A stretch of DNA of 64,000 nt from Amoebidium appalachense (lineage: Eukaryota > Protista > Ichthyosporea), in assembly GCA_963693365.1 (NCBI GenBank), contig CAVNZM010000006.1, positions 4,567,264-4,631,263 on the forward strand, read 5' to 3'. The notes under the pieces were generated by a model. That model made no database searches and was not told the DNA's origin. It saw only the letters and a program-made list of their open reading frames with translations. The translations under genes were made by a program, and so were the position numbers. This document shows, in pieces, positions 1 to 64,000 of the stretch; position 1 is the first letter of the stretch; every line of letters begins with the position of its first letter.

Positions 1-1473
1 CCATAGCTAGCAAGCAGTTACCGGGCCGCTGCAGGGGACACCTGCGACGCGACGCTCACCGGCAGTGGAGTACCGGTGTATCGAGTGCGCGGACCACATG
101 TACGTTCATTGACGAACACAACAAACATTTCACACCCTGGATGCCTCACCGTTCCAAGGACTGTGTTCAACCTGTTGCCAATCAACATTACGCTCACTTT
201 GAAATCGCTGAAGTGGTTGGCCAATGATAACGAAGAAGGACATATATATCCGTAAAGTGTGCATGATACTATATCACTTGATTTATAAACTACCACCCAA
301 AATCTTACAAAAATTGGTTAAAATTGTTGGAGGCCTTACATTGGATTCATTGCTTATACGTTCATTCTTATATTTGCCACTGTGCCCAGAAGCTCGCGAA
401 GATCCACTACAATATGTGTGCATTTGCGTCCTGGGCACAGTGGGCTGCAGCTCAGCCTGAATATCGGCAAGCTGGCAAGGGAAGAAATAATGGCTTGGCA
501 ATGGTTTTACTTACATTCACTGCACTGCACAGTCTGCAACTCTGAGCCGGGTCGACACCGTGAATATTGCCGCCCTGGAATCGGCTCCCTAAACTACGTC
601 GTCTAAATGTTGAATATGAATAGTTTCAAGTCTATGGCTGATAGATATCTTTTTACTCTACGTGTTGAGTCCCTTCCGGTGTTAGGACCGCACAAACACC
701 AACTACTAGTAGCCTATATGGCGGATACGGTTAGAGAGTCTCGTTCATACATAGATTCGTTTATTCGTAATGTGGTGTGGTGTAAAAACGCAAAGATGAT
801 TATGGCTTGGCGGTGTAATCGGTTTCTGGTGTCTCCTGCTCGTATGTGTAATATGTGTGGGGGGCGGTTTACTCGCGGCTGCATATCTATCAATAAATGC
901 AACCTGTTAGCTAATGTATTAGAACCGGAGGTTATTGGCGGTTTTATTCTCTTTTCTTCATCTCTTCCTCAATATATCCGTTTTAAGATGACTATCCTAG
1001 ATCACCTTATTAATGCTGCACAGTATGATATTGTGATCCGGTGCCTTAACTTTCTGTCGGAGCTACCGATGCTAGCATCTGCTTACCCATAATATGTAAT
1101 AGGGGTGTCAGATCCTACGATGGCGCTCATTGTTGCCTAGCATGTACATATGTCACTGGCTGCATTTGATTGGCTGTGCCGGAAAACGCAGTAGGCCGTC
1201 GAATGTGGCTGGGCCTCCGGCAATGTCCACGCAATAAAAAGTGTGTAAACCCCTCTAAATGTTCTTGACCAAATGATGTCAAGTTGAAGTTAACTTGAAC
1301 TTGGTAAGGGTTATAAGTTTGATTCTTTTTGAAAGGCCAAAGCTCCCCCCGTTTTTTTCAAAGGAAAAAAGACAATTAGCAAAGACATATATATCAAAGA
1401 TCAATTAATTAATCCCTGAAAACTTTAGCCATCTTGCATATACTTCAACCTTTTTTTCAATCATTAATAACAG

Positions 1474-2429
1474 CACTGGAGGGCGCGTATGCAGATCACT
1501 CAGTTTGGGGGAGGTCTGGTTCGGCGATATTCACATCGATTTTACAATATTCCGATTGGATATACCGAGAAAATGGAATCTGGACCCACACTGCCATGGG
1601 AAACGCATGTCGACATTATGCATGATGGCGTTTCAATTGTGTGCCTACATAAAATCAAAGAATAAAAATATAGCAGATAAAAATACTTAAATACAACTTA
1701 TCAAATAAAATATACAAATAAAAAGAAGAGTTATAGACTTTAGTAGTGGACACAAAAAAACTGTACAGTACTGCGTCAACCTGCCATGGGAAAGGCCATC
1801 AGCCTGTGAGTCGCTCCCTGAGCGGCCTGGCCCGCCGGGCGGCCGGTTTTTACGATCAACATCGCGCGCGACATTTTATCTGGGAAACCAGATCTGAATC
1901 GCTAACATGGTTCCGATATCAGATAGAACCATTGCCGTTTTAGAAATGGATGTCGCATCAACAACTTTAGTGTGTCGTGCGAGCACAATTACTTAGTAAT
2001 TTGGACAATCTGTGTCGGACCTGTCAGTACAAAGTGTCGCATCGACACGATTTCTATTTCGGTAAGCAATTGTACCGATGATGTACGTCGTCAGTTCCCC
2101 AAAATCCTATAAATCCATCGGATTGACCCTGAGGTACTCTGAGCTTTATAGCGACACCTATATCATAAAATGTGAATATAAACGGCACAAACAGAAAACA
2201 ACCTTATATTGTGCACAAATCTTATTCTGCTTACGTATTCTACAGTTGTATACGCTGGTTCCGAACACCGCCGGCCCCTCGCCGGCACCTACACAGCCTC
2301 ACAAGTTGCGCCGTAATGCGCACCCCCAAAATCCTTGATATCTCACTTTTGATGATTGAAGGTATATCACGGTAAAAAATATGTCATTTCAGACCCTCAG
2401 ACAGTGTTCTGCATACGCGCCCTCCACTG
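1474..2429. mobile_element. Non-autonomous DNA transposon/MITE-like element with ~27-bp terminal inverted repeats
   Basis: Left CACTGGAGGGCGCGTATGCAGATCACT (1474) vs reverse complement of right end CAGTGGAGGGCGCGTATGCAGAACACT (ends 2429). CAG...CTG-type ends resemble hAT. No TSD and no transposase ORF seen. Confidence 0.65.
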
Positions 2430-3221
2430 GTGGTGTTGGGGGAAGAAGGGACGTGCAGAGCACGCCGAACGTCCGGTGATCTCTCAAAACAAACAAGATT
2501 GAATGATTGGTAGATGAATATTTCATTATTTCATGCGTCATCATGACTTTCCTATTGGGTCATGTTGTAGAAAAGATGCCTATGCCTAAAGAAAGCTTTA
2601 CAGTACTACTATTACTCAGCAAACAATATAACACTATTAAATATAAACTGATGCTATTATTTTTAAATGCAATTTACTAAATGGCAGCTCGCATTTGATT
2701 CGGAAATTGCGCCGCAAAACTACCGCTGTGAAACGGTTCAATTTTACTGCGCCAGGCGCTATATCACGACCTTCTATGACCGCAAGCCATTAACTCCTCA
2801 AGAATTTATCGTCTGATTGGCTTCATTTAGCTATAGATACACAGAATGCAGTATCGGCCTAAAAATAGTCGGAACGTTTTCTCTCACGCGGCGCTCAGTT
2901 TGAATTCGACTGCGTTCTGTTTCTATTCATCGAAAATTCTGTCGCGGCTTGGTCACACTATTTTAACCGTGTTCGCCACTCCGCAGACTGCGCTGCGGCG
3001 AGTTTCTGTGACTATTCAAATGGAACAAAAGTCAAGTGAAAACGTGGGCAAACGCAAAAACTATAGCGAGTTACGAGTTACATAAAACAGTGTACACGTT
3101 CTTAGCATTTATACACCACTATTCCCTCCTCAAATAATTCCTTGCCGTTTTAACACATCTCCGGCCACTCATCAGGGCCCAAACAACACCTGAACGGAGC
3201 TCCCACCAAATACACGCCAAC

Positions 3222-3443
3222 ATGCCTATGCTCTACCTTGATGCCACCCGGTGGCCCGCACCTGTTCCTTCTGTCGACATGACCGACTCTTCAGCAGACC
3301 AATGGGGTGGTTGGGCCGATTCCTACGACTTCGAAAGCGTGAATAACGTCTCCCCGGAACTCAGAACAAGAACGGCACCCAACCCCTTGTGGTCAAAGTA
3401 TGAAGACGTCGCATCTAAACCACATGCAACGGTGGCTTTCTAA
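3222..3443 (+). CDS. Candidate small intronless protein (73 aa), unknown function
   Basis: Non-repetitive ORF. Start context CGCCAAC-ATG is identical to that of the gene at 14023. No homology recognised. Confidence 0.35.
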   Translation: MPMLYLDATRWPAPVPSVDMTDSSADQWGGWADSYDFESVNNVSPELRTRTAPNPLWSKYEDVASKPHATVAF

Positions 3444-4462
3444 GCACTTGTTAAACCGTTTTTAACACTGCCATGCTACAGTTGTGAGGTGCCCGCTACC
3501 TTGCAACGGTTACCAGTTTTTGGCTTTTTAAAAAGGAGTTTTAAGTTGCAAGCACGGTTGCAAGGCCCATTTCGCGAAAAGCTGAGCGGTCGCAGAATTT
3601 GCGAATATGAACGTCCAGGTGTGCGGGCGGTGCACGTGGCTGGATATATAAGGGGCGACGTAATAGTTACCCTGTTAACTCAAGCGTTTTGCCCGCCATG
3701 ATGTAAGTAGTTTAGCAGTCTGCAAGACTGGGCAAATAGGTCCCAAAAGGTTCAATTTTTAACACGAAAAAGGATATAACGTAAGCTCTCTTACGGCTGG
3801 ACCGTATTTAAAGCATATATTGAGTAGAGAACGTGTTTTCTTTGGCGAACCACAGGTAGAGAACGTGTGTTTTTTGCGAACCACCTGGTACAAATTCGTG
3901 AATGATGTGAATATATAAACCCTGTGGTATCAACGTTTCATAATACGTGTATTTGTGCGCTGGTAACTCGGAAGTGTGTGTGTAAAGCAGCTACTTAGCA
4001 GTGGACATAATGCAGATACAAAGATCGACTCATAGGAATAGCTCGATTTTGGGAAGGATGGAGTAAGGACCCCAGTGGCCATGAGGCGAGAAACTTACAG
4101 TAGAAGGAACAGCTAATCGAACCCATGTGTGTCTTGTTCACCGTATCAATAAGTTCGTGAAAACATTGTGAAGCCTTTATATGAGTGGGTGAAGAGTACA
4201 TATCCTGCGAGAGGATCCCTATGTTGTTGACTGCCACATCTATAGCGCCATCATTATGGGTTTACAGCCAAACAAAGGAGGTGTCAGCACTTGTGAGCAT
4301 GTGAGCCTACTAAGTAGCCTATTGCTCTGGTGCATGCTGAGACGTGACCGACCCGGGAACGCAGAAGAGGTGGTAAACGGCGGGCAAGGAGTGGGGTTGG
4401 GGGATGTTGTCACAAGCTTTTCAAGATGTGTGTGCGCGTGCGTGTGCGTGTGTGTTTACGGT

Positions 4463-4595
<133 letters not shown>

Positions 4596-4666
4596 ATGTG
4601 TGCGTGTTTTTCTTTCTTTTCTTTTCTTTTCTTTTTTGTGTATGTGTGTGTGTGGTGTGTGTGTGT

Positions 4667-4714
<48 letters not shown>

Positions 4715-5079
4715 CACGTTGTGTGTATGCGCACACACCACGGTTCACGCATGCATGTTTGCAATGTATACGTGTGCATGTGTGTGGGTGTGTGGGTGTG
4801 TGGGTGGATGGTTGGGTGTGCATGTGTGTGTGCGCGCACCTTTGTGTGTCAGGACGCTGTGTGCGTGTAGCCGTGGTTGCTGTGTGCGTGTAGCCGCGGT
4901 TTTTTAGTTTTGTTGACTCCGGTTGAGGAGACTCTGGAGAACGAGAGGTCTTCGAACAGCCTGATTTGAATACACTGTATTGCCCTCTTCGTGCATTCTC
5001 CTTAGAAGTTTTTCACTTGTTTAACAGTTACTCCCACACACGTGAGGCTATGCACTTATGCACTCCACCGTAACTCCAG

Positions 5080-5146
<67 letters not shown>

Positions 5147-5652
5147 GGCACAGGCCAGGAACAAAAAAAACACGTATGCCAATCCTTAGAGTCTGTTGGG
5201 CGGCCACAGTGACGTGGAGTCTTAAAATCGTTCTCGAATCACACCAAGGAATAGAAGGCCTTGATCTACACCCACTATTGCCCTTCAATGGTCATCTACC
5301 ATCCGTTTTCTCATGCAGACCCGTGCACACCCATGGCAGTGCACAGGAACATTTGATTCATATCCATGGCCTCCTCCGAGGAGTCCCTCCAAGACATGCT
5401 TATTAGGACAGCGCAGGAAGCCTAAATATTCTCGAGCGTCAACAAAAAGACGAGCTGGTGTTGTGCCAGGCTCCAGGATTTGCATTTTAAACCAGGTTTC
5501 AGTTTTTTTTTTTTTTTTGTTTTTTGTTGTTTTTTTTTGGCCCTTCGAACCGCTTTCGCCTGCGACTGCTTGAAGTGTGGTTGAACAGATCGCCTTGTTT
5601 TATCAATTCCATATATGGCTTCAGCATTCCTCAATTTCTTTCCGGCGCGGCT

Positions 5653-6117
5653 CACTGTGTGGCGGAGACTTCATGACTTGACTTGACTTATGTTTATAAC
5701 TGACAGCGGGTTCTTGTGACTTGACTTGACTTGGGTCGCGACTTGAGGCCATATGACTCAAGTCGCCAATTAAGGTGACTTGTTACTATTTTTAGTGCAC
5801 ATTTTGACCGATTCATCGATCGCTGGTGGGCGGGGGGGGAGACAGGGGGGGAGGGGGGAGGGTAAAGGACTTTTGGGGGAGGGGGGGCCGGGAGGGGGGG
5901 GGCTGCGGAAGGCTTCCCAGTCTTCTCCCCCCCCCCCCCCCCCCCCCCCTTCCCCCCTCCCGCCCCCCCTCACGCCAGGGGTGGGCCGGGGCCGTACCCC
6001 CACCCCCCCAAGTCACCCCTCAGTCACGCCACGCCTCATGAACTGACTTGACTTGACTCAGGTCAGGAGCTTTCGTGACTTCACGTCGCGACTCGGAGTC
6101 AAGTCGCCACACCCCTG
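5653..6117. mobile_element. Degenerate hAT-like non-autonomous element with subterminal GACTT repeats
   Basis: Clusters of GACTTGACTTGACT and AGTCGCCA/GTCGCGACT motifs at both ends. Left CACTGTGTGGCG vs reverse complement of right end CAGGGGTGTGGCG (imperfect TIR). Confidence 0.45.
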
Positions 6118-6907
6118 CGAGCCCTTTTATTTTTTGTCCACGCATATAACTTTTTTTCTTGTCCCAAACCCCGGCAGACTCTCCGGAAGATCTTGTGTTT
6201 GAAGGTGTGTGTGTGCCTCGGACTTTTGTAAAACTTCACTTATTTCCCATAGTTTGATTCTAGAGCTCCCCCCTCCCCCCTCCTCGCCCCCCGCCCCCCG
6301 CCCCCCGCCCCCCGCCCCCTTTCCTCCCAGCCTTCCCTCCTCCTCTTGTGCCCTGGAATGGCCAAACAAAGATGCAAGCGATCCTCCATGAATATGGCTT
6401 TGTTGCTTAAAAACATCGTAAGCTACTCGGTTGTCATCCGCATTCGTTCTGGGACCTTGCTGTATACACCACTATGAAGGATCCTTAGGGACTATCAGCT
6501 TTGTAGCATTTCTGCGTTGCTCAGGATCCTTTCCTCAAGCCGTTTCTCCGGTTTGCTTCCTCAGAGTTTTTCAGAGTCAACCTACACATACGGGTTTCAA
6601 GTGCCGGAGTGATAAGATTTTGAGTTTCCAACACAAAGAGACTTCTCTCTTTTCCTGTTTGCTTGCTGACCACCTCCTGGCAGTTCTTGTCTATGGCTTT
6701 GCTACAACAAACATCATAACATGGCATTTTGAAACACGTCCATAACTGCCCGAATGCCCCCTCCATCCCCATCTAATCAACCCCACCCTTACCCTCATTC
6801 CCTTCCCCTAATAGTGCACAACACCTAGCTACGCACAACCCCCCTCCAGCATACCACCTCCCACCTCACTAACCTCCCACATCCCAGCTACCTACCACCT
6901 TCCAAAC

Positions 6908-8867
6908 ATGGCAAGCACGGCGACGTTCGTGACTTTCGAGCAAGCCTGCTCGACAGTTGCCAACTCCAATTGCTATGAGGACACTGAATTCCCAGCGGAC
7001 ATCAATACCATCGGGAAATTAGCGTCTGGAGACAATGTCGTTGCTGGTCCCGGGGGGGAGATCGTCTGGAAGAGGGCGACTGAATTCCTGCCCAACCACA
7101 AGCTGTTTGATGATGTCAGCCCCAACGACATCATCCAAGGAACATTGGGCGATTGCTACCTGTTGTCTGCCCTCAGTGTGCTTGCTGAGAAACCCGAGCG
7201 TATTCGCAAGTTGTTTGTGAATTCGTCGGATGGGGCCCAGGAGAAAGGGGTGTACGGAGTGCGGCTGCTGACCGATGGCATCCCACGTGAAGTGGTATGT
7301 GGTGTGTGTGTGTGCATGATTGTAGATGTGTGTGTGTGTGTGTGTGTGTGTTTGTGTGTGTGTGTACGTGTGCGTGTGTGTGATTGCTATCAAGCCGGTC
7401 AAAGCAAATGGGTACCGAACTTTGATACGGTAAAGATGAAGCCGTTTGAAAGACAGGGGCAGTTCTGGTGATGGGTCTTGCTGGTCTCGTATGAGCTGCA
7501 AAGTATTGTTAACGTCACGGGGTGTTTGTGGATAGTGCAACAGGGCGGGGGAGAAGGCAAGGGGATGGGTTGTTTTTTGAATTATTTTATTTTTATTTAT
7601 TCATATATATTTTTTTGGGGGGGGGGGAGGCGTGGGGAGGGGGGGGGGGGGGCATAAGGAGAGGGTTACTAACAAGCTCTAGCCTTTTCTGTTTTACGGG
7701 TCTGTTTGTGAATGCCTTTCTTTTTGTTTCGAGTACCTCTGTAAGAGGTTGTCAAGTGTGTGTTTGGTTGTTTGTGTATGTGATGGTGGTGTGTGTATTT
7801 GTCGGAACATGGGGGAAAAGGAGGGGGGGGCACGGTTTCCGTTTCCTTTCTCTTTTTTTTTGTTTATAGTTGGGTGTTTTATTTGTGTATTTGACGGAAT
7901 CTGGGGGGGGGGGGGGGGGGGAGCATGATTTCCATTCTTCTTTTTCTTTTTTATCCATACTTTTAAATTTTATTTGCAGGTTTTGGATGACAAGTTCCCG
8001 GTGTTCAGCAACGCCAACCAGCCATGCTTTGCCAAGCACCAGGGGGCCGAGCTGTGGGTGATGCTGCTGGAAAAGGCCTATGCTAAGTGCTACGGCACAT
8101 ACGAGGCTATCAGTGGCGGTGACCCAGGTATGCGTGATTTTAATTTTTTTTTAAATTTTAATACCCTAATGCAATCTTTCGTGGCAAAGTTGCAGTCCCC
8201 CTCCCCGCTCAGGCCCCGCTTTTCGATTTGATATATTGTTCTAGATGAGAGTAAGGGAAACGTGTGAGTCTATGTTGTTGGTGGTGGGGCAGCGCGAGGG
8301 GGGGGGGGGGGGGGTTGTACAGGTTGATAACATGAGCAAAACAATGGGGCATGCAGGATCGTATTAACACAACTGAAGAGAGCGAATCGTGTTGAAAGAG
8401 AACAAAGCTTCACCTTTCCTTTCGCACTCCAAGGGCCAAAGTGGCTTGGGTAGGCCGGGAGAACAATATGCATCAACAGAGGAAGTTGGAGCCCTAACAC
8501 TAACTTTTGATTGGTTGCATATCAGGTGACGCCCTGTCAGACCTTACCGGCCTTCCGCACGTGCGTTTCGACCTTCCGGGGACTGAGCCCAACCTGTTCG
8601 AGAAGCTTCGAGAATACGACGAGAAGGACTTTGTGATGTGTGCAAATGCACCCGAGGACCCCAACAGGGACCTGCAGAGGGAGGTTGGAATCGTGGAGGG
8701 GCATGCCTATGGCTTGCTGGCTGTGAAGCAGGTGTGTGTGTGGGGGGGGGGGGGGGGGGGGAGGGGAAGGGAAGGGATGGGTGTGTGAGGGGGGAGGGGG
8801 GGTATGAGAGTGTCCGTGTTAGTGGGTGTGAGTATGGGCCTAGACGTTCATTGGGGTGTCTTGAGCC

Positions 8868-8899
<32 letters not shown>

Positions 8900-9640
8900 T
8901 TCCCATTTGACTTCTGTTTTCCCTTCCGCCTTTGTGCACCCCCTTCGGTTTGTCCTTAATACCGGAACGGTGTCTTGGCTTTTTTTCACTAACGCCCCCC
9001 ACTCCCCCACTCCCCCCCCATACACACACACACCCAACCCCCATTCACCGCGCGCACTCCACCCTACCCAACACTTCGACACACAAAAACATCCACCGAA
9101 CCTCGTCCATCCCACCGGAACACAACACACACACACACGCACACACTAACACGTGCACGTACACACACGTACACACATGCAGCTCAGCACTGGGGACAAG
9201 GTGGTGAAACTGCGCAACCCATGGGGCAAAGTCGAGTGGACGGGTGCCTGGAGTGACGCCAGCGACAAGTGGACGGATTCACTCAGGGCTGAGGCTGGGT
9301 CGATTCAAGCGGACGACGGAGAGTTTTTCATGGCCTGGGAGGATTTCTGCCATTACTTTAACAGCGTGGTAGTTTTATTCTACCACGATGATTGGTCGAC
9401 GACGTATTGCCAGGTGAGTGGATGTGTTTGTCTGTTAAGGATTATTAAGGTGGGCATTGCGTGACATGATATCAATATGACGTCATTCCTCATTGATTTG
9501 GTGGTGTTTTGTGGTTTATGTTTCGTTGTCTCCACTTCCATAGTTCCAACCCTCTAATGCATGTACCCCTCCCCCCCCCCCCCCTCCCCCCCCCCCCCCC
9601 TCCCCCCCCCCCACACACACGCACACACACTCTCCCCCCC

Positions 9641-9692
<52 letters not shown>

Positions 9693-10435
9693 TATCCCCC
9701 GGGTGTTGCTATGATGCATATTCCTTACGTGTGCTTTGCAAGATTTGCATTGTGCTGTCCGGTGTAGGCGCACATTTTGTGATCTGTGGCTTATTATTAC
9801 CCCCCACCCACCCACCCACTCACCCACCTTCCCCCTTCCTCCCTCTCCTCTCCTTCCTTCCTCCCTCTTGCCTTCTCTTCCGAATATTCCTTATCTCACC
9901 CCCTCATTCTCCCCTCTCCCCCCCTCCCCCCGCCGCCCCCCGCTCCCCACCCTTTCCCCAGCACAATTTGCAGTGTTGTGCATCATGAATGTGCACTCCA
10001 TCAACTGTAACACGTTTTTCCCTCCCCCCTCTCCACCCCCCCCCCCCCCCCCCTCCCCTCTGTCGACTTAGGTATCGACGGGGGAGCTTCCTAGAAGCCC
10101 CGTCTCCTGAGTTCCTATCTATATTTTTCTTGCTTCTGCTTACTGCTGCAACTTTAACCCCCGGCCTTTCCCACTGCCCTTGCCTGCATAAGCAACCCTG
10201 CTCGTCTCTGATCAAGACGGGTGACCTACTCATGTTCAAGTGAAACAGTATCTGAGTTGGGTTTCGTTAACGAGGGGAATAGGTCGAAACTCGGGTACTG
10301 TGGATGACGTGGGCCCCCCTGAGGATGGGCTCTGCTTATTATGCATACTCTTTATGTATGGCTTGCATTCTGCATCGTGTTATCCGTTTGTTCTTGTGTA
10401 CTTCGTACTTTTTGACGCATTCAAAACCCCCCTCC

Positions 10436-10522
<87 letters not shown>

Positions 10523-10784
10523 TTTCTCCCTTCCCTTTCTTTTCCTCCTACAGACCAAGTTTGAGGCGGGGCAGCCCGTGATTGCAGTTGACGTTGAGGT
10601 CAGCCAGGATGGGCCTGGCATGTTCATTTTGTTCCAGAGGAGGGACAATCCTGCACCCATCCATGTGCGCTTCTGTGTGCAGCGCAAGGACACAAAGGAG
10701 CCCGTGGGGGGAAGTCTGCAGGTAGGGGTGGTTGGTTTGTGTGTGTGTGCGTGTGTGTGGGTTTTGTGTCTGGGCTGGGGGTAG

Positions 10785-10842
<58 letters not shown>

Positions 10843-11629
10843 TGTCGTGTGTGTTGGGGTTGGGAGGGAAGGGTGGTGGTGGGGGGGGGAGGGAGGGGGG
10901 AGGGGGGAGTCTACATTTCATTGTCTGTTCTGGATTTATTTCTGCACTGTGTTGTCTGTTGTGGATTTGCACTTCGTGCCGTGTTGCACCGTATCCCTTT
11001 CCTCCTGCCCTCCTCCTCCCGCTGAGGAATGGCTGTTCATGATTCATGTCGTGTGTGCTTTTGTTTTTTTTTGGATGGCAAAATCTGTAATGAATGTGTC
11101 GTGTCATCCGTCGCACTCTGCAAAACGTCCTAACCCCCCCCCCCCCCCCCCCCCCCCGGTGCCCCTCCCTTTTCCCCTTCCCTCCTATCCTTTCCTTCCT
11201 TCCCCCCCCCCCCCCCCCCCCCCCCCCCGGGTCTTCCTCCTTTTCCCCTTCCCCTCCCCCCCCCCCCCCCCCCCTTTTTTTTTTGCACACACACGCACGC
11301 ACGCACGCACGCACGCACACACACAACACACACACACACACACCTACCCACACACCCACCCACCCCCACAACACACATGCAGGCATTCACTTCTGCCGGC
11401 ACAATCGGTAGCCCTGAGATCCCCCTGACAGCCGGCACGTACCGTGTGCGCATTGAGGCCTACGGGGAGGATGCGGGCAAGCTGCCGCACCCGTTTGTGC
11501 TTGGGGTCTATTCGGCCCACCCCACCACCATCAACCCTGCATCAGACCCGAACCTGACCGAGTTCACCTTGCCTAGCTTCCTGCAGCAGTTTGGCACGGT
11601 AGGGGTTGGATTGTTCTTCACACATACTT

Positions 11630-11669
<40 letters not shown>

Positions 11670-12100
11670 CCCCACTGTGTGGAGACCGCTTTACTTCCAT
11701 GCAACCGGCCATGGTTGCTCTGTGTCGTGCATCTGTAGGCACATACGCATTTTTCGCTGCACTGCTTTAGTTTGCACACACATCTTCACCGTTTTGCTCA
11801 CCTTGCTTGCATAAGCAACCCTGCTCGTCTTTGATCAAGACTGGTTGACCCTCCCAAGTTCAGTTGATGCTGCTGTCTGAGTTGGAGAGTCGTATTTACG
11901 CGGGCTAAGGGGTCGAAACTCAGACGCAATTGATGACTTGGGCCCTCCCTGAGGATGGGCTCTGCTTATGACGCATACTTTGCGCATGGCTGATGTTGCA
12001 TACTTGAATGTTTGCCTTTGCATGTGTCCTGCACCATGCTTCTCATCGTGTATGCGTACTTCGTACCGTGTTCCGCATTCAACCTCCCCCCCCCCCCCCC

Positions 12101-12131
<31 letters not shown>

Positions 12132-12294
12132 CTCTTCACCCCGTCAAAAGTCTTTCTCCCTTTCTGAGAGTCTCAGAGACAATATCCATCTCTCTTTCTC
12201 TCTCTCTCTTCCCCCCCCCCCCCCCCCCCCCCCTCTCAATCTCCCTTTTCCTCTCCCTCTCTCGCCCTCTATCCCTCCCCCTCTCCCTCCCCCT

Positions 12295-12356
<62 letters not shown>

Positions 12357-12922
12357 CTCCCTCCTCTCCTCCCCCCCCCCCCCACCCATCCCCCCCGAAC
12401 ACACACACACACACACACATGCACACACACACACACACAATACATCATACCGTCTTGCAAATCCTTGCAACTCGTATCAATACTTCTTGTCTCTCGAGCT
12501 TCTTTTCTTTTGTCACTGATGTCCATCTCAACTTCCCCTCCTGCTCGCCCCCCTCCCCCACACACAACCACACTGCACACACACACACACAGTGCGGTGC
12601 CTGCAACACCGCCATGGGTGAGGCCAGTGTTGGTGCCCTGGGCAAGAAATTCCACCCGTCATGCTGGAAATGCGCACAGTGCAGTGGTGCACTCACCGGC
12701 CCATTCTTCCCCAAAAACGACAAACCCTACTGCGAGGCATGCACCAAGCAGAACGCTGACAAGTGCGGTGGGTGTGGGGAGGGCCTGGTTGGAGGATACA
12801 TTACCGCCCTTGGGAAGATGTTCCATCCCCCTTGCTTCGTGTGTGGGAAGTGCAAGGGGCCGCTCCAGGGGAATTTCTTTGTGGTGGCGAATGAGCAGCG
12901 CTGTGCTAATTGCTGCCACTGA
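6908..12922 (+). CDS. Calpain-family cysteine protease (CysPc + domain-III-like region) with two C-terminal LIM domains, ~561 aa
   Basis: Exons 6908-7294, 7980-8127, 8526-8731, 9183-9413, 10554-10721, 11383-11598, 12593-12922; all GT-AG with consistent phase. Catalytic triad motifs QGTLGDCYLLSAL, GHAYGLL, LRNPWG. Last exon has two CxxC..HxxCxxCxxC..CxxC LIM patterns. Confidence 0.92.
10067..10426 (+). mobile_element. Poly-C-associated repeat, subfamily A, copy 1 (calpain intron 4)
   Basis: Near-identical to 61014-61373, 53308-53637 and 57403-57581. Ends GCATTCAAA followed by a C-run. Confidence 0.85.
10186..10339 (+). ncRNA. Putative non-circularly permuted hammerhead ribozyme (subfamily A)
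   Basis: GUU at 10256-10258, GAAA 10286-10289, CUGAGGA 10319-10325. Stem III ACAGUAUCUGAGU/ACUCGGGUACUGU, stem II GACCUA/UAGGUC, stem I GGG/CCC. Covaries with subfamily B. Confidence 0.62.
11672..12082 (+). mobile_element. Poly-C-associated repeat, subfamily B, copy 1 (calpain intron 6)
   Basis: Near-identical to 58729-59121. Shares the structured core with subfamily A. Flanked by C-runs, ends GCATTCAA-C. Confidence 0.85.
11809..11970 (+). ncRNA. Putative non-circularly permuted hammerhead ribozyme (subfamily B)
   Basis: GUU 11881-11883, GAAA 11915-11918, CUGAGGA 11949-11955. Stem III GUCUGAGU/ACUCAGAC, stem II GACCCU/GGGGUC, stem I GGAG/CUCC. Confidence 0.62.
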
Positions 12923-14022
12923 GTGTGGGGGAGAGGGGGGTTGCGAGGGTAGGCATATGTGCACGTGTGTGGACACGTATTGTGTGTGTGGGTGGGTGGG
13001 TGGGTGGGTGCAGGGCAAGTGTTAGTAATACGACATTTTGAGGTGGAGGTGAAGGCGTAGACGTGTGTTTGCGTCGTGTAGGTGTGTCCTATGGATAAGT
13101 TGTTTATATAACGGTGGTTGGAGTAGATAAACCATAAGTGAAGTTCATTGATAATCACTTAATAATTGTTTAGCATTCTGTCAATGACGTGTCAGGCACG
13201 GAGTGTAATGCAAATTGTGATAAAGAACACAATACATTAGCTATAGTAATGCAGCATGTAGTGCAGGCGCAGTTTTGCCCTAATAAAGTTACAGAGGTCG
13301 TGGGTAGGTCACGGCATTGGCACTAATTATCATAGTGGTTGATGCAGATATTGCTTAATTATGGTTATGAAGTAAACTTCTGCTTGTTCTAATATGCCAT
13401 CCTAGTCGTGGTTGGACCGACCGATGTCACGGTGTGTGTGCAACGTTTTAGTTCGGGTTGGGGGGGGGGCGGGGCTGTTGCACTTCATGTTTGGGCACGT
13501 GATAAGTACTGTAGGGCCCCGAAAAGTGGGGCCCTACAGTAACGTTTTGAGGTTAGGCCCACCGGATTTTCATTCAGTGGCTCTAATACAGCCAAAGTAA
13601 TAAAAAAAAAGAACCCCAAACAAGGTTGGTGGTCTCCACTGAGTCAGCGCCGGCCAGAGAGAGGAAAAGTTGCTAAATCGCCGGTGCCGTCGCACAGGTC
13701 GGCCTGAACACGTCTACATGTGTACACGTCACTTGATGGTTTAAAAAAACAACCAATAGGAAGGTTTCTAGGTTATCTATTTTCAGTAATTCTCTGATGT
13801 GAAACCAATCAGGTTGCCGTGTTGTCCGATTGGAATGTGCGAACCTTGAGGCTGATAAAACGCAAAACGCACCGGGTTGCTTAGTGCTTACAAAAGGAAG
13901 ACGTAAACAGACTCAAACACCAGTTTTTCTGCACATAACCAGCCCACCCGACTCAGTACTAGTCTCGAGCTCCCACCCTCTGCCTCTTTTTTCTACTTTA
14001 TACACCATAAAAAGCCGCCAAC

Positions 14023-14733
14023 ATGTATATCGCCTCCTTCATTTTCGCTCTCGCGGCCCTTTCCGCCCTTGCTGCCCCTTCGCAAGATCAGGTGGACGAT
14101 GGCGAATGTTGTGCCATTGAAGACATGACAATGTGCAATCGCCTTGGGTCCATAGGTTCAAGTGTGGCAACCCCTGTATGCTGCAACGACGGTTTTTGGG
14201 GATGCGTTTCGCCAGGCGCCGCGGGTCCAAGCGGGTGTGAGCGGTCGGTTGGATTCAACAGAAACCCATCGTGCAAGAAACCCAAACCAAGCGATGATTC
14301 TTTCCTCATTGCACAGTTTACAACTGAAGATGACTACCCTTGGCTTACCTTGGCCTCTGTCCCTGAGTCCAACAGCGTAAGTCTTGGCGGTAGCAGATAC
14401 ACTCCGTTTGTGTGGAGGGAAGGCCGCCTGGCTAATTTCTACGACAAGAGCAGATGTCTCAAGGCGAAATCGGGTAAACTCGTCTTTGGACCCTGCCATC
14501 GTGCCACGATTTGGGAGACGATTCCTGTGGATCCCGAGCAGACGTGGACTAAAGTGGGTGAGGAGCCTGTTGTAAATATTGTCACTGGGAAAGGAAGAAG
14601 CAGGAAGTGTGTGGAGATTAATGAAGTGCCTACTGATGGGAGATTGAGTTGGTTGCCTGTAGTGGTGAAGTGCACAGGTGGAGATACGCAGAAATTCTTT
14701 CTGTGGAACGCAAACGCGGAGCTGTCTTCCTGA
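14023..14733 (+). CDS. Secreted protein: signal peptide + 8-Cys module + ricin-B/beta-trefoil-like C-terminal domain (236 aa, intronless)
   Basis: Hydrophobic N-terminus MYIASFIFALAALSALAAP; CC-C-CC-C-C-C module; ricin-like segments RCLKAKSGKLVFGPC and KCVEI...VVKCTGGDTQKF. Paralog at 18901. Confidence 0.8.
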   Translation: MYIASFIFALAALSALAAPSQDQVDDGECCAIEDMTMCNRLGSIGSSVATPVCCNDGFWGCVSPGAAGPSGCERSVGFNRNPSCKKPKPSDDSFLIAQFTTEDDYPWLTLASVPESNSVSLGGSRYTPFVWREGRLANFYDKSRCLKAKSGKLVFGPCHRATIWETIPVDPEQTWTKVGEEPVVNIVTGKGRSRKCVEINEVPTDGRLSWLPVVVKCTGGDTQKFFLWNANAELSS

Positions 14734-16032
14734 ATGATAGGACCTTGAAAAGGGGTTTCCTATTTGGGTTTTTTTTTTTCCTTACTAATAGAGTGGTTGA
14801 TAATAGTTTTATGTGTTTATTGTTGTTTTGGAGAGGTTTTGTTTGCTACCCTGGTTGAACTAAGATTTTCCGAACTGACTCGAGTTAACGTTCGGCGGGC
14901 AGTTCATGTAAACACGTGCACAAATGACAACAGTGTTATGATAGCTAAAAAGCGGTTTGTATCTTTATGTTTCTATCTATAGAAATGATGTACATTCATA
15001 CTGTACAGTCTGATATAGTTTGCAAAGTCATAGGAATGGCTCGTCGGAGCCATCATGATGTGAAAGCGGTACCGTATATATATGGTAATAAATGTCTTAT
15101 AGTATAACAAGGCTATGCCGATTAGTTATAAAGAAAATTGTATAAAAGAGCTCAGCTCACATTATGCTTACATTCTTGTACCACATTCTTGTACCACGTG
15201 CCACCTCAAGCCTCAGGGCTGCAATAAAACCGCCGTTCATGCCCTCGACATTGCTATGAACTGGACTCGATGTTGTAATACGCACTCTGACGCTGGGGAA
15301 GGATTCCATTTTCCCCCCTTCCCCCCCCCCCCCCCCCCCCCCCCCCCTCCTCTCTCCCCCCATCCCTTTCCCTCTTAGTCTCCGCTCGTATATACCTACG
15401 TGGCACTCTGGCTTCTTGCATTCTGTGCCAAAGTGTCTTGCCCCCCCCCCCCCCCCCCCCCCCCCCCTCCCCCCCCCCTCCACCCCTTCCCCCGGACCAA
15501 CCTTTTTCTTTCGGAGTCCAGAGGGCCGGGATAGGGGGAGGAGGGGGGGGAAGGGGGATGGAGGGAAAAGGGAGGGAGGGGGGGGGGGAGGGGGGGGGGA
15601 GAAGGGAGGAGGGGGGGTGGAGGGGGAGGGGGGCTTGGGGGCAACTTGAAAAGTGGGGCAATTCATTCCAAAAAGAAGAGGAAGGAGAAAGAACATCAAA
15701 CCATACACCTTCCCCACAACGGAACAGCTTGAATTTTCCTAATTTCAACGGCCAGGTCTCCAACCCTTCAGTCGCCCGATACATAATTTCACATGCCGCC
15801 CCCTCCCCCCACCCCCTCCCCCCCCCCCCCCCCCTCCTCCTCCCCCCCCCCCCCCCACCCCCCCACCCACTCACTTCCCTCCACCCCCTCGCCCCCTCCC
15901 CCTCCCCCCCCCCCCCACGCACACACACACACACACGGGACGCACACACACACATAAACACACACACGTGTATAACACACAGCCAAAGACGGATGTACAT
16001 ATTGAAACGGCGTTGTCAAGAATGATAACCTT

Positions 16033-16080
<48 letters not shown>

Positions 16081-16384
16081 CCTCCCTCCCTCCCTCTCTC
16101 TCTCTCTCTAGATTCTCTCTCTCTCGCCCCCCCCCCCCCCCCCCCCCCCCCACCCACGCGTGCAAATACACATGATGTGGTTTGACACACAGTGTCACGT
16201 TGATGGTGGCACCAGCTTTAGCCAGCCCCCTCCCCCCCCTTGGCTCCTCCCCCCCCCCCCCCCCTCCCCCCCCTTCAGCTCTCTCCCCCCTCCTCCCCCC
16301 TCCTCCCCCCTCCCCTTCCCCCCCGGGGCCGAATCCAACACCCCCTAGCTCCCTTCGCCCGCCTCCCCCCTCCCCCCGCCCCCG

Positions 16385-16443
<59 letters not shown>

Positions 16444-16629
16444 AAAAAAAAAAGGTAAAAAGAAGAAGAAGAAGAAGAAGAGATCCATCCATCATTTCGG
16501 CCGATACATACAGTCGGACGTGTAGCGTGTGGCCTCTACAGGCATCATATCCCATCTCATTTCTGTATATTCCCTCATTGTCGCACCATTCTTTTTCATT
16601 CTCTTTTTTCTGACCTTCACAAATCTTCT

Positions 16630-16702
<73 letters not shown>

Positions 16703-16855
16703 ACCCCAATAAAAAAAAAGGAAAGGAAGGGGGGGGGGGGGAATGACCGAAGGGGGGCTATGGCGTACAATGGCACATGCGCGCGCACGCGCGCAGGCAC
16801 GCGCACACCCACACCCACACCCACACCCACAAACGCACACACGCATGAGCGCGCG

Positions 16856-16955
<100 letters not shown>

Positions 16956-17225
16956 AAAAGAAAGCATACTAGGTCTAAGAAGGATGGCACCGAATTAATC
17001 CAGAGACTACAAATCTGCAGAAATTCAGTACAAAGTTGCCAAATTTTGTCCACCACGCATTTTCTTTCTCTCTCTTCCTCTCTTCTTTACTCTATTAGTA
17101 AGCTATACGACGGTCATAAATTGGAAAATCAGATCTGACATGGACCATAAATTGGAGTTCTGAGATGTTTAATTATTTGACAGATGGTGAGATCTCGTGC
17201 ACTCAAGAAAAAGGGGGGTGATGAG

Positions 17226-17276
<51 letters not shown>

Positions 17277-17301
17277 ATTCCGGATGATCAATCAGCTCCT
17301 C

Positions 17302-17337
<36 letters not shown>

Positions 17338-17486
17338 CCACCAAAAAAAAAAAAAAACTCCACCCACCCCTAGCTTCTCCCCCTCCCCGGGCTCATGATC
17401 TCCTCACCGTGGCAGTTGTTAGCAAACATAATCAAGTGTGGCTCTGCGAGAGGGGGGGGGAGGGGGGGAGGGGGGGGGGGGGGGGG

Positions 17487-17570
<84 letters not shown>

Positions 17571-18900
17571 AGCTAGAGAGGGCGGCGGAGAGCGCTCGAC
17601 AGAGAGAGAGAGGAGGGGAGAGAGAGAGAGAGAGAGAGAGTCTCAAAGAAACCTTTAGAGGGAGAGTTGAAAAAGGCCTCCAGGCTCATCCGGGGGAGAT
17701 CCGGCTCATTCGGCTTTGAAGGCTTCTCCCCTACTAGCTTTCCGCCCCCCTCCTCTCTCCGCCCGCCTCCTCTCTCCGGAAGTCCCCCCCCCCCCCCCCC
17801 CCCCCCCCCCACAATCACCAGGCTATCCCCTCGCCGCCCCCCCCCTCCCGGGCCCGGGCATGCATCCGGATAATCCCCCACGTCCCACTCCACTTTGATG
17901 ACCTGCACTTTGAGGTCCTGGACTTTGAGGTCCTGGCCCCCTGACCCTGGGCCACTGGTGGCTCTCACGTGCACATTCCTGGCTACAGGCCTACATGTGC
18001 GCTGTGAATTTCTCGCACTGTACATACATGCACACTGAGTGAGTCAATTCAAGTTGGTCGCGCCGTTGGAAATAATATGCGATGCATATGCGCCTGCCTT
18101 GCAGTACACGTACAGCGGACCCGACTCTGTATATATGTACAGGGTGCCACTTCATCAAGCCAGGGTGTGCAGTATCGATGCATATGATGGCATGCCGGGC
18201 ATCACGGACAAGGTCCGATTATTGTGCATAGTAAACGTGTATTAGTGCCAAGATTTGTGCGAGCTCGAGTTGCCTGCCACGCCACATTCGAACTCAATGT
18301 ATGCACGTTCAATCAAAACAGAACGGAGTCGTGTCTCCCTGGCAACAACCGTTGGCGACATGAAACAAGTTACCAATGCAACTACCGTAAATAGACGCCC
18401 CCCAAATGTGTTGAAATGTGCGATAGAGAACCAAGAGGAGCCCATGGCATGACGTAACGAGGGTGGGCCACGAACTTCCTCTCGTGGCTTTGGACGGTCC
18501 ATTGCCGGATATAGGACTATAGGTACGTACATGTGCGGACTCCTGTAACGCCAAATATAGAACACGGTGATCTACTTTGTAGACTACGTCGAACTAAAAT
18601 GACGAATAGGAAAGCGCCTCTTCATTGTTTTGATAATGTCAACCAATCATTATGGAGCCTTATCGTACATTCCTAACTAGATTTTCAGAGCCACTGCCTG
18701 CGCATGCAGGCGCCGTTTGCGCGGTGTGAACGAGACTCCCACCATCTCTGCCGAACTTGTAAATGTGGCCGTGCGCCAACATATTAAAAAGGCGTTTTTC
18801 GCAAGAAGACATCACATACACAACAGTCTCCGGCTCACCCACTCACAGAGCTACTCACAGTGTTTGAACGACGTTGTCGTTTCCTGCAAACACCAACAAC

Positions 18901-19605
18901 ATGAAATTTCTCTCCTTCTCCACCATGTTCGCTCTCGCGGCGCTCTCTTCCGTCGAAGCCGACGCGGCCAAGTGCTGCTCGCCCAAGACCCAGTACATGT
19001 GCAACAATTTGGGCTCCATTGGCTCCACCACAGCGGTCGCTGTCTGTTGCAATGATGGCACATGGGGGTGTACAAAGCCCGGCGCCGCAGGCCCCAGTGC
19101 GTGTCCTGACGCCGGCGGCTCCAACGTGTTAACCAAGACCCTGCGTGCACGTACGGGAAAAAACCAAGTGACACTTCGTTCATGATTGCCCCGTTCGGGA
19201 CGCCGACTTGTTGGCCTTCAGGGCTTCACAACACCAACGGAACTGTGTCTTTGGGTAATGGATACACCCCGTTTGTGTGGAAGGGGGGCAAGCTGGCGAA
19301 CTACTATGACAAGAGCAAGTGCCTGCGTACAAAGGGGAAGAGAGTCGTTGTGGGGTCGTGCAAGGGTGCGAATTTGGGAGACTGTTGAGGCCGAGCCCAA
19401 GGAGAGGTGGACCAAGGTTGGTGACGGGGAGCCTGTGGTGAATCTCGTGACCGGGCAAGGAAGTAAGAGAAAGTGCGCTGAGATTAAGAACGGTAAGCCG
19501 CCTGGTGGGTCGTGGAAGCAGTGGGTGGAAGTTGTAAAGTGCAATAAGGAGTGGATGCAGAAATGGTTCCTGTGGAACGGAAACGAGATGTTGCCAAAGA
19601 ACTAA
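18901..19605 (+). pseudogene. Frameshifted paralog of the 14023-14733 secreted lectin-like gene (pseudogene or base-call errors)
   Basis: Homology runs through three ORF segments (MCNNLGSIGS; YTPFVWKGGKLANYYDKSKCL; IWETV...WTKVG), with frame changes near 19125 and 19371. Confidence 0.75.
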
Positions 19606-20606
19606 GTGTACAAATATCTGTTGGATAACACGTGATTATCACTTGAGTACGGCGTGCAATGATGTGCAATAATGCATAACACCTGATAGTTTATAATTTT
19701 CAATGAATTTGGGCCATGTCGAACATCGGAGTGGTTTGGTGGCATGTATTGTGTTAACGTTGGTAACTTTTAAACATGCAGGGATTGAGGAGATTAAAAC
19801 CCCTGGGGTGATTTGACGTAATCCATATTATGTCCAGAAATGTTGTGTATGTAGCAGTAGTGGTGATATAATGCTAATGTGTGCACCGAGATATTGATAG
19901 CAATATATCATCGTGAAAAGTATTGGGCACCACGTGTACAGTGACATGGATGATGCTGGTACGGTCGGTCGAAAAAAATGTGTTTTTCGGATCAAATACG
20001 AATATACAAAGTAAACTGAACCGTGGCAGTGTGAAAACTACTGTTAATTAGTATAGTATGCAAAATACCGAAGAACCCCACTGTGACAGTGTGCGTGGGA
20101 GTGTTTCGTCGTGTACACTCTGCACATCTTTTGTAAAGCCAGCCCCACCCCCCCCACCCCATCCCCCAGCCCACCCCACCCTCTTACACCCACAACCACG
20201 CGCACCGTTTCTTTTTTTTCCTCTCCGCATTTGTTGAGTCCGAGGCACTAAACTGGGAGTCTTGAAGGCACTGTGGAGGTGTTTGTGTGTGTGTGTGTTT
20301 GGGGGGGGGGGGGGGGGGGGGTTGTGCGTGTGTGTGTGTGTCTGTGTGTCTACATGTGTGTAAACACCTGTGTGTGCGCTGTGTGTGTGTGTGTATCTAT
20401 GTATGTGACACATGTGTGTGAGCGCATGTGTTTGTGTGTGTGTGCAGATGTGTCGTGTGTGTGTGTGCATGTGTGCACATGTGTTTGTATGTCTGTGTGT
20501 GTTAGCACGCGAGTCACGAGGGTCTGCTTTCTTCAAGAGTCCCGGGGGGGTTGGGGGGGTGGGTGGGGGGGGGAGGGCAGCTTTAGATGTTCTGTTCACA
20601 ACTCAC

Positions 20607-20698
20607 CGTGTGGCCTTGGTTCCAATGAAAATTGCGAAGGTGCCCCGTCTTGGATCACTAACAAAAAAGTCGTCTATCTTATCATCGGGACCGGACAG
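20607..20698 (-). CDS. Probable internal exon of an unresolved multi-exon gene (~20050-22600)
   Basis: ttcag| acceptor and |gtgagt donor flank an open frame LSGPDDKIDDFFVSDPRRGTFAIFIGTKATR. Further exon-like islands near 20270, 21040 and 21360. No homology recognised. Confidence 0.4.
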
Positions 20699-21523
20699 CT
20701 GAACATGGCTATTTTTATGGTGCAAGTCACATTTCGATCACGTTAAGGCGTACAGGAGGAGTGTGCCCTGTCATGCAACAAAGGGTTCAACCAGGTCATG
20801 CCAGGCGGTGCATGATTCTAAACCAATCCAACAGGGCAGCTGGTAGCCACTATTATAGTGTAACCAACCCGTTTGCTGTACATATTATAATTGGCTACCA
20901 AATACTATATGCTTGTATATATATATCACCTGTCATGCGAAACAGGGACGGGAGCCAAAAATCCTTTTTTTTTTATGCCCGGTCGATGATATCTTACGCA
21001 AATGCTGGTCAAGTGCAACACTTGAGCAAGGAGGTGTGTTCTAGGCCTCTGGAGAGATGGGGGGTGGGGGGTAGGGATGAGAGGGGGGGGGGGGGGGGGG
21101 GGGGGGAAGGGGGGCAAGCTAGAGCCTCAGAGAACTCTAGAGACAGAGATTAAGGCGAGAAAGAGGGGGAATGTGGGTGGGGATGGGAGAAAGAAAGAAA
21201 GGAAGGGAGACAGGGGGACGGAGACAGAGGGGAGGGGGGGGTCGAGGGATGGGGGAGGTAGGGCACGGAGAGACACACACAATGTATCTGTGGGCCCCGG
21301 TGTGACTCCGTGTGGCCGCTTGTGTTGGCATGTCGCGGTTTCCCATGATTACCGCGCCCACTGACAGGAATAAATACAAAATGGGAACCAATGTTACCAT
21401 GGACCATGTGAATCTCCTTGTGTGTGCCTTTTTGCCTCCGTATATTAAATACACACTGACAAAAATATTACGAGAAAAAAAGTGAAAAAGAAAGCAATGT
21501 AAGTTGGCCAACAAAAGAAAAGC

Positions 21524-21554
<31 letters not shown>

Positions 21555-21889
21555 CCCCCCAACCCCCCAACCCCTCCCCCCTCTTTTTCTTTCAAATACG
21601 AAGACACGATATTGTCCACTTCACCCTCCCACCCACGCCCCTCAGCTACCCACCCCAAAAAGCATGTATATACACAGCACACGCATGCGCGCACACACGT
21701 CAACACCAATAACAACGCGACCCCACACGTTCACAGAAGCTTAAGGGAGACTGAGTATATGGGAAGAGACTGAGATACATAATAAGCCATGATTAGAGCT
21801 TGAAGGGGGAAGAAAGGGGGGGGAGGAGGGAACGGGGGGAAGAGAGAGAGGGAGAAAGAGCGAGCGAGAGAAGGGGGGGGGGGGGAGGG

Positions 21890-22328
<439 letters not shown>

Positions 22329-22426
22329 AAAGAGCTCGAGAGTCGAAAGGAGGTGTGCTTGTATGTACTGGGAGAGCAGGTAGGCACAAAGGCAGGCGGG
22401 CGGGTGGGTTTTGTGTGCGTGTGTGT

Positions 22427-22472
<46 letters not shown>

Positions 22473-22478
22473 CGTTTC

Positions 22479-22509
<31 letters not shown>

Positions 22510-23508
22510 GTCGAAAGGAAGGCATCCTTGTACACTGATTTGATTGGCCAGATCCTGGATCAATAAGTTGAAATAAACACGGCCGTATGTCCGTGCAATC
22601 ATACGGTACTCTGATCATGTCTTATAACCACGTGTCTGGAGACCATGGGAAGCTCCCATGAACCATCTATCTTACCAGAGGCATGTAAAAGATTACGAAG
22701 GTTTATTCCCGTTATAAGTGTAACACATATTTGTTAACTTATTACGTCTTAAACAATGAACATATGTATACGCGTGCACCTGTACGCGAAAGGCAATCTA
22801 ATTTATGGGGGAATGTTGTGAATGAGTGTAAGCGAATGAACAATCAATAGACTTAGCTGTATATGGCGAAAAGCCACAAGCCAAGAGCCACGAGCCGCCG
22901 GCGAAAGATTGCCATGAGGCTTGTACTTATATTCTTACAGAGAGATGAAATCAATTAACAGAGTGTGTAAATAATTAACAATGATATAAGGCTGATATAT
23001 ATCTGTCATTCTAGAGAAATATGTAGTAACTTGTAATGTAAATATGCCCTGTACGTACTGTCTCTATATGATAAGTAGCTGTGAGCCGGATCCACTCATA
23101 AGGTCTTATAGGATGACATCATAGTGAGCAAAGAATAGATCGAATAGATTGATTGGTTAGATCTGTAGCCGCGCACTTTGTACATAGATGTCGGAACTCT
23201 TTTAACATGAAATTTAGTGTAGCCAAGAGCGCTAGAAAGTATAAAAGGTAGTTAGAATTCGTTAGATAGAAGGGGTCTTTCCCGTTCTTAGTACATGGTC
23301 ACAACTAAGGGAAATAACACGCATAGAATAGGCATCGCTTGTCTATGGTCATCACTATTGCCTGTAGGCCATCGTATTGATACAGTCACGTACAGTTCCC
23401 TCGTCACATCTACATTACGGCCAGGTTGCCACAGCTTATAAGCATCAATAAACGTCCAAGTATCCAAAAATTGCCATACTTAGTGTGTAACAGACCGCCG
23501 TCCTCAAC

Positions 23509-23556
<48 letters not shown>

Positions 23557-23981
23557 TGTCTGTATGTGTGTGTGTATGTGTGCGCGCGCGCGTGTCTGCG
23601 CGCGCGCGTGCGTGCGTGCTGCGTGTGTGTGTGTGCGTCTGTATCTGTGTGTAATTTAACAAACGCACCACGCGCAGGTGGATGGATACCCGGGCTGCTG
23701 ACCTTGCACAGTGCACATCAATGACATCATGTGGTGGCCATGCGTACATGTACAGCCCGGTCCATATGTGGGCTTACTGCGAAATCTTACCGTATACGTA
23801 AAGTATTGTAAGATCTAGAATGATCTTTGCTCTTTGCGATGATGACCACGCATGCCAAGACTGAATGACATCTATTGAGTTCTATTTGTCGTTTTCATTG
23901 GTGTATTTCTATTTCCTAACCAAAAATGGTGTTTCTAAATGTTAGGGCTTGAAAAATTAGAAATTTCCGTTTGAGCGCGCG

Positions 23982-24016
<35 letters not shown>

Positions 24017-24401
24017 CAGAAAAACTGGGCATTGAAGAGCTCTTTGTAGCATTCTTGTTTTTATGTTTCTATATGCCATACGAAATCATTAAATGTATAC
24101 ACAGTGTATGTGACAAATAAGCCTTCAAATCACTTTTTGCCCGCACGATGCATCAAAAGAGAACTTCGAACCCTGTCCATTAGAGTGACTCTGACTCACT
24201 TGGCAAAAACGTTTGAAAGTTTCAGGTGTTTCACGTGTGTCACACCGACCACACACACACACATGGGCTATCTCAAACACGTGACAAATCTAATCTCTAC
24301 CTTTTCGACAAGAAAACTCTACCTTTTCTTCTTGTCGATTGGTAACGCCTCCTTTTACTTTCCCTCTTCTTCTTGCAGCAGCATCTATATTATCATCGAA
24401 C

Positions 24402-24915
24402 ATGGGCTGTCCGAGTTTCAAACACCACAGAAACATGATGAGCGAGCTCTTGTTGGCTCAAGTGAGGTGGTGTGTGCGCGTGCTATTCCTCTTAGGTCTC
24501 CTCTCCCAGGTGTGGGCGGGTGATGTGGTTCTGCGAGCAGCAGGGGAGGACGGGGAGCTAAGAATAGCCTGCCTGGGGTATGTGTCACTCTATGGCGTGT
24601 GATCCTCATCTGTTCGATACATCATGTGTGTCTGTGCGTGTGTGTGCGTGTGCATGCATGTGTGTGTGCATGTGTTTTTATGTATGTGTGTGTGCGTGAG
24701 AATGTGTGCATGTGTGCGTACGTGTGTGTACGTGTTTGCTCGTGTGTTCGTGTGTGCTACAGTGTGTGGGGAAGGGGGCCATGTGTTCATGTGCGCGTGC
24801 GTGCGTGCTTGTGTGTGTTGGTGCGCACGTAGGCATGTGCGTGTGCGCGTGCGCATGAGTGTGCGGGTGCATGTGTGTGCGTGAGTGGGCGTGTGTGTGT
24901 GTGTGTGTGCGTGTG

Positions 24916-24946
<31 letters not shown>

Positions 24947-25517
24947 ATGTGATTAAATATGGCGTGAGTGTGCAGTGATAGCCAAGGTTGTTACAACGAC
25001 GACGTTGATGGATCTGTGTTTTTCTTCCTGCGCCAGTGTCATAGGTTCTTCCAATAGAAAGCCACTACAGCAGTTCCAAACATCGTTTCTTCTTGTAACC
25101 CATGTTCTGTGATAATAAATTATGTTCTTTTCACCTAGCCTTTTTAGCACACACACCTACCCGTTACATCTGACATACACACTTAAAGAGAAAGGGTAAG
25201 CCCTTATAGCCCTCGTGGGTAGGGTTAGGTAGTGGGGCTGGGGGCCGGGGGGGGGGGGGGGGGGGGGGGGGGGTGGAGAGGTGTGGGGGGGGGGGGGGGG
25301 GGGGGGGAAGCAACTTACACTGCACAAACTTGAAGATATCTGCAAGACCTGGTTGATCAGAGGCATATGACCCGCCCCTTCGCAAGCACTTTTCCCTTCT
25401 CATTACTCCTTATTTTATTCGGCCCACATGCCTGCCCGCCTCCCCTCTCCCTTCCCCCCAACCTCTGTCTCTCCACCCTCGCACACGCACACCCACACCC
25501 ACATGCACACGCTGGCG

Positions 25518-25550
<33 letters not shown>

Positions 25551-26016
25551 CCACCCACACACACACCCACACACCCACCCACACACACACACACACACAG
25601 AACCCCCCTCAACCCCCTGCCCCCCTCCCCCTCTCCTCCTCTCTCTCTCTCCCCCCGCCTTCACCCCCCCCCCCCCCCCCCACACACACACAAAACCCAC
25701 CCACCCGCCTGCCTTTCTGCCAGCCTAGCTCTCCCAACTCAAACACACACCTACCCCACAGGGACAGCCTCACCTATGGGAATGGTATGCACCTTGCTAA
25801 CGCCAACGGTACGGGGCCGATGCCAAATCGCGGCAACTATCCAATGATGATGGAGAAGAATCTGAAGAGGATTGTAAAGGCGAAGATGGGGTTGGAACTC
25901 AAAGTGGGAAATTTCGGTTTGAAATCGGCGACCGCCATGAAACTGCGTTCCTTCCCGGTGAGTCCAAAAAAAAAAAAACTTTTTCTCTAAAGAAGAATTC
26001 ATGTTGGACCCCCGAC

Positions 26017-26050
<34 letters not shown>

Positions 26051-26239
26051 CGGTGCCCCTTCAGGATCCAATGTGTTCACTTTTTTTTACTTATCCCTTA
26101 TTTGCCCTTCACCGTGTTCGTTGTATTTCCGTTTTTTTTTCTTTTTTTTGGTTTTTTGGTTTTTCGTTTGTATGTTGAACCACACTTCAACCCTTACAAC
26201 ACTCCCTCCTTCCTGCCTTCTCCATCTCCTTGTCCTCAA

Positions 26240-26278
<39 letters not shown>

Positions 26279-26364
26279 TTTTCCCCACAAAAAAAAAAAA
26301 GAAAAGAAAGAAACTTGTGGTCAGTACTGAACTGTCCTGTTACGGATGGAGGGGAGGGAGCCCT

Positions 26365-26395
<31 letters not shown>

Positions 26396-26867
26396 GGGGG
26401 AGGGGGGGGAGGGGGGATGGGGGATATGTCTGGTAGTTCAAATCGACCTTTTTTGAATACCGAGGGAGACTATTTTTCCCTCTTTCTTTTCGTCTTTTGT
26501 TCTTTCGCTTTCTGACTGTAATACTACAGAGGGGGGGTGACCGTGCGCAGGTGTCCTACTGGGATAGTGCTCAGTTTGTAGCTGCCAAGGAGTTCAACCC
26601 CCACCTCGTTATTATCTTGTTGGGCACAAACGACGCAAAGATCAAAACATGGTGAGTAAACTTACCACTTCCCCCCCGCTCCGCGGCTTCCCCTCCCCGG
26701 CCTGCCCTCCCTCCCTCCCCCCCCCCATCCCCGCGGCTTGCCCTTCTCCCCCTACTCTCCCCCTTCCTCCTAACACCACCACACATACAACTTATCATGG
26801 TACTAATGCAGACCACCACATTTATGCATACCCACCCACCCACTTATGTAGCCACAAGTGTACACAT

Positions 26868-26925
<58 letters not shown>

Positions 26926-26961
26926 TCACACACACACTCACATGCGCATACACACGCGTAC

Positions 26962-27005
<44 letters not shown>

Positions 27006-27087
27006 TACTCACACACACATACACACACACGCACACGCACACACGCACGCACGCATGCACGCACGCACACGCACGCACACACACACA

Positions 27088-27148
<61 letters not shown>

Positions 27149-28278
27149 GACCGACAAGGCCCGGCAGTTCTTTTCAGCCGACTATCGAGATCTCATTTCA
27201 GAGTTCTCGAAGCCAACAAGTAAGTAACCGCCAATCTCTCTTTTCAGTTTCTTTTCATCTTTCTTCTCTGATCTTACAGTGTGATGGCTGTATGTGTTTT
27301 GAGGCCACTTGCTATGTCTTATCTACACTAAAAATAATCCACCTCTCTCTCGCACAGCCTTTCAACGGCTAACGGTTCAATACAGACTACAGACTCTCTG
27401 GAAACTTTCCATCTAAAATGACGTCACACTGAGATACTTCCATATGTATTTCAGTGTGACGTCACATGCCATTGCGATTTTAGCCGGCGGCGGCAAAATT
27501 TTGGTAGTCTGACAGCGTAGTCTGTTTTGAACCGTTGTCCTTAAGGAGAAAAGGTTCAAAACCGACTATGTACGCCGTCAGACTAGCAAAATTTAGCCGC
27601 CACCAGCTGAAATTGCTGTCATGTAACTGCAGCCTGAGATACTTCCATATATCGAAGTATCTCAGTGTGACGTCATTTCAGATTGAAATTTTCCCGGAAG
27701 TCTGTAGTGTGACGGGGTACGTAGTCTTTTTTAAACCATTAGTCGTTACTGGACTGCTTTTCCTGGCCCATTACTTTTCTGCAGCACAAATTGCTGTTTA
27801 AGATGACAAAGGGTTCTAACCCAATTTGCTTGGCTTTACATCTTATTCCCCCAGGGATAAGAGTTGTATACAATCCGTTGCCTCCAAAAATAACTTCCCC
27901 ATTACTTGTTTGTTGTGAGCCTAGGGGTTAACCGGTGGAAAGGGGAAAGGACGAAGAAGGGGGGGGGGGGGGGGGGAGGGGGGGGAGGGGGGGGGAGAGA
28001 GAGAGAGTGGGGAGGTGATTTAATCACATGGTAGGAGTTTCTCTTCCTTTTAGGTAGCTCCTTCCGGTCTGTCCACGGGATCATTATCAGGAATAGGTAA
28101 TTCTAAATTTAAAATTTAGCATAAAACATTCGAACTTAAAGGTGCCACCCGGAAAGTTTTCACTTTTTCCTCCTAGGTGTAAAGCCTCTAAGATCCTGTT
28201 GGTTTTTACTGCTGGTAGACAGGGAGAAGGGTGGGAGGTGGGGGACCAGGGTGTAGTGGTGTGTGTGTGTGTGCGTGC

Positions 28279-28331
<53 letters not shown>

Positions 28332-28762
28332 TGTTGTAAATGTGGTGTGGATGTGGTGTGGATGTGTGGAAGGGAAGGGTCGGGGGGGACAGGGGGGGAG
28401 GGGGTGGTGAAGATAAGAGGGGGCGGGGGGGGGGGGGGGGGGGGGGGAGAAGTGAAAATGTGGAGTGGGGTTGAGGGGAGGAGAATGGGGGGGAGGGGGG
28501 GAGGGGCAAACATAGAGTCTAACGACTTGCGGTTGTGTGCAGATCCGTCCCTGCGTAAGATGTTGCTGGCACTCCCCCCCACAGCACACAGTGACAAGTT
28601 TTATGTCAAGGACGTCGATCTCCAATCAGGTACAGGATTTATTTTTAGTTTTTAGCTTTAAATCCCACGTGCCCACCTGAGGCCTATACAAACGCGACAT
28701 GTACTTTGGGCACACGATCACTGCAACAAACAGTAATAGGCTGACTTTCCCATACCCTGTCC

Positions 28763-28803
<41 letters not shown>

Positions 28804-29230
28804 ACACACACACACGCACGCACAAAAACAACAACAGCTAACACATACACAGGCTTTGGGATCCTGAATGCATTACTGGTGCACAAGGCAGCCCCTCCCT
28901 TCCCCTAGGCCTCCCCCCCCCCCCCCCCCCCCCCCCCCCTCCCCGGGTCCCCGGTGCCCCCAGGCTCTTTTTTCTTTGGACATGGGCTCTATTTTCCTAC
29001 TTTTTTTTATTGTTTTATAGAATCTATGGTTGTGGTGTGTATGGTCCTAGTGTGCTTATTTTTGCGTATCTGCACTGTGCGTTTAACCATGGATGTTTTG
29101 TAGGTTTTACCTGACTAACTCATTCACGCATACACTCACGCACGCACTTACTCACCAACATATACACAGGCACACGTGTACACGTGCACGCGCACGCACA
29201 AACGTGTATGCGCACGACGATGCACACACG

Positions 29231-29295
<65 letters not shown>

Positions 29296-29585
29296 GCCCC
29301 CCCCTCCGGCCCCTTCCCCGCCCCAAAAATAAATAAATCTAAATAAAATTTAATATATAATGGATAAAACAGTGGTGCGGCCTATGATAGAAAAGATAGC
29401 TACCGATTTGGGGCTGGACACAATCGACATGAGGGCAGTACTGGCCGCAAAATCGGTCGAGGCGGAGCAGGAGGAGAGGTGGGACATCGTTTTTTACCTC
29501 CCAAAATTTTTTTTTCTTTTCTTTTTTCTTTTTTTTTTGGGGGGGAAATTTTTTTCTTGTGTGTGTGTGTGTGTGTGTGTGTGTT

Positions 29586-29620
<35 letters not shown>

Positions 29621-30004
29621 GTGTGTGTGTGCGCGCGTGCTTGCATGTGTGTGTGTGTGTGTGTGTGCCTGTGTGCCTGTGTATGTGTGTGTGTGTGTTT
29701 GTGTGTGTGTGCGTGCGTGTGTGTGTGCGTGCGTGTGTGTGTGTGTGTGTGTGCGCGCACGCGTGTGCGTGTGTGCAAGTATGGGTGTGGGTGGGTGGGT
29801 GACTGAGTGGCACCGTGACTGGGTAGCTGGGTGTGCAGGTTGAGTGAGCCGGAAAGGAGGTGAAAGCAAAAAAGCACGCAACTGCACTCTGCCGACCTCC
29901 CCCCCCCCCCCCCCTCCCCCCCTTCTTCCACTTTCTGCTCCCCTCACCCCTCCTCCCTCGCCCCCCATCCGCCCCCCCCCCTCCCCCCCCCCCCCATTCG
30001 TGAG

Positions 30005-30048
<44 letters not shown>

Positions 30049-30245
30049 ATGGCTTCACCCACACAAGCAATCGCACGTTTACATACCATGTCGGTGTCTC
30101 CGTTGTTGTTGTACTTTGCATGTGTGGAATTGCCTACATTATAAAATGTATGTAGACAATGGCATTACACTTTGTATATGCACGGCCCGATGCATGCTTA
30201 ACCGTGAACGTGGAACAAAAGGAGAGGAAGGAAATGGGATTGGAA

Positions 30246-30278
<33 letters not shown>

Positions 30279-30381
30279 GGGAAGGGGAGGGGAGGGGGGG
30301 GGGGGGAGGAGGAGGGGGGAGGGGTTAGCGTTAGTGAAATGTACGGGCACGGATTGCATTCTGGTTTTCTAACCTTTTGCT

Positions 30382-30413
<32 letters not shown>

Positions 30414-30552
30414 TTTTTTTTTTCCCCCTCTTGTGGGCAGTTTTTGCATGGGGGAGGTGGGTGACGGGGTGCATCCGTGTGCAAGAGGTGCTGCAAAGAT
30501 GGCGGCAGCAGCGTCAAAGGCCGTACGTGATTGGATGAGCAGCAGCCAATAG
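24402..30552 (+). CDS. SGNH/GDSL hydrolase (acetylesterase/lipase-like), copy 1, ~282 aa
   Basis: Exons 24402-24577, 25762-25957, 26551-26651, 27149-27219, 28543-28629, 29373-29478, 30441-30552, phase-consistent. Blocks IACLGDSLTYG, NFG, LLGTND, DGVHP. N-terminal hydrophobic segment. Confidence 0.9.
27371..27740. mobile_element. Foldback/MITE-like palindromic insertion in SGNH copy 1 intron 4
   Basis: Imperfect ~370-bp palindrome centred on CCTTAAGG (27539-27546); arms ACTACAGACT...AAATGACGTCACACTGAGATACTTC and its reverse complement. Absent from the same intron of copy 2. Confidence 0.75.
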
Positions 30553-31211
30553 AAACGATCCATACGAGCAAAGGTGATGTGTGATTGGATAAACAGAAAA
30601 TAAAAGTGACAAGGTGGTGTGTAATGGGATAAACATGCATTCGGAATGACACATATGCACTGGTATCCATATTTCGTTCATGACAGAGATATCAATGGTA
30701 AATGAGCGCACCTTCAACAGACGCAATAACACACACACACGCACACATGCATGCATACACACGAACACACACACACACACACACACGAATACACACACAC
30801 ATGCATGCATGCATACACACGAACACACACACACACACACGCACGAATACACACACACATACGCATACACACACACGAGCACATACATACATACACACAC
30901 AACACACAACCAAACACACACACGAACACGATTTGCATACAAACGCGAAACACGTGCACATGAACACGCGCACACCAGGAGCACACGAACACATGCCAAC
31001 ACACGTCACACACACACACATGAACACATATAAAATGACATACACTGTGGTAAGCGCGGTTGTGCGCAACACACCTTGTATGAGCTCTTTTTATGCGTGT
31101 GTGTGCTGGGAGGGGGGGGGGGGGATTTCTCTGGTGCACATATACCTGTCAGACTCTGTACTCGGCATGTGCGGTGATATAACCCAGTAATCCGGATCCC
31201 CAGTCGCAAAG

Positions 31212-31404
31212 GTTAACTTTGTGTTCATACTAAGTTATCCGTAAGTTAACTTTGTGTTCATGCTAGGTTACTCTAAAGTTAACTCTGTGCTCATACTAAG
31301 CTACCCTAAAGTTAACTTTGTGTTCATACTAAGTTACCCTAAAGTTATTTTTGTGTTCATACTAAGTTACCCAATAGTTAACTTTGTGTTCATGAATAGT
31401 TACC
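31212..31404. repeat. 33-bp minisatellite (~6 units) GTTAACTTTGTGTTCATACTAAGTTACCCTAAA
   Basis: Units start at 31212, 31245, 31278, 31311, 31344, 31377; no spacers. Confidence 0.9.
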
Positions 31405-32234
31405 TCGAGAAGACTTCTCGACCGAAATGCTTTCTGTCTGCCTGACGGGGCAGAAAAAAATGATATTGTAACTATATTGTACAGATTTAAATTACCAGTA
31501 AATTTAATGTAGTCGCATAGGGGCCGGTTCCCGTATGCATGAATCGTTGAACAAAATATAAAAATTTCTGTATCATGAAAGGATATGCAACAATGTCAAG
31601 GAATCTTAGAATCTATTGCGTTCTATTCTTCGTTTTGATTGGGACCTTTTTATAGACTCCATGGTTTGAAAGTAATGAATTTCAGGGATCAGCCTAATGC
31701 CACCTAATAATTTAGGAGGTCGTTCAGAAACGCAAGACCCTCCATATCATTCTCATATTTTCTCGATGTTGACTAAATATGTTTATATGTTCACAAACAG
31801 TGTAAGGGCAAATAAGCCGTCACATTAATTTTTGTCCGCACCAAATGGTGCCAGGTGGCAACCACTGTAACTTTTGCCTGATTACTTCAAACCCTGCTCA
31901 TTAGAGTGGCTCACCAATGAGTCACAGACTGTACACCATGTGTTATGATGTGTACACATGCGGAGCTATTGCGGACGAAACGTTTGTTTTGTGCACACAG
32001 CGTGACCGTTATTGTCAAAGTTTTCATACGCAGTGACATTTTGTAGGTTGTAGGTTTTGCCACGGAACCACACCGTCCACAGTGTCACACACATTGTGAG
32101 CCATCTAGACAGCTGACATATATACCTCTGCCTTTTCTTCTTACCGATTAGTAACACTCCCAGTTACTTTCAGGATCCCTCTTCTTTATTTTCCCAATTC
32201 TTCTTGCAGCAGCATCGACTCGCATGCATTGAAA

Positions 32235-39594
<7,360 letters not shown>

Positions 39595-39996
39595 AAACGA
39601 TCCATATGGATAAAGGTGATGTGTGATTGGATAAACAGGCAGTTGGAAGGGCACAAACACACGGGTTTCCATATTTAGCTCACCCAAGCAATGTGAAGGA
39701 TTAGAGGCTAGGGCTAAAAAAAAGAAGAAGAAAAAAGACTAGTATAGCAAGCATTTGGATATGTATGTACGTGGGGGTGAAGTCACCAAAATGCCTAACT
39801 ACACACACTGTTGTTCGAATCTGGCAATCACGGATGTGCACACACACAACACACGCACGAACACACGCGTGAGCGCACACACACACACGCAAACACATGG
39901 AAACACAGGAACACATAATAACGTGACATACACTGTGATAAGTGCTCGTGTACGTTCACACCTTGCATGAGCTCTTTTTGTGTGTGTGCCTGGGGG

Positions 39997-40032
<36 letters not shown>

Positions 40033-40055
40033 TTGTTATCTTAGTATTGCATCCG

Positions 40056-40092
<37 letters not shown>

Positions 40093-40240
40093 GCTTTATT
40101 CCACTTGCTTTATGTCAAAGAGAGAAAAAGGGCTGGTGTACAAGTACTTCTAGTGTACATATTTCTCTGGTGCACATATACCTCTGCCTCTGTACTCAGC
40201 ATGGCATTGCACGGTGAGAACCTAATCCCCAGTTTTAGCG

Positions 40241-40402
40241 GTTAACTTTGTGTTCATCCCAAGTTACATGTAAGTTAACTTTGTGCTCATACCAAGTTAC
40301 CCGTAAGTTAACTTTGTGTTCATACCAAGTTACCCTAAAGTTAACTTTATGTTCATACCAAGTTAGTACCACAAGTTAACTTTGTGTTCATACTAAGTTA
40401 CC
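40241..40402. repeat. 33-bp minisatellite (~5 units), paralog of the 31212 array
   Basis: Same unit, downstream of SGNH copy 2. Confidence 0.9.
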
Positions 40403-40723
40403 TCGAGAAGACTTCTCGACCGAAATGCCATCTGCCTGACTGGGCAGAAAATGATCCAGTAACCAAAGATTGCAAACCTTAAGTGTTATTCCCCTGTATA
40501 GTGTTAGTTTAGTAGCATAAGTGTAATGTACAGTAGTGCACATACGGGCCGGTTCCCGTGTGAATAAGTCGTTGGACATCAACATTTCCGTATTACGAAA
40601 GTGTCTGGACAAAGTAACATGTCTCCACCTCCCTCTCGAACTTCACCGGGATCAATTGCAAACCAACGGTAACCCCCCCCCCCCCTCCCCCCGCCCCTCG
40701 GGGCCCCACCTCCGTAACACCGT

Positions 40724-40764
<41 letters not shown>

Positions 40765-40945
40765 CACACTGTGACACACACACACTTTCCCCACATCTCC
40801 CCCCCATCCCCCCGACCCCGTCATCCCCCCCCCTTACCCATCCCATTCCCCCAGCACACACAAACACACCACACACCATATATAGCACCATATTTTCCCC
40901 ACATCTTCTCCCCCTGCTTCCCCTCCCACCCCCCCCACCTCCCGG

Positions 40946-40977
<32 letters not shown>

Positions 40978-41096
40978 CACACAACACACAACACACATTC
41001 ATACATCTTGAGCTGCCACGTACGCGTGGTGGCAATTTGTTGGCTCTATCCCGTGGTTGTTGCGGTGGTGGTGGTGTATATGCGTGTGTGTGTGTG

Positions 41097-41138
<42 letters not shown>

Positions 41139-41226
41139 ACGTGTATGTGTGTTTTGGGGGGGGGGGGGGGGGGTAGGTAACTTGTGATACTGGCACGCAT
41201 AGAGGGTTTTCGTGCGTGTGTTGGCT

Positions 41227-41294
<68 letters not shown>

Positions 41295-42083
41295 CGTGCG
41301 CATGCGCACGCGTGAACAATTGATGTGTGTGTGTAGCACACTGTGTGTGCGTGCGGTTTTGTGACTGGAACGCTGTGGTTGTGCATGCACACTTCTTTAA
41401 GCCTTGTGTGTGTGTGTGTGTGGTTTGTGGGGGGGGGGGAGGGAGGGGGGGGGGGGAGGAATATATTGCACGTGCATGCAGGGGTCGATATCTACATTAC
41501 TGCTAAGAAGATCTGCTTCATACACTAACTTGCCTGTTGTATTCTTCTTTTTCTTTTTTTCTTCGAGTGAAAAGTGGTGACTGAGTAGTTAGGGAGGGAG
41601 GGGGGGGGGGAGGGAGGGGGGGGGGGGGGGGGGGGGGGAGGTGTGGCTGCATTTACGGGTTTGTATTTACATGTTTAATCGTACACAAAAATAAAGCGGG
41701 GAAACCCCCATTCCAGTCTAAGCTTTCAACGATATAATAAAAACCCAGAGAACTGTTAAAAAAATGGATTGATTTAGCTACCAGTCGCATAGGTAACAAA
41801 ATTCAGAATAGCAAAAAAAAAAAAAAAAAAAAAAAAACCCCGAAAGGAAGAAAAAGAAAACATTTCCACTACACCACTGCCCAACCCCTCCCCAAGCACC
41901 CCCGTCCCCTCCCCCAAGTACATCACACATAATACCACGTGCAGTCTTCTAAATTTCATTCATTCATACGCACACTACAACAACCATTCGCCTCCAACCA
42001 ACATCTCCCCCCCCCCCCCCCCCCCCCCCCCCTCCCCCCGCAGGGACAATCACGTTTCCGCTACACCACCACAGCCCACCTCA

Positions 42084-42145
<62 letters not shown>

Positions 42146-42171
42146 CTCCCACCCCCTCCACAAGCACACTC

Positions 42172-42672
42172 TCACCCCATCCCCCCATCACCACCACCCA
42201 TCATCTCTTCCCTCAATTCCGCAAAAATCCCCTCCTCCTCAAACTGTTTCAGTTGTCGTAAGAACGCGCCGTTTGGCAGGGCCATCAACCTCCTACTCTG
42301 CACCAATCGCATCGCTTCATCCACGCCTTTACCATATTTAGAAGCGACGTACGCTACCACTACCGTCGCCGACCGGGACCTACCCGCAGCGCAATGAACC
42401 AACACCCCACCCCCCTCCTTCCTCCCCTCTTCGATAAATCGCATGCACGTTCTAATCTCGTCTCTCCCAATGTCCTGTAGTAAACTATCATCCCAATCCA
42501 GGTCGATAAACCTCACCCCCATCTCGGATTTCATGGTTTGCCTAAGCGATGCGTGGTGTGGGAATAGGTGCAGGCCGCGCGCCGCACACACCACCCGTTT
42601 AATGTTGTGCGCTTTGAAGAATTCGACGTTTGTGGATGAGGAATGGCCTCCAAGAAAAAGCGCCCCTTCGTT
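42172..42672 (-). CDS. Dual-specificity protein phosphatase catalytic domain (terminal exon)
   Basis: LFLGG, WDD acid loop, VLVHCAAGRSRSATVVVAY, PNGAFLRQL. Acceptor gcgcag| at 42673. Upstream exons unresolved. Confidence 0.88.
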   Translation of the reverse strand, partial: NEGALFLGGHSSSTNVEFFKAHNIKRVVCAARGLHLFPHHASLRQTMKSEMGVRFIDLDWDDSLLQDIGRDEIRTCMRFIEEGRKEGGGVLVHCAAGRSRSATVVVAYVASKYGKGVDEAMRLVQSRRLMALPNGAFLRQLKQFEEEGIFAELREEMMGGGDGGMG

Positions 42673-42813
42673 CTGCGCAAAAAGAATGATTATAATTAGC
42701 CACAGCCAAAAAAAAAAAAAAAAAGAAAAAAAAAAGAAAAGAAAACAGAAAGAAAGAAAGGGAAGAAAGGTGTGATACTGAGGTTGCACGAACATGTTAT
42801 CAGGTATATCGAG

Positions 42814-42859
<46 letters not shown>

Positions 42860-42861
42860 CC

Positions 42862-42899
<38 letters not shown>

Positions 42900-43325
42900 A
42901 CCCTCCCCCCAACCCCACCCCACCACCACCACCACACACAACTTGCCTCTCTTTGCCTTCCCCGAGTCCCCAACATCCCCCTCCTCCCCCCCCCCCCCCC
43001 CCTCCCCCCCCCCCCCCCGCCCCTTTCCACCGCAAAAAATAAAACCAAAAACAAAACAAAACATGAAAACAATAAGAAAATGGGACCAAAAATAAAAGAA
43101 GAGAGCATCTGAAACACTAAACATTCGGTGTATCCAGTACGCTCAAAGCTACAACATTTCCTCTTGCTTTGCACCCCTGCCCTTGCCACTTCCTCCCCTT
43201 TCCGCACCCTCCTCTCCCCTCTGCAACCCAAAAGTCCTCTCCTCTTCTAACAGGAACAAAACTCGAAATGCTCAGCGTTTACCTGAAACAAATCCCAGTG
43301 TTGTTACTACGACTGTAGGATCCCC

Positions 43326-43360
<35 letters not shown>

Positions 43361-44095
43361 ACCCCCTCCCCCCCCCCCCCTCCCTCATCTCACTGATGGA
43401 TCATCCACCCGCCTTTTAAACTCACACAACGCTACGAACACACGACAGCAGCATCAACCTCCACCTTCCAAACTCAACTTTCATCCCCCCCCCCCCCCCC
43501 CCCCCCCCCCCTCCCTGGATGGGTATCTGCCCTCTTTCCCCCTCCCTCTCTGTCTGAGAAGTAGAACCCTCTCCCCCCTCTGCCCCTAGCCCCCCCCCCC
43601 CCCCCCTCCCTCCCTCTCTCCTCCCCCCTTTCCCCCCTCCCCTCATCAATATCTACCCCCCCCCCCCCCCCCCCCCGGAAGCTCGCACATAACATGTCCG
43701 CCCCGTCTGTTCCCGTCTCTGGGCACACACACACACACACACGCACAAAAACACACACACACACACACACACATGCCATTATTGCCCTTTCCCCGTGACA
43801 CACACACAACCACATACCCCCCTCCCCCCCCTTTCCCCCCCATTCTTGATCCACAATAGTATCGCCTGCCCCCCCCCCCCCCCCCTCCCCCCCCCACCTC
43901 CTCACCCCTTCCACCCTCCTCCTCCCCCTTCCTTCCCCACTGTCGCCTGCCCCCCCCCTCCCCCCCTTCGCCCAACCCCTTTCCTCCCTCCCCCCCTCCT
44001 CCCCCTCCTCTTCCCCCCCCCCCCCCCCCCTCCCCCTCCCCCCCCCCCCCCCCCCCCCCCCCCCCCGTCTCTCCACACAGCGCACGACCTCTCAC

Positions 44096-44642
44096 CCACT
44101 TTGTCGGGGTTCGAAAACAAAATAACCGACGGCAGACGCGGATAACTGTACTCAATGGCAGCCAGTAGGTGTGTCTCATTCCTTATTGCGCACCTGTGGT
44201 AGTCCGTAATGTAAAACCGGTCATTTTTGTCCCGGTTTTTCTTGCGTTCGTGTGGCTCAAAGGTGGGAAAGTGGACTTCTCCAGAGAAATCAACAAAGGA
44301 AAACGGGGAATCAATGGGATCCAGTTCCTTCAAAGCTCTACTTTTTTCTAACATTCGCTGTTTCAACTGCTCAAAGCTCCCAGTTGATGTTAGCTCATCA
44401 TCCGAACAGGAACGCGCAAGCTTCATGCATGTTTCAGCATCTTCCTCTTTCCATACAACTTGCATCGTATTCTTCTGTGTGTATGCCAAGTCAACTCTCC
44501 ATGCAGGCTTTTTCCTTTTGCCCACGGTTTGCCAGTTTTCACCATCTTCAACGGAGGAGTTAGCACGTTTTTCTAGAGATTCCACAGGTGGTTTTGCCAC
44601 AGCAGATCTATTGGGTAGTGGAGGAGGTGGTGGTAGAGTCAT
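44096..44642 (-). CDS. First exon of an uncharacterised protein (182 aa), possibly the N-terminus of the DUSP gene
   Basis: Non-repetitive ORF from ATG 44642 (caacaATG context) to a gtgag donor; promoter-like region upstream. Linkage to DUSP not established. Confidence 0.6.
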
Positions 44643-45371
44643 TGTTGTGTTAATCGTGCAAACACAAGGCCGCTATTAGCCATAGAAAGGGTGTAGTTGA
44701 CTGTTCGGCTCGTGCACAACGCTTTACATACTAGGGGAACATCGAATTTACCGTAAGTGGTGTGCGAAAGTTTGCTCAAGCATTATCATGCATTGAAGAG
44801 TTTGAGGCTACCCGGGCACTATTTTCTATTTCTATTTGTAGTTGGAGTCTGCCAGCTGGTCGTTGGAAAAACAACCAGCGTGTAGGCTCCGGCGGCTGGC
44901 TAGTGTGATAAAAAGCGAATAGGAAACGCCGACCACGCGAACGAATAGCCAAATTTGGCTAAAAAGTGCACAATTCAATGAATCAGATCAACCCAGCTGC
45001 AGAGCTCCGCTGTGACAAGCTGCAGTGCAAACTCGAAATCACGGAGAGGCAGTTTGGTCCGTGCCTCCAAGAGACAGCCAAGTGGCAACAGGAACGCGTT
45101 GTTTGACCGTGTGTGCATCAGAGTGTATGGTCAGGAGGTACATCATGTGTCAGAATGGGCGGAGGACCCACGTTCATGTGTGGTGTTTATAGGGGCCAAC
45201 AGAGCAGCAACCACGCACTCCTGATTATAAGTGTATGTGCCAGGCGGAGCGGACAGCTGTGTGAGCGAGGGAGGGCTTTATCGTGACGTGTGTCGGTGTC
45301 AGGTGGTAGGAGCCGGAGGAGGGGGGCAGGAAACAAAAACGCAGAGAGCAAAGTGTGTGTATGTGTGTGAA

Positions 45372-45420
<49 letters not shown>

Positions 45421-45680
45421 ACGGTCCACATTCCTCTTTTGGGAACACACGTTTTCGACTCCTACGTACCCGTAGGTTGCAAACGGCCGAAACCGCGCAT
45501 TTACTTTAAGACCATGTGCACGCACAGGGCAGTAGCGAAACCACCCACATACACAGTATGTTTCCAGTGTATCAGCGTATCGTAGCGACAGGTGGGGAGG
45601 GGGTAGAGAGGATGCAAGGGGGAGGCAGAGGTTTAAATTCGCACGGAGGGTAGGTGTGGGTGGGTGAGGAGGGGCTGGAT

Positions 45681-46187
45681 CTAGTTTTGGACATAGGCCA
45701 GCTTGCGCGACTTCATGACGGTCCACTTGTGGCGCTTGTAGTAGAGCGCAACACCAGCAGACATGCCCAGGAGCAGCATCGCCTGTGTGTGTGTGTGTGT
45801 GTATGTGTGGAAGGGGGAGGAGGAGTGATGTTAGGATAAGGTATGCTGGGCACGGTGCACGGTGCACGTGGTGGTGTGTGTGTGTGTGTGTGTGGTGGGG
45901 GGGGGGGGGGGGGGTCAGGTTGTATTGCGCAGTAACGGGCAAAAGTTCACTGGGCATAACGTGGTGGTGGATGTGGTGTGTAGTGGCGAATGTGGTGTGT
46001 GCGGGTGCGTGCTTGGGTGGTGGTCGTGGTGGTTGCAGTGTGTGTGTGCACACGTGCATCTGTTCCCACGCGTGTATGGGCCCGGCGAGAGGCGGGTTGT
46101 AAATAAAAAGAATGCAACTACGAGTCGCAAGCTTGTGTGCGCGCGCATGCAAACACTGAGTGACAGAGTGACAGCCTGCCAGGAGAG

Positions 46188-46228
<41 letters not shown>

Positions 46229-46328
46229 AAACACGAAACAAAAACGCCCCCCGCTCCTCTTCCCCAGGTGCCTCGTTACTCCCACCGTCTCCCTCCCTCA
46301 GTACGTGTGTGTTGTTCTTTCCCCCCCG

Positions 46329-46360
<32 letters not shown>

Positions 46361-46400
46361 ACCCTCCCATCGGGTACATTTTTGTAACCACGTGCATCCA

Positions 46401-46448
<48 letters not shown>

Positions 46449-49400
46449 GAGAGCGTACCTTCAAACCCATGAGCTTGCGCTCGTCGAGTTCGGGCTCAGC
46501 ACACCACGTGAGGAAGGTGATAACGTCCTTGGCCATCTGGCTGGTGGTGGCAACAGTGCCTGCATATGCACACAGTGGTCAGGAAACGACATGTGCACAC
46601 AGTGGTCAGGAATTGACACATGCCAGGAAACGACATGTGCACACAGTGATAAAACCATACATGCACACAGTGGTCAGAACCATACACATGCACACAGTGA
46701 GTGGTCAATATCACACACCTGAACACAGTACTCTAAACACAGGACTACCTTCGTCAGAACAAACAAGCACGCAGTAGTCTAAAGAATGCACATACACACG
46801 GTGGTCTGTGGCACACACAGGCACACACAGGAGGGACACAGAAAATGCAGACCCGAGACCTGCATACGTGCAGTACACACACATCTTTAAAGCATGTATG
46901 AGCATACATGCAGCAACCCCCTCCCTTCACACATATACACCCACACAGTCCGAACATGTGTGTACATGCAAAAAGGAAACCAACAGGTGCACACACCCAA
47001 ACCTCCAGTTAGCCACATGCACTTAACACCACAACATTCCAGCGTGCAAGCGCAGCACAAAAAAACCTTGTGTAAACAGAAAGCATACTCGTGAACACAC
47101 ACATACACACGGGCAAGAAGTGACACAGGCAATCTGTCCCCACCGCAAAAGTCCCCTTCATCCAATCACAGTCTGTGTCTGTCTCCCTTCCACGGAGTAT
47201 GAGTGCGTGCTCGCGCATGCATGCAAAAAGATGCGGGTTGTCTATAAACGTGTTCCCCCCCCCCCCCTTCCGGAAATCAAATGGCTCTTACATCTAAACT
47301 ACCTTATAATCTTATATAGCAACTTCACTCCCCTCTCCTCCGCTTCTTCCTCCCCCCCCCCCCCCCCCCTCCAAACGTACTCACCCACCCACCCCAACCC
47401 CAACGACACAAACACCTCTGGATGTGACATAGAACCGGAACAAGCAAGCAGGGCGGCGGGGTATGAGCACAATCTAGGAGAACAAAGTTAGGGGGTATGG
47501 GCACATACCATCGGGGTACTCGACTTGGCCGTCGTAGATGGGGCGAGCCATACCAATGGCACCACCGGGGAAGTAGGGGTTGTAGTGCAGACCCTCACGG
47601 ATAGAAACACCGGCGGGGGGCTCATGGAAACCAGTCAACAGGGCAAACAGGTAGTCCTGTGTGTGTGTGTGTGTGTGTGTGTTGGGGGGGGGGGGGGGGG
47701 GGGGGGGGGGCAATCATGTCAGTAAGAAAGTCTTTAGGGTATGGGAAATGCTGGCCCAGGCATGCAGGGGCGGATCGCGGAAAGGGGGGAGCGGACAGGA
47801 ATGTGTGGGTGTGCTGGGGGGAGGGGGGAAGGGGTCCAGCAGGCTGTACAGAGGACATGTGTACATAGTCAGGAACAAGGTGTGTGTGATGTGATGTGCG
47901 CGTGAATGTGTGTGTATATTGGGGGGGGGGGGGGGGGGGGGGGGGGGATATTACTGAGTACGGAGCACGCATGCACGACGGACAAGCATACAAGCCAATA
48001 CTTTCTTTAACAGATGCACCCATATATGGTAGAAAGAAAAATGAAAATTAAAGAAATACCTCACGGCCATGGCGACCCTTGACCATCAGCGACAGATCAG
48101 GGGGGAGGGCACCGCCGTTGGCAAAGCGGGCGGCATTGTCGTTGGGGTAGGGCTTGGGCAAGTAGTCCGAGAGCTGCGGACCGTGTGGGGTGAGATAAGT
48201 AAACTGTGTACGTGCTCATATGTACATGCACGGGTGTGCGTGTATGTGTGTGTGTGTGCGTGTGAGGGTGTGTGGCAGCAGTTGTGCCGGTCGTTCCCAT
48301 ATTCACATGTGTGTTGGTGACATGTGAATCACGTATGGAAACATACATGGGAGAACTATTGCACAATTTTCCCTCCCCGTTCTTCGAACCCCAACCAGAC
48401 ATGTATTCAGTGGTGGGTGAACATGTTGTGACTGTTGCAGTACTGAAAGTCTTTCAAGCCTTCTCTATCGCACACCACATTTCACAACTTCAACAAGTGA
48501 AGCATTGTTGATAGAGGCAGACGGACTGCAAGATTAGCCGGCTAACATACCGGCCCCTACGACACAGCCACCAACAACTATGTCTATTCCATGTCACTTA
48601 CCAAGGTTCTCTATGTGTACAACAAACACGCACACGCACATGCACACACACAATACTCATTTTGCAAGGACGGGTTCATCTCGTGTCATTTATCATCCTT
48701 CCCCATATAACACACCCACAGTATGCACCTTGCCAGGACGCACGCATGCTCGCAACCACGCACCCACGCATGCACACAAACACACACACCTTGCCAGGGC
48801 GGGTGAACATGTTGCCAGTGTCATCGGGGCCGTCAGTGACCTCCGTGTCCTCAGCAAGTGCCTTGGCCTCATCGACCGTGTGGGTGTTGTTGACCAGGTT
48901 GCGGTAGGCAATGCGCTTCAAGCTGTGGCAGGCAGCACACACCTCCTTGTACACCTGAACACGAGGGAAAAAACGGAGTATGTTAGACTTGGGCTACTTG
49001 TACACATGCACAGGTAGAAAACAAGGGAAAGAAAAAGGAGTTGTTAAGCAGGGTCACCTCCAGACAAAAAACACCTTGTATACCCCACCAGAAGAAACAA
49101 ATTGTACAAATTCACAGGAAGAAAACAAGAGGGGGAAAAAAGGAGTTGTTAAGCAGGCTCAGCTCCAGACAAAAAAAACCTTGTATACCACGACAGAAGA
49201 AACAGACCAAGAAGCCGTTAGGCTACCTACTTGTACACCTTCACAGGAGGGGAAAGAGAAGTATCTAGATTTTTCCAACTTGTACAAATGCACAGGAAAA
49301 AAACGAAGATGAAAGGAGGTTTGACGTGAGCTCTATACAAATATTCGGATATGCCAGGACAGGAGAAAGACAGGAAGACGAGCAGCTAGATTACTTGTAC

Positions 49401-51413
49401 ACCTGAACAAAAAAAGAAGAAGAAAAGGGGGGTAAACAGAAAAGTCGGCTGTAAACGCGGCAAGCGCAGTTGTCTTCCCGCTATATGAACTACAAGCAGT
49501 AGTTCAGTATACAATATTTGTAGATAGGTTACTGAAACCACGTAAGACGGTCACCCCTCACATTCTGTCCACCACATATTCATACACAACATGGGGACTT
49601 CCATCCACAACAAACAACGTCATCAACCCCGGTGCTACCAAGACATACAACCACGTCACGTGACTAATCACACCCTCAAGAAAGGTTTTATTGGGCGAGG
49701 CTATAGCACTTTCAAAAACAGCCCCCCCTCCCCATCAATGCAAACATAAATGAAGCCCATGTGTCTCAACAACAATGGTTGTGAAACAAAACGGACTGCT
49801 CCACCCTGATAATGCAACCAAGAGGCCCACTCGTTGTTTCCTTTCATCACGGCGTTTCCGTTCCCATTATCCCGTTTCCGTATATTACGGCCCGTGTATC
49901 AAATCATTTGTTCCATCACCCATGTCCACTCCCTCCTCGTGGTATTCACTATTCCAAGCAGTACAGGATATCCCCTTGTAACATCAGATGGATTACGTAG
50001 AAACAGCAACTCCAGATATCCAACCGTGGTTGGAAAAATCCACACACCTCCCTGCACATGGTCGCCATACACCGTCTCTTGCCCAACTCGTGTGCCACTG
50101 GAATATTTTTTGTGCGCATAGCTTTGTCCACGGAAACATAACTCTCACCAAACATACGAAAACTAAACGGAACGAGTGATTGATTAGGGAGCGGTGTCCT
50201 TTGTCTGGCTTTCAACTCTCCTCTTCACTAGTCGGGCTAGCTTTTGCAAGAAAGCTGCGATGGACAGCGCCGTTCGCGTTCACACAGGCCACAGCTTTCG
50301 GTTCACCTCGGTTCAATGCCACCTGCATAACCCAAAACAACGTGGTCTTTCCGCGCCACCTGGTGCACACACATCACAAACAGGTTCACAATGCACGCAC
50401 CTGGAAACCACGGCGCATGCTCGCATGGTCGAGGGACGAGAGGAGGCCGTTGTGGCTCCAGGGGTACTGGGCAGGGTGCAGCCCATCGTCGCTGGCCAGC
50501 ACGCTGCCGCAGCCCACAGCCGCAATCGCAGCACCGGCACCAAGCGCCACAGGGGCCTTGGACCGCACGGCCTGTGGCAAGAAAACATGAGGGTTACAAA
50601 GGGGTCTAAACCGAAGTACAAGGCACAACCCCCTTTATCAGGGAAGTGCACGGTACGCGAAACACGTCGTTTAGGCGGGTTCAAACACGGCAGAACGCAC
50701 CCCTATACTTCTTCTCCATAGGAAACGAATACAGGTGTGAAACGGGCCTTGCAGACCAATTACAAAAGAGCTTAGGGTTGAGCAACACCACCGGGTTACA
50801 AAGAAGTTTAATTCGAAAGTAAGGATCGTAGACCACAGAGTACGCAGCGCAAAGCACTCAACATCAATGAGTCGTTCGGCTGTAAAACACAGGTTCTAGA
50901 GTGCCATCCATCCAACCTGAACAAAACAGCCCATGAAAGGCGGAACAAGCCCTGATTGTTTGGTCATTCCTGTGCTGTTTGGCCGGGTAGGTTCGACCTG
51001 CTGTTCCTCGTGGCTCTAGTGTAGAAACGCACATACTTACGAACTTATCTCGAGTTAAGCTGTCTGTGGACATGAGTGGCTACAAAATTCCCTACGGAAG
51101 CAGCGTGCTGGTCGCCGGCTTGCACCGTGCTCGGTGCATGAAGCACCTATATACTCAACTCCGGCTCATATACCCTACTCGTCCCACGCGTCGTATGCCA
51201 TTATTGTCTAATCTCCGTCCGAGGCTCTACCACATCGTCGAAACAGCCCTTTACATCCTGCTGCATGATCCTTTATGGTTGGCTGTTACTGTTGTTTCCT
51301 TCCAGGATTAGAACACAGTCAAACTAAACGCTAACAGTAACTATACACAGGTACCGCTCAAGGCTCACCTGGGCAGCCGTGCGGAAGAAACCAGCGGCCT
51401 TTGCCCCGAACAT
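45681..51413 (-). CDS. CYC1: Cytochrome c1, heme protein, mitochondrial (complex III), ~281 aa
   Basis: Exons 51413-51369, 50571-50401, 48954-48790, 48173-48060, 47656-47509, 46559-46459, 45782-45681. [17 protein letters not shown] heme motif, [19 protein letters not shown]-terminal TM + KRHKW. Confidence 0.96.
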
Positions 51414-52164
51414 GTCCACTGATGTTGCAAAAAGGGCCCCTCCGGAACACAAGACGTGCGTGTGGCAAATGCGCGCCTGTGTGCCTGCCTGCTTTGGCGT
51501 GGCCAGGCCGCGCCATTCTCATTTTGGACCCATTTTTGGAATTCTGGACCTCACCTACGGGCTAGAGCGTACGGTCGGCGGTAGCTGGGCGAGCAGGTGT
51601 ACGGTTTAGTAAAAGATAACCTAAGGAGGAGAAGGGATTTGATGGTATCAGTGTGCAATAGCATTCGAACAGCCATGCTCTGTAGATAAATACGAGAAAA
51701 ATTTTCCCTAATTCTTCAAAGCTAACCAATGAACTGTCACTTTGTACGTATACAAATATTATTTCTTATCACACATTGACCAGCAGCTTCTTGAGGGGTA
51801 AATTCGAAAGGAATTGCCTGAGAAGGTCATGCGAAAGGAGCCTGCCAAATATGGTTAATGCGGTGACATTCGCTAATTGATTGGTTGACAAACCAGCTAA
51901 TAAAAAGGATAGGAAAGCGCGCCAACAAAGAGTTCACCCTAACCTCATTCTACACCCAATGAAATTACGAGATTTTACTCACTTACTAGCTATAAGATTT
52001 AAAATAGGGTTTTAAAGTATGAAATCACGTTTAGTGACGGGTTGTTAGGGTGCATCATGCTCACGCGCCAAACGATGCTTTGAGTCGGCTGCGGTGTGTT
52101 TCATCTTTTTCAGTTTCTTGGTGCCCGAAAGATTTCGTTTGTGGATTTCACACAAAGAAAAAAC
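51414..52164. promoter_or_regulatory. Divergent (bidirectional) promoter region between CYC1 and PGM3
   Basis: Head-to-head starts ~750 bp apart; microsatellite-free; several CCAAT/ATTGG boxes (about 51727, 51881, 51956) and an ATAGGAAAGCGC motif. Confidence 0.6.
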
Positions 52165-53727
52165 ATGGCAGATCTTTTTGCTAACATCGATGCCGTGGGG
52201 GCCAGCAGGCACCCCAAGGATGAGAAGCTCAAGTATACCTACGGCACAGCCGGCTTCCGCACCAAGTGAGTGGGAGGGACTTTAGGTGGAAATTTTCGTT
52301 GGTTGTGTTGTTAAATATATTGGGAACCAACGTGGTTTGATATGTGCGGACACAATGCAGGTTCTCTTCGGGAGAATAGAGGTGATGGTTACGAGCCGTT
52401 TTCTATTTTACCGATAATTGCTTTTTTTTCTGATAGCAAGCAGGCACGGCAACGGGATCTGGTTTTTTTGACTTCAGGGATCCCCTTTCCCAGATGTATC
52501 TGCAGTGTCAATATATTGGCTCGCGTCGCTAGAACCCTTTGTTACTGCCGAGAAATCCTCCACTCCCCCCCTCCCCTCCCCTCCCCCTGTCCCTCCCCCC
52601 TTCATTTCTGTTTTGCTTTGCCCCTTTTCTTTGTCCAGAGATCTCGGAGTCCCTACAACTTGACAGGCTATGTCTGGCTGATGTGCAGGGCACGCTTGTG
52701 CCCAGATCTTACAAGCTTCGTACACCTAAGGGTAAATGAACAGTCCTTACTGAGATGTTTTTCTTTTTTTTTTTTCTTTTTGTATACAGGGGTGCCATTC
52801 TCGATAGTGTGATGTACCGCATGGGTCTTCTTGCTGCCCTTCGCTCACGCTGTCTCGGTGGGAAGACCATTGGTGTGATGGTGACTGCCTCCCACAACCC
52901 AGAGGAGGTCCGTATCCCCTAGTGACAAAACATTCATTCCACAATCTTTTTCAAAACCCCCCACCCACCACCCACCCTCCCCAATGGGCACGTACGCACA
53001 CACACACACGCACGCACGCACACACACGCACCAGCCGGCTCGCCCAACTTTTCTCTTTCCCTTCATCACCACATATCTCACCTCCTCTTCCTCCACCAGC
53101 CCCTTTTCGCATTGATGTTGGTTTCTACTTATCGTGTGCACTTCGCTTGTGTGTTCTCATTCGCTTATGCTCAGTTGAGATCCTTGCTGTTATTTGTTAC
53201 TCCATACTGAATTCATCGATCTTTACTCCCCGTTTATAATCCGCATCTTCCTGTTAGTTTTCTTTCAGAACTACTCTGCAGCCTATTGCACCCGCCCCCC
53301 CCCCCCCCCCCGTCTCCTGAGTTCCTATCTATATTTTTCTTGCTTCTGGTTACTGCTGCAACTTTAACCCCCGGCCTTTCCCACTGCCCTTTCCTGCATA
53401 AGCAACCCTCCTCGTCTCTGATCAAGACGGGTGACCTACCCATGTTCAAGTGAAACAGTATCTGAGTTGGGCTTCGTTAACGAGGTGAATAGGTCAAAAC
53501 TCGGGTACTGTGGATGACGTGGCCCCCCCCCTGAGGATGGGCTCTGCTTATTATGTATACTCTTTATGTATGGCTTGCATTCTGCGTCGTGTTATCCGTT
53601 TGTTCTTGTGTACTTCGTACTTTTTGACGCATTCAAACCCCCCTCCCCCTGCCTCCTCCGCCTCCCATCTACCCACACACACACACACCTGCCGATAATC
53701 CCCTCCCCTCCCCCCCCTCCTTCTCCC

Positions 53728-53774
<47 letters not shown>

Positions 53775-53866
53775 ACCCTCACCGTGCTTTAGGCAAAATC
53801 ACCATCCACCCTTCCGATAATCTTCGAGCACTTCCCCGAACTAAGTTTATTAAGCTTACCCGACCC

Positions 53867-53899
<33 letters not shown>

Positions 53900-54292
53900 G
53901 GCCCTTTTCTCTTCCCTTTCCAGTCGTGCCCCTATTCTCAACGTGCCATATTCAAACTTTCCTTTCGGCCGGCATTTAAATTGTTACACGCGTAAATTTG
54001 CCCGGTTTCACCCTATCACCAATCCCCCCCCCCCCCCTCCCCCCCCCGAGTGCTCCCCCAGTCGTTTTTTTTTGTGTGCATTGTCCCTTCTTTGCCTATC
54101 CTCCTCCCCCACCTCCCCCCCCCCCCCCCCCCAAAAAAAAGTAACTGAATAAAATAAAAATAAAAAACACATACACATACTCCCTCTATCCATTGCCCAT
54201 TTCTCCCGAGACTTTTCTCTCTCTCTCTCTCTCTCTCTCCCCCCCCCCCCCCCCCTTCTCTCTCTTTCTCTCTCTCTCTCTCTCGTTCTTCT

Positions 54293-54338
<46 letters not shown>

Positions 54339-55377
54339 AAACCATGTCTCTAACCCACTTAAACAGACACACACACTCTCTCTCCTCTATCCGCTCCTTC
54401 TCTTTCAACCCCTATCTCCATCCCCCTCTCCGTGTCTCTTTCCAATCCCCCCACCCACCACCCACCACCCCTCCCGTCTCCCACCTCCCCTTCCCTGCCT
54501 CTTCCCTCCCCCCCCCCCCCCTCTCTGGTCCCGTTTTAACTCCCTTCTCTCCTTTCTTCTTTCCTCCCTCCCTCTCACTCTCTAGCAATTCTCCTTACGC
54601 GATCTCTCCCTCCCACCCACCCACCCACCCTCCCTCCTCTCTCTCTCTCTCCCCCTCTCTCTCTCTCTCTCCTCCCCTCCCTCCCCCCGCTTCCCCTTCC
54701 CCCAACCCCCTTTTTTGCTTTTCCCGCCTCCCCCTCTCTCCTCCTCCTCTCACTGTATCTTCGTCGAGAAAAAAGGGGGGAGGGGGGGCTGAAGGGAATT
54801 CAAATATTTGCAGATATTCACGTTACCCACATCCTCCTCTTATACACACATCTAACCTAATGCCATTTTTTTACCATTTTTCTTCACAGGACAACGGTGT
54901 GAAGCTTGTTGACCCACTTGGTGACATGTTGGAGATGGAGTGGGAGCGCCATGCAACTGAGCTTGCAAACGCACCAAACGGTGGCCTTACCCCCGTATTG
55001 AAGGACATCATTGCGCATAACAACATCGATATGTCCGTGCCTGCACGTGTGGCTTATGGTCGTGACACACGGTGAGTATTAAAATTAAAGGGGGGTTTCT
55101 TTTGGGCTGAATTATTGTTATCGCTTTTAAAAACTAATAAATATGTGCTAATTACAATTGATGATCTGCTAAAACTCCATTCTTTGGTCGTCGGGTCGTG
55201 CCAAATGTTGTTCGATGCGCACCAAGCTAATCATATTGCACTTATCACATTCGGGTCCGACCCGACCCGAAAACCTAAAAGAAATCCCCCTTTAACTTTC
55301 GCTTCAGTGTCATATTGGCAATTGTTACTACTGCTATTGTTCATATTACTCGGATAGTACTATTTTTGTTTTTATGT

Positions 55378-55424
<47 letters not shown>

Positions 55425-56051
55425 GTGTGTTTTTTGGGGGGGGGGGAGGGGGGTTAGAGGGGCAAATTTTTTGGCCGTAGTGGTAGTATCCATATTATTC
55501 TGTTTTCAGGATTTTGATGTATATGGGATAAAATGGCAATTTTTATTTGCTAACATCTATATATGATTTCATAATATTAACATCGTGTTTTGGAAAATGG
55601 GGGGGGGGGGAGGGGGGGGGGGGAGGATAGACATTCGTTGATTGCGGCAGGGGAGGGGCGGGGAGGATGAGAACGGGGAGACGACAACTACCATACCATA
55701 CCACCATGCTGCTACACCGATTTTCACAGGCAGCCAAAACTTTCTCTCTTCCTATCTCTGCCATGCTGTCACAATACACAACACACACTCTCTCTCGCTC
55801 TCTCCCTGTTTCCTCTCTCTATCTCTCCCTCCCTCCCTCCCCCCCTCCCCTCCCTCCCCCCCCCCCCCCCCCCCCCCCCCCCCCTTCCCCTCACTCACAT
55901 ACACTCACACTATTGCTCTCTCTCTCCCGTCCCGTCCCTGCTCTCCCTCCCTCCCCCCCCCCCCCCCCCCCCCCCCCCCTCTCTCTCTCCCCCTCCCCCC
56001 ATCCTCTGCTCTCCTCCTTCTCCCCCCCCCCCCCCCCCCCCCCTCCTTCTC

Positions 56052-56119
<68 letters not shown>

Positions 56120-56651
56120 TAACACACTTTCTATTTCACCACCACAGCCTCAGCGGTCCAGCGCTTGTTGCCTCCCTTCACGACGGTCTTGAAGCCATGC
56201 AGGCGGAGATTCGTGATTGTGGGGTCATTACTACCCCCCTTCTTCACTACATGGTGTGCTGCACAAACACTGACGGGGCATACGGTGAGAACACAGAGGA
56301 GGGTTACTTCAAGAAGCTCAGCGGCGCGTTCAAGAAGCTCAAGAAGCACGTGGTATGTTTTTCCCCGTTTTTTTTTCTCTCCTTTCCTTTTCTTTTCTTC
56401 TTTTCTTTTCCTTTTTTTTTTTTTTCCCCTTTTTTTTCTTCTTTTCTTTTTTGCTTTCTATTTGGTGCCAGCCCCCTCCCCTCCCCAATTTGTTTTTTAC
56501 TCGGCTGCTACACGTTGTGGAGTGTGTTTGCGCTTCACTACACGCTCACATCCCCAAGCACACAAATGCCTGCACACACACACACGGATGCGTAGGGTCA
56601 CACATAAAAGCACTCGGGCACGGGCATGCACACCCACTCACGCGCGCGCGC

Positions 56652-56712
<61 letters not shown>

Positions 56713-56768
56713 GAGAAAAGAGCAAAAATAAATAAAAAAAATGAAATCAAGACGCACTAACATCCCCA

Positions 56769-56817
<49 letters not shown>

Positions 56818-57643
56818 ACAACACACACACACACACGCCTTTTTTTTCTTTTCCCCCACACAGGCCAATGAGCGCCCCCTTCTTATCGACTGTGCCAATG
56901 GTGTTGGTGCCATCAAGACCAAGGAGTTTCTTGCCTATGCAGGCGACAGCTTCCCCGTTGTTCTTGTCAATGACGGAACCGATGGTGCTCTGAATGATGC
57001 TGTATATCCCCCCCCCCCCCCCCCCCCCCTCACCTCCCACCCCCTTCCCCCCGAATGTGTACTTTACACTTTATGGCACATCAACCCCCCCCCCCCCTCC
57101 CCCCATCCCTCCCCCAGGGGGTTCCCCAGCTCTTCGCCCCCCTTCCCCCCCCCCCCCCCCTCCCTCCCCCTCCCGTCCCCAACCTTTTTTTGGGGGAGGA
57201 GACGAAAAGGAGGGAGGGTTTGTGTGTGGGGTTTTTTGTTGGTGGTGGTGGTCGTTATGTGTGTGTATAGGGGGGGGGGGGGGGGGGGGAGGAAGAGGGG
57301 AGGGGGGGATATAGTCCTTCGTGTCGGTTGTTTTGCTGAACGGTTTTCAGATCTTCTGCTATGCACTTTCCGTTGTTTCTTCCCCCCAGGAGCCAATCCC
57401 CCTATCTGAGTTGGGTTTCGTTAACGAGGGGAATAGGTCGAAACTCGGGTACTGTGGATGACGTGGGCCCCCCCTGAGGATGGGCTCTGCTTATTATGCA
57501 TACTCTTTATGTATGGCTTGCATTCTGCATCGTGTTATCCGTTTGTTCTTGTGTACTTCGTACTTTTTGACGCATTCAAAACCCCCCCCCCCCCCCCACG
57601 ATTCCGAGATGCACTTAAAGCATCTCACACACACACACACACA

Positions 57644-57734
<91 letters not shown>

Positions 57735-57867
57735 CCCTTCCCCCCCCCCCCCCCCCCCCCCCCTTCCCCACCCTCCCCCCCTCAACTTTTGCTCTCTTTC
57801 TTGCTTTCGAGGACTCAGCCCCTGAACATGCGCGCCCACACACACCACACAAACAGCCACATTGACA

Positions 57868-57921
<54 letters not shown>

Positions 57922-58170
57922 ACACCACCACCACCACAACCCTACGTACACACACGTACACCTGCATGTGCACGTACACACACACGAATGCACGCAGTGC
58001 GGTGCGGACTTTGTTAAGGTATCTCAGAAGGTGCCCAAGGGCTGCCACCCCACCGCTGCCGACCGCTGTGTCTCTTTTGACGGTGACGCAGACCGTGTGG
58101 TCTATTTCTACGTTGAAGATGGTAACACCTCCCCACCCCCCGGGGCCCGCCCCGCCCCCTCCCCCTCCCC

Positions 58171-58202
<32 letters not shown>

Positions 58203-58358
58203 TGTGTGCGTGTAGGAGAAGAAAAAGCCACCCCAACCCTCCCATCCACCCACACCCGTCCGTCCTTTCTCTCAACCCGCATTGGCTCATCTTTGCAACT
58301 AATATTGTTCTCGTTTTCACATGCCGTTCTATATGAGTACCAGGCAACCCCTCCTTCC

Positions 58359-58400
<42 letters not shown>

Positions 58401-59119
58401 GGAATATGGGCTCTGCTTATTAGGCATTCCCGTTGTGTAGTTTGCACTCTGCATTGTGTTGTCCGTTGTGAATTCGAGTGTGTATATCGCACTTCATGAC
58501 ACAATGGCATCTCTCCCTCCTCCCCCCTCCCCCCCCCCCCCCCCCCCCCCTCCCTGAGGATGGGCTCTGCTTATGACGCATACTGTGCGCATGGCTGATG
58601 TTGCATACTTGAATGTTTGCCTTTGCATGTGTCCTGCACCATGCTTCTCATCGTGTACGCGTACTTCGTACCGTGTTCCGCATTCAAACCCCCCCAGTCT
58701 TCTTTCAGAGGTGTCCTTTCAGGACAGGCCACTGTGTGGAGACCGGGCATGGTTGCTCTGTGTCGTGCATCTGTAAGCACATACGCATTTTTCGCTGCAC
58801 TGCTTTAGTTTGCATACACATCTTCACCGTTTTGCTCACCTTGCTTGCATAAGCAACCCTGCTCGTCTTTGATCAAGACGGGTTGACCCTCCCAAGTTCA
58901 GTTGATGCTGCTGTCTGAGTTGGAGAGTCGTATATACGCGGGCTAAGGGGTCGAAACTCAAACGCAATTGATGACTTGGGCCCTCCCTGAGGATGGGCTC
59001 TGCTTATGACGCATACTGTGCGCATGGCTGATGTTGCATACTTCAATGTTTGCCTTTGCATGTATCCTGCACCATGCTTCTCATCGTGTACGTGTACTTC
59101 GTACCGTGTTCCGCATTCA

Positions 59120-59165
<46 letters not shown>

Positions 59166-60246
59166 CGGCCCTCCCATCCCCTCCCCCCACTCTCTGCTCA
59201 AAACTCATCTTCGCGCACCCATCCCCCTGCCATGCCCCTTCATTTCTCCCACTTGTATTGATTTTCTTTTTTTCTGTTTTTTTTTTTTCCCTCTTTTTTT
59301 TTTCCCTCTTTTTTTTGTTTTCTTTCTTTCTTTCTTTCCTTTCTTTCTTTCTTTCTTTCTTTTCTTTTCCTTTCTTTCTTTCTTTCTTTCTTTTCATTTC
59401 ATTTCTTTTCTTTTCTCTTTTTTTTTATAACAGACGGCACTTTCCGTCTTCTTGACGGAGACAAGATTGCCACCCTTGCCGGGGGCTACCTTGGTGAGTT
59501 GGTCCAGGCCATCGGTATCGACATCAACCTTGGTGTTGTGCAGACCGCATATGCAAACGGTAGCTCAAGCGCGTATCTGACTGAGAAGATGGTGGGTGCC
59601 AAGCATACTTGTGTGTGTGTGTGTTTGTGTGTGTGCGCGCGCGTGTGTGTTTGTATTTGGGTAGGTTGTGGGGAGGGAGGAGGTGTGTGTATGTTGTGTG
59701 TGTGCGCGGGGGGGGGGGGGGGGGGGGGGGGGGGGAGTGAGGCCCATGGTGAATGTGGGTGGGTGGGGTTTTTTTTTTTGGGAGGGGGGTAAGAGGGGGG
59801 TATGAACGTATGTGTCTGATGGTGGCGAAGAGGGGAGGGGGGAGGGAGGAGGGGGGTTGAATGAGTGTGTGTGTGTGCACGCGCTCGAAAATGGGGTCGT
59901 ATCTATGTTGTTTTGGCAGCATGTAAGGCCCCCTTTTTTCTTGGTATCTGGTGATGTACCCTCCCGGAACTTGAACCTTTGTTGAGCACGTGTTTTTTTT
60001 CACGGAGTGCAAGTGGCTTTTCATATTGTAAAGTGAAGGAGTTTGTTGAGAGCTCTACTGTGCACGTCAAAGTTCTTCTGTAAAATGATAGACGAAGGCG
60101 GCTTAAGGATCGTTACGAACGATATCCTGGCACTCAACCTCCCCCCCCCCCCCCCCCCCTGGAACGTGTATCGTACTCTAACACATTCTAAGCCCTCCCC
60201 CCCGCCCGACACACACACACACACACACACATTCAGACCACACTCG

Positions 60247-60279
<33 letters not shown>

Positions 60280-60860
60280 CACGTGCCCACGGCCTTCACG
60301 CCCACTGGTGTCAAGTATGTCCACCACAAGGCCAAGGAGTACGACATTGGTGTCTATTTTGAGGCCAACGGCCACGGCACGGTTCTCTTCAGCCCAGAGA
60401 CTGAGGCCCGCCTGCGCTCCATGGATCGCTCAAAGTATGTCTGCTCTCCCCTCCCAGCCCCCCTTCCTCCCTTTCCTCTCCCCTTCCCCCCCCCCCCCCC
60501 CCCCCCCCCCCTCCGCGCCCAACCACCAACCACCATTACCACCAACACATACACACATACACACACACGCGCGCGCGCGCGCACGTACACCCACCCCGAC
60601 ATCCTTCACTGGCGTCCTTCAATCAGATGCAATTGCCTGAAGGGGGTTCATATGCTTGTAAAATTTACAATTGATTAGAGTCCTTCTGGAAAATTGATAA
60701 ATTACCCAGGGCGTATAGCGTAGTGGATATCGCGTCTGCCTCCGGAGCAGAAGGTCGCAGGTTCAAATCCTGCTACGCTCGTTTGTTTTTTTTTTTTTCC
60801 TCCTTTTTTTGTCCTTTTTGTCGACGGCAAAGTCGCCGGGATCGAATCCTGGATCGCCCC

Positions 60861-60893
<33 letters not shown>

Positions 60894-61371
60894 TGGGTCC
60901 GATCCTGCGTGCTTCCCTCTCCCCGCCCCTCTTCGCCTGAGTATTTTTAAGCCTTCTACGATTGGTTATCACGACCCCATGAAACTCTATAGCGCATTCT
61001 AACCTCCCCCCCCCTTAGGTATCGACGGGGGAGCTTCCTAGAAGCCCCGTCTCCTGAGTTCCTATCTATATTTTTCTTGCTTCTGCTTACTGCTGCAACT
61101 TTAACCCCCGGCCTTTCCCACTGCCCTTGCCTGCATAAGCAACCCTGCTCGTCTCTGATCAAGACGGGTGACCTACTCATGTTCAAGTGAAACAGTATCT
61201 GAGTTGGGTTTCGTTAACGAGGGGAATAGGTCGAAACTCGGGTACTGTGGATGACGTGGGCCCCCCCTGAGGATGGGCTCTGCTTATTATGCATACTCTT
61301 TATGTATGGCTTGCATTCTGCATCGTGTTATCCGTTTGTTCTTGTGTACTTCGTACTTTTTGACGCATTCA

Positions 61372-61406
<35 letters not shown>

Positions 61407-61911
61407 CCCCCCTTCGCCCAGGCTCAATGCCACGCAGGTGGAGGCACTTGACAAGCTCTTGGCGCTGATTGACGTCATCAATCAGACCGTGGGAGATGCC
61501 CTGTCGGACTGTCTCATGGTGGAGGCTATTCTGAGCCAGAAGGGGGTAGGTACCTCCTGCATGAAGAATGTGTGTGTGTACGCACACAGGCATGCACACC
61601 ACCGGGCATACATGCATACACACACACACACACACACACACGGGCCCGGGCACGAGCACGGGCACACGCACGCACGCACGAACGCACGCACACATGCTCA
61701 TCCCTCAGTGCCTTCGTCCCCCCTCCACTTATGTTGCTCACTTTGTATGCCCTTTTTTTTTGCACATCCACAGGTGAGTCACTTGTTTGGTGCACCGCAG
61801 CCTCCGCACCCCCCTCCCTCCCCCCCCCCCCCCCCCCCCGCACCACCACCACCACTATTTCACACGTGCAACCACACACGCACACAAACACACACACACA
61901 CACACACACAC

Positions 61912-61958
<47 letters not shown>

Positions 61959-62628
61959 TACACGTACACGTACGCTCAAGAGGCACACAAGCACACACAC
62001 ACACACTCTCTCTCTCTCTTCTCTCTCTCTCTCCTCCCCCCCCCCTTCCCCCCTCTCTCTTCCCCCTGGGCTCTGTTAAGTGTTTTCTGCCTGCACGCTT
62101 AAATTGTTTGATTTTGGATTTCCCACCTTTGTGACGCTATGTTGTTGCTCTTTGTTGTCTCCTCCATATTTCCAACCCTCTAACGCATACATCATCCCCC
62201 CCCCACCTCCCCCCCCCCCCCCCCCCCCCCCCCACGTTCTCTTTTTCACTTACACGTACACGTACACAGTGGACCCTCCGTGACTGGAACGCCTGCTACA
62301 CCGACCTCCCCAGCCGTCAGCTCAAGGTCTCCGTCAAGGATCGCAGTGTCATCACCACCACCGATGCTGAGAGGATTGCTGTGACCCCTGCCGGTCTGCA
62401 GGATGCAATTAATGCCGCTGTGGCCAAATACCCCAAGGGCAGGAGTTTTGTCAGGTATATAAAAAATCAACCCCCTTCTTTCCCCCCCCCCCTGCATTGG
62501 GTTGTCTGTCGTGGATGTGTGCTATGCACTCTGTAACATCACTTGCCCCCCCCCCCCCCCAAAAAAAAAAGGGGGGGGGGGGGGGGGGGGGGGGGGGAGG
62601 GCCGGCCTGCACCATTGTTTTCATTTCG

Positions 62629-62660
<32 letters not shown>

Positions 62661-63042
62661 GTCTCGGCACGTGTACAGGAAGGGGTGTTTGTTTGGGTAG
62701 GCAAGGCAACCTGTTTTTTGTTTTTTTTTCTCGAAGGGTTGGTGGGGGGGGAGGGGGCAGGGGGGGCATGGTCGACAAGTTAATTTTCAGGATTTATCAA
62801 CCCCCACCTGACCACGCCCGTGTCTCCATCAACCCACCCATTCTCTCTCTCACCCGCGCGTACACACACGCGCGCGCACGCGCACACGCACGCACGTACG
62901 CAGGCCGTCGGGTACCGAGGATGTTGTGCGTGTGTATGCGGAGGCGGAGACACAGACACAGACGGACGAACTTGCTTATGAGGTGGCTGCTATTGTCCAT
63001 GCAATGGCTGGCGGTACTGGCCCGGTCCCGGCCAAGAAGTAG
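52165..63042 (+). CDS. PGM3: Phosphoacetylglucosamine mutase (PGM3/AGM1), ~542 aa
   Basis: Exons 52165-52265, 52790-52907, 54890-55071, 56148-56352, 56864-57001, 57998-58121, 59434-59591, 60280-60434, 61422-61545, 62270-62454, 62904-63042. Motifs [49 protein letters not shown]. Confidence 0.96.
53308..53637 (+). mobile_element. Poly-C-associated repeat subfamily A, copy 2 (PGM3 intron 2), core GAAA mutated to AAAA
   Basis: Aligns to 10067-10426 with scattered substitutions; G->A at 53496. Confidence 0.85.
57403..57581 (+). mobile_element. 5'-truncated subfamily A copy (PGM3 intron 5)
   Basis: Matches the 3' half of 10067-10426; same 3' end into poly-C. Confidence 0.85.
58552..59121 (+). mobile_element. 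Two head-to-tail subfamily B copies (short 58552-58688; long ~58696-59121) in PGM3 intron 6
   Basis: Both end GCATTCAAA-Cn. Long copy has an intact core: GUU ending 58921, GAAA 58953-58956, CUGAGGA 58987-58993. Confidence 0.85.
60709..60781 (+). tRNA. tRNA-Arg(CCG), inside PGM3 intron 8
   Basis: Acceptor GGGCGTA/TACGCTC, anticodon arm TCTGC-CTCCGGA-GCAGA, T arm GCAGG-TTCAAAT-CCTGC, followed by an oligo-T Pol III terminator. Confidence 0.92.
61014..61373 (+). mobile_element. Poly-C-associated repeat subfamily A, copy 4 (PGM3 intron 8), intact core
   Basis: Essentially identical to 10067-10426. GUU 61203-61205, GAAA 61233-61236, CUGAGGA 61267-61273. Confidence 0.85.
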
Positions 63043-63633
63043 ATATACAGGAGATAGTTCTCACGTATTTTCGTTGAAATTTCAAGTATCTTGGGCTCTA
63101 GAATATGATACGTGTTTGCTTGCTGCTCGAGACTTACACAAAGGCATTATATTATAACTTATATTGCTTCATATTTACTTATGGTCAAAAGTTTGTGTAT
63201 TTGGTGGAAGGAGCTGGCATAAGGAACGATTTGTTGCTCCAGCAAATTCGAATAGTTGTGCTCATCCAAATCTAATGAATATATTCATTTTGTGGTTTTC
63301 TTAGTTTGATACGTGGTATATTATCCCATCCATCTAAAGATAAATATGTGTGTGCAGGTGCTGCCACACTGTGTGTGGTATGCATGCTGGCCACATACTC
63401 CAGTTACAGATAAACAAACCGGCATGACGTGTGTATGATTTTACACGAATGGCATGCCGGGGATACGTCCCAAAAAGGTACTTGACTGAGTCCCGGAGTC
63501 CATCCCCTCCTCCTCCTCCCCCCCCCCCCCCCCCTTCCCCCCTTCCCTCCTCCCCCCCTCCCCCCCCCCCCCCCCCCCCCACCACCACCACCACCACACA
63601 CACACACACAACCTTGGCGCCCCTCCTGACTCA

Positions 63634-63764
63634 GAGGATGGGCTCTGCTTATTTTACATATTGCGCGCGTTGCTGATGTTGCATACATGAATGTTTGCTT
63701 TTGCCTGTGTCCTGCTCCGTGTTTCTCATCTTGTACTCGTACTTAAATACCGTATTTCACATTC

Positions 63765-63767
<3 letters not shown>
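63634..63767 (+). mobile_element. Diverged 3' fragment of the subfamily B-like repeat
   Basis: GAGGATGGGCTCTGCTTAT...GCTGATGTTGCATAC...CATTCTAA followed by poly-C. Confidence 0.75.
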
Positions 63768-63802
<35 letters not shown>

Positions 63803-64000
63803 ATTTTTATGCATGCATTTCATGTGTGGTTTGCCTCTGCATTGTGTTGTCCGTCATGACTATCATCGGTCCGAGAATGCATATTTCCGTAGTTGATCAG
63901 ATGGTTGATCTAATATCACTGACAACCCCCCCCCCCCTCCCCCCCCCGTCTCTCTCTCTCTCTCTCTCAAATCCCAAACTCAACCACAAACATGTAGTAC

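Follow-up and report, generated by a model that had tools for sequence, protein, structure and literature searches.

The window, by which we mean the whole 64-kb stretch of DNA analyzed here, contains 10 fragments of a repeated element that falls into two subfamilies, A and B, all of them on the + strand (Table 1). Two of the fragments lie in introns of what is apparently a single calpain-LIM gene (6815-12919), whose calpain protease exons precede LIM-domain exons of equal orientation. The phosphoacetylglucosamine mutase intron that hosts a third also holds a tRNA gene (60709-60781, +, 68.6 bits, anticodon read by eye as Arg CCG) with a T-run behind it. Elsewhere the window carries a tandem duplication of ~7-8 kb (24354-31457 and 32185-40451, 70-90% identity), both copies of which give a weak GDSL lipase-like match, and a self-complementary stretch of ~330 nt (27383-27711, 78% identity) that is possibly a MITE or hairpin element. 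The body of the A copy has a stable hairpin at 10077-10104, upstream of the ribozyme module.

Nine of the 10 fragments terminate at one common 3' motif with a C-run next to it. At the 5' side the fragments end raggedly, in most cases next to a C-run. The copies at 61016 and 10063 are identical at 332 of 333 aligned bases. On the sense strand, C-runs outnumber G-runs in both host genes (15 vs 8 in the calpain-LIM gene, 40 vs 7 in the phosphoacetylglucosamine mutase gene), an excess that could be the cause of the sense bias of the copies. The two units of the partial tandem (58549-59121) are joined by 7 C only and differ at three positions in 140 nt; this arrangement fits copying through more than one round of a circular template, and two separate insertions are another possible origin. 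Among the 137 ORFs of the window, no reverse transcriptase or endonuclease Pfam family was found, and hence no autonomous partner was seen there. These features mark a non-autonomous retroposon of high copy number, truncated at the 5' end and intact at the 3' end, that inserts into poly-C, often in sense introns. The host is probably an ichthyosporean, as a cytochrome c1 exon has its best named match (78%) in a protein with the gene tag Clim, which denotes the ichthyosporean Creolimax; one exon is weak evidence.

The A stretch is present in 20 of 24 listed sequencing runs, and in one DNA run 2,685 contigs contain the element at very high depth (contigs of four runs were examined). In the runs examined, contigs extend A by 399-465 nt further 5' than the window copy, and the A family unit is at least about 780-830 nt long. 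A 427-nt B contig from an independent run extends 161 nt upstream of the module; its start agrees within 1 nt with position 58696, assuming a 19-nt segment that is absent from copy 58847, and with that segment the B unit measures ~445 nt between C-runs. Many contigs terminate at the C-run at 10314-10317. An abundant chimeric contig of up to 898 nt, found in two runs, has only the 3' part of the module (10271-10346) attached to another 5' body; its stem II strand is changed, its interaction strand is disrupted and block S is apparently absent, and it is possibly another repeat with a captured 3' end.

Core elements and covariation

Within the most conserved part of the element, the first-pass annotation had pointed out the motifs of a hammerhead ribozyme on the + strand, and all were verified where it had placed them; in copy 10186 these are GACC at 10223, GUU at 10256-10258, GGUC-GAAA-C at 10282-10290 and CUGAGGA at 10319-10325. 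On the two strands of the 64-kb window, a descriptor of four blocks in any order matched six times, and four of the matches are intact cores (copies 10186, 11809, 58847 and 61133). In all four the blocks run 5'->3' as [stem II 5' strand]-S(GUU)-G(GAAA)-C(CUGAGGA), hereafter II5'-S-G-C. Of the other two matches, one is weak and on the minus strand, and one falls on the 5'-truncated copy 57404, where the stem II strand is a chance match. The annotation had credited every core element to five copies; the intact core (CUGAnGA, GAAA, NUH, G10.1-C11.1, A15.1-U16.1) is present in four of the five full copies, the exception being copy 53396, in which G12 is replaced by A and which fails the core descriptor. 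Smaller blemishes are one mismatch in stem III of copy 58847 and one in P1 of copy 11809. Stem I is 3-4 bp long, and its C-run has six C in copy 10186 vs seven in copies 61133 and 57404 and in the sequencing-run contigs.

The conserved elements are those of classical hammerheads of types I-III (Rfam RF00163, clan CL00010), from which the element differs in order: II5'-S-G-C is none of CGS, GSC or SCG, and the earlier statement that no type I, II or III permutation fits is borne out. The Rfam model Hammerhead_1 scores A at 14.2 bits, below its gathering score of 34, and gives no match for subfamily B; its local alignment of A selects the same stem II strand (10223-10228). A stem II that joins U-GACC to GGUC-GAAA also occurs in an ordinary type II match (locus L108, below). 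Rfam miRNA matches in the window were discarded as low-complexity noise.

Table 1. Parts of the ribozyme module and copies of the element in the 64-kb window.
Feature	Position	Strand	Remarks
Ribozyme module, subfamily A	10188-10339	+	Ends paired by helix P0 (10188-10194 with 10333-10339)
CCC arm	10196-10198, pairs with GGG 10327-10329	+	Predicted junction arm; constrained folding
Hairpin P1	10200-10222	+	Predicted junction arm; constrained folding
Stem II 5' strand	10223-10228 (G10.1 = 10223), partner 10280-10285	+	Two double changes A vs B
Interaction helix strand	10229-10236, partner 10306-10313	+	One double and one single change A vs B
Kink-turn-like motif, A	10241-10305; UGA 10241-10243 facing GAU 10303-10305	+	Tandem G.A, U.U, 3-nt bulge
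Block S	10245-10261	+	Stem III 5' strand; G16.2-U16.1-U17 10256-10258; stem I strand 10259-10261
Predicted cut, copy 10186	10258/10259, after GUU	+	In block S
Hairpin P5	10262-10275	+	Prolongs stem I; loop self-complementary
Block G	10280-10301	+	Stem II 3' strand; G12-A13-A14-A15.1 10286-10289; stem III 3' strand
Block C minus stem II strand	10316-10326	+	Stem I strand 10316-10318; CUGAGGA 10319-10325; extra U 10326
Kink-turn-like motif, B	11865-11867 and 11932-11934	+	C-stem of 3 bp, canonical
A copy, 5'-truncated	10063-10432	+	Intron of + strand calpain-LIM gene; C-runs on either side
B copy	11670-12082 (module 11810-11970)	+	Later intron of calpain-LIM gene; predicted cut 11883/11884
Diverged 3' fragment	37835-37915		
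Older A copy	53311-53638	+	G12A, predicted inactive
A copy, truncated	57404-57582	+	Starts 9 nt upstream of predicted cut; without stem II 5' strand
Head-to-tail cluster	58401-59121	+	Diverged 3' fragment (58401); B 3' fragment (58549-58688); C7; apparently full B unit (58696-59121); period 433 nt
Young A copy	61016-61374	+	Core intact; intron between two phosphoacetylglucosamine mutase exons (+)
Diverged 3' fragment	63638-63766	+	

Comparison of the two subfamilies, which are 78% identical over 193 nt around the module, 69% identical over the last 55 nt and poorly alignable elsewhere, indicates that the pairing is maintained. In stems I to III plus the interaction helix all 24 pairs are kept between A and B (16 identical, five double changes, three single changes and none broken), and the chance of all 24 surviving is 0.0006-0.012, depending on transition weight. 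The compensatory pairs that the annotation had listed for the three stems are correct. All 20 core columns are alike in A and B, whereas 33 of the 91 remaining columns within that span differ (p=0.0007). In a five-row alignment 98.1% of cells pair, a value reached by none of 500 shuffles. The counts of double changes and of extra pair types are unexceptional, as 129 and 436 of the 500 shuffles, respectively, matched them. The covariation amounts in effect to a single A-vs-B comparison of two subfamilies, with the B consensus drawn from two window copies and a few contig ends. Two variants of matching depth, 10227 T>C and 10281 A>G, were not counted as a compensatory pair because most of the 10281 signal, in two runs, is on the chimeric contig that starts at 10271; the variants hint at a third stem II type.

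The covarying 5' strand of stem II sits ~100 nt upstream of CUGAGGA rather than directly 3' of it. The interaction helix, of 8 bp, begins right after this strand and has its partner just 5' of the stem I strand. That short motifs were merely juxtaposed by chance in a repeat is very improbable: a strict descriptor is matched by none of 20,000 dinucleotide shuffles of either subfamily, and the interaction helix, an unplanned fourth covarying helix, falls exactly at its type-SGC position (see below). The comparison of two subfamilies and the weak chance match of the loose descriptor elsewhere in the window weigh slightly the other way; in the same shuffles the loose descriptor is matched 14 times in 20,000 for A and six times in 20,000 for B.

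The inserted helices stand apart from the stems in this respect, as P0, CCC/GGG and P1 are essentially invariant between A and B and without covariation support, and the P0/P1 region is conserved to the same degree as the core. The loop region of P1 (10210-10218 in A, 58871-58879 in B) fits the polymerase III B-box pattern, a match that we estimate to occur about once in 10 elements by chance; no A-box match was found upstream of it in either subfamily. The B-box pattern could be a reason for the invariance of this stretch. A likeness of the P1 loop to a second CUGAnGA was rejected, since the C3-G8 pair is absent and the likeness is at chance level by hand estimate.

Comparison with type SGC hammerheads

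The annotation had taken a non-circular order as the unusual feature. The order S-G-C is already that of the published type SGC (HRIMA-1 and variants), which is experimentally active (Eckert et al., 2023, PMC10085705), and it is the split of block C, which does not appear in the accessible text of that paper, that is novel here. The element and type SGC share the S-G-C order, an extra U after A9, a doubly pseudoknotted core, and an interaction helix between a strand 5' of stem I and a strand 3' of stem II at the same alignment position; some of the aligned SGC members also carry U17 (PMC10085705). The element differs in that its block C is split, with stem II and interaction strands at the 5' end, such that it corresponds to SGC circularly permuted at A9/G10.1, where the same paper assumed that no interruption could occur. 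It further differs from the SGC ribozymes described there in having P0, CCC/GGG, P1, P5 and the kink-turn-like motif, in its length (~150 nt vs up to 104) and in its occurrence in eukaryotic genomic DNA rather than metatranscriptomes. Of three SGC features tested, two are present and an intact block C is not, and we do not file the element as SGC.

Eckert et al. know of no insertion of more than 1-2 nt between CUGAnGA and its stems, and report SGC ribozymes from metatranscriptomes only, with one weak bacterial type-GCS candidate in genomes of known organisms (PMC10085705). Their descriptor limits (stem I of at least 4 bp, linkers of at most 8 and 15 nt) are not compatible with the stem I of the element or with its linkers of 18-21 and 19 nt, and its stem II strand does not stand behind CUGAnGA, which supports the earlier expectation that standard descriptors would miss it.

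A contiguous type-SGC ribozyme can also be drawn, with GGCU, two bases after A9, as the stem II strand and with the upstream GACC and interaction strand as a displaceable inhibitor. We regard this as improbable. It allows a 4-bp stem II in A, one of 6 bp in B, and a weak alternative interaction helix, and its two-base insertion is inside the limit accepted by Eckert et al. (PMC10085705); yet half of its pairs are G-U, they do not follow the A/B changes, and they include C.A and U.U mismatches in stem II of A and a U.U mismatch in the alternative helix of B. Moreover, P0, stem II and the interaction helix would have to be melted, and constructs without the 5' strand still fold otherwise in silico. 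The best reading is the one the annotation had favored, a non-circular, pseudoknotted core opened between A9 and G10.1, for which the split stem II strand provides covariation. Missing from that annotation were the interaction helix, a kink-turn-like motif, hairpin P5 and the setting in a retroposon.

Predicted fold and activity

When the core and stems I and II were forced to be unpaired, constrained folding gave P0, CCC/GGG, P1, the interaction helix, stem III and P5 in three of the four intact copies; in copy 61133 a rival local helix prevails. To this extent the helices that the annotation had placed between A9 and G10.1 do form in silico, although they are, as noted, the invariant part of the module. 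The scaffold has energies of -46.5 to -48.8 kcal/mol, as compared with -54 to -62 for the unconstrained minimum; stems I and II add -17 to -21 kcal/mol, pseudoknot penalties not deducted, and by these estimates scaffold plus stems is competitive with the unconstrained minimum. Unconstrained folds (z-scores -1.0 and -1.3) differ from the active fold, which is expected from the double pseudoknot. Rival pairings of the junction arms and P0 exist, and some of them bury G8/A9.

In the proposed fold, P0 would join both ends of the module. A four-way junction would have stem II on the core as its first axis and CCC/GGG stacked with P1 as its second, and would restore G10.1 next to A9 across the break in the backbone. 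A single molecule would then need a sharp bend. Kink-turns consist of a 3-nt bulge followed by tandem G.A/A.G pairs between a canonical and a non-canonical stem. In each of the five copies, the stretch that links stem III to the interaction helix has UGA facing GAU together with a 3-nt bulge. The B version combines the 3-bp C-stem with tandem GA and U.U, whereas A has tandem GA and U.U with an imperfect C-stem; such a motif, which was sought post hoc, arises in ~0.9% and ~0.8% of linker shuffles. Going by the geometry of kink-turns, the motif would supply the bend that a monomer requires, folding stem III back and bringing the interaction helix up to the tips of both stem I and stem II; an L7Ae-type protein or the element's reverse transcriptase might assist.

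The same geometry bears on a domain-swapped dimer, in which blocks S and G come from one RNA, and block C together with the stem II 5' strand from another. A rod of ~25 bp separates the halves of the core, the loops of both hairpins show self-complementarity, and among loop substitutions the gain from dimerization ranks high, at 30 of 256 for P5 of A, 27 of 256 for P5 of copy 58847, 29 of 600 for P1 of A and 45 of 600 for P1 of B. Penelope hammerheads function as dimers, and host introns tolerate intact sense copies, which fits a dimer in that an isolated copy in an intron would do no harm and cleavage would be limited to element RNA that is tandem or abundant. We nevertheless consider a dimer unlikely, as the kink-turn-like motif would permit a monomer, copy 11809 has a P5 loop that lacks self-complementarity (rank 108 of 256), and the 3' strand of the rod is constant at 25 nt without indels, as an intramolecular fold would predict. 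Domain-swapped dimers would also solve a puzzle described in PMC10085705, that of SGC ribozymes in which the interaction helix adjoins stem III without a linker.

A further, unlikely reading is that activity has been lost. None of the 10 fragments starts at the predicted cut, and all six fragments that reach it extend 9-226 nt past it, so the templates were uncut or re-ligated. Summed contig depth, which is not a copy number, shows no step there; contig breaks at 10260 were rejected as a sign of cleavage, being due to a variant at 10230, 30 bases upstream. U17 at the cleavage position is a slow site. These absences of a start and of a step at the cut would suit a fold that is real but has lost catalysis, or a hammerhead-derived 3' recognition structure that binds a helper reverse transcriptase, as would the conservation of P0/P1 at the level of the core, the rival folds that bury the core, and the abundant chimeric contig that retains only the 3' part from 10271, apparently without block S. 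Against this, the catalytic positions and U16.1/U17 are constant across ~21% A/B divergence while neighboring positions vary, and stems I and II make sense solely as a hammerhead; we judge a non-catalytic fold about as unlikely as the dimer, or marginally more so. Collectively, the sequence comparisons and folding models suggest that the split-core hammerhead is real and probably active in cis.

Retroelement context and proposed copying cycle

5' truncation, a fixed 3' end, (C)n targets and head-to-tail copies are features of Chlamys/Penelope-like non-autonomous elements, and the element shows all of them. According to Craig et al. (2021, PMC8557442), Chlamys elements prefer (C)n, include families that are non-autonomous and arranged head-to-tail, and are for the most part without canonical hammerheads; the hammerhead cores of some Naiads match no descriptor. 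Non-autonomous Chlamys such as MRC1 share with the element the (C)n bias, 5' truncation, head-to-tail insertion, non-coding passengers and the lack of a canonical hammerhead (PMC8557442). The element differs in that no sequence similarity to them and no autonomous partner was seen, and the main text of PMC8557442 does not mention ichthyosporeans; of four short core motifs sought in the available part of its supplement, three were absent and one matched once without the rest.

Non-LTR retrozymes and the pLTR hammerheads of Penelope elements are likewise small non-coding hammerhead retroelements with putative circular RNA (bioRxiv 10.64898/2026.07.22.740005; PMC6765202; PMC11167929), but their hammerheads are of type I (often minimal and dimeric), in tandem arrays and depleted from introns, whereas copies of the element are mostly dispersed, sense-intronic and split-core. 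In a test for retrozyme features, we found no type I hammerhead and one partial tandem among the 10 fragments. The Penelope ribozyme tested in PMC11167929 needed protein for cleavage and was dispensable for insertion in vitro, which counts against a required role of the ribozyme in insertion.

Cleavage after GUU in tandem or read-through transcripts may excise a unit-length RNA whose ends would stay paired (>30 bp) and could re-join as a circle. A helper retroelement enzyme, most likely from a Chlamys-type Penelope-like element, would nick a (C)n:(G)n target, prime on the C-run of the element and copy through the re-joined cut, leaving copies that are fixed at the 3' end, truncated at the 5' end and at times slightly longer than one unit. 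That no fragment starts at the predicted cut fits such a cycle. Given an active split-core ribozyme, we see the case for and against copying from circles as evenly balanced, and that the helper is of Penelope type is slightly favored. A broader and more tentative proposal, which we hold to be possible but rather doubtful, is that hammerheads with a split core braced by a kink-turn serve, across eukaryotes, as the processing ribozymes that Chlamys/Naiad-type retroelements seemed to lack. The core would then tolerate a mid-strand four-way junction and consist of four movable blocks, allowing many more wirings than the six assumed, and in the present case a self-made RNA circle would be copied and directed by its poly-C run to poly-C sites in host introns.

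We found no description of a split-core or kink-turn hammerhead, nor of hammerheads in the ichthyosporean lineage, in literature searches that covered few subscription papers. None of the main texts of PMC10162972, PMC3088659, PMC13725137 and bioRxiv 10.64898/2026.10.21.760802, as far as accessible, mentions a split-core hammerhead, no printed account of the design was found, and PMC10085705 was the sole paper that we found on non-circular permutations. If true, a natural split core in a eukaryotic genome would break the assumption, made in PMC10085705, that CUGAnGA and stem II are inseparable, and ribozyme searches should cover a wider topology space. With it one could also test directly why Chlamys/Naiad elements seemed to be without hammerheads and whether such ribozymes circularize retroelement RNA, and the A9/G10.1 junction would be a new site for inserting a control domain. 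For experiments in vitro, subfamilies A and B are natural compensatory mutants.

To assess occurrence beyond the window, we scanned 176 loci, comprising 11 viral, 44 from prokaryote genomes and 121 from a loose scan of metagenomes (12 of 64 parts); a strict scan of the metagenomes gave no loci. Blastn found no relatives among the 176 loci at E<0.1, and the best nhmmer match had E 0.19. The descriptor gave 25 matches, six of them in the same block order, which were taken as chance rather than as relatives, having short stems or long gaps. Ordinary-looking type II hammerheads occur in metagenome and viral contigs (L108, L010 and L011), with two in L108 (6-52 and 403-448) that lie ~400 nt apart.
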